Part shown: in pieces, positions 1 through 64,000 of the stretch
How positions within the stretch are numbered: the first letter of the stretch is position 1
Layout: each line of letters opens with the position of its first letter
Assembly: GCA_000004695.1 (NCBI GenBank)
Contig: CM000153.2
Coordinates: 2,944,001-3,008,000 of the forward strand
Length of the DNA stretch: 64,000 nucleotides
Reading direction: 5' to 3'
From: Dictyostelium discoideum
Lineage: Eukaryota
Translations under genes and position numbers: made by a program
The notes under the pieces: generated by a model
Databases searched by the model: none
What the model was told of the DNA's origin: nothing
Seen by the model: the letters and a program-made list of their open reading frames with translations, nothing else

Positions 1-2715
1 ACTACTAAAAATAGTAATACTATTTCAATTAATAATGGTACTTTTAAATGGAAGGATGAAAATTTTGAAGAAACTGATGATGACGATGATCATGATGATG
101 ATGATGATGAAGGAGAAAAAGAAATAGAGGGAAAGGAAGAAAAAGAAGAAATTAATAATTTTATTTTTGAAAATATTAATTTTAAAGCACCAATTGGAAA
201 ATTAACAATGATTTGCTCACCAGTTGGAAGTGGTAAAACTAGTTTAATAAATGCATTAATAGGTGAAATTGAAAAAGTTAATGGTGAAATTAATGGAGTA
301 CCAGAGAATATTTCATTTACAAGTCAACAACCATTTCTATTAAGTACATCACTTCGTGAAAATATATTATTTGGTAAAGAATTAGATATTGAATATTATA
401 AACAGGTTTTAGATGCATGTTGTTTAGTATCAGATTTAACACAACTTTCTGCATTGGATTTAACAGAGATTGGTGAAGGTGGTATTAATTTAAGTGGTGG
501 TCAAAAACAAAGGGTTTCATTAGCACGTGCATTATATTCAAATTCAGATTTTATACTAATGGATGAACCTTTATCAGCTGTTGACCCAGAAGTTGCAAAT
601 CATTTATTTGAAAAATGTATTCAAGGAATGATGAAAAATAAAACTAGAATTTTAGTAACTCATCAAATTCAATTCATTCCATATGCAGATCATATTGTTA
701 TAATAAAAGATGGTAAAATTATTCAAGGTACTTATAAAGAATTAAAAGATGAAAATGGTATTGATTTTGAATCAATTATTAAAACTAAAAATTCAAATTT
801 AAATTTAAATAAAACTATTAAAGATGAAGAAGAAAAAGAAGATAAAGAAGGAGAAGAAAAAGAAGAAGATAAAAAAGAAATGATATTAAAATTAATTAAA
901 ATTAATTATAGTGATGAATTAAAAGAAAAAGCTAAATTATTAGTTGAGGAGGATAGGAATGAAGGAGAAGTTTCATTTAAAACTTATAAAGAATACTTTT
1001 ATTATGGTTCATCAAATTTATTTTTATTTATTACATTATTGGTATTTTTAATTGGTTTAATTGTAAATAGATTATCAGATTTTTGGTTAACAATTTGGAC
1101 TGAACAATCATTTAAAGAAAAGAGTCAAACTTTTTATATTATATGTTTTGTTTCAATTTTCATTGTATCACTTATTTTAATTTTCATACGTTACTCTTTG
1201 GTTGCAAAAATTGGATTTAAAAGTTCAAAAAAGTTACATGATCTTTTAATTAATTCAATTTCGAAATCACCAATACAATTCTTTGATTCAAATCCATCAG
1301 GACGTATATTAAATAGATTTAGTAATGATATAAGTGATATTGATACATCAATGATTGACATGTTTTCAGATACTTTAGAATACATTTTTGCAATTGTAGT
1401 TGGTATTTTTTCAATAATTTATATCAATCCAATGACAATTGTACCATTTTTAATTTTATCAATGTTTTATTATCAAATTTTTAATATTTATCGTGTATCA
1501 GTAAGAGAATTGAATAGATGTAAATCAATTTCGCAAAGTCCAATCATTTCATTCCTATCAGAGTGTTGTAATGGTTTATCGACAATAAGAGCTTTTAAAC
1601 AACAATCTAGATTCATTGGAATAATGAATGATAATATTGATAAAAATTTAAAATGTGAATTTGCAAGTTTTGCTGTTGAAATGTGGATTTCAATACGTTT
1701 AGAATTATTATCTTCAATTATAGTTTTTATTGTTTCACTATTTTCCTTATTCAATGGTTATTCAAATTCGGCACTTTCTATATTATCAGTTTCAACAGCT
1801 CGTAGTATTACTAGTTATTTAAAGAGTGCTTGTAGACAAATGGTTGATTTAGAAAGAAAAATGAATTCATTTGAAAGAGTTAACAATTATATTAAATTAC
1901 CATCTGAAGGTAGTGGCAGTGGTGTTAAATCGATGGAATTTATTTCTGAAAAAGATTTATTAAATTGGCCAGAAAAAGGTAATATTCAATTTAATAATGT
2001 TCAAGTTAATTATAATTCGAATTCTGTTCCAAGTTTAAAGGATATTACATTCTCAGTGGAATCAAATGAAAAGATTGGAATTGTTGGTCGTACTGGTGCT
2101 GGTAAAAGTACAATTGCAAATTGTTTATTCCGTTTAGTTGAATGTTCAAAAGGTTCAATTTTAATTGATGGTATTGATATTAAAACCATTGATTTAAATA
2201 AACTTAGAGGATCACTTGGAATTGTTCCTCAAGAACCTTGGTTATTCAGTGGAACAATTCGTTCAAACATCGATCCATTAAATCAATATGATGATGAAAT
2301 GATTTGGAATTATTTAGAAATGGTTAAATTAAAGAAACTAATTATTGAAATGCCATTAAAATTAAATAGTAAAATTCATGAGAATGGAAATACCACTCTT
2401 TCATATGGTCAAAAACAATTATTATGTCTATGTAGATGTTTAATAAAAAATCCAAAACTTATAATAATGGATGAGGCAACATCAAGTGTAGATTTTCAAA
2501 CAGCTGAAACTATTAAATCAGTGATAAACGAAAATTTAGTTAACAATACAATATTAACAATTGCTCATAGATTAGATATAATTATTGATAGTGATAAAAT
2601 CGCTGTAATTGATAATAGTAAATTAATTGAATTTGAAAATCCAAAAAATTTAATTAATTCAAATTCTAAATTTAGAAAAATCGTTAATTTCCAAACTAAA
2701 ATTCAAACTAATTAA
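1..2715 (+). CDS. ABC transporter, ABCC (MRP) subfamily, 5'-partial; the gene starts upstream of the window. The window covers NBD1, the second transmembrane domain and NBD2.
   Basis: The frame is open from nt 1 ([17 protein letters not shown]...), in frame with ORF 208..2715. Walker A GSGKTSL, ABC signature LSGGQKQR and Walker B ILMDEP are followed by six TM helices and a second NBD ([26 protein letters not shown]). Stop TAA at 2713-2715. Confidence 0.9.
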
Positions 2716-2824
2716 AATTATAAATAAAATAAACAATAAAATTTAAATAACTTTTGTATATACAAACAAAAATATATATTTATATTTATTAATTTTTTAA
2801 TTTATTTAATTTTTTAAAAATTAA

Positions 2825-5800
2825 TTATTTTGGTACATTATTATTATTATTATTATTGTTATAAGCAGAACTTGAAGAACTACCTAAAGATGAGGTTGAC
2901 ATATTAATAGAACTTGGTAAAGTTGGTGATCTTGATCTAGTTAAAAGATCTTTAGTGGTTGATAAACGTTTTGCTTTTGATTTTTCTTTTAAGATGAAAT
3001 AGGTTTCAAGTAAATGAATCTCTTCAATTAATCTTTGATTCTTTTCTTCCTCTCTACGTAATTTATCTTCCAATTCAATATTTTTGATGAATTCATTTGA
3101 GACAACGGTTTCTTTTTGAAGTGATGATCTTAAGTCTTCAACCTCTCTAAGATAATGAGTATAATCTCTAGAGACTCGGTTATCTCTATGTAAATTATTA
3201 ATGGTATCTCTAATTTGATCCAATTTTTGTTCAATAACAGCATTACTATATTGTGGATTTGCTTGGAATGGAATTTGTTGTTGTTGTTGTTGTTGTTGTT
3301 GATATTGTTGATATTGTTGTTGTAGCAATACAAGATTCTCTGGTTCAAAGCAACTTTGAGATCTTTGACGTGTGAATGCAGATGAAGATGATACAGAAAT
3401 TGGTGTTTGATTTGGTTGCTCATTACCAAACATCATTAAATTATTATTTGAATAATAATCATCATCATAAATTTCACGTGAATAACGAAAGTTTGAAGAT
3501 GATTGTGTAAGATCAACTGGTTTATATCTATTTGAAGAGAATCTATTACTACCACTTGATGTAGTTGTAGTTGTAGTGGTTTGTTGTTGTTGTTGCTGTT
3601 GTTGTTGTTGATATTGTAATGGTATTTGAGATTGTTGAGTTTGTTGATATTGTTGTTGTTGGATTTGAAGTTGTTGTAATTGCATTTGTAATTGTTGATT
3701 AATAGTATTACTATATCTTCTATTTGAGGAGGAGGATGAGCCATTACCATAATTTTTACTATTACGATTACTACCTCCACTACCGTCTATTGTAGAGATA
3801 ATATTTGCTGTAGATCTTGTTAATGTTGAATTCACTGATGAAGATGAGGAAGAAAGACCAAATAAATTTAATCTTTCTCTTGGTGATAATCTCTTCTTTT
3901 CAATCTCTCTTTCAATCTCTTTATTAATATCTCTACTTGCTCTCTTCTCTTGTTTATTATTGATGGTTCTATCTTTGTATCTTTCTAAATCGATTGAATA
4001 ACGTAATAGTTTCTCTCTCTCTTTCTCTTCTCTTGTTTTCTTTTCCTTTGAATATCTATCAATCTTTTCTTTAATTTGTTGAATTGCAGCTTTTGTATCT
4101 TCATTGTTTGTATATGCAACACTTCTTCTATAGATTTTAGATTGATCAGTTGTATTATTACCACCACCACCACCACCAACGCCAACACTTGTATTACTAC
4201 CAACGCTAAGAGAACTACCTCCATTACCACCACCACTGCCAACACTAAGAGAACTACCACCATTACCACCATTACCACCACCAATACTAAGAGAACCACC
4301 ATTTGGAGTTGTACCAGTAGTACCACTTGGTCCACCATTATAAAGATAATTTCTATTGACATTATATTGAGTATCTTCTATGTATTGAGTTAAATCCAAA
4401 TTTGGATCAACTCTAAAGGTTCTACGATCAGATTTTGTAGAGTTTGTATCACTAATTGGTTGAATTGATTGTTGTGATTGTGATAAAGATGATGATGATT
4501 GTTTTTCTTGTTGCTGTTGTTGTTGTTGCTGCTGTTGTAACATTTGTTGTTGTTGTTCAGGTGAAAAAGTAGTAGTAACAGTAAAAGTAATTGGAGCAGT
4601 AGAATCATGTGGAGATGTGATTGTAGTTGAAGTGATAGTTGAAGAGGAAGGACTATTATTTTGACCATTTGAGGGTAATAAACCAGAGATAGTAATAGAA
4701 GCAGGTCTACTTGAATATCTTTTCTCACCACCACTTGTTGTCATAATATTGATTGGTTGAGTTGGAGCAGACTCTACTAATTTCTCTTCATATGGTCTCA
4801 TATAGTAAAGATGATGTTGTGGAAAAACTTCATTATAAAAGAAATCGTGCATTTGAATTGAATAGGTAACGATTGCAGGTACACAATTTAGGGTTGGTAC
4901 TAAACAAATGGCAATATTTGAAATTGTCATTTTATTTTGATCGGATCTACTCATAAGTTTACCTAAGAGATTTGTTAATTCTTGCATTACTTCAAAATGT
5001 ACAGTTGGTAATTGATGCACCAATACACGTAAATTGCTAAGTATTTCCATATCGACAGGTTTCTTTTTGCCTTCTTCATCAATGAATAATGATACCACAC
5101 GTTTATTGATTGATTGTGGTACGAATACAGGTAAATCTCTAAAGAATCTTTTCAATAGACCTGCAGCTGTATAGGGTTCTATGGGAGAGACATCAACATC
5201 TTCACCATTATCGAATAGTTTTATATATTGATTGATTGTTAAATCCACACCGGGTATACGAAATAAACCCTCGGAATTCAATGATGTTCTCTCTATATGA
5301 TCAATGAGTTTTTCGATGATTATTGGTACATTTGAACCCGCTCTACATGGTACCTGAGTCAATGGTACTCCAAATATTTTACGTGCATTTGGATTATATA
5401 TAAATGGTATACCATTATTCATAACGATTTGTGTTGTTTCATCATATTGATTGTTTGTATAAATATGTCTTATATAATAATTGTTTGATGCTAAATTTAC
5501 ATGTTGTGTTTGTTGTTGTTGTTGAATTGGTTGTGTTAATTGATGATTGTGATTATGATTATGGTTATGACTATGACTATGATGACTAGTTGCTATATGA
5601 TGATTGGCTGTATATTGAAGGTGCCCTATTTCGTCATGATGATTACGTGATAGAGTTGGTGAATTATCTCCACTATATGATTCATTTTGATGATGTTTAC
5701 TATGTTTTTTATCTTTTTTTGATAAACTTGATGTTGGTGACCTATCTGTTCCACTATTACCACTACTACCACTACTACCTGTATAATCTTGTTTATCACC

Positions 5801-5854
5801 TTCCTTTTTATCTTTATGAAAAATTTGTACAGATCTTCTAAATATATTTTTCAT
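2825..5854 (-). CDS. RhoGAP domain protein (1009 aa) with poly-Q, poly-N and Ser/Gly-rich low complexity and a C-terminal coiled coil.
   Basis: Single ORF. The RhoGAP core is recognisable (IFGVPL...EGLFRIPG...KLFDNGEDVDVS...YTAAGLLKRFFRDLP...VHQLP). Dictyostelium-style homopolymer codon runs. A-rich leader before the ATG. Confidence 0.85.
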   Translation of the reverse strand: MKNIFRRSVQIFHKDKKEGDKQDYTGSSGSSGNSGTDRSPTSSLSKKDKKHSKHHQNESYSGDNSPTLSRNHHDEIGHLQYTANHHIATSHHSHSHNHNHNHNHQLTQPIQQQQQTQHVNLASNNYYIRHIYTNNQYDETTQIVMNNGIPFIYNPNARKIFGVPLTQVPCRAGSNVPIIIEKLIDHIERTSLNSEGLFRIPGVDLTINQYIKLFDNGEDVDVSPIEPYTAAGLLKRFFRDLPVFVPQSINKRVVSLFIDEEGKKKPVDMEILSNLRVLVHQLPTVHFEVMQELTNLLGKLMSRSDQNKMTISNIAICLVPTLNCVPAIVTYSIQMHDFFYNEVFPQHHLYYMRPYEEKLVESAPTQPINIMTTSGGEKRYSSRPASITISGLLPSNGQNNSPSSSTITSTTITSPHDSTAPITFTVTTTFSPEQQQQMLQQQQQQQQQQEKQSSSSLSQSQQSIQPISDTNSTKSDRRTFRVDPNLDLTQYIEDTQYNVNRNYLYNGGPSGTTGTTPNGGSLSIGGGNGGNGGSSLSVGSGGGNGGSSLSVGSNTSVGVGGGGGGNNTTDQSKIYRRSVAYTNNEDTKAAIQQIKEKIDRYSKEKKTREEKEREKLLRYSIDLERYKDRTINNKQEKRASRDINKEIEREIEKKRLSPRERLNLFGLSSSSSSVNSTLTRSTANIISTIDGSGGSNRNSKNYGNGSSSSSNRRYSNTINQQLQMQLQQLQIQQQQYQQTQQSQIPLQYQQQQQQQQQQTTTTTTTSSGSNRFSSNRYKPVDLTQSSSNFRYSREIYDDDYYSNNNLMMFGNEQPNQTPISVSSSSAFTRQRSQSCFEPENLVLLQQQYQQYQQQQQQQQQIPFQANPQYSNAVIEQKLDQIRDTINNLHRDNRVSRDYTHYLREVEDLRSSLQKETVVSNEFIKNIELEDKLRREEEKNQRLIEEIHLLETYFILKEKSKAKRLSTTKDLLTRSRSPTLPSSINMSTSSLGSSSSSAYNNNNNNNNVPK

Positions 5855-6298
5855 TTATTATTTTTATTATTATTATTATTTTTAATTTTTTTTTTTATAA
5901 TAATTCTATTTTTATAATAAACTAAAATTTAAATATATTTGTATTGTATTATTATTATCTAGTATTAAAAATTTATTACTAGTATTAATTTGTAAAAAAA
6001 AAAAACTATTACTAGCAGAAGGAAAATAATATATATATATATATAAAAAAAAGTGTTTTTATTATATTATTATTTTATTATTGTGAAGCTAAAAATTTAA
6101 TATTAAAAATAAAAGTGGTTAGAATAACTTTTTTATTTTTTTTTTTTTATTTTTTTTTTTTTGTATTTGTTTTTCAAAATACATATATTATATTGGTGTT
6201 GATTTAAAAAGTGTGATAATAAATTTAGTGTGTAGTTCTTTATTCGAATTTGTGTTAATGAGGCTTGTATAGTGGGTGTGTGTTGTGTGTGTGTGGTA

Positions 6299-6404
<106 letters not shown>

Positions 6405-6718
6405 TTTTTTTTTTTTTTTTTTTTAAAATTTAATTTTTTTTTTTTTTTTTTATTTATTTATTTTTATTATTTACAAAAAAATTTATGGTATCAGTGATGG
6501 TGTGATATTCTATATTTGATTTATAGGAAATGTACTATAAAATAAACTTTTAGTTCTTTATTGTCTTTCCTATTTTTTTTTTCTTTTTCTTTTTCTTTTT
6601 TTTTTTTTTTTTTTAATATTTTGGATTGTTATTTTTTTTTTTATTATTTGTAACAAATAATTTGTTATTTTATACAACTCTATTTTTTTTTTTTTTTTTT
6701 TTTTTTTTTTCCTACAGG

Positions 6719-6753
<35 letters not shown>

Positions 6754-7021
6754 GTGTCACTTATGTTTGTTATAACTATAGTTGTTGGAGTGTGTGTGTG
6801 TGTAAATTTAACAAATACTACCACTATATATAATGGCAGTTGTTAATGGGTCAAAATCTACCTTTTTTTTTATTTTTATTTTTTTATTTTTTTTTTTTAG
6901 TGTTGAAAAAAATAAAATAAAATAATAATAATATTATTAATAATATGGGGAAACAAAATAACGGTTGAGTACTTTATTTCCCTTTGCTTCTTCTCCTCCT
7001 TGGTTTCTTTATTTTTTTTTT

Positions 7022-7072
<51 letters not shown>

Positions 7073-7532
7073 CTTATTATTAAAAAAAAAAAAAAAAAAA
7101 AAAAAATTTGAAAAAAAAAAAAATTTAAAAAAGGTTTAGGTTTGCAATCAAAAAAAAAAAAAAAATTAAAAAAATAAAAAATAAAAAAAAAAATTTCAAA
7201 AAATAAAAAAAAATAAAAAATATCTTTTTTTTATTTCAAATAATAAGAAATTTAGTTTAAAAAATGATATTAATAATAATATTTTATTTTATTTTAATTT
7301 TTTTTTTTACCAGTTAAATTAAATACAGATATCAATTTTGTTACTATTATTAGTATTTTTTATTTTTTTTATTTTTTTTTTACCATGCTAATACCATCAC
7401 CTAATACATAATTTTTTTTAATCAGCCTCCATTTTTCAAAAAATTTTTTTTATTTTTTTTTTTTATTTTTTTTTTTTATTTTTTATTTTAAATTTTTTAC
7501 TATTGCTAGATAATTTAATTTTATTAATTGAT

Positions 7533-8479
7533 ATGTTGAAAGATGATAATAATGATATAGGTCAACACCAACCAAGCCAACAACAACAACAAAATAATAA
7601 CGAAGATAATGACGATATGAGTGTGGGGGATTTATTTCTTAATAAATCATATGTCAAAAAAACACTAGAATATTTTGGAGTAAATGTCAATTTAAATGTT
7701 TTAGATTCAGCATCAAGTAAAAATTATATTTATTTATTTTTATTTTTATTTTTATTTTTATTTTTACAAGATTATTTTTTATAATAATAATAATATTAAC
7801 ATATTTTTATTTTATTTTTTTATTTTTTTTATTTTTTTTTAAAAAAAAATCAGCTGATTTTGATTTAACAGGTCAAGTAATTTGGCCATCAGCACAGGTA
7901 TTAACTCAATATATTATAAAGAATCAAGAAGAATATAAGAATAAGAAAATTTTAGAAGTTGGATCAGGAGTTGGTGTATGTGGATTATTTTTAGCAAAAT
8001 TAGGTCAACCATGTACTCTTAGTGATAATAATGAGGTTGTATTAGATTTACTAAGATTAAATGTTGAAGAGTCAACAGCAGATGGTTATAAATGTGATTG
8101 TATTAAATTAGATTGGGGTAATCAAGAAGATATGGATAATTGTTTACTAAAATCAAAAGATAATGATAATAGTGCTGGTGGATTTGATATGATAATTGGA
8201 TCGGATATAGTTTATTGGAAAATTGGAATTGTACCATTATTTAAAACAGTTTCATATTTACTTAAACATAATGATGAAAACTCAAGATTTGTTACATGTT
8301 ATCAATCAAGATCAACTCAAACTGATAATTATCTTTTAGAACAAGCAACTTTACATGGATTCGAATATGAATTCAAACCAATAGAAACATTTTTAGATCG
8401 TTCTCTTTTAACTTTTAATGAAGATTCAACAATTTCAATTATTAATTTAATAATTTTTAAAAGAATAAAAAAAAATTAA
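7533..8479 (+). CDS. METTL21/FAM86-like protein-lysine methyltransferase (Methyltransf_16 family); join(7533..7716,7854..8479).
   Basis: ATG at 7533 (the ORF-track start at 7503 is TTG). Donor GTAAAA at 7717 and acceptor CAG at 7851-7853, phase 1. The spliced product reads ...LDSAS-T-DFDLTGQVIWPSAQVL...ILEVGSGVGVCGLFLAKLG...DMIIGSDIVYW, the SAM-binding motifs of the Methyltransf_16 family. Confidence 0.7.
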
Positions 8480-8646
8480 TTCGTTTTTTTATTTTTTATT
8501 TTTTATTTTATTTTTTTTTTTTTCATTCGTTTTTTTATTTTTTTTTTTTTTATTTTTAATTTTTTAAAATTTTTTAATTTTTAATTTATTTATTTTCCAT
8601 ACACACACACAAATATAAATTTTAATAAAATAAATAAAATATAGAA

Positions 8647-9733
8647 ATGGGTAAACATGTACAATTAGTGATGGGTCCAGCTGGAAGTGGAAAGGTATTA
8701 TTTTTTATTTTTTATAAAAATTTAATAATATATATACTAATTCTTTTTATTCATATAAATATAAAGTCAACATATTGTGACACAATGAGAAAATATTGTG
8801 AAGAAATTAAAAGATCAGTACATATTGTAAATTTAGATCCAGCAGCAGAAGTATTTGAATATCCAGTATCGGTTGATATAAAGAATTTAGTTACAGTTGA
8901 TGAAGTTATGGATGAATTACATTATGGACCAAATGGTGGATTGGTTTATGCAATGGAATATTTAATAGAGAATATGGATTGGTTAACAGATGAATTGGGT
9001 GATTATGAAGATGACTATTTAATTATCGATTGTCCAGGTCAAATTGAATTATACTCTCATATACCAGTCATGAGAATACTGGTTGACCATTTACAACAAA
9101 TTGGGTATAGTGTTTGTTCTGTATTTTTAGTAGATTCTCAATTCATTCTAGATAATTGTAAATTTATAAGTGGTGCATTAATGTGTTTATCTGCTATGGT
9201 TCGTTTAGAAGTACCTCATATTAATGTTTTAACTAAAATTGATGTTTTAAAAACTTCTGATCAATATAAAGAAATTGAAAAGTAATTATATTTTAAATTA
9301 AATTTAGGTTAAAATATATATATATATAATATTAATTCATAAATTATATTTAGGTTTTTAGATTTAGAAGTACAAAATTTAGTTGAAGAATTAAATTTAG
9401 AAACTCATGATAGATATCATAGAATGAATAAAGCAATTGGTTCATTAGTAAGTTTTTTCAAAATATTATGGTTATACATATACATATATAGATACTAATT
9501 GTTATTATTATTATTATTATTTTTATTTTTAGTTGGAAGATTTTAGTTTAGTTGGTTTTGTACCATTGGATATTACAGATCAAGAGAGTTTGAATGTTTT
9601 ATTACAACATATTGATAATTCAATTCAATATGGTGAAGATTTAGAACCAAAGGAACCACCATTAGAGAATGATGATGATGATGATGATGACGAAGGTGAT
9701 GAAATCATTAGGATGATGAATGGAAATCTTTAA
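8647..9733 (+). CDS. gpn3: GPN-loop GTPase 3 (GPN3/ATPBD1C homolog); join(8647..8694,8767..9281,9354..9447,9533..9733).
   Basis: [16 protein letters not shown] | [12 protein letters not shown]...HYGPNGGL (GPN motif)...[11 protein letters not shown]...KEIEK | FLDLEVQNL...KAIGSL | [13 protein letters not shown]...[11 protein letters not shown] matches human GPN3 along its length. Three introns with donors GTATTA, GTAATT and GTAAGT, and phases consistent across junctions. Confidence 0.85.
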
Positions 9734-9915
9734 AAATGATTATGATATAAAATAAATAGTAAATAGTAAATAATATAATATTTGAATAGTTGTTATTTTT
9801 ATTTTGTCTATTTATTTTAGAGTTAATTAACCCAAGAAGGATTATTAAATATCTATTTTTTATTTTCTAGTTTTTTTTGATTTCTTTCAATTGTTTATTT
9901 TTACTTTTTTATGTG

Positions 9916-9950
<35 letters not shown>

Positions 9951-10585
9951 AAATCTATATGAGAATTTCCATTTAAAGATTAATTAATGTTATTATTATT
10001 TTTTTAATTTTAACTTTTTATAAACATTTTTTAATAGTTATTATAAAGGTATAATAAAAAAAAAAAAAAAAAAAAAAATTTATTAAAGTGTAAAATCAAA
10101 TTTCAATATATATAAAAAAAATAAAAAAAATAAAAATAAAATAATTAGAGTTTTATTAATGGCCCAAATTATACATTATTTTTATTTTATTTTATTTTAT
10201 TTTTTTTTTTCTCTAAAAACTGGGAAAAAAATATTTTTATAAGGCTTGATCGATTTGAGATTTTTTTTTTATTTTTAATTTTTTAATTCACAAACATTTC
10301 CCACTTTTTTTTTTTTTTTTTTTAGAAATTGACTATTTCCTTTAAATTTTATATTTTTTTTAAATTTTTAAATTTTTTTTGAAAGAGTTTTTTTTTTTTT
10401 GATTATTTAAACTAGAAATCATTTATAAAAATTTAAAAAATAATTAATTAAAAAATAAATTATTAAATAAAAAAATAAATAAATAAAATAAATAAATAAA
10501 AAAATAAATAAAAAAAAATATTTAAATAAATTAATATATAAATAATTTAATTGGTAAATAAAATAATATATATAAATAAATTAAA

Positions 10586-11503
10586 ATGTTTAAACAAGTT
10601 TTTACAATTACTTTTGGAGATTGTGCTGAAAATCACGTAAATATGGAGAAACTTGGATCAATGTCAGATCGAGGTTTTGATTTAGATGATGTTACTAAAT
10701 TTAAAGATTATTTTGAAAAGAAAGGATTAACTACAGAATTTTTTGATTTAAAAGATTTAGTTAAAAAGGATAAAAATAAAAACAAAGTAAATTTATTTAA
10801 AAAGAAAAATGAAGATAAAATGAATGAGGAAGAAAAAGAAGATGATGAAGAAAAAGAAAAAGAAAAAGAAAAAGAAAAAGAAAAAGAAAAAGAAAAAGAA
10901 AAAAAAGATGAAGAAGAAGAAGAATTATTAAATTATAATGATGCATATTTATTAATTGTTAGAAATGGATTATCATCAATTTGTAATGTTAATGATTTTC
11001 ATCAAGAACAAAATAAATTAGAAAAAGATAAAAAGGCATTTATGTATGGTAGAGTTGTAAATAAAACAGCTAGACATAATCTTTGTTTTACAGATGGTGA
11101 GTCACGTGAACCAGAATATGAAAAGGGTAAGGGTAGGTTGGTATCTTTTAACGATTGTCCATTATTGAATAAAGCAAGGGAGACATTTATAGATATCCTT
11201 GGTGATAAAGCTGATGGATTGGTTGCTGAGGGTAATTACTATTATGAACCAAGCAAATGTGGAATTGGCTGGCATGGTGATGCTGAACGTCGTAAAGTGA
11301 TTGCAATCAGAACTGGTCAAAGAATGAATATTTGTTTCAATTGGTTCATAGATTCAAAACCTGTTGGAAATAAATTCATTCAATTTTTAAATCATGGTGA
11401 TATCTATATTATGTCTGAATATACAACTGGTTTCAATTGGAGAAAAAAGAAAATTCCTACTCTTAGACATTCTGCTGGTTGTTCAAAATTCACTTCATTA
11501 TAA
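10586..11503 (+). CDS. Hypothetical 305-aa protein. The C-terminal ~110 aa resemble the AlkB-type 2OG-Fe(II) oxygenase core. The N-terminal part carries an acidic (EK)n low-complexity tract.
   Basis: Single ORF with Dictyostelium codon usage and an AAAATG start context. The C-terminus GWHGDAERRKVIAIRTG...FLNHGDIYIMSEYTTGFNWRKKKIPTLRHSAG aligns by eye to E. coli AlkB LHQDKDE...LLEHGDVVVWGGESRLFYHGI...RYNLTFRQAG. The second Fe-ligand His appears replaced (W or shifted). The functional call is inference only. Confidence 0.6.
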   Translation: MFKQVFTITFGDCAENHVNMEKLGSMSDRGFDLDDVTKFKDYFEKKGLTTEFFDLKDLVKKDKNKNKVNLFKKKNEDKMNEEEKEDDEEKEKEKEKEKEKEKEKEKKDEEEEELLNYNDAYLLIVRNGLSSICNVNDFHQEQNKLEKDKKAFMYGRVVNKTARHNLCFTDGESREPEYEKGKGRLVSFNDCPLLNKARETFIDILGDKADGLVAEGNYYYEPSKCGIGWHGDAERRKVIAIRTGQRMNICFNWFIDSKPVGNKFIQFLNHGDIYIMSEYTTGFNWRKKKIPTLRHSAGCSKFTSL

Positions 11504-11669
11504 TTAAAATTTTTAATTTTTAAATAGTTATTTTTTATTGATTTTTATTACTTTTTTTTTACTAATTTTAAATAAATAAATATAATTTTTTAATTTTTTT
11601 TTCATTTATATATTAAAACTCTTTTTTTTATTTATAATTTTATTTTATTTAAGATATAACATTGTTTAT

Positions 11670-12181
11670 TTACATTTTTGAAACAAATCTATTTTTAATG
11701 AAAAACTTCTCATCACCATTTTGGTAACTTTTTTTTTGGTGATAAATTGCAATGTATTCAATCTATATTATTATTTAGAAAAAAAGAAAAAAAAAAGATA
11801 AATTAAATTAATAAATATATTAAAAATTTTTAAAAAAAAGAAAAATAAAATTATACATACACAGAATTCATTTGAATTAATTTTATCATTTAAATAATTA
11901 AATTTAAAGTCAAAACCTATATTAGAAACATTACATGATAAATATTTTACATTTGAAATGGTTGATTGGCTAATTGATTTAAAATAAATTGCCAACTTTG
12001 GAGTATTGGTGAATGGAATATCAAAAATAATTCTTTGGGTTTGGTCATTGTTTTTTTCATTACAAACAATATCTCCAACATTAATTTCTGTTTTAACATT
12101 TTTAAAATTAAAATTCTTGAAAATATTATTTTCAATATTATTATTATTAATGTTATTTATATTATTTGTTTCTTCTATCAT
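11670..12181 (-). CDS. Small H-type-lectin-like protein; proposed complement(join(11670..11762,11861..12181)).
   Basis: ORF 11771..12181 ends in a hydrophobic poly-F tail, typical of intron read-through. A canonical GTATGT donor sits right after ...NSNEFC (11860-11855) and an acceptor ATAG at 11764-11763. The second exon then encodes IEYIAIYHQKKSYQNGDEKFFIKNRFVSKM*. The core IIFDIPFTNTPKLAIYFKSIS...NIGFDFKF...EYIAI resembles the H-type lectin fold pattern. The splice model is speculative. Confidence 0.35.
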
Positions 12182-12220
12182 TCTATTTAATTATTGAAAT
12201 TAATATTAAATATTTTTTAG

Positions 12221-12254
<34 letters not shown>

Positions 12255-13100
12255 AAAAATAATTATAAATTAAAAGTGTTTGGAAACTATTAATTACTAT
12301 AAATAAGTATTTTTAACACCATTTTTACATAACACTATTTTTTATTAACATTATTTTTTAATATTATCAGTAACTTTTTAACCCTCAAACTCAAAAAAAA
12401 AAAAAAATAAATTAATAAAAAAAAAAAAAAAAAAACCAAACGAATTAAAATTTAATTATTTGTTTTAATTTACAAGTATACATATGTAAAAAAGGTGAAC
12501 TTTTGTTTTTTTTTTTTTTATAATTAAAAATGTGTGTAAATTATTTCTATTGTTTGAGGAAGTTGCATTGGTTTGGAGGGAGCAAATTTGGTGCATTTTT
12601 TTTTTAAAATTTTAAAATGAAAAGTATTTACACAAGGTCATAGGTTTCCAGTCATTTTTTGAAAATGGGACTCTCACTGTCAAAATAAAAAACTGAATGC
12701 TAAAATTATCTCTTTTTATATTCACTTGCTAAAAATAATTTAATCTAATAAATTTAAAAAAAAAAAAAAAAACTATATACATTTATATTTATGCAATTAT
12801 TTAAATGTTCATTTAATTGGATGTTTTTTATTAATTGTTTAAATTAATATGTTCACTGAAAAATAGAGTTTTGTAAAAAAATAAACAATTCCCTCTTTTT
12901 TTTTTTTTTTTGGATTTTTTTTTTTCAAACAAATGCGCGCAAAAAAAAATTAAATAAGTGAAAAAGTGAAAAAAAAAAAATAAAAAAAAAAAAAATTTAT
13001 TATTATCTAATATCAATTTAGATAAAGGTATATTGCCACATTGTAATAAAAGGTATCTTTGTCTCAATTTACCACTGTTTTATCTTTCAACTAAGCAATC

Positions 13101-13131
<31 letters not shown>

Positions 13132-13138
13132 CAACAAT

Positions 13139-16755
<3,617 letters not shown>

Positions 16756-16974
16756 AATTTTATGCATTTTCATCATAAGTGTTATTTTTAATAATAAATA
16801 AATAAAATAAAATTATCATTGTTTATAATTTGTTTTTTTTTTTTTTTTTTTTGACAAAATTTCTCCTCAGTAATCGAGTTCTCCAAATTGTTTTTTTTAA
16901 AAAAAAAAAAAAAAAACAAAACACTCTCAAAAACAAAAATATCTTTTTTTTTTAAACAAAAAAAAAAAAAAAAA

Positions 16975-18133
16975 ATGGAAAACGAAGAAGAAATTTTTAA
17001 AAAATTATTAAAGAAAGCGTCAGCTTCATCATTCGAAAAAATTATAAATTTAGATTTAAATAATTGCAGTGTTGATTTTAATAAATATGTAAATAATAAC
17101 TCCTGTATAATAATGTCAATATAAAACAATTAAAATTCTAATTATTTATTTTAAAAAAAAAAAAAAAAAGGTTTTATTATTACCAAAATTAATTAATTTA
17201 AAATGTTTGATTTTAAGTAATAATAATACTAATCAACTACCACCATTTGAAAATTTACAATCATTAGAAGAATTATATTTAAGAAATTTTAGTGTAACAC
17301 CTCAACAAATTAACAAAACATCATTATCAACAGATTCAGATTTAACCAAATCATTTATTACAAAAATTAAGACATTAACAAAATTAAAACATTTGGTTAT
17401 CACTGGAACAAAATTTGATACAAATTCTTCAAAAGATTATATAATTCATTATTTAACAACTTTAGAAACTTTAAATTTCGAAAGTAATATGAACTATATA
17501 TTTATTTATTATTGTTTAAAAAATTAAAATAATCTAATTGAATTTAATTTTATTATTATTTTTATAGGAATAACAAATGAAAAAAGACAGGATGTAAATA
17601 ATAGAATAAAACTTATAAGAGAAAAACATTTAATTAATAAAAGTCCAACCTCTGCAAAAATATTAACTACACCAAATAAAACAGTAGTAAATAGACAACA
17701 ACCACAGGATTTATCAACAAAGAAATTAGTAAATACAACATCATCCATTATAAACATTTCAAAGTCAACACCAAATAAATTACAAAATCAAGTTCAATCA
17801 TCACCAAAGCTTTCAAGTCCAATAACTAAGAATAAAGAACAAATAGTTTCAACAACTTCACCTCAAAAACTTAATAATAAGGTTGATTTTAAATTACCAC
17901 CACAAATTATTGATAGAAACTCTCCAAAACACCAACCAAAAATACAATCAGATGTTTCATCACCATTACCAATTGAAATTATTCCAAATATAATTGAAAA
18001 AACATCTGATAGATTAAATGGCCAAAGTAACCTTATTCAAGCCATTTCCTTATTAATAGGCTCCATCACAACACTCAATGATATTGATTTCATCGAAGAC
18101 ATATTATATGAAAGAAAAAAAATATTAAAATAA
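16975..18133 (+). CDS. Leucine-rich-repeat protein with an LRR-cap-like segment and a Ser/Thr/Lys-rich tail; join(16975..17088,17171..17483,17568..18133).
   Basis: MENEEEIFKKLLKK...IINLDLNNCSVDFNKY | VLLLPKLINLKCLILSNNNTNQLPPFENLQSLEELYLRNFSV...LKHLVITGTKF...LETLNFE | R-ITNEKRQDVNNRIKLIREKHL... Donors GTAAAT and GTAATA, acceptors (A)nAG and TATAG, phases consistent. The single-ORF alternatives end in junk. Confidence 0.65.
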
Positions 18134-18384
18134 AATTATAAAAGAATTATTTGTTTGAACTATTTTTTTTTTTTTTTTTTTCAATCTCCGTTTATTATTT
18201 TTTTAAGAACCATTTTATTTATGCATTTAACTAAATAGATAATTTTAAAAAAAAAAAATAAAAATAATAATAAAAATGTCATGAATAGATATTATTTAAG
18301 AGATGGACGGGGCAGATATAGATTTTTTCTGATTAATTTTATTTTGGTAATTTTTTTTATTATGAGGAACATCAATGAAATCAA

Positions 18385-18422
<38 letters not shown>

Positions 18423-19876
18423 TATTTGGTATTAAAAAAGATTAAGGAAAATAAAAAAAATTAAACTGGTTAATTAAAAAAAAAAAAAAAAAAAATTTCT
18501 GATTTATTTTTGAGTAATCTCTTATCTGTATCTATTTTTGGAATTTAAAAAAGGTGAGGAAAAAATTTAAAAAAAATAAAAATAAAAAGTTAAAAAACAA
18601 TGAACAAAGTTTTGGGATTTATTTGATGATCATTTTATTTTAATAAAAATAATATTTATGGTAGCATAACTGATTTTCCTGATAATGATCTGGGTTGTTG
18701 TGGAGTTGGTGAGGTTTTAGAAAAGTCTGATAATTCTTTAAATGGGCCGCCTTTACGAGGACCACTTGATACATCTGGTTTAATTCCGAAATCTATTATT
18801 AATAAAAAATTAAAAAAAAAAAAAAAAATAATAATAATATAAAATTAATAAAAAAAACCAAAATAAATAAAAAATTTAAAATACAAATAACAAGAATAAA
18901 AAAAAAAATGGAATCCATAATAAAAATAAAAAATTTTACTCATTTTGTTTTATATAAAAAGAAGAATTGTAAATAAATTTGTTTTTGTAAAAAAAAAAAA
19001 ATAAAAAAAAAAACATGGTTTGCTAAAATTTGAAAAAAAAAAAAAATTAAAAAATAAAAATAAAAATATCAAATATTTAGATTTTTATTGAAATTTTTGA
19101 AAATCACTTTATTTATAGGGATTTTTTGGACCATTAACAATTAATAATATAAACTGACAATTTTCCTAACAATACAAGTTATTAAATTAAAATAGTTGAA
19201 TCAATTATTTTAATCTAAATTATATATTTAATTAATGTCAAAGTGCTAGAACAATCATATCATCTTTTTTTTTTTTATTTTTTTGTGGTCTCTCTACATT
19301 TTATAAAAAAAAAATATAAATAAATTTTATTTTTTAATGGGGTTTGTGATGTGGGATTTGGGAAAAGATTGTGTTGTGAAAAAAATACCAGTTAACAAAA
19401 TCAAATTAATTATTATAAAAGTTTTTAAAAAACCAAAAAATAAAGATATGCGCGTCAAAGATTTCAGTAAAAATCTAATTTTTTTTTTTTTTTTTTACAA
19501 AAAAATAATGGTTTTTTTTTTTTTTTTTGTAACCAAAAATATTTGCATTTTTTAAATTTATAATAGCAACATGGGTAATATTTATTTTCAATTTCAATTC
19601 TATTTTTTATTTTATTCTTAAAATAATAAATAAATTGTTTTTTTTTTTTTTTTTTATTAATACCTATTATTTTTATTATTATTAATACATATAATTTTAA
19701 TCAACAGTATCAACACGAATAGATGATCGAGGAGGAAGTGGAGGAAAAAATAAACAAGGAATTGTTTTTCCAATAACTCCTAAACCTATCCAAGCCCCAA
19801 CCATACCAATTGGATCAAATAAACCAATTTTTCAACCATAATTTTCATTTAATTTAAAAATAAATTTATTTAAATA

Positions 19877-19921
<45 letters not shown>

Positions 19922-20200
19922 AAATAATTATTGTTATAATATATTATTTATGGTTTCTATTAAAAAAAGTAAAATTAAAAAAATATCTAAAATACAAAAA
20001 AGAGATATCAAACTCCTTTATTGTTTTTTTTTTGAAAACAAATTATTAATAAATCGAAAAAATAAATTTTAATTTGAGTTAAATCGAAAATAAAAAACAA
20101 TTAAATGATAATTCCATTTTTTATTATTACTATTTTTTTATTATTTTTCTTTTTTCTTTTTTTTTTTTTTTTTTTTTTTGTTATGTTTAAAAACAATAGT

Positions 20201-20331
20201 TTAATCTAAATCTATTAATTTTGTTCCATGAACAGAGGGAGGTGAGTTTGGATTTATATTTGTATTTGAAGTTTCAGTTTTAGTGGTTGAAGTCTCTGTT
20301 TTTTTATTTGAAATTAGTTTTGTAATTTTAC

Positions 20332-20362
<31 letters not shown>

Positions 20363-20662
20363 GGGTGGAATAGGTTTTGAAGTTGTGTTTGTTGAATACA
20401 TTGAACTAATTGTAGTAAGAGGAGGTTCGTCTGGTTTTTTATAAACTGAAGAAGGCACCTTTATTTCTTCATTTGAGCCGTCGTCTGTTGGTTTTTCAAC
20501 TTTGTTATCTCCTTTTGAGGTTTTCAATGGTTGAATTATATTATTTTTGGCAAGTGATATATTTGTATCAATTCTATCTAAAATATTTAATATATTTGAA
20601 TCTTCTCCAACATAATTTTCATCATCATCATCTTCTAAATTGTTTACATTTTTAAATCCCAT
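20201..20662 (-). CDS. Hypothetical acidic/Asn-rich 153-aa protein.
   Basis: Clean ATG-initiated ORF with Dictyostelium codon usage, flanked by A/T-rich sequence. No recognisable domain. Confidence 0.4.
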
Positions 20663-20664
20663 AC

Positions 20665-20671
20665 TTATGCT

Positions 20672-20731
<60 letters not shown>
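20665..20731. repeat. (TTTA)n microsatellite immediately upstream of the minus-strand gene 20201..20662.
   Basis: About 15 tandem tttatttattta units. Confidence 0.9.
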
Positions 20732-20866
20732 TTAAATTGAAAAATAAAAAAATTAAAAAAAAAAAAAAAATTAAAAAAATTAATTTGTCTAAAAAAAAAA
20801 TAAAAAAAAAAAAAAAAAAAAAAATTATTTTTTAAATTAAATTGCTGAAATAATGAGCCCGAAGGG

Positions 20867-20897
<31 letters not shown>

Positions 20898-21338
20898 TAG
20901 CCTGGTGGAATTGTTTTGTTGTTTTGTGAGTTAAATTAAAAAAGTAAAAGTAAAATAAAAAATAAAAAATAAAAAAAAAATAATAATTATGGTATAAGGA
21001 TTAAAAAAATAGTAATAAAAAAAATAAAAAATGATTTTTTAAGTAAGTTTGAACTAATAAAAAAATAATTAGTATCTTTTTTATTTTTTTTTGGCACTAT
21101 TTTTTTTTTTTTTTTTTTTTTTATTAAAACTCTATTAAATAAAAAATAATTATGGATAGTTTGGAAAAAAAAAAGTAAATTCTTACAGTTGAGATTTTTT
21201 TTTTTTTTTGGAATAATATTAATAATAATTTTTTTTTATTTTATTTTATTTTATTTTTTTTTGTTCTTTTTAATGCGCTATTAAAAAGTTGTCGTTTTGA
21301 TTTATAAAGTGAAGATCACTTGAAAATGATATTTTTCA

Positions 21339-23249
21339 TTATCTAGAGTTATCATTTATCATCTGTAAATCTCTTGAAAATGAGAGACGTTTCCAAAATC
21401 TTGGACTAGCGGAAGTGAAAAGTTTTGGAGGGGTTTTATCTTTCTTTGATTTCTGTAATTGTACATATTCATCATGTTTTTGTTGAAGGTCAGTGATTTT
21501 TGAAACTTCATTCAAATAATTGTCATATTCTTCCTTGGTGACGATGAGATTTGCCTTGAGTTCCTCTTGTTCCTGATAGGAGAAACCAATGTTATCAAGA
21601 TAGCCTGGAACACTACCATACATTTTATCGATCCAAGTCAAAAGACCCTCCATAGTCCAACGATGGGATCTTACAAATTCATCTTTTGCTAAACCTACAC
21701 GAGTAAAGTATTTCTTAATTTGGTCGATGAATTGGGCGATATTTGCTTCAGACTTTGAATAGTCATCGATTACGACTTCTCTTGATACACCCAATGCCGA
21801 TAAGAGCAATGCTGATACCATACCGGTACGATCTTTACCCAATGAACAATAGTACATGATTGGATAGTTATCAGGATTCTTTAAGATTCTAAAGATGGTA
21901 AGGATTTCCTCCTTGGTGTAAATCAATGTCAATTTGTACATCTCTATGATACCCAAATCATTTAGATGATTCATTAACATGTAACCACCGATTTGATCAT
22001 TGAATAAGAGGTAACGAGCTGCATTACATTTTAATTTGGTATCATTTGGTGCAGTTGCGTAAACACCCTCTAAAAAAAATTTATTATTAATTAATGGTAT
22101 ACAAAAACGTTTTCTTAAAACACCACTACTATGTGAACGTAATTTTGTCAATTCTTCTGGTGTCAAATTTCTATTATAAATTCTCCATAAAATACCATTT
22201 CTTTGTTCCTCCATATCTTTTTGTTTTTCATTCTTTCTTTCAATTGCAACTGGGATTCCTCCACCTGATTTTCTTAAACTTACACCACCACCACTACCAT
22301 TACTATTGCTACTTGTCAAATTTGGACTTTTATTACCATTATTATTACTATTACTACTCAAACTACCACCTAAATTATTATTTTCATTAACATTGGTACT
22401 ATTATTAAAACCACTATTATTTAAATTATTATTACCATTATTACCCATTCCGCTGTTACCCAAACCACTATTGTTACCCATGCCACTATTACCCAAATTA
22501 TTATTACCCATGCCACTATTACCCAAACCACTATTACCCAAACCACTATTACCTAAATTACTACCTTTTGAATTTGCTAATTCACTACTAATTTGTGATC
22601 TTTGAGATGGTGGTGACGGTCTACCATCATCTTTTATTGAATATTGTATGAAATTATCTTCAAACTTTCTAACTGGTGATATAGTTTTATTCTCCCATGA
22701 TGTTCTTAAATCTATTAATGTTTTTATATTTAATACTTCTAATAACCAAAATTCATCACTAACTGTTGCATTTGTTGGTCCTGCTGATCTACATACTACT
22801 CCTGGTCTTACAACATTTTGGCCACTAAAGAAATTTTATACATTTTAAATAAATAAAAAAAAAATAAAAAAATTTTATTATTATTATTATTATTAGTATT
22901 GTGTCTATTAAAAAAAAAAAATATGTAAAAATAAAAAATTAAATAATTACTCTCCAATTGGTATACCACCTAACGATCTAAAATTTGATATTGCTTCCAA
23001 ATTGATACCTTTGGTGAAAGAATAAAAAAGTATGGAAAATAAGGGAAAACATAAATAAAAAAATAAGAGAATGGTCAGTATGAGAAAAGTAAAATTATGG
23101 GTTATTATAAATGATATAACAAATGAAATAACAAATAAATTTGTTATATAATGATATGAATGATCCATACTACTTCCTGGTTGATTATCTAATTTAAATG
23201 TTGAGGTCCCAATTACTGGTTCTATTTCCTCAAATTGTGGGGCACTCAT
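21339..23249 (-). CDS. Membrane-anchored protein-tyrosine phosphatase of the Y_phosphatase3 (Siw14/Oca-like) family; complement(join(21339..22824,22951..23249)).
   Basis: Exon 1 (MSAPQFEEIE..., two hydrophobic helices, ...ISNFRSLGGIPIG) ends at donor GTAATT (22950-22945). Acceptor TTTAG at 22826-22825 gives ...D-GQNVVRPGVVCRSAGPTNATVSDEFWLLEVLNIKTLIDLRTSWE, the N-terminal pattern of this family. A (GNSG[LM]GNN)n Gly/Asn repeat follows, then the catalytic core with CX5R motif YYCSLGKDRTG. Confidence 0.75.
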
Positions 23250-23260
23250 TTTTTTATGTT

Positions 23261-23316
<56 letters not shown>

Positions 23317-23389
23317 TACTGATACTAATATTACTAATTATTATTACCTAATTATTTTAAATATTAAATATTTTTATTTATTTTTCTTT

Positions 23390-23429
<40 letters not shown>

Positions 23430-24573
23430 TTATTATTATTAATTTGTGGTCGTTTTTTTTGTTAACCCAATTTTTTTTTTTTTTTTTTTTTAAATTTTTT
23501 TAAATTTTTTTTTTTTTAAAAAAAAAAATTTTATTTTAAAAAAAATTAAATATTAAATGTACAAATAGTAATAATAACTGTTTATAAAAAAAAAAAATAT
23601 GGATTTATTTTTTATAAACTATGTCGATGTCTATTATTTGTAAATAAATTTATTATAAATTTATTATCTATGTTTTTTTTTTTTTGGTGTGTGTGTGAGG
23701 CGGGTGTGGGAAAAAAAAAAAAAAAAATAAAAAATAAAATAAAAAAGAAAATAAAACTTTTTTAAAAAAAAAATATTAAAAAATTAAAAAAATTATTAAA
23801 TAATATAAATAGTAATTTAAAGATTAGTTTTAATAAAAACAAATTTTTTATGTAAATTAAAAAAAAAAAAAAAATATTTATAAATATAAAAGGAAAAAAA
23901 AAATAAAAAATTAAAAAAATAAAAAAGATATTTAAATATAAGTTGCTTGTTAAAAAAAAAATAAAAAAAATATAAAATATAAAAAGTCTAAAAGCCTAAA
24001 TACGCTTTCGATTTTTTTTTTGTAAAATTTGAATAAAATATAAAATAAAATTAAAAAAAAAAAAAAAAAAAGTTTAAATATAAAAAAAAATTAAAAAAAA
24101 AAAATAAAAAATAAAAAAAAATAAAAAATTAATTTGAGTCTTGCAACCATCTTGATTGTCAAAAACACAAAAACGTGCAATTTGTTTCAGAACATATTCC
24201 AAACTCAAAATTTTTTCTTTAATTTTATTTGAAATTTGTGTGATAATTTCTCATAATTTGTTTAATTTTTTTTCTATTTTTAAATTGAAAATTAAAAATA
24301 GATTAAATTATTAAAAATAACTATATTTTTGTCATATTGTTATAATAAAAATGATTTGCCAAATAAAAAAAATAAATAAATAAAAAATAAAAAATTTAAA
24401 TATTTGTATTAATAAAATAAATCAATTTAATTTATTTTATTTATTTGTTTTTATTTTTTATTATTTTTTTTTATTATTTTTATTATTATTTTATTTTTAG
24501 AAAAAAAAAAAATAATAAATTTCTATTACTAAATTCTATTATTTGTTGCTATTTTTTATTTATTTATTTAATT

Positions 24574-24605
<32 letters not shown>

Positions 24606-24643
24606 GTTTATTTATTTATTTATTTATATATTTACTTATTTAT

Positions 24644-24868
24644 TTAAAGTTCATACGCATCATCTCTAGTATCGGATGGTAATTGGTATGATTTCTTTTC
24701 ATTACTTATTCCATTTATACTTTCATCATTATTATCATCATTACTTGTTGAAATAATTCCAACAATTTTAGTTGATGATGATTTTGTGGTGGTAGAGGTG
24801 GTAGTAATTGGTGCGATTGTATAGGTCCCATTATTATCATTTGAATTATTGTTATTATTATTACTATT

Positions 24869-24901
<33 letters not shown>

Positions 24902-25773
24902 ATTATCATCATCATTATTATTGTTACTATTGTTATTATTATTATTATGATTATTATTATTATTATTACTATAATAATTTCCAATGAAATCATATTCATT
25001 TGCTTGTGATTCAAATATTGAATTATCTTGATCATTTTGATTTAGTTGAGGAATATCTAAAGAAGGATGTGGAGCAATGTAATTCATTAATTGGTTAGAG
25101 AATTGTCTTGCCATTGTTTTACTCGAACTAACCAATGGTTTGACAGCAGATACAGCTTTGGTTGCAGCAATTATACCATTCTCTTGAACTTTACTCCATG
25201 TAGTATTAGTTGAGTTAATATCATCACCACTACTATAAAATTCTTGACTATAACTACTCTTTAAAATATGTGTATTATAAATTTGTTGTTTTTGTTGTTC
25301 ACCATTATCATCGATATTATCAAAATTATTATTATTATTATTGCTACTATTATTATTATTATTATTAATTTGATTACGTAAAAATGTTGAAGTAAATGAA
25401 AATAATTGAGAGAATTGATTTGTTAATGGTTGTAAATCTTTAATTGAAGTTGTTAATTTATCTTGAAATCTATCCAACATATCAGAAGGTGGACCAGATG
25501 GATGAACTGGATAGTTTAATTGTGGTAATGGTAAATTTTGAAACATTTGTTTTTTCCAAAGATAAAAGTTTTTAGTAGTTGTCCAACGACGTATCCAACT
25601 ATCATTATATTGTGCTAATTGATCCATATTTGTTAAAACATTCTTTCCATCTTCAATCTTTATAAATCTACAAATTGAACTTAATAAACAAACTATATAA
25701 TTTTCAAATTGATCCCTAATCCATTTATCACAACCTTCTTTATAAACTGCATTATCATTATCACTATTATTAC

Positions 25774-25819
<46 letters not shown>

Positions 25820-27150
25820 ATTACTATTATTTCTATTATATAATTCAACTTTATCATAAATATTATCAATAAATCTACGATCTGAAGAAGTTAATTCCAT
25901 AATTCTATTTAATGATTCATCTTTGAATTGAATTTCACCATTTTGTATATCAACTATTGCATGAACGGTTGAAGGTGGGTTCTTTAAGAATAAACTATTA
26001 CTTGTACCAACTAAAAATCCATTAAAAGTTTTACCACTACCTTGTTGGGGTGGTAATAGTAGTGAGATTTGTTGTAATGGTAGATAAGGCTGTAAAATCA
26101 TACCACCACTTCCATAAACTTTCTCACCATCACTATTGGTGGTATTATTATCTTTACCATCATTAAACAATGGTATTGGTAAACCCAATTGATTTAACAC
26201 CATCTCTTCAGAGGTTGATGTGGTCCAATCAATTTGAAAATCATTTGAAATCGATTGATTTGTACTAAATAATAGATCATATGATTTGGAATGTAATGAT
26301 AATACACTCATTATTGCTTCAGACACTGGTGATACAGGTTGTGGACAAAATACCACAACACCTCTCTCTAACATTATCAATTTAAAAAATACTAAACTAT
26401 TTCTACCAAAATGCATTATTAATTTTTTTAATGACATTGATCCAAATAAAAAATCTGAATTAATTGGTATTAATTTCTTATTATTATTATTATTATTTTC
26501 TAAAACTTGGTTCATTTGATAACCAAAACTATTATTAATTACTAATTTTTCATTATTTCTCTCTTTAAATTCATTATTTTGTGCATGAAACCATGTAACT
26601 AATAGGTCTGTATTTTGAAAATCACCTTGATTAAAATAACATATTGTTGCACTTGATAATTGTGTTTTAAATGAATTAAAAATTGGCTTTTTTTTTTATT
26701 TTTCAAAGTAATAAAAAAAATAAAAAAAATAAAATTTTGATTAATAATTTTATATTTTTATTTGATATTTTATTAAAAAAAAAAAAAAAAAAAAAAAAGA
26801 TAATTTACAAATTTACTTAAAATAACAACAGATTTTTGAATACTTGAACGAGTATCTTCAGGTGTAATTGCTTGTTTTGGTAAATCTCTTTTATTTTTTT
26901 GTTTAAAATAACTGAGACCATATAATTTTTTTGAAGGTGATGTTGTTGGATTAATCTCTTCCATTATAAAGAATGTATAATCTTCAAAACTATTATGAAC
27001 GCCATCTGCTATACCATAGAATGGTAATAAATTCCAATTGTATTGTTTTTTACTTTCTTCATCTAAATCTGGATAAAGAAATTCAATTCTATGTCCTAAT
27101 GAATGATGAAATCCAATAACACCAATATATTCAATTAAATTTATTGACAT
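24644..27150 (-). CDS. AVL9/DENND6-like (DENN-related) late secretory pathway protein; complement(join(24644..26686,26809..27150)).
   Basis: Exon 1 MSINLIEYIGVIGFHHSLGHRIEFLYPDL... is the uDENN-type FHHxxGxxxEFxYP signature of AVL9 proteins. Donor GTAAAT after ...VVILSKF (26808-26803), acceptor (A)nAG at 26688-26687, phase 0. Exon 2 runs open from PIFNSFKTQLSSATICYFNQGDFQ... into ORF 24644..26515. Poly-Asn inserts are present. Confidence 0.7.
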
Positions 27151-27536
27151 TTTTTTTTTTTTTTTTTTTAATTATTGTTTTTGTTACTATTATTATTTAT
27201 AATTTATTATTATTATTATTTACTATTTATTATTATTATTATCTATAAAAGAAGTACTATTATATTATATATTGACTTTTGATACTACTCAAATTATTGG
27301 TAAAATTAAATTAAAAAAAAAAAATTAAAAAAAATAAAAAAAAAATTTTTAAAAAAAAAAAAAAAAAAAAAATTTAAAAAAAAATAAAATAAAATTGAAT
27401 TAATATTTTAATTTACCAAAATCAGATAAATTAAAAATTTTATTACTCCTAATAGAGCATTCAAATAAATAAATAACTTTTTAAAAAAAAAAAATTAAGA
27501 AAATAAAATAAAATAAAAATAATTATTAAAAACAGG

Positions 27537-27576
<40 letters not shown>

Positions 27577-27805
27577 ATAGTTTAAATCTAAATGAAGTTC
27601 AATTAAATAATTGGAATTTCTGATCAACCAAATATTAACAATAATTGTCTCCGTCACAAAAAAAAAAAAATTAAATAATTTGTCGGCTTTTGCACAATTG
27701 AGACAATGATACACTTTAAAAAATAAACAAAAATAAAAGAAAAATAAAAAAAAATCGTTTTTTCGGCAACTCGCTTAATTTTTAATTTTTAATTATTTTT
27801 TTTTA

Positions 27806-27837
<32 letters not shown>

Positions 27838-27988
27838 TTAGTATATTTGTTTTTTTTATTTTTTTTTTTATTTTTTTTATTTAAATTAAATTGTTCACCA
27901 CACACAATTATTTATATAAATAATAGAATATAATTCTATTTGTATTTTTTAGCGTATTTTTATTTAAATTATAGATATATATATAAAC

Positions 27989-28026
<38 letters not shown>

Positions 28027-28048
28027 TCAACAACTGAAATTCACCCAA

Positions 28049-28780
28049 ATGTCAAGAGAAGTTATTTTTACTGAAAAAGAAATTAAAGAAAGAGTTTCAG
28101 AATTAGGTAGACAAATCACTCAAGTAAGTAAAACTCAATTTCCAAATACTCTAACATGTTTTTTTTTTTTTTTTTTCACACAAAAAAAAAAATCCCAACA
28201 TGAAAAAGCGAAAAATAAAAAAAAAAAAAAAATATCTGGCCTGATAAATGATATTTGAATATTTTATTAATTGTTTTTTTTTTATTTTATTTTTTAATTA
28301 TTATTATTTTAGGATTATAAAGATAGTAAAAATTTAGTTTTAGTTGGAATTTTAAAAGGATCATTTGTTTTTATGTCAGATTTAGTTCGTTCAATTCATT
28401 TACCAAATACCAATGTATCATTAGAGTTTATGTCAATTTCATCTTATGGCGCAGAGACATCATCAAGTGGAGTCATTCGTATTATGATGGATTTAAGAAC
28501 CAGTATTGAAGGTAAAGATGTTTTAATCATTGAAGATATCGTTGACTCTGGTTTAACCTTAAAACATTTAATGGAATTATTGAATCATCGTAATCCAAAT
28601 TCACTTCATACCGCCGTTTTACTTCGTAAAAAAGAAGGTCTCAAAGTTGAAGTACCAGTTAAATATATGGGCTTTGATATTCCAATGGTTTTCATCATTG
28701 GTTATGGTTTAGATTTTGCTGAAAATTATAGAGAATTACCATATTTAGGTGAATTAAAAGAAGAATGTTATAAAAAATAA
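28049..28780 (+). CDS. hprT: Hypoxanthine-guanine phosphoribosyltransferase (HPRT); join(28049..28123,28313..28780).
   Basis: MSREVIFTEKEIKERVSELGRQITQ | DYKDSKNLVLVGILKGSFVFMSDLVRSIH...LIIEDIVDSGLTLKHL (PRPP-binding motif)...FIIGYGLDFAENYRELPYLG. Donor GTAAGT at 28124, acceptor TTTTAG at 28311-28312, phase 0. About 180 aa, as expected for HPRT. Confidence 0.85.
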
Positions 28781-28827
28781 ATAAATTTTAAAGAAAAAAA
28801 AAAAAAGAAATTATAATCATTTATTTT

Positions 28828-28830
<3 letters not shown>

Positions 28831-28905
<75 letters not shown>

Positions 28906-28912
28906 TTATATT
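28831..28912. repeat. (AAT)n microsatellite downstream of HPRT.
   Basis: About 27 perfect AAT units. Confidence 0.95.
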
Positions 28913-29017
28913 TTACAAATATTTATTATATTTATTTGTTTATATTACCATTATTTTTTAATTTTTTTTTTTTTTTTTTTTATCGATATTTACAAGTGTT
29001 TTTTTATTCCAATTATT

Positions 29018-31319
29018 TTATTTACTTGATAAAACTTTTGGACCAAGTGAAAGATGAATTAAAGCATCTTGAATGTATTGAGTCATTGCAATTGTTAAAA
29101 GACAAGCATTTGGAATTGTTAAAGGTGAATCAATTAAAGTTAAGGATGGTTGATGTCTACCTTCAATAATGATTGGAGTGAGAAGATTATCTTTGAATTG
29201 ATAATCAGGATAAAGTGTAGTTGGATGAGATCTTTTAGTAGTGGAAGTTGAGGAAGATGATAAAGATGACATTGAACTTGTTGAAGATTGTAAATTATTG
29301 GTAGATTGTGAGGAAGGGACAGAACCACCACCAGTGGCACCAACTCTAGATTTAAAAGGTATATTTAAAAATGATTGTTTAGTTGGATCCCAAATGTATT
29401 TAATTTTATAACTTGTTCTTGGATGAGACCAACACCAATGTTTACCATTCCATGAAATTGAGCCCATATTCTTACTTTTAAAATAACCACATTGATAAAC
29501 CCATTTCATATCGAAACCACCATTCAATGAAAGTGACATTTTACTTGTGATTGAACTAGTTGACATGTTACTACCCTCATTTCTACCATCTTCAGATGGC
29601 GGTTTAAAGATCATTGAAGTGTTGCAATCGAAATGCCATTTTTCATTGATTGCCTCTTCAGTGACAGCTGTCACACCACCACCACCACTACCACCACCAC
29701 CTTGACCTGAACCAATTGGGTCAACTACATTTGATGGTACTTCACTTGATAGTATTGGTGAAGATAAATTACTAGCACTGGTTAAATCAAAATCACAATT
29801 AATATCAAGATTTGGAAATTCAGAATTACCATCATTAAAATTATTTGATGAAACACTAATATTGAAATCTTTTGAATTTGATACTATTTGATGATGAAGA
29901 TGCTGATGATGTGGTGATGGTGGTGGATGTAATTGTTGTTGTGATTTTGAATGATTTAAATCAATAATATTAAGATTAGTATGATCTAATGAATGAATTA
30001 AATTTGACATATTTGGCATTGAACAGGTTGTAGTGGTGGTTGTGGTGGTGGTGGTGGTTGTGGAGGTGATTGAAATGATATTGGATTGATTAATCAATGT
30101 TTTCTTTATACCACTTGTATTTATAGTTACAATACCATCAGAGCTTTGAATGAGCGATCTGTCATAGAACTGATTTAAACTAACGTCATTACAAGAGGCA
30201 ACTTTTGGAATGAATTTCTCAATGTATTCTTTAAATGTTTGTTTCTCTTCCAAGAATTTCGTATTTGGTTTATTATTATTATACTTTCTACAATGAATCA
30301 TATAGTCATTGTAACAATCGATAAAGGTGGTCATATTCTTAAGATGAACTGCAATATCTTTGAAATCCTCTCTAAAGAATCTATTATCTTGATAGGTGGT
30401 AATCTCTGAACTCGTCTTATTAATATACTCAACCCAATTTGACAATACAGTCTCTTCACAACGAATCATTGCTAAACGTGGTCCCTCTGGTCCACCAAAC
30501 CAATCAATATACTCTTTAACTTCACCTCTACAAAATTCTGAAATTTGTTCAACTTGTTTAATAAATGGATCTGCAAGATTAAATGATGCATTATAATTTT
30601 TCATTTGTTTTACCCATTCTTCTGCCATTTCTGGTGAAACTCTATCTGGTAAAATTACTATTTTTAAAAAAATATATTAGTTATAAATATATATATATAT
30701 ATATTAATAAATAATATATAAATATATATATATATTAATAAATAATATAAATATATTTGTAATACATACATGGATTTGTTAAAACTTCTCTAAACTTTTT
30801 AACTTTAGTTAAAACTACAACTGTACAACCAAGTTTATCAATATCAATTTTTTCAAGTGATCTAATTCTTGCGATGAGTAAAGTTAAGAATTGTTTCATT
30901 GAACTCTCATCTTTTGCTTTTACAATGTATGTTCTATGTTTATGAGAGATTTGAAACATTAAGGGTGCGATCTCTTTGGTGTCATCTGGATTACAATCCA
31001 TTAAATTTATATAACCTTGTGGTTCTTGTTTATCGTCTGGTTTGAGTGATGATTTACCAAGTTTATAATATAATATATAGTTTCTATGAAGTGCAAAATA
31101 ACGATCTAAAAATCCTTTACCATTTCCACCTGCTTTCTTCATTATTGATGAATATGATACATCTCCTTTAATTTTTTCATATTCAAATAATTCCTATTAT
31201 ATAAAAAAAAAAAAAATAAAAAAAAATAAATGTTAATACATAATGCATGTGTATGTATTTTTTTTTTTTATTATTTTTGTACTTACTAAAAGCTCTTTCT
31301 TTCTCTCTGTTTTCCCCAT
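29018..31319 (-). CDS. PH-domain-containing protein (~698 aa) with an N-terminal PH domain, a central conserved region and a Ser/Thr/His-rich low-complexity stretch; complement(join(29018..30657,30770..31193,31287..31319)).
   Basis: Exon 1 MGKTERKKELL plus donor GTAAGT (31286-31281). Exon 2 ELFEYEKIKGDVSYSSIMKKAGGNGKGFLDRYFALHRNYILYYK...FQISHKHRTYIVKAKDESSMKQFLTLL is a PH domain. Donor GTATGT at 30769-30764 is phase 1. Acceptor AATAG at 30659-30658 leads into ...ILPDRVSPEMAEEWVKQMKNYNASF... (ORF 29018..30628). Confidence 0.65.
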
Positions 31320-32333
31320 TTTTTTAATTTTAAAAAATATATATATTTATATATATATATTTTATTTATTTACTTAAAAAAGAGTATGTGGGTGTGCGCG
31401 TCTATTTGTATTTTTTTTAAAATTGATTAATATTTATAGTTGAAGAGAAAAAAAAAAAAATACAATCAAATGTAATGCTTTAATTTACAAATAAAATATT
31501 TCTTTCTTTCTTTCTTTCTTTTTTTTTTTTTTTTTTTTGGTATATGTACAATTTTTTGTGTTATTTATTATTAATAAATAAATAAAAAAAAAAAAAAAAT
31601 TTTATAAAGTAAAAAAAAAAAAAAAACTAAATATTACCTTTTTTAAAAGTGGAAAAAAAAAATTAAAAAAAAAAAGGTTTTTAAAAAGAATGGTTGTGAT
31701 TTAACTATATTCGTAAAAATGTGTGATTTATGTAAAATAACCTAAATAGAAAACAACAAAATTTTGTTGTTTTTTTTTATTTTGATTTTTATTATTTTTT
31801 TTTTTTTTAAAAGAAAAAAAGCACCAAGATATTTTTTCGGTGATTTGGTCCGAGCAAAAAATTTTATTTTATTTTATTTTTTTATTTATTTATTAAAAAT
31901 ACAACAATATATTACAAAAATTGAGAATTGAAGATGATTCTTCTCTGTCTCTCTCTTTTTTTTTTTTTTTTTTTTTCTAAAATAATTTTTTTGGTTCGGA
32001 CAAAAAAAAAAAAGAATAAAAATAAAAATAAAAATAAAAAAAAAAATAAATAATAAAATTTTTTTTTTGATAATAAATAAAAATAAAAATAAAAATAAAA
32101 ATAAAAATATTAAAAGTGATATTGGTTAAAACAAAGGTAGAGGTTGTGTTGTGTTATCGATGAGAAAAAAAAAAAAAAAAAAAAAAAAAAATAAAATAAA
32201 AAAAAAATTATATTTGTGTTTTTTTTTTTTTGTTTTTTTTTATTATTTTTTTTATTTTTTTATTTTTTTTTTTTTTTTTGTCAGTTATGATTTTGGGAGG
32301 GCATATTTTTTTTTTTTTTTGATACAATTATGA

Positions 32334-32387
<54 letters not shown>

Positions 32388-32397
32388 NNNNNNNNNN

Positions 32398-32487
32398 NNN
32401 NNNNNNNNNNNNNNNNNNNNNNNNNNNNNNNNNNNNNNNNNNNNNNNNNNNNNNNNNNNNNNNNNNNNNNNNNNNNNNNNNNNNNNN
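32398..32487. other. Assembly gap (90 N) flanked by low-quality-looking sequence.
   Basis: A run of n characters. Flanks are long poly-T/poly-A, and 32500-32530 (ggccggttaaaatttggggggggg) looks like read-end artefact. Confidence 0.95.
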
Positions 32488-32579
32488 AATTTTTTTTTTT
32501 TTTTTGGCCGGTTAAAATTTGGGGGGGGGAAATTTTTTTTTTTTTTTTAACCAATAAAAAAAAAAAAGATTTTTATGGT

Positions 32580-32615
<36 letters not shown>

Positions 32616-32648
32616 TGTGATGGGTTGCTTGGTTTTAATTTTGGAAAG

Positions 32649-32679
<31 letters not shown>

Positions 32680-33350
32680 ATATGCAACCTCTTTAAGGTG
32701 AAAATCAACCTAAATTATTTCTAGTACTACTAGTAGTACTCTATATTACTGCCATACTTAATAAAAATTTTTTATATGATTGATTGATTGATTGATATAT
32801 TATCTATTAGAGAGTGTGTGGTGGTGTTTTTGTGTGTGTGAGTGTGTGTGTTACCTCAAATCATCATTTTGAGGTGCAACACCTTTAACCTTAGCAAAAA
32901 AGCTGCGATTTGGTCATAAAATCCTTTTAAAAAAATACCAAACAAAGGAAGATCTTAAAAAAAAAAAAAAAAAAAAAACTGGAAAAAAAAAAAAAAATAA
33001 TAAATAATTAAATAAATAAATAACCCGCGTCAAATTAACTAGTTTTTACAAATATTCTAAAATAAAAAAATATTACACACATTCCTTTAAACAACATCAT
33101 GATGGTGTACAAAATATTGGTTTCCTAAATATTAAGAAGAAACAAACATCAAGCTCCCCACCACTAATTATGGAGTGGGACCCCATTTTTAAAATGCAAT
33201 CACAATACTGCACAGATTGTACAACAGTTTTTGATTTTTTTTTTTTAGTATTCTTTATTTTATTATTTTTTATTTGTGAGATAATGATGATGATGAACTT
33301 ACTCTCTATAAATACCAAAACTGAGAAAATATTTTAGATGAGATATCATA

Positions 33351-33411
<61 letters not shown>

Positions 33412-33539
33412 TAATATTATAAAAAAAAATAATAATAATAAAAAAAAAAAATAATTAATAGAATAAAAATAATAATAAAAAATTGATCATATCAAATTTG
33501 ATAATAAAAAAAAAAAATAAACAAAACAAAAATAAAAAA

Positions 33540-34560
<1,021 letters not shown>

Positions 34561-34989
34561 AAATAATTAAAAAATAAATTTTATATCTATCTTTATCAAA
34601 TTGCTAATTTGAAATTCATTTTTTTGATCGTCTGTTAATAATTCCATTTTTATTTAATATTTGTACATATAAAATATGTTAAAAAACATCCATTTTGATA
34701 TTTTTAATTTAATTTAATTTTTTTTTTTTAAAAGAGTAAATAAAATTATTTTTTTTTTTTGTTGGAATTCAAAGAATCATCTGAAAAATAAAAAATACAA
34801 AGATATTTAACTAGAAATGATGCCAGTCAAGGATAATGAATAAGCGAGTGCAGCTAGGCCGCTAATCCAGTGAGGAAATAGAGAACGTCAGCTCATTTGG
34901 AGTAAGGAGGCAATAAAAAAAAATAGAAAAAAAAAAAGAAAATAGTATTAAAAAATTGATAAAAAAAAAAATATACAAAAAAAAAATAA

Positions 34990-35252
34990 AAATTATTAAT
35001 AATATTATTAATGTGGTATAATAAATAAAAATACAATAAATTATTTCAATTTTTTTAAATACCAATGGAAAAAAAAAAAAAATAAAAAAAATTTATTTTT
35101 ATTTTTAACTTCTTCATCTAGATTTGATTTCTATTTTTAACTTCCCCATCTTGAATTTATTAGCTCTGAAAAAAAAAAAAAAAAACTACATGCACCACGC
35201 TAGTTTCTTTCAAAAAAATAAAATAAATATAAAAATAAATAATAAGATTAAT

Positions 35253-35317
<65 letters not shown>

Positions 35318-35342
35318 ATTATTAATTTAATTATTATTTTTT

Positions 35343-35379
<37 letters not shown>

Positions 35380-35900
35380 AAAAGATACACCTCAAAAACA
35401 TTTCAGTTGACTGTATTAACTTTGTTGTGATATTATTTTCATATTTTTTTATCATAAATGAAATTATTAAGAAACTCACTGATTGAACGTTTCTAGATTT
35501 TAAAATAATATAAAAAAATGAATTCAAATAATTAGTTCTTATTTTGAAAATGAAAAAAAAGTGGAATTTAATTAATTAAATTTTTTTTTTATTTTTTTTT
35601 ATTTTTTTTTTTTGGAAATGATTGGCTATGGCCCAAATGGAAAATAAAAAAGGAAAAAAATTAAAATAAGAATTTTTTCATTTCATAAAGATAATGATTG
35701 ACTCAACCCAATTATTGTTTAATATTTTAAACTTAAATTTATAATAAAAAAAAAAAAAAAAAAAAAAAAGAAAAAAAATAAAATTAAAAAATAAAATAAA
35801 ATAAAAATAAAAAATTAAGTTGTAATGTGTTATCAAAAATTTTTTATTTTTTTATTGGGGTAAAAAAAAAAAAAAAATAAAAAAAAAATAATTAAAAATT
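34990..35900 (+). repeat. Copy B of the ~1 kb direct duplication; its microsatellite is (CAA)n rather than (ATT)n.
   Basis: See copy A. The block order is conserved with about 80-90% identity. The internal microsatellite differs in motif (CAA vs ATT). Confidence 0.8.
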
Positions 35901-37195
35901 AAAAACACACATTAGTTGGGATTTCAGATAATAATAAAATTTTTTTTACATTAATAACTGTTACAGATAATTTATTTAATTTTGAATTAAATTTATTTTT
36001 TTAATAATTTTTTCAAAAACTATTTAAGAGACAAAATTTTTTTATTTTGTTATTCAAAAATGTCAAATAAATAAAAAAAAAAAAAAAAAAATAAAAAAAA
36101 ATTTAATAAGTTTTAAAATGGTATAGTTTTAATAAAAAAAAAAAAAAAACCACTATCATTAGTAGTAAAAAAAAAATAAAAAATAAAAAAAAAAAAAATA
36201 AAAAAAAATAATAATAAGCTATACCATGGGACTTAGAGAAAATAAAAAAGTTTAAAAAAAAAATAAAAAATAATAAAAAATAAAAAAAAAATAAAAAAAA
36301 AAACTTTTAAAACTCTCCTTCTACTTTTTGGTGCTTCTGTTAAGCTAATGCTAAGGTGTCTCTCTCCCCCTTTGCTTTGCATTACTCTCCTCAAGCTCAG
36401 ATAATCTCGAGCTCCACTAACGATGCTCCTCAAGTATCCTCAGGGTTAATCCATCACATTCCTATGCAACTCTCTCAAATGTATAAGCAGTCTTTAACAA
36501 AAAAAAATATTTAAAAAAAAAAAAAAAAGAAAAAAAAAAAATATTAAAATATTTTTTTTAAAATCAATTTTAAATATAAATAATAATGTTTTTTTTTTTT
36601 TTATAAAAAAAAGAAAGAAAAAAAGAAAAAAAAAAAAAAAAGAAAAAAAGAATTTAAAAAAAAAAAAAAAAATAGAAAAAAAAAAGTTAAAGATGTAATG
36701 GTAAAACCAAAGTAGAATGGAAATCCAAAAAAAGATCTTTATAAATTGCCACTATAATCAATGTATAGATATTGTTCCGTCTGTGTGTATGCTGTTAGGT
36801 CCAGTTTGCTCTTTAGTTACTTTAATTTAAATCTATATTGTAATTTTTATAAAAAAAAAAAAAAGAAAAAAAAAAACAAAAAAAAAAAGAAAAAAGAAAA
36901 AATAATAATAATAATAATAATAATAATACAATAAATTTAAATAAAAATAAAGAATAAACCTTATAGTGGGTTTACCAATTTATAAAAAAAATATTTACAT
37001 ATGCTTTTTATTTTTTATCTCTTTTTTTATATTTTCAGTTTTTTTATCAACTCGATTGACCACTAAAAAAAAATAAAAATATAATAAAAAAAAATAAAAA
37101 AATAAAAATTAAAAATATAAATTTTAAAAAAAACAATGATATTACTATTTTAGATAATGAAATGTTTAATTTATTAATTTTGTATAAATATTTAT

Positions 37196-38039
37196 TTATT
37201 GAGTATTATCTTCATTATTGTCATCATCTGTTGGTTGTTTTTTATCATAAAATGGTTGAAATTCATCTCTGAATTTTAAGGTTTCGGATGTTTCAATTTC
37301 TTTTGTTTTTACACAATCTTTCCAATTTAATTTCTCTGGTATACCTAATAAATCTACCATCACTTTTCTTCCATATTGGAAATCTGGTTTTGATATAACA
37401 CTATAAATTTGCTCACTATTTGGTAAGAAAACTAAATAATATGGTTTATCTTTTAATTCCTAAATAAATAAAAAATAAAATATTAATAAAATTGTTGGGA
37501 TTAAAATTAACTATTTTTTTTTTTTTTTTTTTTTTTTAAAACATTACTTTTCCAGAATTTTCATCATTTTTAAAATCATTAAATTCCATATTATATTTTT
37601 TAGTTAAAGGATGATCAATGAATGATTGCTTTACAGTTGATGATAATTCTTTTGGTATTGGTATAACTTGAAGATGACCATGTAAATCTGTACCACCTTT
37701 TGTACTGATACTTCTTTCAAATATAACTATATCTTGATTGTATTTATCCAAGAAATATTCTCTAAGATAATCAATCATTAAATTAACATCTTTTCTTTCC
37801 TCTTCATTCAATGACATGAAATTTGGTTTATGTTCTGTGAAAACAATCAATAAATTATGTTCAACCATACCACCTTTTGGAAATGCTAAATAACATTCAT
37901 CACCAATTGTAACAATTAAATGACTATCAACTTCTGGTGATGATAAACAAAACCAACAACTTTGATCTTGATGTTTTTGTTTTAGTTGTTGTTGTTGTTG
38001 TTGTTGATTATTAATTCTTTTATTATAATTATTATTATA

Positions 38040-38135
<96 letters not shown>

Positions 38136-39415
38136 TCTATTATTGTTATTATTATAATTATTATTTGTATTATTAAAAAAGAAATTTGTTTGTTGTTCGT
38201 CAGAATTTCTTTGTTTTTTTGAGACATGTTCATCAAGTTCTCTTTGTTTTCTTTCGAATGGATTTGGTGTTATGTCATCCTTATTAATATCTTTATTTGG
38301 GTTATAACTCATTGCAAATAAATACTGTAAAGAATAAATTTAAAAAAGTAAGAATAATTTTAATTTATAAAAAAAAAACAAAACAAATAATTGAAAAAAT
38401 GATTTTTTTTAAATTACTTACTTTTTCTTTTTTATCATTATTAATTGGTGCTAAAGAAAGGAATCTTGTTGGTTGTGGATTTTTATTTTTTAAAGTTGGT
38501 GTATTGTAATAAGGTGCTCTTTGAAAGTAAAATGAATTCTTTGAAAAGTGATAAGCTGGTGTTAATGCTTGTGATACTAATTTAACACCATCAATACCAA
38601 TTTTATAAGGTGTTTTTAAAAATGTTGGTATACCACTTGTAACATTATTTAATACACCTCTTGACCATTGATTACTTAATAATATATCTATTCTTTTATC
38701 TTCACCTTCTTTTATAATATTATCAATTTCTGATTTTATAATTGTATTTTCTTCCTATATATATATATATATATAAATCAATTGGATAAATTAATAATAA
38801 TTTAGAATGATAATAAAACATATATTTATAAGCGGTATACAAACTTACATTTGATTGAATTTTAATTGGATAATCAATTTTACCAGAAAGATAAGCAATA
38901 TTTAAATTTGAAATATTTTTAATTCCGCATTTACCTAAATAAGTGATACCTTTACATAACTCACCTGTTTCTTTATTAACAAATTTTTTAATATATTTAA
39001 AATCTGATTGACTATATGCAATGAAGTAAGTTGGTATTGGTACATTTTCAATTTCGTCTTTATATGGTTGTAATTCTTTTGGAAATGTTAATTCATTTTC
39101 ATCTTTATCATCTGAATTATTATTATTATTATTATTGTTATTGTTATCATTATCATTATTATTTTCATCTTTATCATCTGCATCATTACTATTGTTATTA
39201 TTTTCATTACTAATATTAGTTGTTGGGTGGTATGGTTCAAAAAATGAACCTACACATAATAATAATGAAAAAGGTCCATTTGATTTATTAACTGTTGAAA
39301 CTCTTTTAAAAAGAGCATTAAAACTTCCACCTATATCACCACAAACCAATCTGTTATTTATTAAAAAAAAGAATTAGGATTTAAAAAAAAAAAAAAAAAA
39401 AAAAATATCTGTTAA

Positions 39416-39448
<33 letters not shown>

Positions 39449-39476
39449 CAATTGACTTACATTTTATGTGTCTCCA
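37196..39476 (-). CDS. cwf19l1: CWF19-like protein 1 (CWF19L1) homolog, 5 exons; complement(join(37196..37459,37548..38324,38422..38754,38849..39350,39460..39476)).
   Basis: A 17-nt first exon METHKI with donor GTAAGT joins LVCGDIGGSFNALFKRV...LLCVGSFF (N-terminal metallophosphatase-like domain). The poly-Asn/Asp insert stays in frame. Donors are GTAAGT, GTAAGT and GTAATG, each with a (T)nAG acceptor. Exon 4 carries CwfJ_C_1 (CWFCLSSPEVDSHLIVTIGDECYLAFPKGG...HGHLQVIP) and exon 5 CwfJ_C_2 (ELKDKPYYLVFLP...). All phases are consistent. Confidence 0.75.
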
Positions 39477-39690
39477 TTGATAGATATTCTCAAAGTGTGA
39501 AATATTTTAAAATTAAAAAAAAAAAAAGAAAATCAAAAAAAAGTAAAAAATTGAGGTTTGTTGAAAAAAAAAAAAAAAAAATATATATTTTTTTTCAACA
39601 AACTAAATCCATATTGAAACAATGTTTATTTATAGAACACTCAAAAATACACAAAATTATATAAAATATAAAAAAAATGAATGTAACCAT

Positions 39691-39723
<33 letters not shown>

Positions 39724-39965
39724 TTTAATTATTCACCAAACATTCAAAAAAAAAAAAAAAAAAAAAAAAACTAATTTTAAAACATCAATTTGTGTCGTTC
39801 CTCAAAATAAAAAAACAATTACAAAAATGAAAGATAAATTAAATTCTAAAAATAAAATTTTTGATTAGGAAAAACAAAAAAAAAATTTTATTGGTTCCGT
39901 TTTTTTGTCTTTATGTTTATCTAATATTCTTTTTAATTTAATTATGATGGTTATATTGTCATGAG

Positions 39966-39996
<31 letters not shown>

Positions 39997-40122
39997 TGGA
40001 TGAGATTCATATTATAATCATTTTTATAAATTAATTTTAATTATGGAAATTATTTAAGTAAAAAAAAAAAAAAAAAAATGTTTCGTTTCGTGAAATTTTA
40101 ACTAAAAAAAAAAAAATAAAAA

Positions 40123-40158
<36 letters not shown>

Positions 40159-40230
40159 TTTTTCATTTTTATTTTTTTTTTTGTGCGTAGGATAGAAAAA
40201 AACGTCAAAATTCCTTTTATTTATAAATAA

Positions 40231-42444
<2,214 letters not shown>

Positions 42445-43081
42445 ATAAATTAATAAATTTTAAAAATAAAATAAAATATTTTAATTTAATATATTAAATG
42501 TTTATAAAATTTAAACAAAAAAAAAAAAAACAGGAATTTAGTTTTTTTTTTTAAGCGTTTGGTTTGTTTTTTATTTTTTATTTTGCATCTTTTTTTTGAT
42601 TTTGATTTGTAATAATAAAGAGCTACAATTGGTTATAGTTTACAGCAGGTACAACCGATGGTCTAGGTGGATTTGATTTCACACAAAATGTTACTATTGC
42701 AACATTTGAAAAATATCAAATTCAAAGATACAAACCGACATCCACTGTCTCAGACCTCATACATTAGGGACCTATCAAAAAGAATTAGGTAAATGCAAAA
42801 GAAAATACATTCCAACTTTAACACCATATCAAAGGTTTTTCAAATAATTATTGTAGATTAATAAATTAAATATATATAGTGGGGTGATGCATCATACATT
42901 GTAATGATTTAATTATTTATGGGATTATTATAAATTTAAATTTTCATTTTCATTATTTGATTCATTCAATGATATCTTTTTCAATTCCTTACCCATATCA
43001 TTTTTAAAATTTATTAAAACTTAAAAGAAAAGTCATATTAAATTTGATACCTAAACAAAACATTTTATAAATTTTTTATAC

Positions 43082-44608
43082 TTATTTATATTTTAATGGA
43101 ATATCTGTTTGTGAATTGTGGAATTCAAAATGATCTTTGAAGTCAATATCTCCAGATGTTCCATCAATAGTACATACTACCCAAAATCTTGCACCAGTTT
43201 GTCGAGTGTTTGGGATACATCTTTCAAATAATGTTGAGGTTTCATGGGCAATTGTAAGCTTGGCACCTGATTGAGCTATTTCTCCTTCAGTTGAGAAATT
43301 ATGAACTGCATAAACATATTTACAACCATCTAAACGTATAATACTTATGGTTTCGGGACCAAAACCATTTTGAGTATCAGCTTCCAAGGACATTTTATCT
43401 ACACTCCTACCCCCGAAATAAACATGACTAATAGAACCATTAGGATGAATACACCACATATGAGAATCCAAATCCAGTGGTGATTCCCCCCAAGCTAAAA
43501 CGAAATCCATTTCTTTAGGCTTTTTAGGTCTACCGACATTTTGATGGCTTGAAGTGGTTCTTACAGAGTCATGTATAATCATTTTAAACTTTAAAGGTAA
43601 TAAATTACTCTTATTGGGTTTAATGATAACCTCAAATGTACCATCCAAGAGGTTTAGAGGAAGATCAGCATCACCTTGTGTAACACTGCCAGTAAACATA
43701 TTTCTACCACCATACATCAATTCAATAGTACCATCTATAGGTTCACTAAGAGGTGTTTTAATCATAAACTTTTTGGGAAGTATAATGCTTTCAGGTGGAT
43801 TGACATTAACCAATGATTTTAAGACTTCTCTTTGGCCAGATTCATCAAATATAGTTACTACATACTCTCCATAACTTGAAATATCATATGGATTTGGAAC
43901 ATTTGGTATTATTGCAATACAGTTCTTTGATTCATCATAAACTTGAGAAAAAACAACATCATCACTTGGTCCATCACAAGAAGATGGAAGAGAAACTGGC
44001 TTGCCTCTTCCTTTTGGTAAATTTGGTAGTAATGTGGCATCATATAAAGAAGGCACTTCACCAGTTAATTTTGGAATTGAGTTGGCACCAACACATGTTG
44101 GATCAATGATTGGGATTCTCTTTGATTGAGGTGATGGATTCAATATTTTATTTTGTGTTGCTGGTGATAAATTTGAAAAGTTATTTGTAGGTGGTTTGGT
44201 AACTTTCATTTGCTCAACTAGTTGTAACAATGAATTACTGAGAAGATCAATTTTACTTTTCATTTGTATGATATCTCTTTGGGTCTCAAGTGATTCTCTA
44301 CCTGTTGATGTTGGTGCATTTGAAGTATTGCCAGGTACTGGGTTTGGACTTGGGTTTGGGCTTGGGTTTGGAGTTGAGCCTGGATTATCTACAACACCAG
44401 AACCTTGTATTTCTTTAAGTTTTTTTTGAAATTTCCAAGGTACTGATAAAGTTTCATAATCTTTTTGTTCAAATAAAACAAAATCATCACCAGTGACTTG
44501 ATTTATTTTAAAACTATTAATGATGTTTGAATATTCATCACCAAGTGATGAATGTAAATATTTACACAGTTGATCACAAGATAGAGATGATATGGATCCT
44601 AACCTCAT
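43082..44608 (-). CDS. Uncharacterised 508-aa protein with a SAM-like N-terminus, a Pro/Ser-rich linker and a conserved-looking C-terminal beta-rich domain of unknown function.
   Basis: Single ORF. The N-terminal LSCDQLCKYLHSSLGDEYSNIINSFKINQVTGDDFVLFEQKDYETLSV looks SAM-like. The C-terminal ...DFVLAWGESPLDLDSHMWCIHPNG...LEADTQNGFGPETISIIRLDGCKYVYAVHNFS... shows a W..P.DLDSH ... GPE pattern reminiscent of bacterial DUF2135/YfaP-type domains. This is from memory and not verified. Confidence 0.6.
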   Translation of the reverse strand: MRLGSISSLSCDQLCKYLHSSLGDEYSNIINSFKINQVTGDDFVLFEQKDYETLSVPWKFQKKLKEIQGSGVVDNPGSTPNPSPNPSPNPVPGNTSNAPTSTGRESLETQRDIIQMKSKIDLLSNSLLQLVEQMKVTKPPTNNFSNLSPATQNKILNPSPQSKRIPIIDPTCVGANSIPKLTGEVPSLYDATLLPNLPKGRGKPVSLPSSCDGPSDDVVFSQVYDESKNCIAIIPNVPNPYDISSYGEYVVTIFDESGQREVLKSLVNVNPPESIILPKKFMIKTPLSEPIDGTIELMYGGRNMFTGSVTQGDADLPLNLLDGTFEVIIKPNKSNLLPLKFKMIIHDSVRTTSSHQNVGRPKKPKEMDFVLAWGESPLDLDSHMWCIHPNGSISHVYFGGRSVDKMSLEADTQNGFGPETISIIRLDGCKYVYAVHNFSTEGEIAQSGAKLTIAHETSTLFERCIPNTRQTGARFWVVCTIDGTSGDIDFKDHFEFHNSQTDIPLKYK

Positions 44609-45289
44609 TGTTTAAACGCAACAATTAAATTAAAAAACGTTTTTATAAAAATTTATATAAAAAATGATTGGTGTGAAAGAATGTGTATTATTAAATATTA
44701 AAAAAAAAAAAAAAAAAAATATTATAAAAAAATTTAATTACCTTTTTCTTAAATTTTTTTTTTGTAAAAATTTAAGTTGAACTCATTTTGAAAAAAAAAA
44801 ATTGATTTAATAAAAAAAATAAAATAAAAATTATTAAAAAATTTAAAATCAAACAAAGTTATGGGGAAGGGGGGTATGAAAATGTTATTATTAGCTTTTT
44901 TGGGTATTTTATGTGAATCACTTACTAATCTTAAATATATATATTTTAATATATTTTTTGGTGATGTCTTTTTATGTTTGGGGTTGTGCAAAATTGTAGA
45001 CGCTTACACTAGTTTTAACTATTATTTTAATTTTAATACCACTTGTTTAAGTTATTATGTAAAAAAAAAATAAAAATAAAAATAAAAAAATACACCAAAA
45101 CAGTAAAAAAAAAAAAAAAATTCCAAAATTTTCATAGATTAATCAATTGTGTTTTTGAATTAGTTTAGGTTTAGGTTTAATTTTGAATGGGATATTATTG
45201 AATTTGGATTTGGAAATAGTATTAAATCAATATGTTCTTTGAAACAACATCCAATGGGTGGGAGTCTAGATAATTTCTTGTTAACAATC

Positions 45290-45505
45290 TCAGAAGTAAC
45301 TTTTATTTGGATTTGGAGCGCTTTGAAAACCAAATGAATAATGTTTAGCGATTTTAGCATGTTTCACAAAGTTTAAGACGTAGATTATCAACTGATCCAT
45401 ATGCTTTTCTGGCTCTTCTCTCTTCAACATTTTTTTCAACTGTGTTTTAATGGCAAAGAAAATTAATGCTAAAAATATTATAATTGCAACAATTCCAATA
45501 TTCAT
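45290..45505 (-). CDS. Possible small membrane protein (71 aa) with one N-terminal TM helix. It overlaps a second short ORF (45160..45360) in another frame, so the gene structure is unresolved.
   Basis: MNIGIVAIIIFLALIFFAIKTQLKKMLKREEPEKH... Dictyostelium-like codon usage. Two overlapping frames suggest an intron or a frameshift. Low confidence. Confidence 0.25.
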   Translation of the reverse strand: MNIGIVAIIIFLALIFFAIKTQLKKMLKREEPEKHMDQLIIYVLNFVKHAKIAKHYSFGFQSAPNPNKSYF

Positions 45506-45759
45506 TTCATTTGGAAATCCTGATGATTTATTTTCACTGTAACTAATTGTTGATTCATCTTATAAAATAAAATAAATAATAAAATAATAAATAAATAAAT
45601 AAATAAAATTAGTATCAATTAGCAACAGTAATAAATAAATAATGGTAGAGATAGAGAGAGAGATTTATAGGTATTTATAACTTTGATTTTAATTGGGAAA
45701 TTTCAGCAATAAACTATTGACCATCAACAGAGATACTGATATTGAATTTAGTATTAGTG

Positions 45760-45870
45760 TAATTATAATACTATTAATGATATTATTAATAATAATAATA
45801 CTATTAATGATATTAATAATAATAATAATACTACTAATAATAATATTATTAATAATAAAAATATTGACAA
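45760..45870 (+). repeat. About 33-bp tandem repeat (aatactattaatgatattaataataataat) x3, imperfect.
   Basis: Direct repeats are visible. They lie in an open Asn/Ile-rich frame that continues to a TAA at ~46095 but has no in-frame ATG. Confidence 0.7.
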
Positions 45871-46905
45871 TATTAATAATAATAAAGTAAAAGATGATTC
45901 AGAGGATTCAAATATTTATAATATACTAAATAGAATTGAAATAGATATATCAATTACATCAAATGATGTAACTAAACCACTTTTAACACCAGATGGAAAT
46001 AATAAAATACAACCAATTCAATCAAATCCTAATAATTATAGTACCATTCAATTTCCAAAATCAAATGTATATAAAACCAAATCAACCTCAAAATAACCTA
46101 ATGAGTTTAAAATATTATGACGTTGTAAATAATACTAATTCACCTATAGAATATAAAGAAGAAGAAAATGAAGAAACAGAATCTTTTCATTATTCCCAAT
46201 TAGATAAAAAAACAAAAAATAAATTGTTGCTCTCTTTTTAGTTTTAATTATTATTATGCTTTTAATACCGCTTATTGAACTTATTGTATAAAAAAAATGA
46301 AATTAAAAAAAATAAAAATGAAAAAAATATTCCCCTTTGTTCTCAAAATAAAAAAAATAATAGAAAATAAAAAAGAAATAATAGTTATGTGATAAAAAAA
46401 AAATAGATCGGCATTTAGGTACAATCATAAACCAAGATCATCCAATAAGAATTAAATTTTATTAAAATTAATTTATTTTATAAATCAATCCAAAAAGAAA
46501 TAAAAAAAAAAAATAAAAAATAAAATTCCATTTTTTTTTATTTTTTTTTTTTATAATTTTCATAGATTAATCGATTGTGTTTTCTTTTATATTTTTTATT
46601 CATTTTATTCCATTTAATTCTATTATTCAGTTCTATTGAAAACTCAAAGATATTTTTTTTTAAAAAAAAATTAAAATAAAGATATTTTTTTTTAAATTTA
46701 AAAAAAACACGTCAAAAAATCTACTATAAAATCTTTTTTTTTTTTATTTTTTTTTTTTTTGAAAAAGTAGAAATCTAAATTTTATGTTTTTTTTATTAAA
46801 ATATAATATAATTTAATATAAAAATAAATAATTTTAAAATAAATTAGAAAGAGACAAAATACTAAAATAAAAAACAATAAAAAAAAAAAAAAAAAAAAAA
46901 AAAAA

Positions 46906-47704
46906 ATGAAATTAATATTATTTATTTTATTAATAATTTCCATTAAATCAATTATTGGACAAGATTTATATGTCAATTTTGTCCCATTTCTAACAGAGAA
47001 ATGTAATGAACAACCATTTGGTATTGGATTTTCAATTTTATCAGGTATGTATATTATGATAGAATTAAAATATAAAAATTAAATAAAAATTTAATTTTTA
47101 ATTATTAATTTAAAATAAAATTTTTAAAAATTTAAAAGGTATCTGTATAAACAACTTAGGAAGTTATTTACAAAATGATGAAGTAACTCCTTCATCATGG
47201 TATTTTAAAATTACTGAATATGAACAAACAACAATAATAACTGGTTATAATTATCCTGAAATTGATTGTAGTGGATTTCCAGAGGTTTCAAGATTTGTTT
47301 ATGGAGTTGAGTGTGTTAATAGTCCTGTAATTGTTCCAATTAATGCAACATTCTCTGGAGGTTATAAATATAGTTCCTATTACACTCATGTCACCTTATC
47401 AAAAGTACCAATGTTTTCTGATGACTCTGTAGTTCGTGGTGTTTATTCAAATGATGAAAGCTCTACAGATGGAAGTGTTGATTCATGTACATTTGATAAT
47501 TTTATTTATGGTACTGTAATAACAAAAAATTTCCAAATCAGCTATCAATTCCCATTTGACTATTCCGAAACATATTCATGTTCTTCAAATGGTACTTCAT
47601 TATTAAAAACCTGTGTTGGAAATGAAAAGTGCTATCAAAAAAATATTTCAATGCAGTGTAATTCTGATGAATCAGATGGGCATACCCAAATTTTTTGTTC
47701 TTAA
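46906..47704 (+). CDS. Secreted cysteine-containing protein, paralog 1; join(46906..47044,47139..47704).
   Basis: Signal peptide MKLILFILLIISIKSIIGQ. Exon 1 ends ...GIGFSILS plus donor GTATGT (47045). Acceptor AAAAG at 47137-47138 gives G-ICINNLGSYLQNDEVTPSSWYFKITEY... and the frame continues into ORF 47411..47704, ending ...CNSDESDGHTQIFCS*. Confidence 0.7.
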
Positions 47705-48340
47705 CTTTTTTGGTTAATTTAAAAAAAATAAAATAAAATAAAATAAAAATAATTATTTGGATTTTTTTTTTAATTCCAAATCAACACATAAAAAAACCAT
47801 TTTTTAAGTTTTTAAAATTATCTATATCTAAACTATCTATATTTTTTTTTTTTTTTGATTATCTATTTCAGTTTTGTCTAATTAAATGACCAAATTTCAT
47901 TTTCTAATGATATTTATTAATTTTATTAAAATTAATATGGGAAAAAAAGACTTAAAAAAAATTTTGAAAAAAAAAAAAAAAAGGGGGAGGGGTAGTTTCC
48001 CATACAAACTACCCCTCTTTTTTTTTTTTTTTTTTATAACAAAATAATTTAAAATTAATAATTATCTCATATTATCTTTTAAAAAAGAGATATAAAACAA
48101 AAAATAATGTTTTTATAAATAAAAAAGTGGATACATTTAGTTGATATTTTACCTATTTTTTTTTTTTATAAAGATTATTTCTAAAAAATATTTTTTTTCT
48201 CTTTATTTAATAGTTTAAAAAAATGATTTTTTATGAGATATTTGTTCACATAAAAATTTAGGATGACGACCTATGAAAAGTTTTTCTTTTTTTTTTTTTC
48301 TTTATTTTTTTTTCTGTCCAGTACTAAACCCCCAAATTTG

Positions 48341-48388
<48 letters not shown>

Positions 48389-48420
48389 TACCATATAATT
48401 CTTATTTACTTTTTAAAAAT

Positions 48421-49347
48421 ATGAAATACATAATTTTCATTATTTTATGTTGTAATATACTTGCCCAAAGCCAAGTTATTAATTTTGAACCATTTTTATC
48501 TGGTGAATGTTATGGTGTACCTTCTGGAATTGGGTACTCTGTACAAGCTTGTAATTATTGATTTTAGTAAAAACAAAAAAAAAGAACATTTTTGTTTAGT
48601 GCTACTAATAATAACGACCACAAAATTGATTTATTTTTAATTTTAGATCAATGTATAAATAATATTGGAAGTTTTTTCAATGTTGGTCAATATGATTATC
48701 AATCATGGTTTTTCGGTATTACAACAGAACCAAATGGTGGGTTCACTATTTATGCAAATAGTTATGAACAAGAGAATTGTACAGGTGAAATAGGTGCTAC
48801 ATTTGATTTTGGAAATGGAGACTCTTGCACAACAACAGAATTATTTGTTTCAATCAATGCAACCTTTGATAAAGTTTATAACTTAAGTTCATTATACTCA
48901 TATGTAACCATTTCAAAATATCCGCACTATACAGATAATTCAGTTGTATATGAAGTTTTTTCAACTGACTCACCTGGATCATCATCTGGTTCATCATCTG
49001 GTTCGTCATCTGGTTCATCATCTGGTTCATCATCAGGTTCATCATCTGGATCATCATCTGGTTCATCATCTGGTTCACCATCCGGATCATCATCATCATC
49101 TTCATCATCCAAATGTAAAAACTATGAACACTTCTTGTATGCAGCCTTTGTTACAGATGGATTAGAAATTGATTATAAATCATATAAATCACCATCTGGT
49201 TTAAAAGAGACATATAATTGTGACAAAGGTATTCCAATTATTAATTATTGTGCCCCAAATAAAAAATGTTATAATAAACATATCGAAACAACTTGCAACT
49301 CTAAAGTATCCCCTTCAACATATACAAATATTTTTTGTTCAAAGTAA
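48421..49347 (+). CDS. Secreted cysteine-containing protein, paralog 2, with a (GSS)n linker expansion; join(48421..48550,48647..49347).
   Basis: Signal peptide MKYIIFIILCCNILAQSQ. Exon 1 ends ...GIGYSVQA plus donor GTAATT (48551). Acceptor TTTTAG at 48645-48646 gives Y-QCINNIGSFFNVGQYDYQSWFFGITTEP..., collinear with paralog 1 and with the intron in the identical position. Ends ...CNSKVSPSTYTNIFCSK*. Confidence 0.7.
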
Positions 49348-49553
49348 TAAAAAAAAAAAAAAATAAATAATAAAAAAAAAGTATATAAAAGAAAAATAAT
49401 AATAATTATATTTTTTTTTTTTAAAGTGTTTGATAGTTTAGTATTTTTTTTTTTTATTACTATCAATAATGTTTTTCCTTTTTTTTTTTTTTTTTGTATT
49501 TATTAATATTACTGTTTGTCAAAAGTAAATAATTGGTTTTTAAGTTATTTCAT

Positions 49554-51260
<1,707 letters not shown>

Positions 51261-51362
51261 TTTATTACTGTAATACATAATTTAATATAAATAATAATAA
51301 ATAATAAATAGTAATAGTAATAATAGGTTAGTAATTGTAATTTTAAAAAAAAAAAAAAAAGA

Positions 51363-51400
<38 letters not shown>

Positions 51401-51951
51401 TTTATTAAATAAAAAAAAAAAATTACCTTTTCCCTTATAAAAAAAAAAAAGATAAAAAAAAAAAAAAAACCATTAAAAAAAAAACCATTAACCTTTTTAA
51501 AATTAAATTAATTAAAAAAAGAGGGCCGGGGGGGATTCTATCCCAAAGTTATAAAAATAAGGGGCCCCGGCCAAAAAAATTTTTGGTTTGGTTTGGTTTG
51601 GTTTGGTTTGGTTTGGTTTAAATTGGTTTGGTTTGGGGGGTTTTTTTTTAAATTTTTTTTTTAAACATTTTACTTTTATTTTTTTATTTTTAAAAAAAAG
51701 GGGGAAATTAACAAGTACAAGGGGTTTTAAATTTTAAAGGGGGGGGAATGTGGGAAAAAACATCAAAAAACACTTAATAAAAACACTTTATAAAAAAAAA
51801 CAATTCAAAAACATTATCTTTTTTTTCTTTTTTTTTTTTTTTTAATAATATAACAAACAAATATATAATATTTTAAAATCGAATTAAATCATAATACGAT
51901 AAAAAAAATAAATAATTACCAATTCTATTAATATATGTACAGAAAATACTA

Positions 51952-51995
<44 letters not shown>

Positions 51996-52197
51996 GAACT
52001 ATTTTTATTTCAGAAAAAATAAAATAAAAAAAAAAAATGAAAAAAATAAAATAAAAATAAAAAATAAAATAATGTTTTTTTAAACCACCAGCCTTTGGAA
52101 CCTTTGGTGCAAGATATTTTATTTTTTTTATTTTTTTTATTTTTTTTTAAAAAAGATCAAGCGATATCGCACACTATTTTTAACCAAAAGTGAAAAG

Positions 52198-52229
<32 letters not shown>

Positions 52230-52414
52230 CAAAAAAATTAAAAATATATCATGTGTTAGAAAATGGAAAGAATTTTCACAAATCTAAATTTAATGACCAA
52301 TCCATGCCAAAATAAGAGTGAAAAGTTTTAAATAAAACAAATATAAAAAAAAAAACTTTTGGAAAATAATTAAAAAAAAAAAAAAAAATCTATAAGTTCT
52401 ATTTACAATTTTTA

Positions 52415-52420
<6 letters not shown>

Positions 52421-52505
<85 letters not shown>
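52421..52505. repeat. (ATT)n/(TTA)n microsatellite in the intergenic region downstream of med31.
   Basis: About 28 perfect units. Confidence 0.9.
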
Positions 52506-52506
<1 letters not shown>

Positions 52507-52612
52507 ATTTAATTGATTTAAATTATTTGAGATTTAGAATTCCTTGTTCATTTTGATTTCAAATCCTTTAAATATGATGTACAGTAAATATTTGTATATA
52601 AAATATATTAAA

Positions 52613-53218
52613 TCAAACTGTTGTTGGTGGTTGCACTTGTTGTTGCTGTTGTTGTTGTTGCTGTTGCTGTAATTCTTGTTCTTTTATGGACATTCTATTA
52701 TTTCTATAATATTGCCAATGATAGAATTGTTGTTCATGAATGAAATCAGTTGATTGAGAATGATTTAATTCTTGTCTAAATCTTTCTTCTTGAAGGAGAT
52801 CTAAAAAATATAAACTTTGTGGGTAAACTATAAATTTAGCATATTCCGGTTTTTTCCAATATTGAAGATAAACTAAATAATTTACAAATGCTTTATCTTG
52901 AAAATAACGATTTTGTGCTAAATCTATTGAATTTTGTTATTATTAATATAATTTTATATTATTATTATAATTATTATAATTATTAATTTATTACATACAA
53001 TTTAAATATCTTGGATTTGATAAACATTGTATAAATTCTAATTCCATAATGAATCTAAGATAATTTGCTTCTTCTTCGTCATTTTCATATGGAAGTACTA
53101 TATTATCATCTTTTTTATCAATTGATTCGCCATTATCGCCATTTTCTGTTATATTTGTTTCATTATTATTTTCTATATTCCCATTATCGTTTTCATTTAT
53201 AGGTGATGATGATGACAT
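52613..53218 (-). CDS. med31: Mediator of RNA polymerase II transcription subunit 31 (MED31/SOH1); complement(join(52613..52923,52999..53218)).
   Basis: Exon 1 has an acidic N-terminus, then ...NYLRFIMELEFIQCLSNPRYLN with donor GTATGT. Exon 2 is Y-LAQNRYFQDKAFVNYLVYLQYWKKPEYAKFIVYPQSLYFLDLLQEERFRQEL..., the conserved MED31 box. Phase 1 is consistent. A poly-Q tail follows. Confidence 0.8.
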
Positions 53219-53613
53219 TTTGTTAAAAATGAAAAAAAAAAAAAAAAAAAATTAAAAAATTAAAAAACAAAAAAAAAAAAAAAAAATTAAAAATAAATAA
53301 AATTAAATAAAAAATAAACTTATTTTAAAGTTCTGTTTATATTATGATTTTCTATTTTTTATTTTTTATTTTAATATTTTTATTTATTATTTAAGGTGTG
53401 TTTATACAATGGAGAGGGGTGATATTATTACTATCTATTGTTTTTTTTGTTGGTTTTTTTGTTTGTTTTTTTTTGTTTGTTTTTTTTTTTTTTTTTTTGA
53501 ATAATCCTTTTTAAAAAATCATTCTTGTCGATATTATTGGTTTTTTTTATATATTTGAGTTTTTTTCCTTCTTTTTTTTTTCTAATTTCTTTTTTTTTTT
53601 TTTTTTTTTTTAT

Positions 53614-54150
53614 TTATTTTCTCCACCAAGTTAATAAATTTTGTTCTCTACCAATTTTCTTTTGAAGTTGTAAGATACCATAAACAAAAGCTTCAGCAGT
53701 TGGTGGACAACCTGGAATATAAACATCGACTGGAATGATTCTGTCACAACCTCTAACGACAGAGTAAGAATAATGATAGTAACCACCACCATTTGCGCAT
53801 GAACCCATTGAAACTACATAACGTGGATTTGGCATTTGATCGTAAACTTTACGAAGTGCTGGTGCCATTTTATTTGTTAATGTACCTGCAACAATAATAC
53901 AATCTGATTGACGTGGTGAAGCACGAGGAATAACACCAAATCTATCCATATCGTAACGGGCTGCATATCCTTGCATCATTTCTACTGCGCAACATGCTAA
54001 ACCAAATGTCATTGGCCATAATGAGCCTGTACGTGCCCAATTGACTAACCCATCGATTTTACTAATAACAACTTCTGGTAATGTATTTGGTGGTGCTTGT
54101 TTAAATGATGATGCTAATAATTTGCTAAGATGTTGTGCGTTATGTGCCAT
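53614..54150 (-). CDS. ndufs7: NADH:ubiquinone oxidoreductase 20 kDa subunit (NDUFS7/PSST), nuclear-encoded complex I subunit.
   Basis: Single ORF with the PSST/NuoB signature ...[15 protein letters not shown]...[15 protein letters not shown]...[13 protein letters not shown]...[13 protein letters not shown], including the Cys ligands for cluster N2. Confidence 0.9.
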
Positions 54151-54291
54151 TTTTAAATTAATTATTATTGTGCTATATAATGTCGAAAAAAAAAAAAATA
54201 AAGTAAAACAAAAAAAAAAAATTGAAAAAAAATAAAAAAAAATAAAAAAAAATAAAAAAAAATTTTTGGAAAAAAAAATAATAAAAAAAAA

Positions 54292-54327
<36 letters not shown>

Positions 54328-54909
54328 AAGGTGTTTCATTTTTTATTTTTATTACTATACTTGTTTATTATTATTATTATTATTATTATTTTTTTTTTAT
54401 TTTTTTGAATAAGAAAAAAATAAAAAATAATAAGTTATTTTTAACAAAATTTATTTAATTTTATTTAATTTTTTTTTTTTTTTTTTATTTAATTTTTTTC
54501 TTTTTTTTTAATTTTTTCCATAATCTTTGAATACCAACTATATTAATAACAATTGAAATTAATAATAAATAATACAATTTTTTAATATAATAAAATTCTG
54601 TTAATTATTTGATTTAAAAGAATTTACAAAAAAAGTAATTTTTTTTTTTTATTTTTTTATTTTTTTTTTTTGTTTTTATTTTTTTTTTTTTTTTATTTTT
54701 AATTTTTTTATTATTTTTCATAGAGTGGTTTTATTACAATCCTTTTACGAGGGTTTTTTTTTTTTTTCATTTGTGTTGTAAATAATTCTTTCTTTATATG
54801 ATTCTCTAAAAAATACAAATCATTTAATAAACATAAAAATCATCGATCATAAAAAAAAAAAAAAATCAAAAAAACAAAAAAAAAAAAAAACAAAACAAAT
54901 CAATAAATA

Positions 54910-56425
54910 ATGGCAGTAGCTGAATATGAAGGCCAAGAATACGAACAAAATTTAGCAGATGAATGGAAAAGAACCAATATTGAGGCAGGTCCTGATTATT
55001 ATTTACCAAAATCGGTTGAATATTTATTAGGTCCTGGTATTGTTCAGTAAGTATTTTTTTTTTTTTTTTTTTTTTTAAAAAGTTTCAATTACATAAACTA
55101 ATAATAAAAAAAAAAAAAAAATGAAATAGTATTTGGTGTCAGCATTTCGAAATTGCAAAATTATCATTTCATATTTTTGAATACGAAGAGGATGATGTTT
55201 TACCAGATCTCTATCAAAGATTTAAAGAAAAAAATAGAGAACAGCTTTCAACATGTTTAGAATGGTAAGTTTATTATAGTTGTTTTTTTTTAAATTATTA
55301 TTATTATTATATTCTAATTTTAATTATTATTTTTAAAATAAAGTTCATTAAGATATAGAAAACAAAAATCAATATTTTTAAAAGCATTTAAAGAGAAATT
55401 TCAACATAATAATTATATAGAGATAGTTTCATCAATTGAAAAAGTAGAGAAAACAAGAGTTAGAGAACATTTAAATAAATATAAAGATGATTGTAATGTT
55501 TTGATTATATTAATTCATGAGGTTGTCAATAATGTGGAATTATTAGAGGATCAAGAATTAAAGAAACGTTTTTTATATACAATCGATGGTTTTGTTAGAG
55601 AGTATTCAATTTCATTTGGTGATCCAAATAAAAAAGTACCAGGAATTTATATGATGTTAATGGCAAGTAATAAATTCAAAGAATTAAAAGAATGGGCATC
55701 ATCCTATTTACAAACCATCACAAAAATATCAATGGATGAAATTCAATCAGTTTATCCTGTCATTGAAAGATTAATTACCGATTTACAATTTAATCAAGAT
55801 AATAAACTTAATCCAGATTCAATATTCTCTGAAGAAATTAATGATATTTGGGATGGTGTACCATTGTTTCTTAGTCATTTTGATGATATGGCACTTTTAG
55901 TAAGTGTTTTATTTTAATTTTAATTTTTTTTATTTTTTTGAAAAATTATAATATATTAATGTTTTTTTTTAAATATATTTAGAATTCATTTCCATTACAA
56001 AATTTATTACCACTTTTTATTGTGAAATTATCAAGTTCAACAATTTTAAGACCATCAATTATTCAAACTTTTTTAATTGTATTTAGGTTACTAAAAACAA
56101 ATGTTTGGAGAGAAATACCAAATTGTGGTCCAAGAAACTTTGCAGAGATTTTATTTTCAAGTTTTTTATTATCAAGAAATGAACAAACTCAATTATTAAT
56201 ACTTCAATTATTTTCAGTATTTATGAAAGATTGTTGTCCTCAAAGTTTATTAGCTGAAATTAGTAGTTATATTTCTGAATTATTTTTAAGGAAAGCATTT
56301 ACTCAAGATGGAGCATATTCAATTAAATCTGGTTCATTATTATTAATAGTTGATATTTTATTAAATTGGTAATTAATTTTTATATTTTTATTAATTAATT
56401 AATTTATTTATTTATTTATTATTTT

Positions 56426-56466
<41 letters not shown>

Positions 56467-57064
56467 AGTTTTTCAACTGATAATGCTGAAGCATGGGGAA
56501 AAAGAATTGTTTATTTTTCAATAAATCAAACTCATCAAAATGTAGTTCCAAATTATACAGATATGCCAAGAGCAATTAAATTAATGGAACATTCATTATT
56601 ATACAGTGCAATTGAATTGAGGAAGAGATTACAATTTTTATTAAATAGTGAATTAAAGGAGGATATTGATAGAGAGTTATCAAATCCATGTGATTTTTGG
56701 TTTAAATCAATTTGGAGATTATTATTAGCTTCAAGTCCTAAACAAATTCCCTATACGACTCATTTGGTTCTATTTAAAATTCATAGGATCTTAGGATTAA
56801 TCAATCCAGTACCGACAAATCCAGAATATGCTAAATCACCAGTTTATGAATGTCTTGCAGAATATCATGAATTAATGGGAAAGTATTTACAAACATTTTC
56901 AGATTTTCCACCATTTGCATTACAAGTTAAACCTGGTGATTCTTCTGTAGTTTTGGATGTTTTAGATAATGAACAATTTCATAAAACTATTTTTTCTTTA
57001 TTAGTTTCACCAAATCAAAAAATTTCAACTTCATCCAAAAAAATGTTACAAAAGTAAGTCACAA

Positions 57065-57095
<31 letters not shown>

Positions 57096-60000
57096 TGATT
57101 ATTAATATATTTTATTTTATATTTATTTATAAAAAAAAAGAAAATATCCAAAAGAAAATACAATAACACAAGCATTTAAACAATCAATTATTGAATTTCC
57201 AGAACAAACATCAAGAGGTGTATTAGGTGTATTTAGAGATTTCTTTTTTCATTTAGGATTTATCAATTGTTTAGATTCAATTAATATGATATTCTATTAT
57301 AGTGATCATCTTATATTCATATTGAAAAAGACATTACAAGTTCATGGTAGATTATTGATTGGACCATGTGTTGATGTAATGTGGTCAACATTTCAATATG
57401 GTTTATCATTGGATAAAGAGTTTATGGGTGTGGGTTCAACTAAACCCTATGAAAAGGTTAAATATATGTTTGAATGGTTTAAAGATTCATTCAGTTCCAT
57501 AGGTCAGAATGGATATTGTTCAATAAAAGATCTTCCTTCACCATCGTTTTTAAATGCATGTCATGATCACAATATTTTATTATTCGATTCCATTGAACAA
57601 TATCCATCATATGTTAGAGCTTCAATGAACTCTAATGAACTATATCCTGCACCATCCAATTATTCAACCACATTTTATAGAATTGGTATATTAAATAATA
57701 AAACAAGTAAATTCTCTCAAGATTTTGACTTTTTATTTGAAAATGTTGATTATATTTATAAACGTCAAGAACAACAACCAATCAAAGAATCACAATCATT
57801 AATATTTTTAGAAGCATTCTCAAAGAGTTCAACCTCAAATTCTGCTATCAATCCTATCGTAATAGATCAACAAGAACCTGATCGTATATTTAGTATCATT
57901 TCAAATCATTCAAATTGGATTGAACCATTCTTAAATTGGAATGCTTTAACATCAACTGAATGGTTTGAATCATTAATTGTTATTATTAAATGTAAAGTTA
58001 ATAATATTAATTATAATATTAATAATAATAATAATAATTTGTGTAAAAAGAATTAATCTAATTTTTGTTTTTTATTTTTAATATTTTTAGCATTGGTTAA
58101 AAGTAAATATAAATTTGAAAAATCATTAAATAATTTTATAGGTAGAATTAAAGAAATGCAACTTAGTCCAATTCAAATTACAAAGATTCAATCAGCATTG
58201 GTTCCACCAAAACAAGTCATTCCACAAGAACCAACATCAATATGGGGTTCTCAACCATTACCTACATCCATACATAGTTCTACTATTAAAATTACAGCAG
58301 GTGATATTGTTGCATCATCTTTATCAGCACCAACTAATACTCCATTGGTTGTTACAAAACCAAAACCACCAGCAACTACAACAACAACTACATCATCATC
58401 AATATCACCTCCATTAGCATTCTCAAATGCATCTAATCCATCCATTAATGGTAGTGGTGGTGGTAGGTCATTTGATAAATTTGGTGGTAATAGTTATGAG
58501 AAACCATCATTTGGTAGTAATGGTAGTGGTAGTGCGTTAAATAATACTACTACCAATAATAATAATAAATTTATAAAACCATCATATAACTCATCAAATA
58601 ATACGTTTGGTACTGGGTTTGGTAATATAAATAGTGGTAATACAAATGGTAAACCATATTTAAAGAAAGATTTTGAAGGATCATCTTTAAATGCAATTGA
58701 TGAATTTGAAAGAAACTCTGTTGCTGTTCCACTTAGAGATAAAAAGAAAACTAAAATGTTGGATATTGGTGCACCATTAGCATTCAAGAAAACAAAAGAT
58801 AAAGTACCAGCACATATGGAAGATTTTACAACTAAAATCGATTCATTACATAAGATCATTTTAGATTGGGTACCAACAAAGTTTGCAGATGATCCACCAA
58901 TGTCAGAATTAAAACCAGTACCAGGTACATTTGATGATTTAAAACATTATATCGATATTTTCCAACCATTATTAATTGAAGAGTTTAGAGCACAAGTAAT
59001 TAGAAATTTAGATGAAGGTGTTAATTTTCAAGATGTTACAGTGGATAATTTCATACAAGAGAATGGTTTCATTGATGTAGATTTTGAATTACCACCAAAA
59101 GAAAATGATATTTTATTGGATGATTTCGTTTTAGTGATTCAACCACCAAGAAATGGTAGTCCATTAAATGAGGCTTATAGAGATCCAAATTTATTTTCAG
59201 CATTCGGTAAAGTTGAAAGAAAAGATAGAATCATTCCAAAGGGTGGTAAAGGTAATTTCGATCAAAATGGTGGTGGTGGTGGTGGCGGTAGAGGATTCAT
59301 TATTAAAGTTAGATTCTATAAAGCTAGTTCAAGTACATTTGTTCAACAAATTTGCAAAATTGGTAACATTTGGAATATTCAAAAGGTTACATCACTATCA
59401 ACCATTAGTAGAGAGTATATGGCATTACATATGGTTGGTAAAATTCCATTGGGTACATCAATCATTTCACCACATCTTTATATAAACTCAAATGATAGTA
59501 GTAGTTCAACATTTAAAATTCCAGATAAATTATTTCAAAAACTTAGAAGTTCATTGAATGAAAGTCAGCTATCAGCAATTGCAAGTACATTAAAGAATCT
59601 AGGTGGTTTTTCATTATTACAAGGTCCACCAGGTACTGGTAAAACAAAGACGATTCTATCATTGTTATCAGTTTTTACAACGGTTTTAACCAATATTGAA
59701 AAGTCACATTCTGATCCAAAGATTTTAGTTTGTGCTCCTTCAAATGCTGCAGTCGATGAAATTGCATTGAGAATAAAGAAAGATGGTTTAATCGATAAGA
59801 ATGGTAATAAATTTAAACCTGTGATTTGTCGTATTGGTAATCAATCTCATATCCATCCATCAGTTCAAGATATTTCGGTCGAAAGTTTAATCTTGGGTGA
59901 ATATAAAGATAAAAACTCTGCCATTGCAAATGAAGATCAAAAGAAAGAGAATACAAGACTTAAAATTATAAAAATCAAAGAGAAACAAGTTGAAATCGAT

Positions 60001-61173
60001 AAACAAATCAAAGATTTGGCTGAACGTCTTAAACAACAGGAGGATAATAAACTACGTAATGAAATTACAAAATTAAATTATACCAGAGAGAAATATAATA
60101 ATGATTTAAAGTTGGCAAAAGATGAAGAACGTCGTTTCCATGAACAATATTCAAATACCAAGAGAAATTTATATATAAACATCATTGGTCGTAGTCAAAT
60201 CATTCTATCAACATTATCAGGTAGTGGTTATGATTATTTATTCACTGCAACTAAAAACTTTGATTTGGTAATCGTTGATGAAGCTGCTCAAGCTGTAGAG
60301 CTATCCACTCTAATTCCATTACGTCACGATGTAAAGAAGTGTATTTTGGTTGGCGATCCTCAACAATTGCCACCTACCACCATTTCAAAGGTCGCAACTA
60401 AATTCCAATATGAAATCTCCTTATTTCAACGTTTGATGAATTGTGGTATGGCTCCAACCGTTTTGAAAACTCAATATCGTATGCATCCAATGATCTCAAA
60501 ATTCCCTTCAAAAATCTTTTATCGAGGAGAATTAGAGGATGGTAAGAATGTTCGAGAGTATAAACAAGATTATTACAATGATTCCGCCTCTAGATTTGGT
60601 CCATTGGTTTTCTATGATTTATTTGATAAACATGGCGAGGTTAGAAGTAGTTTCTTTTCCCTTAGAAATCCTACAGAAGTAAAATTAGCAAAACTCATTG
60701 TCGATCAATTAATTTCAAACTATCCCAATACTAAAGATCTGGAAATCGGTGTAATCACCCCATATAAATCACAAAGTGTTGATTTATTCAATGCTTTCAA
60801 AGGTTATCAAAATGTTGAAGTTTCAACAATCGATGGTTTTCAAGGTAAAGAAAAGGATTTTGTAATATTTTCTTCGGTTCGTGCCCATTCCGGTCATTCT
60901 ATTGGTTTTCTTTCAGATATTCGTCGTATGAATGTAGGTTTAACTCGTGCCAAATATTCAATGGTTATCCTTGGTAATTCATCTCTACTTTCAAATAATG
61001 ATGATTGGGGAAATCTAGTAAATGATTTAAGGCAAACAAATAATTGTTATTTTCCTATATCCTCTAAATCAATTGATAAAGGAGTTTTGGAAAAATCAAT
61101 TATTCCTTCTTTGAATTTTGATGGTAGTAATAATTCAAACAATAATATAAATAATAATATAAATAATAATAAC

Positions 61174-61213
<40 letters not shown>

Positions 61214-61650
61214 TTAATAATAACAGTAATAATAGTAATAATAATTATAGTAATAATTATAATATTAACATTGATAGTAACAACAGTAATAATAATAATG
61301 GTGGAAAAAATGAACAGAATAGTGGCCGTGATGCGGATAGTGGGCGTGACCGTGACAAAAGTGATCGTGATCGTGACTATGACCGCAGTGATAGTCGTGG
61401 TGGGCGTGATCGCGATAGAAATGATCGTGGCCGTGACAGAAGTGATCGTGATCGTGATAGAAGTGATCGTGATCGTGATAGAAGTGATCGTGATCGTGAT
61501 AGAAGTGATCGTGATAGAAATGACCGTGACCGTGACAGAAATGACCGTGACCGTGACCGTGACAAAAGTGATCGTGACCGTGACAGAAGTGACCGCAACC
61601 GAGACCGTGATCGTGATTATGATGATAGAGATAGAAAAAAAAGAAGATAG
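54910..61650 (+). CDS. Sen1/senataxin-type superfamily-1 RNA/DNA helicase (~2086 aa) in 7 exons; join(54910..55046,55130..55264,55344..55899,55983..56368,56469..57053,57141..58042,58091..61650).
   Basis: ORFs 55501.., 56022.., 56563.., 57286.. and 58093.. are in-frame exons once linked by GTAAGT, GTAATT or GTAAAA donors and (T/A)nAG acceptors, with all phases checked. The N-terminal ~1000 aa form a Sen1_N-like helical region. The C-terminal part has UPF1/Sen1 helicase motifs (GPPGTGKTKT, VCAPSNAAVDE, VIVDEAAQAVE, LVGDPQQLPPT, QYRMHP, IDGFQGKEKDFVIFSSVR, VGLTRAK). The extreme C-terminus is poly-Asn followed by an (R-D/S-D-R) dipeptide repeat tail. Confidence 0.8.
61380..61610 (+). repeat. Coding tandem repeat (21-24 nt units, agaagtgatcgtgatcgtgat) encoding the (RSDRDRD)n tail of the Sen1-like helicase.
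   Basis: Perfect and near-perfect direct repeats are visible at 61437-61520, with degenerate copies to ~61610. They are in frame within the CDS. Confidence 0.8.
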
Positions 61651-62382
61651 GCACCTTTTCCAATATTTTACAATAAAAAAAACATAATAGTTTTTTTTAA
61701 AATAGTAACTTAAATAAACTTTTTTTAAAACAAAGAGTAGAACATAGATAAAAAACTAAAAAAATATTAAAAAAAGAAAATATATCCACTAAAAAGTATG
61801 GGTACTTATTTAGTGGATATATTATCTATTTTATATATTTTTTTTTGAAAATAAACAATGTCATTTCTATTTTTTTTTTTTTTTTGTATATAAATAATTA
61901 ATTTTAATTTGGGTCAAGAAAATCACAACAAAATAAAATTAGTTTCAAATTGTTTTTCTTTATTTAAAATAAAAATAATAAAGTATTAAATTTCTAAATA
62001 GAATTATTTTAATAAAAAGATTTATAAAACACGAACCAATCCACTTGCAAGACGTACAGTCCTCATGGCAATTTTTTCTAATAACTTTCATTGATTGTCA
62101 AAGCAATTCAAATTAATAAAATTTTTTTTTTTGAAAAGTTTTAATTTCTTTATTTGCAACATTTAGGAAAAAAAAAATAAATGAAATAAAAAATAAGTAG
62201 AAAGAAGGTTTGAATAAATAAATAGTTTTTTTTAATTTTTTATTTTTTATTTTTTTTTTTGAATAAAATTGTGGAAAAAAAAAAAAAAGAATTATATAAT
62301 CCATGAATTTACAAAGATAGCTGTTATACTATTTGTAAATTACTTGAAGTTGAATAATTGTTGGGTTGGATTATTATAGGCT

Positions 62383-62429
<47 letters not shown>

Positions 62430-62659
62430 AAAGATATTTACAAATGTTATTATTATTATTAGTAGTTATTGTTGTATTAATATTTTTAGTATTGTTATAT
62501 GATGATGATTTTATAAATATACTATATTTCTTTTATCCAATTTTTTTTTTTTTTTTTTTTTTTTTGTGTTTGTATAAATAATTAATTATTTTTTTTTTTC
62601 TTTTTTTTTTTCTTTTTTTTTTTTTTCATGTTTGTATAAATAATTAATTTAAATTGAAT

Positions 62660-63359
62660 TTAAAAATTTGAAGAATTAATTGCAGAACCAAGAGCTCTTT
62701 TTTTGGAGTATCTTGAGGAGTTACCTGGTGGTGAGTCTTGGAGTGAACAATAACCTTTCCAAGCTTCATATGAGCCTTTATCCAATTCTTTTTTCATTGA
62801 GGCGATGGTTGCTTCCAAGTCGGCAACTTTATTTTGTAATTTATCATTTTCTGAAAGGGCTTCGATCAATGCCATTCTCATCTTATCAGTATCACTATCG
62901 TTATCGATTCTAACTTTTTCCATAATTCTAATTTTATCTTTTAATAATTCCATCTCTTTTTCCATTTGTTTCTTTTTTAATTTATTCTATTTTTTTATTT
63001 TATTTTTTTTTTTTTTCATTATTAGTAAATTTAAATAATTTAAAATGATTTAAAGTGCTCTATTGAATACTTACTGGTTTAGTTGGAGTAAAAAAGTTTT
63101 TAGCAGCAGATGCAGCAGAAACAACTGGTGATGGAGATGGTGGTGGTTGTTGTTGTTGTTGTTGTTGAGTATGAGTAAGGGTCATCATTGTTGGAGAAGT
63201 GGTTGAAGCAGAAGTAATAAGTTCTCTTTTTGTTGGAGTATGAGAGATTGTGTATCTTGAAGATTTTGGACTCTGTGAAAACAATTGTTGTTTAGATTGT
63301 TGATGTTGAAGTCCAGCAGCGATAATATTAATTAATGGATGTGGGTGTTGGGATAACAT
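62660..63359 (-). CDS. Coiled-coil/leucine-zipper-like small protein with a Ser/Thr/Pro/Gln-rich N-terminus; complement(join(62660..62971,63075..63359)).
   Basis: ORF 63060..63416 (true ATG probably at 63359, MLSQHPHPLINIIAAG...; the upstream M lies in an A-run) ends ...TPTKP with donor GTAAGT (63074-63069). Acceptor (A)nAG at 62973-62972 gives KQMEKEMELLKDKIRIMEKVRIDNDSDTDKMRMALIEALSENDKLQNKVADLEATIASMKKEL..., a heptad-patterned C-terminus with weak resemblance to TSC22-box leucine zippers. Confidence 0.55.
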
Positions 63360-63777
63360 TTTTTTTTTTGTTTTTTGTTTTTTTTTTTTTTTTTGTTTTA
63401 AAAATAAAATAAACAATTAAAAGAAAGTATTAAAAAATAAAATAAAAAAATTATTTTAATTGAGATTAAATAAATAAATAAATAATTGGTAGTTAAAAAT
63501 TATTTTAATAATTTTTAAAAAATAAATAAAATAATAATTTGATAATAGAGAAAAAAAAAATAATAAGAGAAAAGAAAATGTATTGGGTTAATATATATAA
63601 TTGTTTGAATAGTATTGATTGATGTTTTTTTTATTAATAATTTTTTTTTTTTTATTTAAACAAATTTATATTTTTAAAAAAAAAAAAATAAAATTATTTT
63701 ATTATTAAAATAAAATAAATAAAAATTATTATTACAAAAAAAATTGTGACGTGATTACAAATTAATATTAATTAATA

Positions 63778-64000
63778 TTAATTAATATTGGTATGTGGGT
63801 GGTGGTGGGTTGAGTTTTTACTTACAAGTGATGTACCGTCTAAGAAACTAATATGGTTTGATGAATTATTATTATTATTATTAGAGTTTGATTTTAATGG
63901 GGTTGATTTTGTAGATACAGATTGTCTTGGTGATGAAAGTTTTGGTGTTTGTGGTGACAATGGAGAAGAGTATTTACTAGTTGATTGTGGTGGAGAATTT
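63778..64000 (-). CDS. 3' end of a gene that extends beyond the window end; Ser/Thr/Pro/Asn-rich C-terminus (...NHISFLDGTSLVSKNSTHHHPHTNIN*).
   Basis: The minus-strand frame is open from the window edge (...NSPPQSTSKYSSPLSPQTPKLSSPRQSV...) to TAA at 63780-63778. The ORF-track M at 63960 is a TTG codon. Confidence 0.5.
   Translation of the reverse strand, partial: NSPPQSTSKYSSPLSPQTPKLSSPRQSVSTKSTPLKSNSNNNNNNSSNHISFLDGTSLVSKNSTHHHPHTNIN

What the first reader, a model, noticed from the sequence alone, without database searches (positions are those of the whole stretch)
10586..11503. Candidate AlkB-like 2OG/Fe(II) oxygenase with a possibly non-canonical metal site
The C-terminal 110 aa align by eye to the AlkB double-stranded beta-helix core (WHGDAE ~ HxD; NHGDIYIMSEY ~ EHGDVVVWGGE; ...LRHSAG ~ ...FRQAG). 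The position of the second Fe-ligand His appears to be W (FNWRKKK), unless the ligand is the H of LRHSAG. The N-terminal half is unrelated, with an acidic (EK)n repeat. If real, this is a divergent or inactivated nucleic-acid demethylase-like protein, not one of the well-described ALKBH orthologs.
Basis: inference. Interest (0 to 1): 0.6.

Follow-up and report, generated by a model that had tools for sequence, protein, structure and literature searches.

The report
Rewired AlkB-like oxygenase of amoebae/giant viruses
This Dictyostelium gene encodes an apparently active iron/2-oxoglutarate oxygenase of the AlkB DNA/RNA-repair fold, from a very large uncharacterised family shared by amoebae and giant viruses, in which the last strand of the catalytic barrel appears to come from the start of the protein and the two classic cofactor-binding arginines are missing.

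Summary

The metal site is canonical. H230, D232 and H295 are present in 341-343 of 343 sequences. W285 lies in a longer loop and is not a substituted ligand, so the protein is not inactivated.

LRHSAG is the distal-His strand (βVII), not AlkB's FRQAG. The N-terminal 60 aa are conserved across the family; only the (EK)n run is a lineage-specific insert.

The real oddity is elsewhere. The protein ends 10 aa after H295, so the C-terminal βVIII with RxNxTxR is absent. Coevolution analysis places the N-terminal strand TFTITFGD between βI and βIII, which is the βVIII slot. I8-A214 is the strongest of 29,912 couplings. Arg never occupies the two arginine positions, and invariant R242 on βIII is the likely substitute (inferred).

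The family has 2,279 clusters, mostly from giant viruses and amoebae, and is often fused to nucleic-acid-binding domains. The substrate is unknown.

The parts
10586..11503 (+). Complete single-exon ORF, 305 aa plus stop: AlkB-like Fe(II)/2OG dioxygenase of the amoeba/giant-virus family
   Evidence: ORF list. End-to-end homology to more than 1000 proteins and 2,279 clusters at 50% identity. AF2 model pLDDT 92.1, pTM 0.86.
10595..10621 (+). Residues 4-12 (QVFTITFGD): N-terminal beta-strand inferred to occupy the jelly-roll betaVIII slot. T5/T7/T9/G11 correspond to AlkB R204/N206/T208/R210.
   Evidence: DSSP strand 5-11. DCA couplings I8-A214 (rank 1 of 29,912), T7-A240, G11-A240 and V5-A297. Same core as the canonical betaVIII 'RISITFR' within the fusion protein P0321. 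Position 5 is T/V/A and position 11 is G/C/S, never Arg.
10622..10657 (+). Residues 13-24 (CAENHVNMEKLG): invariant E15-N16-H17...M20...G24 hairpin/loop that follows the betaVIII-like strand. Inferred to be an additional active-site or lid element.
   Evidence: Conservation. DCA couplings to the 151-174 lid and to W229/A233 next to the HxD motif.
10658..10762 (+). Residues 25-59: conserved helix (33-45) plus strand (50-54) that extends the major sheet beside beta1 (121-125)
   Evidence: DSSP. DCA couplings 48-125, 51-126, 53-124 and helix 33-45 with helix 192-209.
10763..10939 (+). Residues 60-118: K/E-rich low-complexity insert including (EK)n. Lineage-specific and not part of the fold.
   Evidence: More than 75% of sequences have gaps in these columns. 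Low pLDDT. (AAGAAA)x15.8 at 10830-10924. Repeat length differs among Dictyostelium species.
10940..11218 (+). Residues 119-211: counterpart of the AlkB N-terminal extension / nucleotide-recognition-lid region, with invariant G155, K160, R163, N165 (GRVVNKxARHNLCF)
   Evidence: The order of secondary-structure elements matches AlkB beta1-alpha1-beta2..alpha2 (the AlkB topology is from my own knowledge). PF13532 matches in homologues start at profile position 7-30 in this region. Conservation.
11219..11479 (+). Residues 212-298: jelly-roll strands I-VII
11234..11242 (+). N217-Y218-Y219: the betaI 'NxY' motif (AlkB N120/Y122, ALKBH2 NRY), a 2OG-binding motif
   Evidence: N217 in 342/343 and Y219 in 343/343 sequences. 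ALKBH2 sequence. AlkB sequence.
11273..11290 (+). H230-G-D232-A-E234-R235: the HxD metal ligands plus an ER pair shared with ALKBH2 (HRDDER)
   Evidence: H 341, D 342, E 341 and R 342 of 343 sequences. ALKBH2 chain sequence.
11309..11311 (+). R242 on betaIII (AlkB S147, ALKBH2 Ser of VSFG): candidate relocated 2OG C5-carboxylate-binding arginine (inference)
   Evidence: R in 340/343 sequences. Aligned to AlkB S147. In the DCA register it is the lateral neighbour of residue 5, the R204 slot.
11438..11440 (+). W285: conserved Trp in the extended betaVI-betaVII loop (WKKK). Not a metal-ligand position.
   Evidence: W in 331/343 sequences. It lies in a non-strand segment between 276 and 292. It couples to G231 and T292.
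11459..11479 (+). T292-L-R294-H295-S-A-G298: betaVII with the distal metal ligand H295
   Evidence: H295 in 343/343 and R294 in 342/343 sequences. Last strand of the model. betaII-betaVII couplings 229-296 and 231-292.
11480..11503 (+). Residues 299-305 (CSKFTSL) plus stop: short C-terminal tail that packs on the minor sheet. There is no betaVIII here.
   Evidence: The modal tail after the His is 10 residues in viral homologues. All top 150 representatives end their match at the profile end. The tail couples to betaII, VII and IV, not to I or III.

Best explanation
The gene encodes a catalytically competent Fe(II)-dependent, most likely 2-oxoglutarate-dependent, dioxygenase of the AlkB superfamily. 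Structurally it is nearest to the ALKBH2/ALKBH3 repair demethylases.

Shown: iron would be held by H230, D232 and H295.

Inferred: 2OG is bound by the conserved betaI N217/Y219. The two arginines that AlkB proteins carry on the final barrel strand are replaced by arginines on or before the neighbouring betaIII (R242, and R235 or R236).

Supported by coevolution, secondary structure and motif identity, but not checked on coordinates: the eighth jelly-roll strand is supplied by the N-terminus (residues 5-11, TFTITFG). This makes the fold a circular-permutation-like variant of AlkB. The chain then continues into an invariant AENH loop that probably adds to the active-site lid.

Inferred: the enzyme flips out and oxidises an N-alkylated or otherwise modified base in DNA or RNA. 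It would hydroxylate the alkyl group, which then leaves as an aldehyde. This would serve repair or modification-editing in amoebae and in the giant viruses that infect them.

The (EK)n run is a Dictyostelium-type low-complexity insert in a surface linker and has no catalytic role.

For: Sequence: 54/121 homologues hit PF13532, best 1.5e-6 (29 bits against a gathering score of 31.2), over profile positions 7-162. hhalign aligns 235-275 with AlkB 140-177.

Active-site conservation in 343 sequences: H230 341, D232 342, H295 343, N217 342, Y219 343, E234 341, R235 342, R242 340.

Topology: the last strand, 292-298, carries H295 and the protein ends at 305. All homologues end about 10 aa after the His. 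In DCA on 343 sequences (Meff 282), I8-A214 ranks 1-4 of 29,912 pairs in four parameter sets and both random halves, T7-A240 ranks 17-47 and V5-A297 ranks 57-124. Even-numbered residues 4, 6 and 8 couple to helix alpha1. The strand map gives b3-I-bN-III-VI-b1, and the C-terminal tail lies on the minor sheet. In the fusion protein P0321 the canonical AlkB betaVIII 'RISITFR' and the family's start 'TITITFG' occur in one chain.

Nucleic-acid link: fusions to SAP, SAP_new25, Rho_N, the TFIIS/Med26 N-domain, zf-primase, a PNK-like AAA_33 kinase, a Tgs1-like cap methyltransferase and a canonical AlkB domain.

Selection: 2,279 clusters at 50% identity, and the gene is retained across Dictyostelium and Tieghemostelium.
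Against: There is no biochemical evidence of any kind. I could not inspect the model coordinates, so the betaVIII placement rests on coevolution, DSSP and motif similarity.

Artificially permuted sequences did not extend the PF13532 match. hhalign of the N-terminal strand against AlkB 200-216 was not significant (score 6.1, probability 0.2%).

The window protein itself has no Pfam, NCBIfam or PDB sequence hit.

Neither canonical 2OG-binding arginine is present, so use of 2OG is assumed and not shown. The role of R242 is an inference from its position only.

Genomic context in giant viruses gives no functional information. The fusion partners point to nucleic acids but are rare, seen in a few percent of members.
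Confidence: 0.7

Rival explanations
1. It is an ordinary, merely divergent AlkB homologue with the standard strand order. The N-terminal module is an accessory domain that packs elsewhere, and the barrel is closed in some other way or left with seven strands.
For: Permuted sequences did not improve the Pfam match. The profile-profile match of the N-terminal strand to AlkB betaVIII was insignificant. Model coordinates were not inspected.
Against: No residues are available after betaVII, because the protein ends 10 aa after H295 in essentially all members. The strongest coupling in the protein links residue 8 to betaI, and other strong couplings link residues 7 and 11 to betaIII. Only windows over residues 5-11 couple to both strands. 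The C-terminal tail couples to the minor sheet.
Confidence: 0.12
2. It is a catalytically dead AlkB-like pseudo-enzyme, for example a nucleic-acid-binding or scaffold protein.
For: The canonical RxNxTxR arginines are absent. The window protein falls below all Pfam thresholds.
Against: The HxD...H triad, NxY, E234/R235 and R242 are invariant in at least 340 of 343 sequences spanning 2,279 clusters. That pattern indicates a maintained active site, not a decayed one.
Confidence: 0.05
3. It is an active Fe(II) oxygenase, but either it does not act on nucleic acids (a protein or small-molecule hydroxylase, as proposed for ALKBH4 and ALKBH7) or it uses a co-substrate other than 2OG because the betaVIII arginines are gone.
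Against: The best structural matches are the nucleic-acid enzymes ALKBH3, ALKBH2 and AlkB. The HxDxER motif is shared with ALKBH2. The lid-like GRVVNKxARHN region and the basic WKKK loop are conserved. The fusions are to DNA/RNA-binding or processing domains and to a canonical AlkB. NxY and R242 are compatible with 2OG binding.
Confidence: 0.13

Closest known systems
Human ALKBH2 / ALKBH3 (DNA/RNA m1A and m3C oxidative demethylases)
   Different: Identity is only 11-16%. The NLTF-like strand is at the N-terminus rather than the C-terminus, and both of its arginines are absent. There is an extra invariant AENH loop and a helix-strand module. The betaVI-betaVII loop is about 10 residues longer and carries WKKK. 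An Arg (R242) replaces the betaIII Ser. No PF13532 hit reaches threshold.
E. coli AlkB (PF13532, 2OG-FeII_Oxy_2)
   Different: AlkB R204 and R210 on the C-terminal betaVIII have no counterpart. The Pfam match stops at profile position ~162 of 194 in every member.
Mimivirus and other viral canonical AlkBs (ALKBH8-like, characterised in PMC4051686; AlkB domains of plant RNA viruses)
   Same: They are viral AlkB-fold proteins, and some occur in the same kinds of genomes. BFVD lists them as weaker structural matches (E 1e-6 to 1e-3).
   Different: They are a different family with the standard strand order. One metagenomic protein (P0321) carries both a canonical AlkB domain and this family's domain, so the two are not interchangeable.

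Membership tests
AlkB superfamily (fold level) | Double-stranded beta-helix core with the AlkB-type N-terminal extension. Best structural matches should be AlkB-family enzymes. | tested here: met
AlkB superfamily / 2OG oxygenases | HxD...H facial triad for Fe(II) | tested here: met
   H230 341/343, D232 342/343, H295 343/343. H230 is at the end of betaII and H295 is in betaVII of the model.
AlkB family | NxY motif on betaI (AlkB N120/Y122) that contacts 2OG | tested here: met
   N217 342/343, Y219 343/343. The motif sits in strand 213-219. The AlkB and ALKBH2 sequences have NRY at the equivalent place. The contact with 2OG itself is from established knowledge and was not tested.
AlkB family | C-terminal betaVIII carrying RxNxTxR (AlkB R204...R210), which binds the 2OG carboxylates | tested here: not met
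   The protein ends 10 aa after H295. The strand in the betaVIII slot is N-terminal. It reads T/V-x-T-x-T-x-G with no Arg in 343 sequences.
Pfam PF13532 (2OG-FeII_Oxy_2) | Score at or above the gathering threshold (31.2 bits) | tested here: not met
   The window protein has no hit at E <= 10. The best family members reach 29 bits, and 54/121 have E <= 0.01.
ALKBH2/ALKBH3 orthologous groups | Orthology: close sequence relationship and the same domain order | tested here: not met
   11-16% identity in structural alignments. The profile of the family finds no PDB sequence at E <= 10. The strand order differs. No phylogeny was made.
Fe(II)/2OG-dependent nucleic-acid demethylases (functional class) | 2OG- and O2-dependent oxidation of an alkylated base in DNA or RNA | not testable with these tools
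   Only indirect evidence: the fold, motif conservation, and fusions to SAP, Rho_N, TFIIS-N, a PNK-like kinase, a cap methyltransferase and a canonical AlkB.

The most novel reading that the evidence does not exclude
A very large, uncharacterised clade of AlkB-fold dioxygenases (about 2,300 clusters at 50% identity; giant viruses, Amoebozoa, Heterolobosea, chytrids) is a natural circular permutant. The 2OG-binding betaVIII strand has moved to the N-terminus and lost both arginines. Their role has been taken over by arginines on or next to betaIII, and the segment after the moved strand has become a new invariant active-site loop (AENH). The new loop may give a substrate specificity not seen in ALKBH1-8, for example a viral or host nucleic-acid modification.
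Probability: 0.55. Interest if true: 0.65.

Novelty: new variant of a known kind. Interest (0 to 1): 0.55.

Why it matters
AlkB enzymes are central to direct reversal of alkylation damage and to erasing DNA and RNA methyl marks. Their RxNxTxR strand is treated as a family signature and is a target of inhibitor design.

A clade of about 2,300 sequence clusters keeps the iron triad but supplies that strand from the other end of the chain, without the arginines. If confirmed, this would show that the 2OG site of this fold can be rebuilt. It would also explain why the family escapes Pfam.

It would add an untested enzyme to the DNA/RNA repair or modification toolkit of giant viruses and their amoebal hosts. 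Dictyostelium offers a tractable knockout system, and the ~250-aa viral proteins are good candidates for crystallography.

Tried and rejected
1. Direct Pfam, NCBIfam and PDB sequence searches with the window protein gave only low-complexity noise from the EK run.
2. A profile of 121 family members against PDB sequences gave no hit at E <= 10.
3. Artificial circular permutants of six members (N-terminal ~25 aa moved to the C-terminus) were scanned against Pfam. The PF13532 match was unchanged, still ending at profile position ~162, so the test was uninformative.
4. hhalign of the family alignment, native or permuted, against an E. coli AlkB alignment. The AlkB hits from the database were all at least 77% identical (Neff 1.9). 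Only the 235-275 vs 140-177 core aligned (E 0.008). The pairing of residues 1-17 with AlkB 200-216 had the predicted register but a score of 6.1, which is not significant.
5. The first DCA run was dominated by a gauge artefact at aromatic positions and was discarded. It was redone in zero-sum gauge without the gap state.
6. The afdb50 fold library was unavailable.
7. Gene neighbourhoods in two giant-virus contigs showed typical NCLDV genes and no functional linkage.
8. Literature searches for a permuted AlkB or 2OG oxygenase, and for dictyostelid or giant-virus members of this family, found nothing specific. The characterised mimivirus AlkB is a canonical ALKBH8-like protein.
9. Rejected: 'W285 replaces the distal His', 'LRHSAG = FRQAG', 'N-terminal half unrelated', and 'viral insertion in the host genome'. 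On the last point, the neighbours are ordinary dictyostelid genes.

Full report
**1. The observation**

The ORF at 10586-11503 (+) is there and encodes 305 aa. Its first and last residues align with those of intron-less giant-virus homologues, so it is a complete single-exon gene.

The surrounding DNA is 10-33% GC. The neighbouring ORFs encode a RhoGAP, a GPN-loop GTPase, an H-type lectin and a lysine-methyltransferase fragment. The best hit is a 93%-identical hypothetical protein of Dictyostelium cf. discoideum. This is an ordinary dictyostelid chromosomal gene, not a viral island.

The exact sequence is not in the protein collection. Orthologues carry the automatic UniRef name 'Alpha-ketoglutarate-dependent dioxygenase AlkB-like domain-containing protein'. 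A superfamily-level label therefore already exists in databases.

**2. Is it AlkB-like?**

Yes, although sequence methods barely see it. The window protein has no Pfam, NCBIfam or PDB sequence hit apart from low-complexity noise. A 121-sequence profile finds no PDB sequence.

However, 54 of 121 homologues hit PF13532 individually. The best is E 1.5e-6 at 29 bits, against a gathering score of 31.2, and the matches cover profile positions 7-162 of 194.

An AlphaFold2 model built on the 121-sequence alignment is confident (pLDDT 92.1, pTM 0.86). Only residues 68-80 fall below pLDDT 50.

- All of the top 50 Foldseek PDB hits are AlkB-family.
- BFVD returns family members named '2OG-Fe(II) oxygenase' from Marseille-, Pitho- and Cedratviruses, followed by canonical viral AlkBs.

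**3. The metal site**

In an alignment of 343 family sequences, H230 (341), D232 (342) and H295 (343) are essentially invariant.

H295 lies in the last strand of the model, residues 292-298. That strand couples to betaII (229-296 and 231-292), as expected for betaVII.

W285 (331/343) lies in a betaVI-betaVII loop that is about 10 residues longer than in AlkB. LRHSAG is the distal-His strand, equivalent to AlkB FYH187GI, and not FRQAG.

The betaI NxY motif is also fixed (N217 342, Y219 343). So is an H-x-D-x-E-R motif that matches ALKBH2 HRDDER. The protein shows the conservation pattern of an active enzyme.

**4. The N-terminal half**

It is not unrelated to the rest of the protein.

- Residues 1-59 are highly conserved: T7, T9, E15, N16, H17, M20 and G24 are each at or above 92%.
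- Residues 119-211 reproduce, in order, the AlkB N-terminal extension: beta1, alpha1, the lid-like GRVVNKxARHNLCF segment, and alpha2 (the AlkB topology is from my own knowledge).
- Only residues ~60-118 are an insert. More than 75% of sequences have gaps there.
- The insert is encoded by (AAGAAA)x15.8 and varies in length among Dictyostelium species. Tieghemostelium has an independent acidic insert at a different site.

**5. The feature that is unusual**

Mapping the model's elements from residue 121 onward onto AlkB uses up every strand through betaVII. The chain then ends 7 residues after that strand. Viral homologues most often have exactly 10 residues after the His. All 150 best representatives match the profile from position ~3 to ~253 of 254, even when other domains are fused on either side. 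The C-terminal betaVIII with the family signature RxNxTxR (AlkB R204...R210) is therefore absent.

The tools do not expose model coordinates, so I tested by coevolution where the N-terminal strand sits. The input was 343 sequences (Meff 282): 120, 147 and 74 translated from viral contigs, plus the query. I used mean-field DCA in zero-sum gauge with APC correction.

- Positive controls came out correctly: the IV-V hairpin (252-261, rank 6), II-VII (229-296 and 231-292), and helical i/i+4 pairs.
- The strongest coupling of all 29,912 pairs is I8-A214 (z 16.5). It ranks 1-4 in four parameter settings and in both random halves, and 3-6 by APC-corrected mutual information.
- T7-A240 ranks 17-47. 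G11-A240 has z 5.0 and V5-A297 has z 5.4.
- Residues 4, 6 and 8 couple to helix alpha1 (Q4-N143, F6-K147, I8-Q142).
- The two strongest couplings fit one antiparallel register: 8 pairs with 214/239, 7 with 215/240, and 5 with 217/242.
- A strand-adjacency map gives the major sheet as b(164-169) - betaI - betaN(5-11) - betaIII - betaVI - beta1(121-125) - b(50-54).
- The C-terminal tail couples to betaII, VII and IV, so it lies on the minor sheet.
- Windows over residues 5-11 are the only strand-like segment that couples to both betaI and betaIII.

This is the betaVIII position of a jelly-roll. Odd-numbered residues face the barrel, as R204, N206, T208 and R210 do in AlkB (own knowledge).

A natural fusion protein gives a direct comparison. 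P0321 has a full canonical AlkB domain (PF13532, 92.6 bits, profile 31-194) whose betaVIII reads P-R-I-S-I-T-F-R-H. It is followed by this family's domain, which begins E-T-I-T-I-T-F-G-G. Across 343 sequences the two arginine positions are T/V/A (position 5) and G/C/S (position 11), and never Arg.

**6. How 2OG might still be bound (inference)**

R242 on betaIII is invariant (340/343). It aligns with AlkB S147 and the ALKBH2 Ser of VSFG. In the DCA register it is the lateral neighbour of residue 5, the R204 slot. G11, the R210 slot, neighbours R/K236 (291/343 basic) and invariant R235, and D12 couples with 236. An arginine swap between adjacent strands is therefore the simplest model.

The loop that follows the moved strand (A14-E15-N16-H17...M20) couples to the lid region (151, 154, 167, 174) and to W229/A233 beside the HxD motif. 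This suggests the rearrangement created an extra active-site element.

**7. Distribution and function**

The family has 2,279 clusters at 50% identity with E <= 1e-3, and 975 with E <= 1e-30. At least 271 IMG/VR giant-virus contigs carry it. It is present in Tupanvirus, Pithovirus, Marseillevirus-like and Cedratvirus genomes, in dictyostelids, Acanthamoeba, Willaertia and a chytrid. Virus gene neighbourhoods give no functional information.

Fusion partners seen in a minority of members are:
- SAP, SAP_new25 and Rho_N (HeH-type nucleic-acid-binding motifs);
- the TFIIS/Med26 N-terminal domain;
- zf-primase;
- a PNK-like AAA_33 kinase;
- a Tgs1-like cap guanine-N2 methyltransferase;
- ankyrin repeats, DUF4326 and DUF5763;
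- a canonical AlkB domain.

Together with the ALKBH2/3-like fold and the shared HxDxER motif, this favours a nucleic-acid base as substrate. In ALKBH2 and AlkB the acidic residue two positions after the metal-binding Asp contacts the exocyclic amine of m1A or m3C (own knowledge). Which lesion or mark is the substrate is unknown.

**8. Comparison with what is known, and novelty**

At fold level the protein is an AlkB-superfamily member: the fold, the triad and the NxY motif were tested and met. It fails two family criteria: the Pfam threshold, and the C-terminal RxNxTxR strand. It is not an orthologue of ALKBH1-8.

I found no paper describing this family or any permuted AlkB or 2OG oxygenase in the searchable library. 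The characterised mimivirus AlkB is a canonical ALKBH8-like enzyme.

I rate it a new variant of a known kind. The AlkB-like label is already in databases. The apparent strand permutation with relocated arginines, in such a large virus/amoeba clade, is unreported as far as I could determine.

**9. Caveats**

- The betaVIII placement rests on coevolution, DSSP and motif identity, and was not checked on coordinates.
- Two sequence-based tests of the permutation were uninformative.
- 2OG dependence, the role of R242 and the nucleic-acid substrate are inferences.
- Whether the arrangement arose by true circular permutation or by recruitment of a new strand is not resolved.

Noticed in passing
P0321 (metagenomic protein, 590 aa): A natural fusion of a complete canonical AlkB domain (residues 24-186, PF13532 92.6 bits, betaVIII 'PRISITFRH') with this family's domain (213-480, starting 'ETITITFGG'). 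The two AlkB-like modules are presumably non-redundant. The arrangement is also the kind of tandem intermediate from which a circular permutant could arise.
   Followed up: partly
P0383, P0279, P0250 and Med26-fused members: Family domain fused to a PNK-like AAA_33 kinase (P0383), to a Tgs1-like RNA cap guanine-N2 methyltransferase (P0279), to SAP/SAP_new25 (P0250), and to the TFIIS/Med26 N-terminal domain (4 of 121 and 4 of 79 members scanned). These hint at RNA/DNA end-processing or transcription-coupled roles.
   Followed up: partly
window 10830-10924: An (AAGAAA)x15.8 microsatellite inside the coding sequence encodes the (EK)n run. Its length differs between Dictyostelium species (proteins of 283-305 aa). 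The Tieghemostelium orthologue has a separate acidic insert after residue ~30.
   Followed up: yes
window 11771-12181 (-): A 136-aa ORF immediately downstream on the opposite strand has an H-type lectin domain (PF09458, E 1.6e-6) preceded by an Asn-rich run. It may be one exon of a larger gene.
   Followed up: no
window 8132-8479, 8647-9285 and 9533-9733 (+): A Methyltransf_16 (lysine methyltransferase) fragment lies at 8132-8479. The 8647-9285 ORF has a strong GPN-loop GTPase match (PF03029, E 1.5e-66), and a further ORF at 9533-9733 has an acidic D/E tail. These look like exons of intron-containing genes rather than separate genes.
   Followed up: no
window 2825-5854 (-) and 13139-15580 (+): A 1009-aa RhoGAP-domain protein lies upstream. 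An 813-aa ORF downstream has no Pfam match and was not examined further.
   Followed up: no
window residues 285-288 of the ORF (11438-11449): A conserved basic loop W-K/R-K/R-K/R between betaVI and betaVII resembles in composition the RKK DNA-binding loop of ALKBH2 (HSLPVRKK), but at a different place in the fold. It is a possible nucleic-acid backbone contact.
   Followed up: no

Follow-up and report, generated by a model that had tools for sequence, protein, structure and literature searches.

Small non-coding RNA (ncRNA) genes in the genome of Dictyostelium discoideum look like GC-rich islands in AT-rich intergenic DNA. Dictyostelid Class I RNAs are 42-65 nt long and carry the 11-nt motif CCUUACAGCAA beside a 5'/3' terminal stem; the consensus of the DUSE is [AT]CCCA[CT]AA. 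A DUSE is found upstream of many of the known small ncRNA genes, and Class I RNAs – defined by a conserved motif of ~11 nt together with a short terminal stem – are recognized by a DUSE ~60 nt upstream of the start or of a TGTG box (Kjellin et al. 2021, PMC7919456). Long non-coding RNAs (lncRNAs) of D. discoideum were cataloged by Rosengarten et al. 2017 (PMC5295588): the 621 models are at least 200 bp in length, have RNA-seq support and are wholly intergenic. The same work gives a mean of ~700 bp for intergenic regions and reports a higher GC content for expressed lncRNAs than for silent intergenic DNA (PMC5295588). A third body of data concerns upstream regions bound by the GATA factor GtaC, for which all peaks between a gene and its upstream neighbor were credited to that gene (Santhanam et al. 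2015, PMC4506546).

The locus described here, a GC-rich island of D. discoideum AX4, was compared with each of these systems. Like the D. discoideum lncRNAs the island is intergenic, lacks coding potential and exceeds silent intergenic DNA in GC; unlike them it has 43-45% GC against a lncRNA median of 17%, and it is known as a conserved sequence, whereas the catalog was made without cross-species conservation (PMC5295588). Like the DUSE-dependent small ncRNA genes (PMC7919456) it is a GC-richer island in AT-rich DNA that is conserved in Dictyostelia, flanked by a motif at a near-fixed distance (~70-87 nt) and, at its opposite end, by a T run; the flanking motif, however, is ACTTAGRGAAAA and not the DUSE. 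In contrast to Class I RNAs (42-65 nt), it is ~190 nt long, and it differs from the group, which also comprises snRNAs and snoRNAs, in having no conserved C/D boxes, no clear H/ACA boxes and no conserved fold. Finally, like the GtaC-bound upstream regions (PMC4506546), it belongs to a cluster of near-invariant motifs, GATA and GATC motifs among them, that has stayed linked to dagA through a rearrangement, but unlike these the island is long, GC-rich, strand-skewed, less conserved than its flanks and ~5 kb from dagA.

Position, composition and coding status

The stretch of DNA analyzed (64,000 nt, hereafter the window) comes from chromosome 4, where chromosomal position equals window coordinate + 2,944,000. 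Within it the island occupies a gene-less stretch of 5.9 kb between dagA/CRAC – a chemotaxis gene with a key part in cAMP relay and aggregation – and a CWF19L1-like gene. The features referred to below are as follows (window coordinates).

35921..36126, unstranded: AT-rich conserved left part of the wider block; D. firmibasis identity 0.82
36218..36262, unstranded: flanking element GCTATACCATGGGACTTAGAGAAAAT-AAAAAGTTTAAAAAAAAA, ~40-85 nt left of the island; D. firmibasis identity 0.96
36231-36242: 12-mer ACTTAGRGAAAA, inside the flanking element 36218..36262
36304..36498 (chr4 2,980,304-2,980,498), unstranded: GC-rich island; non-coding, single-copy, with orthologues in relatives
36304..36350, unstranded: left edge of the island, CTTTTAAAACTCTCC..TCTACTTTTTGGTGC..CTAATG; mostly invariant columns in a five-sequence alignment
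36422..36455, unstranded: conserved 34-nt block, GATG(Y)(W)CCT..AGT.TCCTC..GGTT...CCATC
36485..36498, unstranded: right edge of the island, AAG...TCTTTAAC, then an A run; conserved in alignments
36686..36842, unstranded: second conserved block, with a nearly invariant core of 52 nt at 36705-36756, AACCAAAGTAGAATGGAAATCCAAAAAAAGATCTTTATAAATTGCCACTATA
36936..36991, unstranded: conserved block TTTAAATAAAAATAAAGAATAAACCTTATAGTGGG...ACCAATTTATAAAAAAAA; D. firmibasis G/C-site identity 1.0
40261-42441: DHX15 ORF, 100% identical to D. discoideum AX4 XP_638323

The original prediction was of a candidate structured ncRNA in an isolated GC-richer island with extreme A/T surroundings. As to composition it was correct: the sequence quoted there (36313-36478) has 44.6% GC (74 of 166 bases) and the interval 36300-36480 has 41.4%, while the flanks have 10.5% (36100-36299) and 6.5% (36501-36700). 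Windows of 100 bp with at least 45% GC make up the top 1% of the 64 kb; they form ~14 peaks, only two of which – the island and 34790-34944 – lie outside long ORFs. Base counts on the plus strand (C 52, T 58, G 22, A 34) make that strand pyrimidine-rich and the minus strand purine-rich. The mappable island, ~190 bp, is bounded by homopolymer runs. Its ends are conserved and its middle varies in sequence and length: D. purpureum has ~105 nt, D. firmibasis ~245 nt. A slippage-prone CT/C run at 36356-36375 differs even among D. discoideum assemblies. Read on the minus strand, the right edge is a T-run followed by GTTAAAGA, an 8-mer that also starts the next conserved block on the plus strand (36686). 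Five GC-richer islands of the gene desert, compared with each other, showed no mutual similarity and are thus not a repeat family.

The island is a real GC-rich patch, non-protein-coding and single-copy. An ORF on the minus strand (36233..36433), to which an amino-acid composition atypical of Dictyostelium had been ascribed, is present; it begins with TTG and extends into the poly-T flank. The inference drawn from it, that the island does not code, agrees with the comparative data: no frame is open across all relatives, indels among orthologues (1, 2, 4, 7 and 23 nt) are not multiples of three, and the D. firmibasis island has 4-8 stops in each frame. A small protein from the 66-codon TTG ORF of AX4 was rejected on the ground that the ORF is not kept in relatives, and orthologues likewise rule out a small ORF in the plus-strand frame, which in AX4 stays open over 54 codons. 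Neither an ORF nor a protein similarity was found for the island. A minus-strand splice acceptor (T-run plus TTAAAG/A) was also discarded: there is no conserved GT donor, D. dimigraforme having GAAGAT where AX4 has GTAGAA. As for descent from a transposon, which had been named as a finding that would count against an RNA gene, the window contains the island just once, and a search of ~290 kb of dictyostelid DNA located it at orthologous positions only; the profile search gave one further match (25 bits), at the start of an unrelated small ORF in locus L004.

Conservation of the island and of the block around it

DHX15 is followed by a gene-less gap and then by dagA in D. purpureum, P. violaceum and H. 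album. D. discoideum and D. firmibasis have the gap and dagA in inverted orientation, with the CWF19L1-like gene lying in between. The place of the conserved block is the dagA side of the intergenic region both before and after the inversion, and a long, ORF-free gap upstream of dagA is common to all five species. The dagA start codon is ~5 kb away from the island, and dagA carries a CA/GC-rich element of its own near its start. Exons of the CWF19L1-like gene and of dagA, used as protein queries, retrieved few relatives or none.

Conservation in related species had been proposed as a check, and orthologues of the island were indeed found: in three other D. discoideum-type assemblies, in D. firmibasis and in D. 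dimigraforme. Identity is 100% in L006, 93% in L005 and L007, 72-84% in D. firmibasis and 70-85% in D. dimigraforme. At G/C sites identity to D. firmibasis is 0.62, compared with 0.0-0.27 for neighboring unconstrained DNA and 0.93 for coding DNA (the left edge of the island reaches 0.78). A GC content of ~40% is retained in the orthologues even where the sequence varies, against ~10% in intergenic DNA, and the boundaries of the island are sharp and conserved, with invariant edge motifs. The pyrimidine skew of the window's plus strand is kept in all orthologues, D. purpureum included, which suggests a strand-specific role.

For D. purpureum, homology is argued from the unique 12-mer ACTTAGRGAAAA and from collinearity. 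The nhmmer scores there (22-29 bits) are equaled by the 25-bit match to the unrelated small ORF of L004, and homology sought through shared GC-containing 8-mers did not rise above controls. The 12-mer, by comparison, occurs exactly once in the window (0.02 expected) and once each in L001, L002, L003, L005, L006 and L007, and nowhere else in the fetched loci; wherever present it is ~70-87 nt from the island, and in L001 (D. purpureum) it is on the minus strand, as the inversion predicts. Metagenome scans with the conserved motifs returned no matches. Being conserved in related social amoebae, the island is probably functional.

Intergenic DNA at this locus is mostly unalignable even with D. firmibasis. 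The island nevertheless forms part of a ~1.1-kb conserved non-coding block (about 35,920-36,990), in which conservation is far higher in the AT-rich flanking motifs than in the island. The left part of the block (35921..36126) contains the GATA-type CAGATAAT at 35925 and 35964 and ATTTAATAAGTTTTAAAATGGTATAG at 36101-36126, and has a collinear nhmmer match in D. purpureum (L001 13215-13090, minus strand, 22 bits). To the right, the original prediction had placed a second, smaller island at 36760-36830: this is real (32% GC), but the meaningful unit is the conserved block 36686-36842. That block, likewise non-coding, is identical in L005 and L007. Compared with D. firmibasis it has an identity of 0.81 across all sites and 0.73 across G/C sites, and deletions have removed 1 nt from it in D. 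firmibasis and 7 nt in D. dimigraforme. The last block (36936..36991) adjoins the 3' end of the neighboring gene in every species with a fetched locus, and has several AATAAA hexamers on the plus strand, and TATAAAT and a DUSE-like CCCACTATAAGG on the minus strand. The window has just two occurrences of the motif CCACTATAA, at 36749 (plus) and 36961 (minus). Conserved inverted repeats around A-rich spacers (36118/36219, 36491/36686 and 36749/36961) are not above chance in number (2 vs 0.5 expected; 34 of 300 simulations).

If the island were a decaying relic without function – whether from an old transposon insertion, from the exon of a gene since lost or from foreign DNA – then its variable middle and its slippage-prone CT/C run would be readily accounted for, function itself being putative. 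Set against this are its single-copy state, across ~290 kb of related loci as in the window, its orthologous placement in four independent assemblies plus at least three further species, and the retention of G/C sites far above that of neighboring DNA in a genome that drives unconstrained sequence to ~10% GC. Nor is there an ORF, a protein similarity or, in the homologous gap of P. violaceum, any possible source gene. We regard a relic as highly improbable.

RNA structure and known ncRNA classes

The claim of a structured RNA was not supported: on neither strand is there an Rfam family, a fold better than that of shuffled sequences, or robust covariation. Even with the cutoff relaxed to E<=10, the Rfam/Infernal search that had been recommended matched the island in none of AX4, D. 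firmibasis and D. purpureum, save for a hit to NEAT1_2 that was dismissed as spurious (12.8 bits against a gathering score of 60). At gathering thresholds Rfam (release 15) had no match in the whole window, nor did the corresponding D. firmibasis and D. purpureum regions give a shared family; a tRNA scan of the window was likewise empty. Folding, the other check proposed, gave minimum free energies not clearly better than those of shuffles (z = -1.72 for the plus strand, +0.29 for the minus strand). Consensus energies from RNAalifold were only -7.5 and -8.9 kcal/mol over ~210 nt, and individual folds of the orthologues differ from one another. Within the 34-nt block (36422..36455) a small hairpin is possible on either strand (GAUG/CAUC plus ACC/GGU); its pairs are kept in all sequences, but since they almost never vary the hairpin is little informative either way.

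Candidate classes were considered in turn. There are five matches to the DUSE (WCCCAYAA) in the window, none of them between 23,102 and 42,917. The Class I motif CCUUACAGCAA, allowing up to 2 mismatches, is absent from the island (8 occurrences in the window vs 9.1 expected), and with neither DUSE nor motif and a length of ~190 nt the island was rejected as a dictyostelid Class I RNA. On the minus strand of AX4, GUGAUGG followed by CUGA 7 nt later resembles a box C/D arrangement, in which a conserved C box (RUGAUGA) and D box (CUGA) near the ends are joined by a terminal stem; a box C/D snoRNA was rejected on finding CUAGA in place of CUGA in D. firmibasis and D. dimigraforme, and CGAUGG as the C-like box in D. 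dimigraforme, and no entry at chr4 2.980 Mb was found in the snoRNA supplement of PMC8817022. For H/ACA RNAs, which fold as hairpin-hinge-hairpin-tail and have an ACA 3 nt from the 3' end, the plus strand ends in a conserved UCUUUAACAAA, the ends of the RNA being putative, while the 3' hairpin predicted for AX4 (helix 4) is broken in D. firmibasis and D. dimigraforme. Neither strand's minimum-free-energy structure contains the extended hairpin of a miRNA precursor, and the miRNA supplements of PMC11014262 and PMC6161686 yielded no entry with the coordinates of the island. A telomerase-RNA-like template from the CUCUCUCCCCCU run was dismissed, since neither D. firmibasis nor D. dimigraforme has kept the run.

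A compact, structure-dependent small RNA, of a known class (snoRNA-, snRNA- or Class I-like) or a new one, would fit the GC-rich-island appearance of this genome's small ncRNA genes, a possible terminal stem linking the conserved ends, and the one small hairpin kept in all species. It would fit, too, a minus-strand body that in no species contains a run of four or more Ts and is directly followed by a T run, yet composition alone explains the T-free body. In the minus-strand RNAalifold structure four pairs have changed on both sides, against 1.2 in shuffles. This signal is equaled on the plus strand when the structure is derived from AX4 and vanishes with a structure derived from D. firmibasis; we rejected it as inflation, the structure having been derived from the same sequences. 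Given also the empty Rfam searches in three species, the lack of a DUSE within reach or of a significant Class I motif, C/D-like boxes that are not kept, fold energies with no clear advantage over shuffles, discordant folds and a length ranging from ~105 to ~245 nt, such an RNA is very improbable, and the label of structured ncRNA needs toning down.

Transcript or regulatory DNA

The reading that we favor, tentatively and at a little under even confidence, is that an unannotated non-coding transcription unit has the island as its GC-rich body, within the ~1.1-kb conserved block at the distal end of the region upstream of dagA. Its product may be a short RNA, or an exon-like segment of a longer lncRNA, and would act through conserved primary-sequence motifs and its purine/pyrimidine skew, for example as a protein-binding platform, rather than by a compact conserved fold. 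This reading is favored because the island is non-coding and constrained, has kept its skew, has sharp boundaries, and shares its intergenic region with lncRNA models. Transcription of that region is itself demonstrated: five cataloged models map to 31597-35078, between dagA and DDB_G0285233 (offset set by the coordinates of DDB_G0285161 and DDB_G0285233). None of the 621 models covers the island, the nearest ending at chr4 2,979,078 (window 35078) and the next lying at 3,033,323, but this absence is weak evidence, since an island with ~190 mappable bp falls below the 200-bp minimum. The GC-richness of expressed lncRNAs also speaks for a transcript. Counting against one are the lack of a covering model, of a matching entry in the miRNA and snoRNA supplements and of a nearby DUSE, and promoter-like contexts on both strands. 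The composition of known transcripts did not discriminate between strands.

Transcription of the island, its strand, its ends and its mode of action are all matters that we infer, and a model that fits the anatomy can be drawn for each strand. On the plus strand an RNA of ~0.7 kb would have the ACTTAGRGAAAA element ~70 nt upstream, start at the conserved TTTT/AAAAC junction near 36,305, run through the island and an A-rich spacer into the 36686-36842 block, and terminate within a conserved cluster of AATAAA hexamers (around 36,940-36,960), tail-to-tail with the neighboring gene. The minus-strand model has the invariant GTTAAAGA directly preceded by an oligo-dT run (36,506-36,520) and a TATA-like box, and would give a purine-rich RNA of ~190 nt that ends at the T run 36,300-36,318; alternatively, the RNA may continue towards the minus-strand lncRNA models further on. 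A more specific proposal, that island and ACTTAGRGAAAA make up a new type of group-4 Dictyostelium ncRNA gene, with its own promoter element instead of a DUSE and an RNA functionally linked to dagA, is quite improbable.

The main rival to a transcript is a regulatory module at the level of DNA: a cluster of conserved elements, enhancer or distal promoter, serving dagA/CRAC or the neighboring lncRNAs, binding transcription factors such as GtaC, with GC content and skew contributing to chromatin or DNA structure. That the block stayed on the dagA side through the inversion, and that dagA has a long ORF-free upstream gap in all species compared, is as expected of such a module, and so are the lack of conserved RNA structure and the patchy conservation, with the best-conserved pieces outside the island: an island less conserved than its AT-rich flanking motifs would suit a regulatory region as well. 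Within the block, the GATA-type CAGATAAT (35925, 35964) and the GATC motif AAAGATCTTT (36734) are conserved, but the copy of CAGATAAT at 36398, within the island, is confined to the D. discoideum assemblies. Against a module, known Dictyostelium cis-elements are much smaller than 190 bp. The island by contrast has 190 bp of continuous 45% GC with its skew kept, and the invariant runs of 40-52 nt exceed single binding sites. The distance to the dagA start, ~5 kb, is large for a genome with an intergenic mean of ~700 bp, and dagA has its CA/GC-rich element nearer by. On the supporting side, the putative targets listed for GtaC include dagA (DDB_G0285161), whose ChIP binding scores, given for its 5.9-kb upstream region as a whole, are 0.32, 1.32 and 2.04 (PMC4506546). 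We consider a regulatory module possible, though on the unlikely side.

Returning to the favored reading and its rival alike, the block sits in an unusually long, lncRNA-rich region upstream of dagA/CRAC that is reported to be GtaC-bound (PMC4506546). With near-invariant runs of 40-52 nt that are better conserved than adjacent coding DNA, the 1.1-kb block is a clear candidate for function. Non-coding sequence that can be aligned between dictyostelid species is, to our knowledge, uncommon, and what is gained here is a testable locus rather than a new mechanism. A transcribed island would contribute a lineage-specific, conserved ncRNA whose promoter apparently does not depend on a DUSE; an untranscribed one would make the block a case of a conserved regulatory module acting at a distance in Dictyostelium, of which, as far as we know, few have been described.

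Placement and composition of the island

The ORF at window 40261-42441 is 100% identical to DHX15 of D. discoideum AX4 (XP_638323). Two published chromosome 4 genes – DDB_G0285161 (2,973,018-2,975,319, minus strand) and DDB_G0285233 (2,981,196-2,983,477, minus strand; PMC5295588, File S6) – correspond by coordinates to a PH-domain gene (window 29018-31319) and to the CWF19L1-like gene ending at 37196/7: chromosome position is thus 2,944,000 plus window position. DDB_G0285161 is dagA, which encodes CRAC. The island lies in 5.9 kb without protein-coding genes, a stretch that dagA borders with its 5' end and DDB_G0285233 with its 3' end:

Chromosome 4, 2,980,304-2,980,498 (window 36304-36498), no strand assigned: GC-rich island

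GC content at 36313-36478, the sequence quoted in the original prediction, is 44.6%, against 10.5% and 6.5% in the 200-base flanks; the predicted island in A/T surroundings is therefore real and beyond chance. At least 45% GC per 100 bp corresponds to the top 1% of the 64 kb, and outside long ORFs peaks of this height occur in the 64-kb window only at the island and at 34790-34944. Pyrimidines make up 66% of the island's plus strand. The smaller second island predicted at 36760-36830 is also genuine and belongs to a conserved block, 36686-36842.

Conservation across dictyostelids

Orthologous loci were reached through cluster members of the DHX15 protein: three further D. discoideum-type assemblies (L005, L006, L007), D. 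firmibasis (L002), D. dimigraforme (L003), D. cf. discoideum (L004), D. purpureum (L001), and P. violaceum, T. lacteum and H. album (L008-L010). The original prediction named conservation in related species as a check, and the island is indeed found at the orthologous place, once per locus, in L006 (100% identity), L005 and L007 (93%), D. firmibasis (72-84%) and D. dimigraforme (70-85%), and in all five its position relative to neighbouring conserved blocks is identical.

To measure constraint, the intergenic region was aligned with MAFFT and the AX4 G/C positions kept in D. firmibasis were scored; G/C sites alone were used because in an AT-rich genome A/T positions match too readily to be informative.

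G/C-site identity between AX4 and D. firmibasis
Island, whole: 0.62
Island, left edge: 0.78
Island, middle: 0.50
Island, right part: 0.59
Element 36218-36262: 0.91
Block 36686-36842: 0.73
Block 36936-36991: 1.0
Adjacent coding DNA: 0.93
Tandem-duplicated stretch: 0.12-0.27
Other GC island, 34790-34944: 0.0
CWF19L1-like gene, 3' flank: 0.05
A-rich spacers: 0.11-0.17

An identity of 0.62, compared with 0.0-0.27 nearby, indicates that the island is constrained, if only moderately; a relic without function is very improbable. The flanking elements (36218-36262, 36686-36842 and 36936-36991) are kept better than the island, and together with it and an AT-rich alignable part from ~35,920 they make up a conserved non-coding block of ~1.1 kb. 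Within this block a non-coding 52-nt core at 36705-36756 (AACCAAAGTAGAATGGAAATCCAAAAAAAGATCTTTATAAATTGCCACTATA) is nearly invariant in four taxa (one deletion in D. firmibasis, one substitution in D. dimigraforme), its conservation exceeding that of adjacent coding DNA; CTTTATAAATT..CAC of this core is present in D. purpureum at the collinear place. Three perfect inverted repeats of 8-9 bp (36118-36126/36219-36227, 36491-36498/36686-36693 and 36749-36757/36961-36969), all in conserved blocks, each flank one A-rich low-complexity spacer, with loops of 92, 187 and 203 nt. Palindromic protein sites or RNA helices of long range would fit this arrangement; the number of repeats is not above chance and their arms are without covariation.

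The ancestral order, seen in H. album, P. violaceum and D. purpureum, is DHX15 (plus), a gene-less gap, then dagA (plus). The gap measures ~0.6 kb in H. album (between gene models that look unreliable), 3 kb in P. violaceum (no ORF longer than 112 codons) and 4.5 kb in D. purpureum. The D. discoideum (window 29018-42444) and D. firmibasis loci have the gap together with dagA in inverted orientation, with the CWF19L1-like gene between the gap and DHX15, and in D. dimigraforme an extra FNIP-repeat gene stands between the CWF19L1-like gene and the conserved block. An ORF-free region of 3-5.9 kb upstream of dagA has been kept from P. violaceum to D. discoideum, and in every case the conserved block occupies the gap end farthest from dagA, adjoining the 3' end of the next gene.

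Profile matches in D. purpureum are collinear (L001 13215-13090, 12935-12770 and 12387-12355) and all on the minus strand, as predicted by the inversion; their scores are no higher than that of an unrelated match in D. cf. discoideum, and shared 8-mers are not above controls. Homology was decided by a 12-mer, ACTTAGRGAAAA. It occurs at window 36231-36242 (one copy in the window, 0.02 expected) and at L001 12921-12932 (minus), once each in L001, L002, L003, L005, L006 and L007; the remaining four loci lack it. In all seven loci including the window it stands 70-87 nt from the island. This unique flanking motif reaches D. purpureum, whose island is shorter (~105 nt) and on the strand that corresponds is again rich in pyrimidines. 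In P. violaceum no homologue came to light. The 12-mer may be a promoter element or one for end processing, and it differs from DUSE, a known signal of Dictyostelium small ncRNA genes.

Elsewhere in the gene desert a diverged tandem duplication (33450-34578 and 34912-35903; ~69% identity, period ~1.4 kb) is shared with L005-L007 and is mostly unalignable with D. firmibasis. The near-identical L006 lacks the 100-N gap of the AX4 reference at window 32388-32600 and the ~110 bp that follow (AATTTT..GGCCGGTTAAAATTTGGGGGGGGGAAA..), its poly-T run being joined straight to GTGTGATGGG; gap and odd adjoining sequence look like an assembly artefact.

Coding, repeat and structured-RNA readings

If the island encoded protein, an open frame should persist. 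Stops interrupt all three plus frames and two of three minus frames in AX4, the D. firmibasis orthologue carries 4-8 per frame and lacks the AX4 ORF, and indels among aligned orthologues measure 1, 2, 4, 7 and 23 nt. The minus-strand ORF at 36233..36433 in the original prediction does exist, but starts with TTG and reads into poly-T. No second copy was found in the 64-kb window, and over ~290 kb of dictyostelid DNA the profile matched orthologous places only, with one exception of 25 bits in L004. Both the protein-coding and the transposon-fragment readings are therefore rejected, and the predicted non-coding nature of the island is borne out. The L004 match covers the start, with its A-rich leader, of an unrelated, uncalled 61-codon ORF (L004 7700-7882, minus; MSTFADLRSVSGALLGGMGSIGVAALGAYF..., membrane-protein-like) upstream of DHX15; no counterpart of this ORF was found in the window or the remaining loci.

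The further claim, that the island is structured, fared less well. Neither the island nor its orthologues match an Rfam family, even at E<=10. Folding of the AX4 island is not clearly better than that of dinucleotide shuffles (z = -1.72 plus, +0.29 minus), and the RNAalifold consensus over ~210 nt reaches -7.5 (plus) and -8.9 (minus) kcal/mol with a negligible covariation term. On the minus strand four consensus pairs show two-sided changes, against 1.2 in shuffles, for a structure that had been fitted to these same five sequences; the MFE structure of the AX4 sequence alone gives a like excess on both strands, which disappears with the structure derived from D. firmibasis. Orthologue folds have one small hairpin in common (36422-36455), whose pairs barely vary, and island length differs more than 2-fold among species. 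A compact conserved fold is not supported, by tests whose power is low with four effectively independent sequences, and a compact structured small RNA seems unlikely.

The DUSE consensus, [AT]CCCA[CT]AA, does not occur between window 23,102 and 42,917. A DUSE-like CCCACTATAAGG lies on the minus strand of the 36936-36991 block, with nothing conserved 60 nt away. In many small ncRNA genes DUSE is found ~60 nt upstream (PMC7919456), whereas the island has ACTTAGRGAAAA at 70-87 nt instead. The Class I motif, another such signal, is absent from the island, and box C/D-like letters of the AX4 island do not persist in relatives.

Beyond the original prediction, the analysis fixes the island's exact position in the genome, excludes the readings as coding sequence, repeat or known family, and recognises the island as a piece of a larger conserved block.

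Possible transcript or regulatory element

A published catalogue of developmental lncRNAs places five models between dagA and DDB_G0285233 (PMC5295588):

Catalogued lncRNA models, window coordinates (PMC5295588)
31597-32174, plus strand
32750-33257, plus strand
33457-33858, minus strand
34139-35078, minus strand
34525-34938, plus strand

The catalogue, whose entries had to span at least 200 bp with an unbroken tiling path, has no model over 35,079-37,195 (PMC5295588), a weak negative since homopolymer runs leave less than 200 bp mappable in the island and likewise in the 36686-36842 block. Island coordinates were not found in the miRNA and snoRNA supplements searched.

The other GC peak, 34790-34944 (46% GC, stops in all frames), is overlapped by models 34139-35078 (minus) and 34525-34938 (plus), is absent from D. 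firmibasis and is 48-74% identical in L005/L007: young or fast-evolving yet expressed, the reverse of the island's pattern. Both D. discoideum and D. purpureum carry a CA-rich tract (CACACACACTCACACACAC...; window 32796-32850, minus; L001 15052-15147) ~1.5 kb upstream of dagA, on the sense strand of that gene. In AX4 the tract falls within model 32750-33257; it resembles C/A-rich elements of developmental promoters.

An ncRNA reading of the island is plausible, and that it is a non-coding transcript, of either strand, has a little less than an even chance. A strand-specific transcribed unit is favoured by the conserved strand skew, by ~40% GC being kept even through variable stretches, by edges that are both sharp and conserved, by the motif at near-fixed distance and by the lncRNAs around it. 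On the plus strand, ACTTAGRGAAAA would be the upstream promoter element, transcription would start at the conserved TTTT/AAAAC junction, the A-rich spacers would be A runs of the sense strand, and the invariant AATAAA cluster at 36,940-36,960 could provide the poly(A) signal; in every species such a unit and the neighbouring gene would be arranged tail-to-tail. For the minus strand, the start may be marked by a TATA-like box and oligo-dT run immediately before the invariant GTTAAAGA, with a T run after the island; start sites in Dictyostelium classically have this layout of box and run. The two models are not told apart by the sense-strand composition of known transcripts.

A DNA-level regulatory module for dagA or local lncRNAs is a possible, somewhat less likely alternative. 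The block stayed linked to dagA through the inversion, GATA/GATC motifs are conserved in it, and its flanks exceed the island in conservation; dagA is moreover among the putative targets of GtaC, a GATA factor (ChIP binding scores 0.32, 1.32 and 2.04), in a study that credited a gene with every peak located between it and the next gene upstream (PMC4506546). The island is best filed as a lineage-restricted, unannotated conserved non-coding transcript or regulatory element.

Follow-up and report, generated by a model that had tools for sequence, protein, structure and literature searches.

The gene and its domain layout

The window analysed here is a 64-kb stretch (64,000 nucleotides) of the Dictyostelium discoideum genome that is very AT-rich and in which no tRNAs were found. 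Its minus strand contains, at 43082..44608, an ATG-to-stop open reading frame of 508 amino acids, a complete single-exon coding sequence with its stop codon, and the open reading frame list places it exactly where the first-pass annotation had. An exact-sequence look-up shows that the translation is identical to the D. discoideum AX4 protein DDB_G0285215 (XP_638324.1; Q54NJ3), which is annotated only as a "hypothetical protein" or as uncharacterised. Other Dictyostelium genomes and Polysphondylium violaceum have orthologues with 49-82% identity, and the synteny with a neighboring DEAH-box helicase gene is kept in a sister genome and, more widely, in several genomes. A tblastn search found no paralogue in the window. 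The gene is real; contamination or an assembly artefact is ruled out by its host-like AT-rich composition (~33% GC, which is fully Dictyostelium-like), by its place in the AX4 reference annotation and by the synteny in several genomes.

Searches of Pfam, NCBIfam and the PDB sequences with the full protein and with its C-terminal region gave no match, even at E<=10, which is why its annotation still reads hypothetical. The motif strings picked out in the first-pass annotation (AWGESPLDLDSHMW, HVYFGG, LEADTQNGFGPETISI, KYVYAVHNF and FWVVCTIDG) are all in the translation. No signal peptide or membrane segment was detected in the protein, the maximum 19-residue hydropathy being 0.76.

The protein begins with a small helical module (aa ~5-70; 44399..44596, minus strand, as are all of the features below) that is probably SAM-like. 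When a profile of five orthologue N-termini was compared with the PDB, the top matches were SAM domains, i.e., SAMD12 (E=0.004), L3MBTL3 (E=0.05 and 0.07) and CNK2 (E=0.4 and 0.5); these five best specific matches are independent SAM domains that cover the same ~50 residues. Two Pfam models, SAM_1 (E=0.0015) and SAM_2 (E=0.015), match one of the five orthologue N-termini with weak E-values, and in UniRef the P. violaceum orthologue is listed as "SAM domain-containing". The length of the module and the number of its predicted helices would also suit a SAM domain, a five-helix bundle of ~65 residues; AlphaFold places four helices at residues 11-69. It is rather unlikely, then, that the N-terminus is an unrelated small helical bundle, in which case the "SAM fusion" would be wrong and the C-terminal assignment described below would still be right. 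That reading draws on the AX4 sequence itself, which matches neither SAM_1 nor SAM_2 at E<=10, on the low AlphaFold confidence over residues 1-69 (pLDDT ~43-65) and on a best profile E-value of merely 0.004. The SAM-like N-terminus proposed in the first-pass annotation thus has moderate support.

A low-complexity linker rich in Pro, Asn and Ser follows (aa 71-106; 44291..44398), which its composition and a pLDDT <50 over residues 68-105 predict to be disordered. The next segment is a long helix (aa 107-134; 44207..44290; pLDDT ~80) that is probably a short coiled coil; the sequence has a heptad pattern, with a 3-4 hydrophobic spacing formed by I113, M116, I120, L123, L127, L130 and M134. A second linker, Pro-rich and net basic (aa 135-208; 43985..44206), is again mostly predicted to be disordered from its composition and from a pLDDT <50 at residues 135-147 and 154-186, and an alignment of the dictyostelid orthologues indicates that it is conserved among them.

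The rest of the protein is predicted to consist of three β-rich domains. The first is a β-sandwich at aa 209-272 (43793..43984), with predicted strands at 209-269 and a pLDDT of ~65-77. Relatives of it were not found beyond the dictyostelids: a phmmer search with aa 206-362 returned dictyostelid proteins and one marginal match. The second (aa 278-358; 43535..43777) is a prealbumin-like seven-strand β-sandwich similar to the regulatory domain of carboxypeptidase D, that is, a transthyretin-like or CarboxypepD_reg-like domain of the CnaB type. The third, a YfaP-like β-sandwich with a predicted TerD fold and high model confidence, occupies the last 143 residues (aa 366-508; 43085..43513). The C-terminal ~190 residues (320-508) had been described as one globular, beta-rich domain; the structure model agrees that the region is globular and rich in β-strands, and it divides the region into the end of the transthyretin-like sandwich (taken as 278-357) and the separate domain at 366-508.

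The YfaP-like domain and a cassette shared with bacteria

In a search of a large protein database, bacterial proteins match aa ~366-508 alone, with E-values from 1e-12 to 1e-6, and the source record of one of them calls it "YfaP (DUF2135 family)". When the Dictyostelium and bacterial domains are aligned, 20 columns are invariant. The profile made from this alignment retrieved 190 further proteins through a word index, many of them named "YfaP family protein", and an exhaustive search found 9,536 representative clusters (50% identity) at E<=1e-3, of which 6,115 reach E<=1e-10. In many of these relatives, the domain is present two to five times per protein. The family signature, which consists of W..P.DLD.H, L(D/E).D, G(F/Y)GPET, Y.Y.VH and a closing W.V, is present in its entirety in AX4, and the conservation of its columns among 340 prokaryotic domains is 85-97%. 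Two motifs stand out from this conservation and from the mapping of residues to TerD described below, WGESPLDLDSH at aa 373-383 (43460..43492) and LEADTQNGFGPETI at aa 408-421 (43346..43387).

Against residues 143-249 of Escherichia coli K-12 YfaP, the domain profile gave an hhalign probability of 97% (E=1e-10). The alignment spans the W..D.DLDLH and GYGPE motifs, the E. coli stretches being LRLVLSWDTDNTDLDLH and LDMDVTTGYGPE. In view of this match and the shared motifs, the resemblance to DUF2135/YfaP-like domains that the first-pass annotation proposed is borne out as homology, which the names of the relatives also support. No match to a well-characterised eukaryotic family was found for the C-terminal region, and its conservation clearly extends beyond the dictyostelids.

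Membership in the strict Pfam sense is a different matter. The DUF2135 HMM (PF09906) matches neither DDB_G0285215 (E<=10) nor the bacterial relatives that were scanned. This model has 48 positions, which correspond to YfaP residues 199-244, and it misses the AX4 protein because it covers only this stretch downstream of the signature motifs. Judged by sequence homology and motifs, therefore, the protein belongs to a YfaP-like family and lies outside strict Pfam DUF2135 for a technical reason. The whole family, DDB_G0285215 included, escapes standard annotation because the Pfam model takes the least informative third of the domain. No source HMM for the name "YfaP family" used by NCBI was found in NCBIfam, and the domain profile gave a lone chance match among the PDB sequences, to a lipocalin (E=0.61).

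E. coli YfaP (COG4676) and DDB_G0285215 have the homologous domain in common, with the motifs W-x3-P/D-x-DLD-x-H, L-D-x-D-x-T-x-G-F/Y-G-P-E and Y-x-Y-x-V-H, but they differ in other respects. The region that precedes the domain in YfaP matches Glucodextran_B weakly (E=0.079) and may also be a β-sandwich. The YfaP N-terminus is hydrophobic and resembles a signal peptide, whereas the eukaryotic protein has the SAM-like and coiled-coil modules and no such peptide. The E. coli gene adjoins yfaQ, the yfaS pseudogene, yfaT and yfaA in an α2-macroglobulin gene cluster; the Dictyostelium gene lies beside the DEAH helicase gene on a eukaryotic chromosome. A literature search on YfaP and the yfaS operon returned no functional account, and searches on DUF2135 and on DDB_G0285215 returned nothing.

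The homology with bacterial proteins is not limited to the C-terminal domain. BLASTP against one bacterial protein (P0010) is collinear over aa 291-503, and the match includes the Pfam CarboxypepD_reg domain of the bacterial protein. Therefore, the shared unit is a two-domain cassette, in which the transthyretin-like β-sandwich is followed by the YfaP-like domain. This pairing is found again, often in several copies, in prokaryotic proteins that have PKD repeats, T9SS sorting tails, or CWB2 or TPR regions. For example, four prokaryotic surface proteins (P0139, P0143, P0146 and P0172) have the cassette in the same order and collinear with the Dictyostelium one, at ~30-38% identity. Proteins of this type are large and secreted and have up to five cassettes, whereas DDB_G0285215 has a single cassette and no signal peptide. 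More generally, 100 of the 130 prokaryotic representatives have a hydrophobic N-terminus and many have secretion tails; all of the relatives with a checkable source or architecture are prokaryotic and typically extracellular.

A predicted TerD fold and a candidate calcium site

With a 66-sequence alignment as input, AlphaFold confidently models aa 366-508 as an all-β domain (mean pLDDT 93, pTM 0.90). A Foldseek search of the PDB with this model found nothing significant and missed TerD, and corroboration was therefore sought at the sequence level. We built a 10-member TerD profile from TerD-family genes of a Klebsiella and a Pseudomonas plasmid and the aligned sequences of four TerD-family PDB entries. 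Compared with the YfaP-like alignment by hhalign, it gave E=1.3e-4 over 99 collinear columns. The score was 33.0; by comparison, reversed profiles scored 17-21, and a set of 30 block-shuffled profiles scored 12.2+-1.7, with a maximum of 16.6. A single TerD sequence and a 3-member TerD profile gave marginal values (E=0.033 and 0.05, respectively) in an unchanged register, so that the link is convincing only with the 10-member profile, which includes divergent Streptomyces structures. At the HMMER level there was no match to Pfam TerD, and no TerD chain appeared in the PDB profile search at E<=10. Where canonical TerD has GDNRTGEGDGDDE, two divergent TerD structures, SCO6318 (...TGQGFGFVEE...) and SAV2460 (...DGKGFGWDE...), have sequences that look intermediate between it and the ...DGFGPE... 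of the YfaP-like domains.

Taken together, these results predict that aa 366-508 adopt the TerD β-sandwich fold and place the domain, as a divergent one, in the TerD superfamily. It belongs there by its predicted fold and by the Ca1 residues described below; it is outside Pfam TerD and has neither the canonical motif nor a complete Ca2 site. The proteins TerD, TerE and TerZ (Pfam TerD; 2kxt, 2qz7, 3ibz and 2qng) are ~13-15% identical to the YfaP-like domain. They are single-domain proteins of ~190 residues encoded in ter operons, whereas the YfaP-like domain has 143 residues and is part of a multidomain protein; the 13-residue TerD motif GDNxTGxGDGDDE is replaced in it by D-x-x-x-G-F-G-P-E, with a deletion of three residues. 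The TerD fold is a point that the first-pass annotation did not contain. A connection between YfaP and TerD may already stand in the literature on Ter systems.

D. discoideum also has a canonical TerD homologue. A Dictyostelium cAMP-binding protein resembles TerD and TerE (PMC8123226), and this protein, CABP1 (capA/capB), is like DDB_G0285215 in having a TerD-superfamily domain that apparently came from bacteria. However, CABP1 falls within the canonical Pfam TerD family, and DDB_G0285215 represents a separate YfaP-like branch, with a SAM-like module, a coiled coil and two β-sandwiches.

Two Ca2+ sites are described for Klebsiella TerD in PMC8779313, which cites Pan et al. 2011, and the binding of Ca2+ by TerD is also stated in PMC8123226. 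According to PMC8779313, site Ca1 is formed by residues 40, 41, 42, 78, 79 and 89 and site Ca2 by residues 29, 82, 84 and 88. In the hhalign alignment, the six Ca1 residues D40, L41, D42, D78, N79 and E89 correspond to D379, L380, D381, D411, T412 and E419 of AX4. By alignment position, the four acidic residues of Ca1 are thus identical in the two proteins. Within the YfaP-like family, their columns are also the best conserved, the residues being present in 92-97% of the 340 prokaryotic domains and kept in the dictyostelid copies; the values are 92-93% for D379-L380-D381, 96% for D411 and 97% for E419, and the neighboring G417 and P418 reach 95% and 93%, respectively. Two positions call for caution about this site: at position 412, Asp occurs in 70% of the prokaryotic domains and never in dictyostelids, and position 409, which is Glu in AX4, is Asp in 92% of the prokaryotic domains.

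The Ca2 site is another case. TerD W29 corresponds to W373 when a shallower TerD profile is used, and G82 and G84 correspond to G415 and G417, but D88 has no AX4 equivalent. The TerD residues G86-D87-D88 are deleted, the TerD motif GDN(R/L)TG(E/A)GDGDDE being replaced by D-T-Q-N-G-F-G-P-E. The Ca2 site would therefore be incomplete, because the three-residue deletion removes the equivalents of D87 and D88. These alignments suggest that the YfaP-like domain has one divalent-cation site of the Ca1 type.

One could also regard the C-terminal domain as a generic β-sandwich binding module of the adhesin or carbohydrate-binding type. The likeness to TerD would then be at the level of the fold, the conserved acidic residues would be structural and there would be no TerD-type calcium site. 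We consider this quite unlikely and favor a Ca1-type site in a TerD-related domain.

Origin and possible role

Among the database matches that carry a eukaryotic label, all are from Dictyostelium species and P. violaceum. The first-pass annotation had expected a SAM fusion of such a domain to be unusual in a eukaryote, and it appears to be so, since none was found in eukaryotes beyond Dictyostelium and Polysphondylium. No other representative among the best 150 has the Dictyostelium-type N-terminal or middle region; the SAM-like module, the coiled coil and the missing signal peptide are peculiar to the Dictyostelium proteins, and in the other organism groups searched no protein had the complete arrangement of SAM-like module, coiled coil, β-sandwich, transthyretin-like domain and YfaP-like domain without a signal peptide. 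These statements should be read with the knowledge that most of the database relatives are taxonomically unlabelled and that the word-indexed search can miss orthologues, as it did with one of them (P0176). A scan with the back-translated motif DDTDGFGPET, which samples domains with the exact motif only, found 47 loci distributed among Proteobacteria, Bacteroidota, Bacillota, Planctomycetota, Myxococcota, Actinomycetota, spirochaetes, Gemmatimonadota, Ignavibacteriota, Verrucomicrobiota, Campylobacterota and DPANN archaea.

Judged by this distribution, the cassette was most likely acquired from bacteria in a recent ancestor of the dictyostelids and then fused to host modules. An ancient eukaryotic inheritance that was lost elsewhere, or a transfer from eukaryotes to bacteria, is very unlikely. 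Eukaryotic members could be hidden among the unlabelled relatives, and the composition of the gene is that of its host; however, the relatives number in the thousands and are diverse across many bacterial phyla and archaea, the labelled eukaryotic ones are confined to one narrow clade, the Dictyostelium-type N-terminal and middle regions occur in no other representative among the best 150, and the pairing of the two domains is a recurrent prokaryotic unit. The 16 candidates for gene transfer from bacteria to D. discoideum that have been published (PMC3188802) comprise, among others, canonical TerD (capA/B) and Cna_B (colossin), and DDB_G0285215 is not one of them.

Overall, we think it somewhat probable that DDB_G0285215 is a soluble protein in which a SAM-like module has been joined to a horizontally acquired bacterial cassette and that its function is metal-dependent binding or scaffolding. 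A common prokaryotic building block of secreted and surface proteins would have been transferred from bacteria to the dictyostelid ancestor, where it was joined to the SAM-like module, the short coiled coil and the additional β-sandwich. The resulting multidomain protein would presumably be cytosolic. The SAM-like module and the coiled coil would oligomerise it or dock it to partners, and the transthyretin-like domain would be a spacer. The YfaP-like domain, which keeps the equivalents of the Ca1 residues (D379, L380, D381, D411, T412 and E419), would bind one cation, most likely Ca2+ and otherwise another divalent cation, through D379, D381, D411 and E419 at the loop end of the sandwich, and a small ligand or a partner could be bound together with it.

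Very improbable is the reading of the YfaP-like domain as a metal-dependent enzyme working through the conserved Asp/Glu cluster and three histidines, H383, H395 and H436: these histidines are present in all dictyostelid copies and in 79%, 70% and 58% of the prokaryotic domains, respectively, and the annotation of one relative reads putative metalloprotease, but the histidines are not invariant, the annotation concerns another part of a multidomain protein of 1,856 residues, the two to five tandem copies per protein are typical of binding modules, and we know of no enzymatic activity described for TerD-fold proteins. DDB_G0285215 would thus be a binding or scaffolding protein and not an enzyme.

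A broader and more tentative possibility is that the YfaP-like domains form a very large, essentially undescribed and mostly extracellular branch of TerD calcium-binding domains (>9,500 clusters and no adequate Pfam model), and that its capture by dictyostelids and fusion to a SAM-like module without a signal peptide produced an intracellular, calcium-responsive scaffold. If the cassette was indeed captured from this branch, it would represent a bacterium-to-amoeba transfer beyond the published 16, and the TerD fold would have reached Dictyostelium twice independently. No long-standing question is resolved by these findings. What they provide is a probable bacterial acquisition in the social amoebae in which a formerly extracellular module now has an apparently intracellular setting and is fused to a eukaryotic interaction domain. 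The predicted TerD fold with its one conserved putative calcium site would also give a structural and mechanistic handle on YfaP/DUF2135, a protein of E. coli K-12 without functional annotation, and on thousands of related domains in prokaryotic surface proteins.

Dictyostelium development relies on calcium and cAMP signalling. This dependence, together with the description of the canonical TerD homologue as a cAMP-binding protein, makes DDB_G0285215 a reasonable candidate for a knockout.

Gene copies in Dictyostelium genomes

The gene DDB_G0285215 is single-copy within the AX4 window, and in the sister genome, Dictyostelium cf. discoideum (GCA_054859235.1), related copies are present at positions 6538-7987, 10001-11536 and 13593-13869 of the corresponding locus, L004. 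One of them is a tandem paralogue located about 2 kb upstream; the gene model for its 415-aa product (P0006) does not include a SAM-like N-terminus. A third copy is partial and consists of the 3' end of a gene of this type. Paired nearby genes of the DDB_G0285215 type are also found in other Dictyostelium genomes.

The convergent neighbor of DDB_G0285215, on the + strand at 40261-42444, encodes a 727-aa DEAH-box RNA helicase that has the motifs GETGSGKT and DEAH and ends in a tail rich in Ser and Gly. The L004 counterpart of this helicase has Pfam matches to DEAD, Helicase_C, HA2 and OB_NTP_bind, and the two are 95% identical at the DNA level. The 640-bp spacer that separates the helicase gene from the 3' end of DDB_G0285215 contains a short coding-like fragment (42619-42689, + strand, with TDGLGGFDFTQNVTIATFEKYQIQRYKP inside it), which is matched twice in L004, at 8283-8354 and 12404-12475, with 93-96% identity. 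One of these two matches falls within a gene for a 136-aa protein that has a Ceramidase_alk Pfam match. The window fragment looks like the remnant of a ceramidase gene that moves with the duplicated unit.

Divergent and irregular orthologs

P0001, a Logan-derived fragment, is 97% identical to the AX4 protein encoded at 43082-44608 of the window, and P0002 (ACTFIW_002191), a protein that carries the label Dictyostelium discoideum and belongs to a recent NCBI assembly, is only 79% identical. The latter assembly may represent a divergent lineage or a cryptic species. A third protein, P0004 (ACTFIY_011937, 482 aa), is irregular in another way. Two stretches of it (residues 292-423 and 431-482) match the C-terminal part of the YfaP-like domain, and most of the linker downstream of the SAM-like region is absent; the pattern points to either a local partial duplication or a problem with the gene model or the assembly.

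Pfam coverage and Streptomyces TerD homologs

The Pfam model PF09906 (DUF2135) has 48 positions and, in the E. coli K-12 YfaP protein (encoded at 6371-7144 of the yfaP locus, L001, - strand), spans just residues 199-244. The N-terminal two-thirds of the YfaP-like domain, which are conserved and carry the DLDxH and GxGPE motifs, lie outside this model. Annotation that relies on Pfam therefore misses a family with more than 9,500 clusters.

Two divergent Streptomyces homologs of TerD have replacements at the place of the canonical TerD calcium motif, GEGDGDDE. The replacements are GQGFGFVEE in SCO6318 (PDB 2qz7) and GKGFGWDE in SAV2460 (PDB 2qng), and both resemble the GFGPE of YfaP-like proteins. 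At the level of these motifs, the two proteins look like intermediates between the TerD and YfaP-like families.

Follow-up and report, generated by a model that had tools for sequence, protein, structure and literature searches.

The "Bad" proteins of Dictyostelium discoideum form a family counted at 54 members, all with a signal peptide and at least eight Cys residues (PMC7886984, Guilhen et al. 2021). BadA-E were found to co-purify with an activity that lyses Klebsiella at acid pH (PMC7886984). BadA is the sole experimentally studied member and aids acid-pH bacteriolysis in phagosomal/lysosomal extracts: overexpression of BadA increased the activity and depletion decreased it, and purified BadA alone was inactive (PMC7886984). 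A structural analogy with the plant antimicrobial protein MiAMP1 has been put forward as speculation from a likeness in how aromatic and Cys residues are spaced, and SOPMA predicts eight strands in the first half of BadA (PMC7886984). Phytophthora proteins are also mentioned as relatives (PMC7886984). The corresponding Pfam family is PF11912 (CfaA_B_C, formerly DUF3430), represented by a model of 206 positions with a gathering cut-off of 28.6 bits. The family is already known, having been part of Pfam and of the published record since 2021, and the value of a further assignment for annotation is routine.

Two adjacent genes of D. discoideum, g1 and g2, were analyzed within a window of 64,000 nt (the whole stretch of DNA under analysis). 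The features of the locus are as follows.

46906..47044, plus strand: exon 1 of gene 1 (g1, DDB_G0285237), ending after the first base of codon 47
47045..47138, plus strand: intron of g1, 94 nt, GTATGT...AAAAG, GT..AG, phase 1
47139..47704, plus strand: exon 2 of g1, from CINNLGSY to QIFCS and the stop codon, with nine of the ten conserved Cys
47705..48420, no strand: spacer between g1 and g2, 716 bp, AT-rich, with the 3' region of g1 and the promoter of g2
48421..48550, plus strand: exon 1 of gene 2 (g2), ending after the first base of codon 44
48551..48646, plus strand: intron of g2, 96 nt, GTAATT...TTTTAG, GT..AG, phase 1, in the same aligned codon as the g1 intron
48647..49347, plus strand: exon 2 of g2, from CINNIGSF to NIFCSK and the stop codon, with nine conserved Cys and the expanded linker
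48970..49109, plus strand: coding microsatellite in g2, 12-nt unit TCATCTGGTTCA x10.4 (89% matches), then (ATC)8
49174..49191, plus strand: perfect 9-nt tandem duplication in g2, TATAAATCA x2

Both genes are already annotated, and g1 is a named AX4 locus. The spliced frames are open and encode 234 aa (g1) and 276 aa (g2). The g1 product is letter-for-letter identical to D. discoideum AX4 DDB_G0285237 / Q54NJ0, and an independent assembly carries an annotated 276-aa product at the g2 position, which is reproduced by the same splice model. A preliminary description of this DNA had proposed two adjacent same-strand, two-exon genes at 46906..47704 and 48421..49347, and these coordinates and gene models proved correct. 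The description did not recognize that the genes were annotated or that they belong to a named family with a published study. Exon 1 of g1 encodes the predicted signal peptide (MKLILFILLIISIKSIIG), the NFVPFL motif, the first conserved Cys (C33) and GIGFS, and exon 1 of g2 the predicted signal peptide (MKYIIFIILCCNILAQ), NFEPFL, the first conserved Cys (C30) and GIGYS. The phase 1 introns, whose identical position had also been recognized earlier, interrupt the codon that lies two residues ahead of the Cys in CINN, and this junction is kept in three genomes despite differing intron lengths. Reading through the g1 intron leads to a stop at 47080-47082, and the GC content of the introns and spacers is 10-20%, compared with 29-35% in the exons. 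The exact match to a curated protein, the in-frame stops on read-through, the conservation of the junction and the low GC content of the introns together support the predicted introns. The 716-bp spacer is mostly conserved in another D. discoideum strain, with a block of about 140 bp replaced that carries a GC-rich palindrome. Scanning the complete window for tRNAs and Rfam families gave no match. A third family copy was sought in the window and rejected, as the tblastn matches corresponded to g1 and g2 only.

Both proteins match PF11912 over nearly the whole model, g1 with 119.8 bits (E 2e-34, model positions 1-202) and g2 with 107.1 bits (E 1.6e-30, model positions 1-205). Twenty-eight of the 29 aligned relatives also match PF11912, and no other model was matched consistently. 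Ten Cys columns are invariant or near-invariant in the 29-member family alignment, and the mature chains of g1 and g2 contain ten Cys each, in agreement with the minimum of eight conserved Cys used for the Bad family (PMC7886984). Aromatic residues make up 14-15% of g1 and g2 and, with the signal peptide excluded, two or three [YFW]xxxxC motifs are present. When 1.84 billion representatives were searched exhaustively with the family profile, only 26 matches at E<=1e-3 were returned. All ten whose source was looked up come from Dictyostelium or Tieghemostelium, one more lies on a contig of assembly GCA_000203815.1, and another on a metagenome contig; on the sources of these ten matches and the one on GCA_000203815.1, the distribution of PF11912 is essentially dictyostelid-restricted. 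Two of the 26 matches, P0019 (13x CBM14) and, as judged from its sequence, P0032, were rejected as unrelated repeat proteins. Word-indexed searches, run with each of the two proteins and with an alignment of both, produced orthologues from the D. discoideum species group only.

The N-termini of g1 and g2 begin with MK, continue with a hydrophobic core of 13 residues (mean Kyte-Doolittle 2.7) and then turn polar (Q/S), in line with the signal peptides claimed earlier for both proteins, as judged by this hydrophobicity heuristic only. A hydrophobicity scan found neither a later TM-like segment nor a hydrophobic C-terminus, and the mature chains are acidic (pI 4.3-4.8). A signal-peptide-like N-terminus, the lack of a membrane anchor or hydrophobic C-terminus and ten putatively disulfide-forming Cys suit an extracellular protein, and the Pfam name, which refers to counting-factor-associated proteins, points to extracellular signalling complexes and not to killing. 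These features would also fit a role of g1 and g2 as secreted components or partners of such complexes, like CfaA/B/C, modulating group size, proliferation or cell-cell signalling instead of killing bacteria. The Ser-rich, possibly O-glycosylated spacer of g2 is of a kind typical of secreted and surface proteins of Dictyostelium. However, no functional study of CfaA/B/C surfaced in the literature search, and the sole experimental data on the family concern bacteriolysis (PMC7886984). Since lysosomal proteins, too, are secreted by Dictyostelium, finding a protein co-purified with a secreted complex would not discriminate between the two roles. We consider the signalling role unlikely.

In a full-length BLASTP comparison, g1 and g2 share 32% sequence identity (E 3e-35). 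Without the signal peptides and the Ser/Gly linker, the spliced products align end to end with 36.7% identity over 218 columns (119 bits, E 2e-38), compared with at most 23 bits for the best of 100 shuffles, and all ten mature cysteines are aligned. The shared motifs listed in the preliminary description (NFVPFL/NFEPFL, GIG[FY]S, CINN[LI]GS[YF] and SW[YF]F) are present in both proteins, whereas its C-terminal NIFCS applies to g2 (NIFCSK) and not to g1, which ends in QIFCS. The two proteins are each other's closest relatives, forming sister clades in 96% of 500 bootstraps of a neighbor-joining tree based on Poisson distances. Orthologue pairs with consecutive locus tags are found in D. discoideum strain ACTFIR, D. 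cf. discoideum and D. firmibasis, and the gene order helicase / g1 / g2 / desaturase (minus strand) / Med31 / Oxidored_q6 is identical in D. firmibasis. The conservation of the pair with its flanking genes in this species shows that the duplication is old, predating the split of D. discoideum and D. firmibasis. Thus, the trimmed alignment, the bootstrap support and the synteny uphold the proposed paralogous tandem duplication, and the locus is almost certainly a tandem-duplicated pair of PF11912 genes. The pair represents a dated case of growth of the 54-member Bad family by local tandem duplication with the ancestral intron kept.

Both copies are kept by purifying selection, with dN/dS values of 0.14 and 0.17 for g1 and of 0.40 and 0.36 for g2. 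The non-synonymous evolution of g2 is about twice as fast as that of g1, and its higher dN/dS could reflect relaxed constraint. The linker between the N- and C-terminal beta subdomains is short in g1 (NDESSTDGSVDS, residues 151-162) and comprises 50 residues in g2, where the microsatellite encodes (GSSS)8-GSPS-GS8. The tandem repeat detected by TRF spans 48970..49094, from which the ATC run continues to 49109. The earlier account of a perfect repeat with a (GSS)n unit was corrected on both points: the peptide unit is GSSS, encoded by 12 nt, and the DNA repeat has 89% matches. Across the g2 orthologues, the linker lengths are 14, 19, 19, 25, 50 and 105 residues, corresponding to 14-25 aa in four sister taxa, 50 aa in the g2 studied here and 105 aa in a different strain. 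The short linkers of the sister taxa indicate that copy 2 gained its Ser/Gly tract later, as had been suggested. The microsatellite is expanded only in D. discoideum proper, its length differs among strains, and a comparable low-complexity insert occurs in only one protein of the 29-member alignment (P0017). Because of the 9-nt duplication, g2 contains one YKS more than any of its five orthologues.

Replication slippage is common in the repeat-rich genome of D. discoideum. In the inter-subdomain loop of copy 2, a Ser-rich stretch became the 12-nt coding microsatellite, probably in this way, and the GSSS tract would be a flexible, probably O-glycosylated spacer, which is probably close to neutral. 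Alternatively, g2 might be a decaying duplicate, an incipient pseudogene with a loop overrun by the microsatellite. Its dN/dS of about twice that of g1, the large strain-variable repeat with the 9-nt duplication and the absence of the exact g2 protein sequence from the protein collection searched could be read in this way. However, g2 has an unbroken frame and all ten Cys in each of six taxa, its dN/dS of 0.36-0.40 is well under 1, all repeat variants are in frame, the insertion is located in a predicted flexible loop, and the promoter-proximal spacer is conserved between strains. The intact frames and dN/dS values led us to reject decay of g2, to which we assign almost no probability.

A usable AlphaFold2 model of g1 (pLDDT 85.7, pTM 0.81) was obtained from the 29-sequence family alignment; the 9-sequence orthologue alignment gave a pLDDT of 37. 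The model is all-beta, with about nine strands, a loop and then a seven-strand C-terminal part. Its single pLDDT dip (mean 59, residues 151-160) coincides with the site of the g2 repeat. Between the two beta subdomains, anything from 12 to 105 residues is tolerated in the loop, a range that can guide tag insertion and the choice of construct boundaries. The search for solved structural relatives of the g1 model found no clear one, a PDB sequence-profile search gave a lone marginal lipocalin match, and a BFVD viral search gave no match. The eight- to ten-stranded meander barrels of the calycins (lipocalin / FABP / avidin) may or may not be related. The family domain might instead fold like MiAMP1, as a beta-gamma-crystallin-type Greek-key barrel, and permeabilize bacterial membranes directly. 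The published spacing likeness and the strands predicted for BadA (PMC7886984) are consistent with such a fold, as is the presence of [YFW]xxxxC motifs in both g1 and g2. Nevertheless, no sequence-profile or fold similarity to MiAMP1 was detected, and neither profile nor structure comparison placed the proteins in the double Greek-key beta-barrel / beta-gamma-crystallin superfamily, so that a MiAMP1-type fold appears very improbable. The confident model of a family member thus contradicts the MiAMP1 analogy. The computed net charge changes from about -13/-7 at pH 6.5 to +13/+17 at pH 2. Tentatively, and with rather less than an even chance, the model suggests that the PF11912/Bad domain may be a disulfide-stapled all-beta fold without a solved relative, unrelated to MiAMP1 and the crystallins, and hence might aid bacterial lysis at pH 2 by a new mechanism, one possibility being an acid-triggered charge reversal. 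In the same proposal, g1 and g2 would be a young sub-functionalizing branch, with a strain-variable glycosylated spacer altering the reach between the subdomains.

An adhesive or carbohydrate-binding role of g1 and g2 as extracellular proteins, suggested in the preliminary description, would imply that the C-terminal six-Cys part is a chitin- or glycan-binding module, with a Ser/Gly stalk in copy 2. The family profile matched the protein with 13x CBM14 (peritrophin-A) repeats 12 times at profile positions 180-213, and hhalign against one CBM14 unit gave a probability of 45% over 24 columns covering a TYxCxxNGxxxxxxC hairpin. Binding of bacterial-wall glycans would fit the bacteriolysis data as well. 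However, PF01607 (CBM14) had no match in the C-terminal half of g1 or g2, nor in any of the 29 family members. The lack of a Pfam match, together with a differing Cys pattern and no structural match, indicates that g1 and g2 are not CBM14 members. The suggestion was not supported, the proteins belonging to PF11912, whose studied member BadA contributes to acid-pH bacteriolysis (PMC7886984), and we judge this role improbable.

The g1 and g2 proteins would enter the ER and form five disulfides, and would be delivered to lysosomes/phagosomes and/or secreted. By analogy with BadA, they might serve there as acid-stable accessories that help to kill or digest ingested bacteria, but not as autonomous lysins, given that BadA is not lytic when purified by itself. 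Neither protein is among BadA-E of the purification, and neither identifier occurs in the supplements of PMC7886984 that were searched. A full-text literature search for DDB_G0285237 found nothing on expression, localization or activity. With only about 22-29% identity of g1 and g2 to the other family representatives, function may differ within the 54-member family. We regard a role related to bacteriolysis as possible, at slightly below even chances, and the complete explanation, a PF11912 tandem pair with a putative bacteriolytic accessory role, as about evenly poised.

MiAMP1 (Macadamia, PDB 1C01) resembles g1 and g2 as a small, secreted, disulfide-rich, all-beta protein from an antimicrobial context, but has 76 aa and three disulfides, compared with about 215 aa and five predicted disulfides. 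With CBM14 / peritrophin-A (PF01607), the likeness is confined to a local two-Cys beta-hairpin similar to the centre of CBM14; the rest of the Cys pattern is different, and there is no structural match. CfaA/CfaB/CfaC are namesakes of the Pfam model that g1 and g2 match in full length; their sequences were not identified among the matches. Beyond the g1 and g2 orthologue groups, the closest homologue is DICPUDRAFT_155049 (P0014) from D. purpureum (E 9e-30), which has the same phase 1 intron position and ten Cys but is a single gene in another neighbourhood (exportin-T, ribosomal L9), with a bootstrap of only 46% as an outgroup to g1 and g2. BadA-BadE differ from g1 and g2, which are their distant paralogues at the low identity given above, lie outside the set purified with the activity and include, in g2, a 50-residue Gly/Ser linker. 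BadA-BadE share with g1 and g2 the organism, the Pfam family and a common architecture, with a signal peptide and one Cys- and aromatic-rich domain of about 200 aa in proteins of 210-260 aa.

Genes 1 and 2 lie in a very AT-rich region, where the GC content of the exon-like blocks is 29-35% versus 10-20% in the spacers and introns. They were modelled as follows.

46906..47044 and 47139..47704, plus strand: gene 1 (DDB_G0285237), one GT..AG intron of 94 nt, 234 aa
48421..48550 and 48647..49347, plus strand: gene 2, one GT..AG intron of 96 nt, 276 aa

No alternative donor/acceptor pair preserved the frame in either gene, and read-through of each intron encounters a stop codon. The gene 1 product is identical to DDB_G0285237 (Q54NJ0) from D. 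discoideum AX4, so the window represents nuclear DNA of this species. An independent chromosome-scale assembly has the 234-aa and 276-aa products called at both places, and the gene 2 splice model is reproducible there; the exact gene 2 protein has no entry in the protein collection searched. The spliced products align over their whole length with 32% identity (E 3e-35). After removal of the signal peptides and the Ser/Gly tract, they share 36.7% identity over 218 columns (119 bits, E 2e-38) versus no more than 23 bits in 100 shuffles, so low complexity does not account for the similarity. All ten cysteines of the mature proteins are aligned, and both introns are in phase 1 and split a codon located two residues ahead of the CINN cysteine. 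The preliminary description was therefore right in proposing a secreted Cys-containing family duplicated in tandem, with an identical intron position, whereas the C-terminal NIFCS it assigned to both copies does not apply to gene 1, which ends with QIFCS.

Both proteins match PF11912 (CfaA_B_C, formerly DUF3430) across the entire model, far over the curated threshold, and no other Pfam family was matched when whole proteins or halves were scanned. Exhaustive searching of 1.84 billion representative proteins with a profile gave just 26 matches at E ≤ 1e-3. Two of these are unrelated repeat proteins, and nearly all others have approximately 190-260 aa with a signal-peptide-like start. The ten matches whose source names were checked are all hypothetical proteins of Dictyostelium or Tieghemostelium, and further matches came from a GCA_000203815.1 contig and a metagenome contig (one each). 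The family alignment of 29 members, 28 of which match PF11912, contains ten invariant or near-invariant Cys columns. Genes 1 and 2 are almost certainly tandemly duplicated members of this family. The finding is not new and its interest is low, since the family already has a name and a published description, and gene 1, at least, is annotated. The only mildly novel by-products are the tolerant loop, whose spacer varies between strains, and the indication of a fold without a solved relative.

In D. discoideum ACTFIR, D. cf. discoideum and D. firmibasis, the locus tags of the two orthologues follow each other directly. The D. firmibasis neighbourhood is collinear with the window, comprising a DEAH-type helicase, gene 1, gene 2, a cytochrome-b5 fatty-acid desaturase (opposite strand), Med31 and Oxidored_q6. 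In the window, a multi-exon cytochrome-b5/fatty-acid-desaturase fusion gene (49558-51250, minus strand, 458 aa) lies directly downstream of gene 2 and convergent with it; beyond this gene come Med31 and Oxidored_q6 (complex I 20-kDa-type). In neighbour-joining analysis, the orthologues of gene 1 and those of gene 2 each form a monophyletic group (100%), and the two groups are sisters in 96% of 500 bootstraps. The duplication is older than the split between D. discoideum and D. firmibasis. The closest homologue outside the pair, DICPUDRAFT_155049 from D. purpureum (E 9e-30), is a single gene with the same intron position and phase but a different genomic neighbourhood. Position and phase are also retained in D. 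firmibasis (91/134 nt) and a second D. discoideum strain (87/98 nt), although the intron lengths differ. A further D. purpureum member has no intron, and in the GCA_000203815.1 member a phase-1 intron lies approximately 11 residues further upstream. Because DICPUDRAFT_155049 has the same intron and other members are without it, the intron is a subfamily character passed on through the duplication.

Both genes are under purifying selection, with gene 2 evolving faster (dN/dS 0.40 against the other strain and 0.36 against D. firmibasis) than gene 1 (0.14 and 0.17, respectively). Decay of copy 2 is extremely improbable: its frame and all ten cysteines are intact in six taxa, and hence gene 2 is not a pseudogene. 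In ACTFIR, the gene 1 orthologue is preceded, at a distance of approximately 1.5 kb, by a relic of a third, gene 1-like copy (L003, the ACTFIR locus, 1049-1135). What remains is the intron 3' end with 29 codons from the start of exon 2 (ICINNLESYLQNYQGTPSSWY, 69% identity, E 3e-8), beyond which the frame is broken. No counterpart was found in the window, so this locus recently underwent local duplication and decay. Another PF11912-related AX4 pair, P0041/P0044 (DDB_G0279817/DDB_G0279815), has adjacent locus numbers. One of the two, at 148-149 aa, is a truncated form that several strains retain; tandem genes and partial copies thus seem to be frequent in the family. ACTFIR differs from the window by 6-10% at synonymous positions across both genes (dS 0.064 and 0.105), which seems high within one species, and may represent a cryptic lineage.

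Gene 2 contains two internal repeats.

48970..49094, plus strand: coding repeat, 12-nt unit TCATCTGGTTCA, 10.4 copies, 89% identity
49174..49191, plus strand: perfect 9-nt duplication, extra 'YKS', window sequence only

The 12-nt repeat continues into (ATC)8, ending at 49109, and encodes (GSSS)8-GSPS-GS8. Thus, the expansion described earlier for one copy is present, but its unit is GSSS, not GSS, and the DNA is near-perfect, not perfect. Simple-sequence repeats within coding regions abound in the D. discoideum genome, so the expansion as such is unremarkable. It occupies the linker, a Ser/Gly loop between the N- and C-terminal β parts, measured here from the conserved VYEV[FY]S to the fifth conserved Cys.

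Length of the gene 2 linker
D. firmibasis: 14 residues
D. citrinum: 19 residues
D. dimigraforme: 19 residues
D. cf. discoideum: 25 residues
The window: 50 residues
D. discoideum strain ACTFIR: 105 residues

The corresponding stretch of gene 1 is 12 residues long. The Ser-rich loop thus turned into a slippage-prone 12-nt microsatellite in D. discoideum proper only, where it is now length-polymorphic. The lone confidence dip of the gene 1 AlphaFold2 model (residues 151-160, mean pLDDT 59) corresponds to the same loop, which separates a nine-strand N-terminal part from a seven-strand C-terminal part. In the 29-member alignment, the family protein P0017 has an independent Ser/Gly/Asp insert adjoining the same Cys. 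The loop is evidently tolerant.

The spacer between the genes contains a GC-rich perfect palindrome inside homopolymer runs (47969-48035; A16-GGGG-GAGGGGTAGTTT-cccatac-AAACTACCCCTC-T18), with a predicted hairpin of -34.5 kcal/mol (z -5.4). Within the window it occurs just once, it has no Rfam or tRNA match, and it is shared with L001, a second assembly in which both genes encode the same proteins as here. In ACTFIR and D. firmibasis it is missing, a block of approximately 140 bp being replaced or absent, and the palindrome may be a small lineage-specific insertion. Upstream of gene 2 (48100-48340), several blocks other than pure A/T, such as AAAAAAGTGGATA, TTTAGGATGACGACCTATGAAAAGTTTTTC and CTGTCCAGTACTAAACC, are kept between two D. 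discoideum strains (dS approximately 0.06-0.10) and represent candidate promoter elements.

The gene 1 model, predicted from the 29-sequence family alignment, is all-β (pLDDT 85.7, pTM 0.81); a shallow orthologue alignment yielded an unusable model (pLDDT 37). Foldseek comparison with the PDB gave nothing below E 0.1 (TM ≤ 0.29), and the BFVD viral structures gave no match. The model thus provides an indication that the Bad/DUF3430 fold is without a solved relative. A resemblance of the domain to MiAMP1 or βγ-crystallins has been suggested (PMC7886984). However, the hhalign probability of the family profile with MiAMP1 (sequence verified as PDB 1C01) was 0.08%, and no MiAMP1 or βγ-crystallin chain was among the structural matches listed. 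This likeness is not supported, and a MiAMP1-like permeabiliser is very improbable. As a weak lead, the two-Cys hairpin TYxCxxNGxxxxxxC of the family resembles the CBM14 core: the profile matched a 13x CBM14 protein 12 times, and hhalign against one CBM14 unit gave a probability of 45% over 24 columns. The Pfam scan reported CBM14 for no family member. No support was found for the adhesion or carbohydrate-binding role raised initially, and glycan binding by these proteins is improbable.

Both proteins begin with a signal-peptide-like segment and lack any further hydrophobic stretch; the C-terminus is not hydrophobic, each protein has three N-glycosylation sequons, and the mature pI is acidic (4.3 and 4.8). 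They would be translocated into the ER, acquire five disulfides and reach lysosomes or phagosomes and/or the medium. A function in extracellular signalling, suggested by the Cfa name of PF11912, is unlikely. The literature search found no paper mentioning either gene, and their identifiers are absent from the supplementary files searched of PMC7886984. In that work (Guilhen et al., 2021), the activity purified from D. discoideum extracts lysed Klebsiella only at approximately pH 2, and the active fractions held five DUF3430 proteins, BadA-E, from a family of 54 D. discoideum members, all with a signal peptide and at least eight conserved Cys. The lytic activity increased with BadA overexpression and decreased with BadA depletion, but purified BadA alone was inactive. 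The computed net charge of our two proteins shifts from approximately -13/-7 at pH 6.5 to approximately +13/+17 at pH 2, which is compatible with binding to anionic bacterial envelopes in acidified phagosomes only, a weak argument because any acidic protein behaves likewise. A bacteriolysis-related role is proposed tentatively, by analogy: although not among BadA-E, the two proteins might, like BadA, assist in killing or digesting bacteria at strongly acidic pH, serving as accessory factors, not as autonomous lysins.

Follow-up and report, generated by a model that had tools for sequence, protein, structure and literature searches.

Structure of the gene

Positions 54910..61650 on the forward strand of the window (the whole 64-kb stretch of Dictyostelium discoideum DNA that was analysed, numbered from its first letter) hold a single gene with seven exons and six introns, starting at the ATG at 54910 (Table 1). 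The introns are all short GT..AG introns (79-100 nt, 3-10% GC), and the spliced reading frame stays open until the TAG at 61648-61650. All six junctions are colinear in an alignment to three distant dictyostelid orthologues, T. lacteum KYQ90443.1, Heterostelium album EFA76857.1 and Synstelium polycarpum, which share a colinear architecture throughout at 36-38% overall identity. At the exon 2 junction, for example, 'GIVH/IWCQHF' pairs with 'KH-VWCHHY' of T. lacteum, and in exon 5 'MLQK/KYPKENTITQAFKQ' pairs with 'LIMKKYQNEKTITAAIKA' of Synstelium. When compared with three sister genomes, exons 1-6 contain no indels and every intron contains some. The seven-exon structure proposed in an earlier, sequence-only reading of this DNA therefore holds, with the frame open from the ATG to the TAG and the junctions colinear with the orthologues. 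Exon 7 is an unbroken 1185-codon ORF, and its frame is also continuous in the related loci L001 and L002. In one public annotation of the orthologue (P0001), a frameshift in an (AAT)n run has produced an artificial intron. A tRNA scan and an Rfam scan of the whole window found nothing.

Table 1. Positions of the exons, domains and repeats mapped at the locus
Feature	Positions	Strand	Remarks
Exon 1	54910..55046	+	ATG at 54910 shared by three sister annotations; no gaps against L001-L003
Exon 2	55130..55264	+	SEN1_N match starts at ~55224; aligns to T. lacteum over the junction
Exon 3	55344..55899	+	No gaps, 91.5-98.2% identity to relatives; orthologue alignment
Exon 4	55983..56368	+	Relative-genome comparison, orthologue alignment
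Exon 5	56469..57053	+	Relative-genome comparison, orthologue alignment
Exon 6	57141..57991	+	Preferred 3' end 57991 (58042 in the sequence-only reading); SEN1_N match ends at ~57243
Intron 6	57992..58090	+	99 nt, AT-rich, variable (AAT)n run
Exon 7	58091..61650	+	Disordered linker, helicase domain, N-rich tract, RD tail, stop codon
Sen1-type SF1B helicase domain	58822..61050	+	1B barrel, RecA1 and RecA2, with a putative brace and a putative long helical 'prong' insertion in RecA1
AAA_11	59554..60390	+	Pfam
AAA_12	60409..60981	+	Pfam
N-rich tract, 64 aa	61108..61299	+	Mainly (AAT)n; TRF: (AAT)53
R/D/S array, 116 aa	61300..61647	+	R41, D41, S11; RDRDRSD-type heptads; ends in DRKKRR; stop codon 61648..61650
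Core tandem DNA array	61405..61595	+	21-nt unit, ~9 copies; 63-nt higher-order unit, 3 copies

Intron 6 had previously been placed at 58043..58090 (48 nt, donor GTAAAA), giving a protein of ~2086 aa. Both alternatives (57992..58090 and 58043..58090) are in frame. The donor of the shorter intron is lost in L001 and L002, and the 17-aa insert 'CKVNNINYNINNNNNNL' that the correspondingly longer exon 6 would encode is absent from the sister annotations and from the distant orthologues. The donor AAAT/GTAAAG at 57992 is conserved in 4/4 genomes, is the junction in 3/3 sister annotations and yields a gap-free alignment to the distant orthologues, and gaps of 64, 67 and 14 nt against the relatives fall within the intron 6 stretch. 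From these alignments we believe that the 48-nt intron is probably wrong. Since the conserved donor lies at 57992 and not at 58043, the protein is most likely 2069 aa long rather than 2086 aa, and this correction of the likely gene model is a practical gain of the analysis.

Assignment to the Sen1/senataxin family

A Pfam search placed the N-terminal alpha-helical domain SEN1_N (PF12726) at residues 78-634 (E=5.9e-26; score 91.4 bits, cut-off 24.7), followed by AAA_11 (1e-75) and AAA_12 (2.9e-62). SEN1_N was recognised only via the Pfam profile, as the N-terminal 884 aa gave no significant match to PDB sequences with phmmer. When aligned to yeast Sen1, helicase motifs I, Ia, II, III, IV, V and VI are intact (GPPGTGKT, CAPSNAAVDE, DEAAQ, VGDPQQLPPT, QYRMHP, TIDGFQGKEKD and RRMNVGLTRAK), and an alignment of 35 sequences shows no variation in the motif columns. 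The best PDB sequence match is yeast Sen1 (8ram_O, E=4e-97, against 5.6e-62 for UPF1), with 329-336 bits for Sen1 chains, 213 for UPF1, 153 for IGHMBP2 and 109 for DNA2. A single continuous phmmer alignment joins residues 25-765 of the helicase query to residues 1110-1853 of yeast Sen1; the brace segment taken alone matches yeast residues 1108-1167 weakly (4.4 bits). In the AlphaFold2 (AF2) model of the helicase (pLDDT 83.4, pTM 0.83), helices 19-36 and 62-84 precede the barrel and long helices at 390-479 lie at the presumed prong position. Foldseek ranked Chaetomium thermophilum SETX and Saccharomyces cerevisiae Sen1 as the best matches to this model (TM 0.72-0.83, rmsd ~5-6 Å), with UPF1, IGHMBP2 and ZNFX1 at TM 0.51-0.71 and rmsd 10-14 Å (11-14 Å for UPF1). 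Outside Dictyostelia, the top full-length relatives in a word-indexed search (7 matches) were fungal Sen1 proteins, among them S. pombe Sen1 at E=1e-103.

Domain architecture, PDB sequence scores and AF2 fold all favour Sen1/SETX over UPF1, in line with the Sen1/senataxin type that the sequence-only reading had proposed, and on these scores and the modelled fold we identify the locus as the dictyostelid orthologue of Sen1/senataxin (SETX), present in single copy. Like Sen1 of S. cerevisiae and S. pombe and SETX of human and C. thermophilum, the protein combines SEN1_N with a C-terminal SF1B helicase whose motifs I-VI are intact, and it differs from them in carrying poly-N, poly-T and poly-G inserts of the Dictyostelium style. 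By analogy with the family, it would be a 5'->3' RNA/DNA helicase that loads on nascent RNA, dislodges RNA polymerase II from transcription units that are non-coding or problematic, and resolves R-loops. In humans, SETX mutations cause AOA2 and ALS4. Dictyostelid orthologues are annotated in public records as 'putative splicing endonuclease'. A shorter dictyostelid protein of ~978 aa (P0168) is probably a paralogue.

We weighed two other ways of reading the locus. If 54910..57991 and 58091..61650 were separate genes, 'intron 6' would be an intergenic spacer; it is the sole junction with an ambiguous exact donor, and left unspliced it would reach a stop codon at 58054-58056. However, a spacer of <100 nt is too short to hold a promoter, both splice signals (donor GTAAAG, acceptor TTTTTAG) are conserved, and starting at the first Met of exon 7 would cut off conserved sequence. 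The family architecture has SEN1_N and helicase on one polypeptide, and they are fused likewise in the orthologues from T. lacteum (1999 aa) and from Synstelium (1782 aa), with the alignment crossing the junction directly. We therefore consider two genes very improbable, and the inclusion of the N-terminal ORFs in a single gene, as originally suggested, is borne out: these ORFs encode SEN1_N, are under purifying selection like that on the helicase (omega 0.06-0.12 for the N-terminal part, 0.06-0.09 for the helicase) and are colinear with full-length orthologues. It is likewise hardly credible that the protein is some other Upf1-like SF1B enzyme (UPF1, IGHMBP2/SMUBP2, MAA3, Aquarius, ZNFX1 or DNA2). 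The AAA_11/AAA_12 core is common to all of these, plant MAGATAMA3 and short fungal helicases turned up in large numbers, with comparable E-values, in word-based searches, and a second dictyostelid protein, the shorter one, exists; but SEN1_N is present, Sen1/SETX chains outscore UPF1 by >100 bits, TM-score and rmsd clearly set Sen1/SETX apart, and the top full-length non-dictyostelid relatives are the fungal Sen1 proteins noted above.

Sequence and DNA repeat of the C-terminal tail

Downstream of the helicase domain, an N-rich tract whose length varies and which is poorly conserved among relatives leads into the terminal R/D/S array. This is the order previously described, (N)n followed by an RD array, but the low-complexity C-terminal region comes to ~180 aa (64 N-rich plus 116 RD-rich) and not ~110 aa, a figure that fits the RD part alone. 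The tandem coding repeat is also as described, except that its unit is 21 nt with a 63-nt higher order by TRF, instead of 21-24 nt. TRF reports nine copies of the 21-nt unit at 61405..61592 with 84% matches. The 21-mer CGTGATCGTGATAGAAGTGAT occurs nine times at <=3 mismatches, against an expectation of zero from shuffles, with no copies outside the array in the rest of the 64-kb window. Three of the copies, at 61447..61509, are perfect and in tandem, and these DNA-identical units point to a very recent expansion. The RD tail is the only Arg-rich mixed-charge stretch within the 64 kb. Two minus-strand ORFs (61265..61663 and 61377..61598, 'SRSRSLLSRS') and one +2-frame ORF (61271..61687) overlapping the array were rejected: the substitutions track the RD frame, and such ORFs arise as by-products wherever a repeat lacks stops.

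Evolution of the tail and constraint on it

The length polymorphism that had been expected of the repeat is evident among four D. discoideum-group genomes, in which the tail spans 102-123 aa (116, 106, 123 and 102 aa) with all indels in frame; the RD frame is continuous in 3/4 of them. Differences fall mainly on third codon positions when the RD frame is read, and pN/pS is 0.21-0.35 in that frame against 0.84-1.9 in the others, with some bias to be allowed for in this test as its alignment was built on the RD-frame protein. Across genomes the tail keeps both its beginning (GGKNE..SGRD) and its end (DRDRDYDDRDRKKRR). Arginine and aspartate counts are 41/41, 37/37, 42/41 and 36/38, with a net charge of 0 to +4 and FCR of 0.72-0.76 in the four genomes, and kappa is 0.03 against 0.13 after shuffling, that is, the charges are well mixed. 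Between genomes, dS in the tail region is ~0.5-0.9, and tail omega is 2-4 times that of the folded domains on a repeat alignment that is ambiguous. These substitution patterns show translation of the tail in the RD frame, under constraint.

When scanning 259 Sen1-family proteins, we found the RD array only in the protein of the window and its three D. discoideum-group orthologues, which have 50-59 RD/DR dipeptides after motif VI (next best 14; median 1). The earlier view that such a tail is atypical for Sen1 thus stands, with the array absent from the 255 other proteins. Family members commonly continue past the helicase into a disordered C-terminal extension (median 168 aa in 259 relatives), and the C-terminus of yeast Sen1 carries an NLS, an Nrd1-interaction motif and a Glc7 site. 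The comparison among dictyostelids that had been proposed gives the same division, as the array is present in the D. discoideum group and lacking in T. lacteum, Synstelium and Heterostelium. The C-termini of these three orthologues are short and K/D/E-rich, with paired 'DLRxLL' motifs in 2/3, and have in place of the array only a 'KDKDRDREGR' or 'DKDKEKDKDKKRK' patch. The former is all that Synstelium has at the equivalent place, and from its sequence it is possibly the seed of the array. The orthologue set was assembled without D. purpureum, D. firmibasis or other group-4 species, and in the form used here it gives only outer limits for when the array arose.

By these comparisons, in the D. 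discoideum species group a short ancestral K/D/E-rich C-terminus has been replaced by ~100-120 aa of RDRDRSD-type heptads. The array has grown by slippage or unequal exchange of the 21-nt unit, with copy number still changing, and is held near charge-neutral and well mixed, the number of R matching that of D exactly or almost so. Apart from the RD tail in the D. discoideum group, this is an ordinary conserved gene.

The tail as an arginine-rich mixed-charge domain

Arginine-rich mixed-charge domains (R-MCDs) have been defined as Arg-enriched stretches of >60 aa with FCR >= 0.7 and a ratio of positive to negative charges of 1:0.7 to 1:1.3 (Greig et al.). The tail has 116 aa, FCR 0.76, 46 positive to 42 negative residues and an R/K ratio of 41:5, and the three relatives are likewise within these bounds. 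It shares this operational definition with the R-MCDs of U1-70K, NELF-E ('RD protein'), CPSF6, FIP1L1 and fungal SPA-5. In HeLa cells, pure RD repeats 30-60 units long go into speckles to an extent that depends on their length, and the tail, at ~40 RD equivalents, is inside that range. Alternating rather than blocky patterning of R and D favours speckles over nucleoli, according to PMC9324279.

The Dictyostelium literature offers a closer parallel. PMC5173251, citing Yu et al. 2011, describes D. discoideum SR proteins as having RDR/RDRS-rich rather than RS-rich domains, which agrees with the earlier remark that RD/RS tails are typical of splicing factors. With 21 overlapping RDR and five RDRS motifs in 116 aa, and no RDR in the other 1953 residues, the tail corresponds to a Dictyostelium-type RS domain in the sense of that paper (an RDR/RDRS-rich low-complexity region). 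D. discoideum SR-type proteins such as DdNKAP, which carries RDR/RDRS motifs and has a punctate nuclear localisation (PMC5173251), have the repeat chemistry of the Sen1 tail, except that the array here is on a helicase and not on an RRM or SynMuv/DUF926 protein. Relative to classical SR proteins, no RRM was found in the Pfam scan and RS/SR dipeptides amount to ~12% of the tail. This composition makes it a protein with an RS-like domain rather than a member of the SR family.

In the mechanism that we propose, the tail would serve as an R-MCD, Dictyostelium's counterpart of an RS domain. Multivalent Arg-Asp contacts with other RDR/RDRS proteins would partition the helicase into a punctate splicing or RNA-processing compartment, and the tail may be phospho-tunable, as it has 9-12 serines that sit mostly in a CK2-type S-x-x-D context. 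The terminal KKRR, together with the tail, could contribute to nuclear import. A basic motif upstream of the helicase, DKKKTK(M/L/I)LD, is conserved in all dictyostelid orthologues and could by its sequence supply nuclear import without the tail. From the analogy with known R-MCDs we infer speckle-like nuclear targeting by the tail, and the recruitment or phase-separation role that the sequence-only reading had raised is plausible from the literature. Speckle biology in Dictyostelium is barely characterised (PMC5173251), and our literature search found no papers on Dictyostelium Sen1.

Proposed functional module or tolerated repeat

Taken as a whole, the explanation that we favour, and consider probable, is a Sen1/SETX orthologue with a lineage-specific RD array acting as an R-MCD. 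Expanded simple repeats are unusually abundant in Dictyostelium coding regions, so that such an array can persist with little function, and it is possible, though rather unlikely, that this one is an essentially neutral 21-nt slippage expansion in a repeat-prone genome, tolerated in a disordered C-terminus and merely harmless. Its restriction to one lineage, with three other dictyostelid orthologues lacking it, would fit such an origin, as would a copy number that differs in each genome examined, the three DNA-identical units, a neighbouring poly-N tract of the ordinary Dictyostelium kind and a tail omega above that of the folded domains. Against neutrality stand the low RD-frame pN/pS with its third-position bias, and the conservation of the tail ends and of the R/D balance through changes in length at the dS given above; even so, constraint could merely reflect avoidance of toxic variants (net-positive poly-R, or the hydrophobic V/I/T product of a frameshift). 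The match to the motif reported for D. discoideum SR proteins in PMC5173251, and the position of the tail as the sole Arg-rich mixed-charge stretch in 64 kb, also argue against a chance repeat. Were the tail merely a tolerated expansion, the locus would be an ordinary housekeeping gene.

A bolder version of the R-MCD explanation, which we regard as doubtful, is that the array is a recently acquired, complete, phospho-tunable SR-type condensation module that would couple a termination/R-loop helicase to the splicing-factor compartment, with 21-nt copy number setting the degree of partitioning. If true, it would amount to a natural experiment in which repeat length tunes the sub-nuclear concentration of a helicase. 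Sen1/SETX recruitment varies by lineage and is mostly encoded in disordered termini. A young, sharply bounded RD/RDRS module would be a tractable case for studying how a mixed-charge, RS-like domain redirects a termination/R-loop helicase, the more useful since repeat number is all that varies among close relatives and the module is missing from distant ones. Genetics is easy in Dictyostelium, in which nuclear speckles are almost undescribed. When set against known R-MCDs, the tail is of very recent evolutionary origin and is attached to a helicase of transcription termination and R-loops, and with its RDRDRSD heptads it is far more regular than the natural human examples.

Gene model and sister loci

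From an ATG at 54910, seven exons (see table) give a spliced frame that stays open to a TAG at 61648-61650; the surrounding DNA is very AT-rich, and the introns are short and bounded by GT..AG, as is typical for Dictyostelium. Exon 7 by itself is an uninterrupted ORF of 1185 codons, which cannot be due to chance in a genome rich in stop-like triplets. Three annotated close relatives were found: P0001 (2006 aa, locus L003, from an assembly labelled D. discoideum, GCA_054859385.1), P0002 (2082 aa, locus L001, D. cf. discoideum) and P0003 (2026 aa, locus L002, D. dimigraforme). Synteny is kept at all three loci, where an NDUFS7-like gene (Oxidored_q6) lies upstream on the opposite strand. The annotation of these proteins and of the other dictyostelid orthologues goes no further than 'putative splicing endonuclease' or 'hypothetical protein'.

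In a four-way DNA alignment of the window with L001-L003, exons 1-6 have no gaps and 89-99% identity, and all introns are gapped and less conserved than the exons. The spliced protein aligns unbroken over 6/6 junctions to the distant orthologues of Tieghemostelium lacteum (P0008), Synstelium polycarpum (P0009) and Heterostelium album (P0010), for example HIWCQHF/HVWCHHY, CLECSLRYRK/CLDCATKYHK and MLQKKYPKENTITQAFKQ/LIMKKYQNEKTITAAIKA. Omega (NG86) for the N-terminal 884 codons is 0.06 and 0.12 against L001 and L002, matching the helicase (0.06 and 0.09), and the N-terminal ORFs are therefore coding and constrained as much as the helicase. Together with the colinear junctions, this bears out the sequence-only reading in placing them in the same gene as the helicase.

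The exon set and open frame of that reading also stand, the sole correction being the donor of intron 6. Its proposed donor (TGT|GTAAAA at 58043, 48-nt intron) is missing in L001 and L002. An alternative at 57992 (AAAT|GTAAAG, 99-nt intron) is kept in 4/4 genomes, is the junction in 3/3 sister annotations, and excises a 17-aa N-rich insert present in no orthologue; either donor keeps the frame. For these reasons the protein is most likely 2069 aa long rather than the 2086 aa first proposed. Intron 6 (at 57992..58042, and in its L001/L002 homologues) holds an (AAT)n run, ~64-67 nt longer in L001/L002; here the triplet repeat encoding poly-N in exons also expands within an intron.

Locus L003 (3001-9899) is frameshifted within the poly-N-coding (AAT)n run ahead of the tail, which the P0001 annotation spans by an artificial intron, losing 'RQTNNCYFPISSKSIDKG...poly-N'. 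The probable source of the frameshift is an error in long reads or assembly, or else a genuine frameshift allele. In the window, the divergent upstream neighbour is an intron-less ORF whose syntenic counterparts in L001-L003 carry PF01058 (Oxidored_q6) and so resemble the complex I subunit NDUFS7/PSST. Between this ORF and the Sen1 ATG lie 760 bp with a GC content of 6-17% and long A and T runs.

Window coordinates of the gene, its tail and neighbouring features
Feature	Position	Strand	Description
Upstream ORF	53614..54150	-	178 aa
Exon 1	54910-55046	+	spliced open frame
Exon 2	55130-55264	+	spliced open frame
Exon 3	55344-55899	+	spliced open frame
Exon 4	55983-56368	+	spliced open frame
Exon 5	56469-57053	+	spliced open frame
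Exon 6	57141-57991	+	spliced open frame; alternative end 58042
Exon 7	58091-61650	+	spliced open frame
Basic motif	~58735..58764	+	RDKKKTKMLD
N-rich tract	61108..61299	+	64 aa; (AAT)53 (TRF)
R/D/S tail	61300..61647	+	116 aa; R41, D41, S11, G7, N6, K5
21-nt repeat	61405..61592		9 units (TRF)
Overlapping ORF	61265..61663	-	rejected
Overlapping ORF	61377..61598	-	rejected
Overlapping ORF	61271..61687	+	other frame; rejected

Identity of the helicase

The locus is the dictyostelid Sen1/SETX orthologue, based on Pfam domains, scores against PDB sequences, fold and fungal relatives. Pfam places SEN1_N at aa 78-634 (E=5.9e-26), with AAA_11 (E=1e-75) and AAA_12 (E=2.9e-62). Among PDB sequences, the helicase half scores best with yeast Sen1 (8ram_O, query 25-765 to residues 1110-1853, E=4e-97) and Chaetomium SETX (E=7e-95), ahead of UPF1 (E=5.6e-62), and IGHMBP2, DNA2, ZNFX1 and Aquarius are lower still. 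An AF2 model of residues 1123-1905 (pLDDT 83.4, pTM 0.83) is closest to C. thermophilum SETX and S. cerevisiae Sen1 (TM 0.72-0.83, rmsd 5-6 Å), compared with TM 0.51-0.71 and rmsd 10-14 Å for UPF1/IGHMBP2. The best full-length relatives beyond Dictyostelia are fungal Sen1 proteins (e.g. S. pombe Sen1, E=1.3e-103), all helicase motifs are intact, and the protein thus has the SF1B core, the SEN1_N domain and the closeness to Sen1/SETX in sequence and fold that mark the family. The original assignment to a Sen1/SETX-type helicase is thus upheld. By family, the protein would translocate 5'->3' on nascent RNA and act in Pol II termination and R-loop removal; our literature search found no paper on Dictyostelium Sen1. 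A second, shorter Dictyostelium AAA_11/AAA_12 helicase, encoded outside the window and represented by P0168 (D. firmibasis, 978 aa, 46% identity across 39% of the query), is likely to be a MAA3-like paralogue and matters to any formal orthology analysis.

Composition and coding constraint of the tail

After the helicase and an N-rich tract, the protein ends in RDRDRSD-type heptads closed by DRKKRR, the sole Arg-rich mixed-charge stretch in six frames of the 64-kb window. TRF also reports a higher-order 63-nt unit x 3; allowing <=3 mismatches, there are 9 copies of the 21-mer, three of them adjacent and identical; the rest of the window holds none, and 0 are expected by chance.

The helicase-to-tail frame is stop-free in the window, L001 and L002. 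Between genomes, tail differences fall mainly on the third position of RD-frame codons (10/17, 29/61 and 33/64 cases), and pN/pS is 0.21-0.35 in this frame versus 0.84-1.9 in the other two, in an alignment that was itself built from the RD-frame protein. This shows that coding constraint over the repeat is confined to the RD frame. Three overlapping ORFs (see table) are rejected on the substitution pattern; such long spurious ORFs come from a repeat that is free of stop codons in several frames, and a minus-strand one reads 'SRSRSLLSRSRS'.

Both tail ends are conserved and unit number varies in the middle, giving lengths of 116, 106, 123 and 102 aa in the four genomes with every indel a multiple of 3; the length polymorphism predicted earlier thus exists, at least among closely related genomes. 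R/D counts remain balanced (41/41, 37/37, 42/41 and 36/38), with net charge 0 to +4, a charged fraction of 0.72-0.76 and very well mixed charge (kappa 0.03 versus 0.13 in shuffles).

Tail codon usage is unusually GC-rich for the gene (local GC 0.42-0.43 versus ~0.30): Asp is GAC in 16/41 codons versus 0/62 in the remainder of exon 7, and Arg is CGT in 25/41 versus 13/37. This could reflect amplification of a founder unit, or selection favouring codons that are efficiently translated across an 82-codon run of R and D.

Origin of the tail

We counted RD/DR dipeptides downstream of motif VI in 259 Sen1-family proteins. Only the window protein and P0001-P0003 have the array (50-59 dipeptides; next highest 14, median 1), which thus, on the orthologues compared, arose recently in the D. 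discoideum species group. In the orthologues from T. lacteum, Synstelium and Heterostelium the array is absent and the C-terminus is short and rich in K/D/E; all that Synstelium has is 'KDKDRDREGR', a possible ancestral seed immediately after its own poly-N. Such a pairing of Sen1 helicase and RDRS-type domain should be no great surprise to the specialist, since Dictyostelium proteins often gain low-complexity repeats.

Within their K/D/E-rich C-termini, the non-group-4 orthologues P0008 and P0009 each have two copies of 'DLR(N/I/M)(L/I)(L/I)'. Because this motif is missing from the D. discoideum-group proteins (window 61051..61650), the array may have taken the place of an interaction motif that formerly stood at the C-terminus.

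Proposed function

According to PMC5173251, D. discoideum SR proteins have RS domains rich in RDR/RDRS rather than RS/SR motifs, and DdNKAP, with RDR/RDRS-type repeats, is nuclear and punctate. The tail has this chemistry in common with them (21 RDR and 5 RDRS motifs, none in the remaining 1953 residues), so that the earlier comparison with splicing and 3'-end factors was apt and can be made even more specific. The product is not a classical SR protein, having no RRM (Pfam) and only ~12% RS/SR dipeptides. The tail also fits the operational definition by Greig et al. of an arginine-rich mixed-charge domain (R-MCD; >60 aa, FCR >= 0.7, balanced charge ratio). In that work, pure RD repeats (30-60 units) condensed and were taken up by nuclear speckles, both depending on length and on Arg; the natural R-MCDs in U1-70K, CPSF6, FIP1L1 and NELF-E behaved alike, and RS domains acted as R-MCDs that phosphorylation can tune. 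Alternation of R and D, not blocks, favours speckles over nucleoli, according to PMC9324279.

Given the RDR/RDRS signature, the R-MCD properties and the alternating pattern, the tail would be best explained as a Dictyostelium-type RS-like/R-MCD module. Such a module would enrich the helicase in the RNA-processing compartment, with the terminal KKRR probably adding to nuclear import. Six to eight of the 9-12 tail serines lie in a CK2-type S-x-x-D/E context, and their phosphorylation would make net charge strongly negative and could switch tail behaviour off. The main rival, that the tail is tolerated slippage in a repeat-prone genome, is less likely yet still credible; in its favour, the array is young, its copy number varies, and the conserved DKKKTK motif upstream of the helicase could alone supply import. 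The main value of an RS-like tail here is as a tractable natural test of a mixed-charge domain retargeting a termination/R-loop helicase. The basic motif, DKKKTK(M/L/I)LD, lies directly upstream of the helicase brace, is conserved in every dictyostelid orthologue examined, and is a candidate for an NLS that would work without the RD tail.
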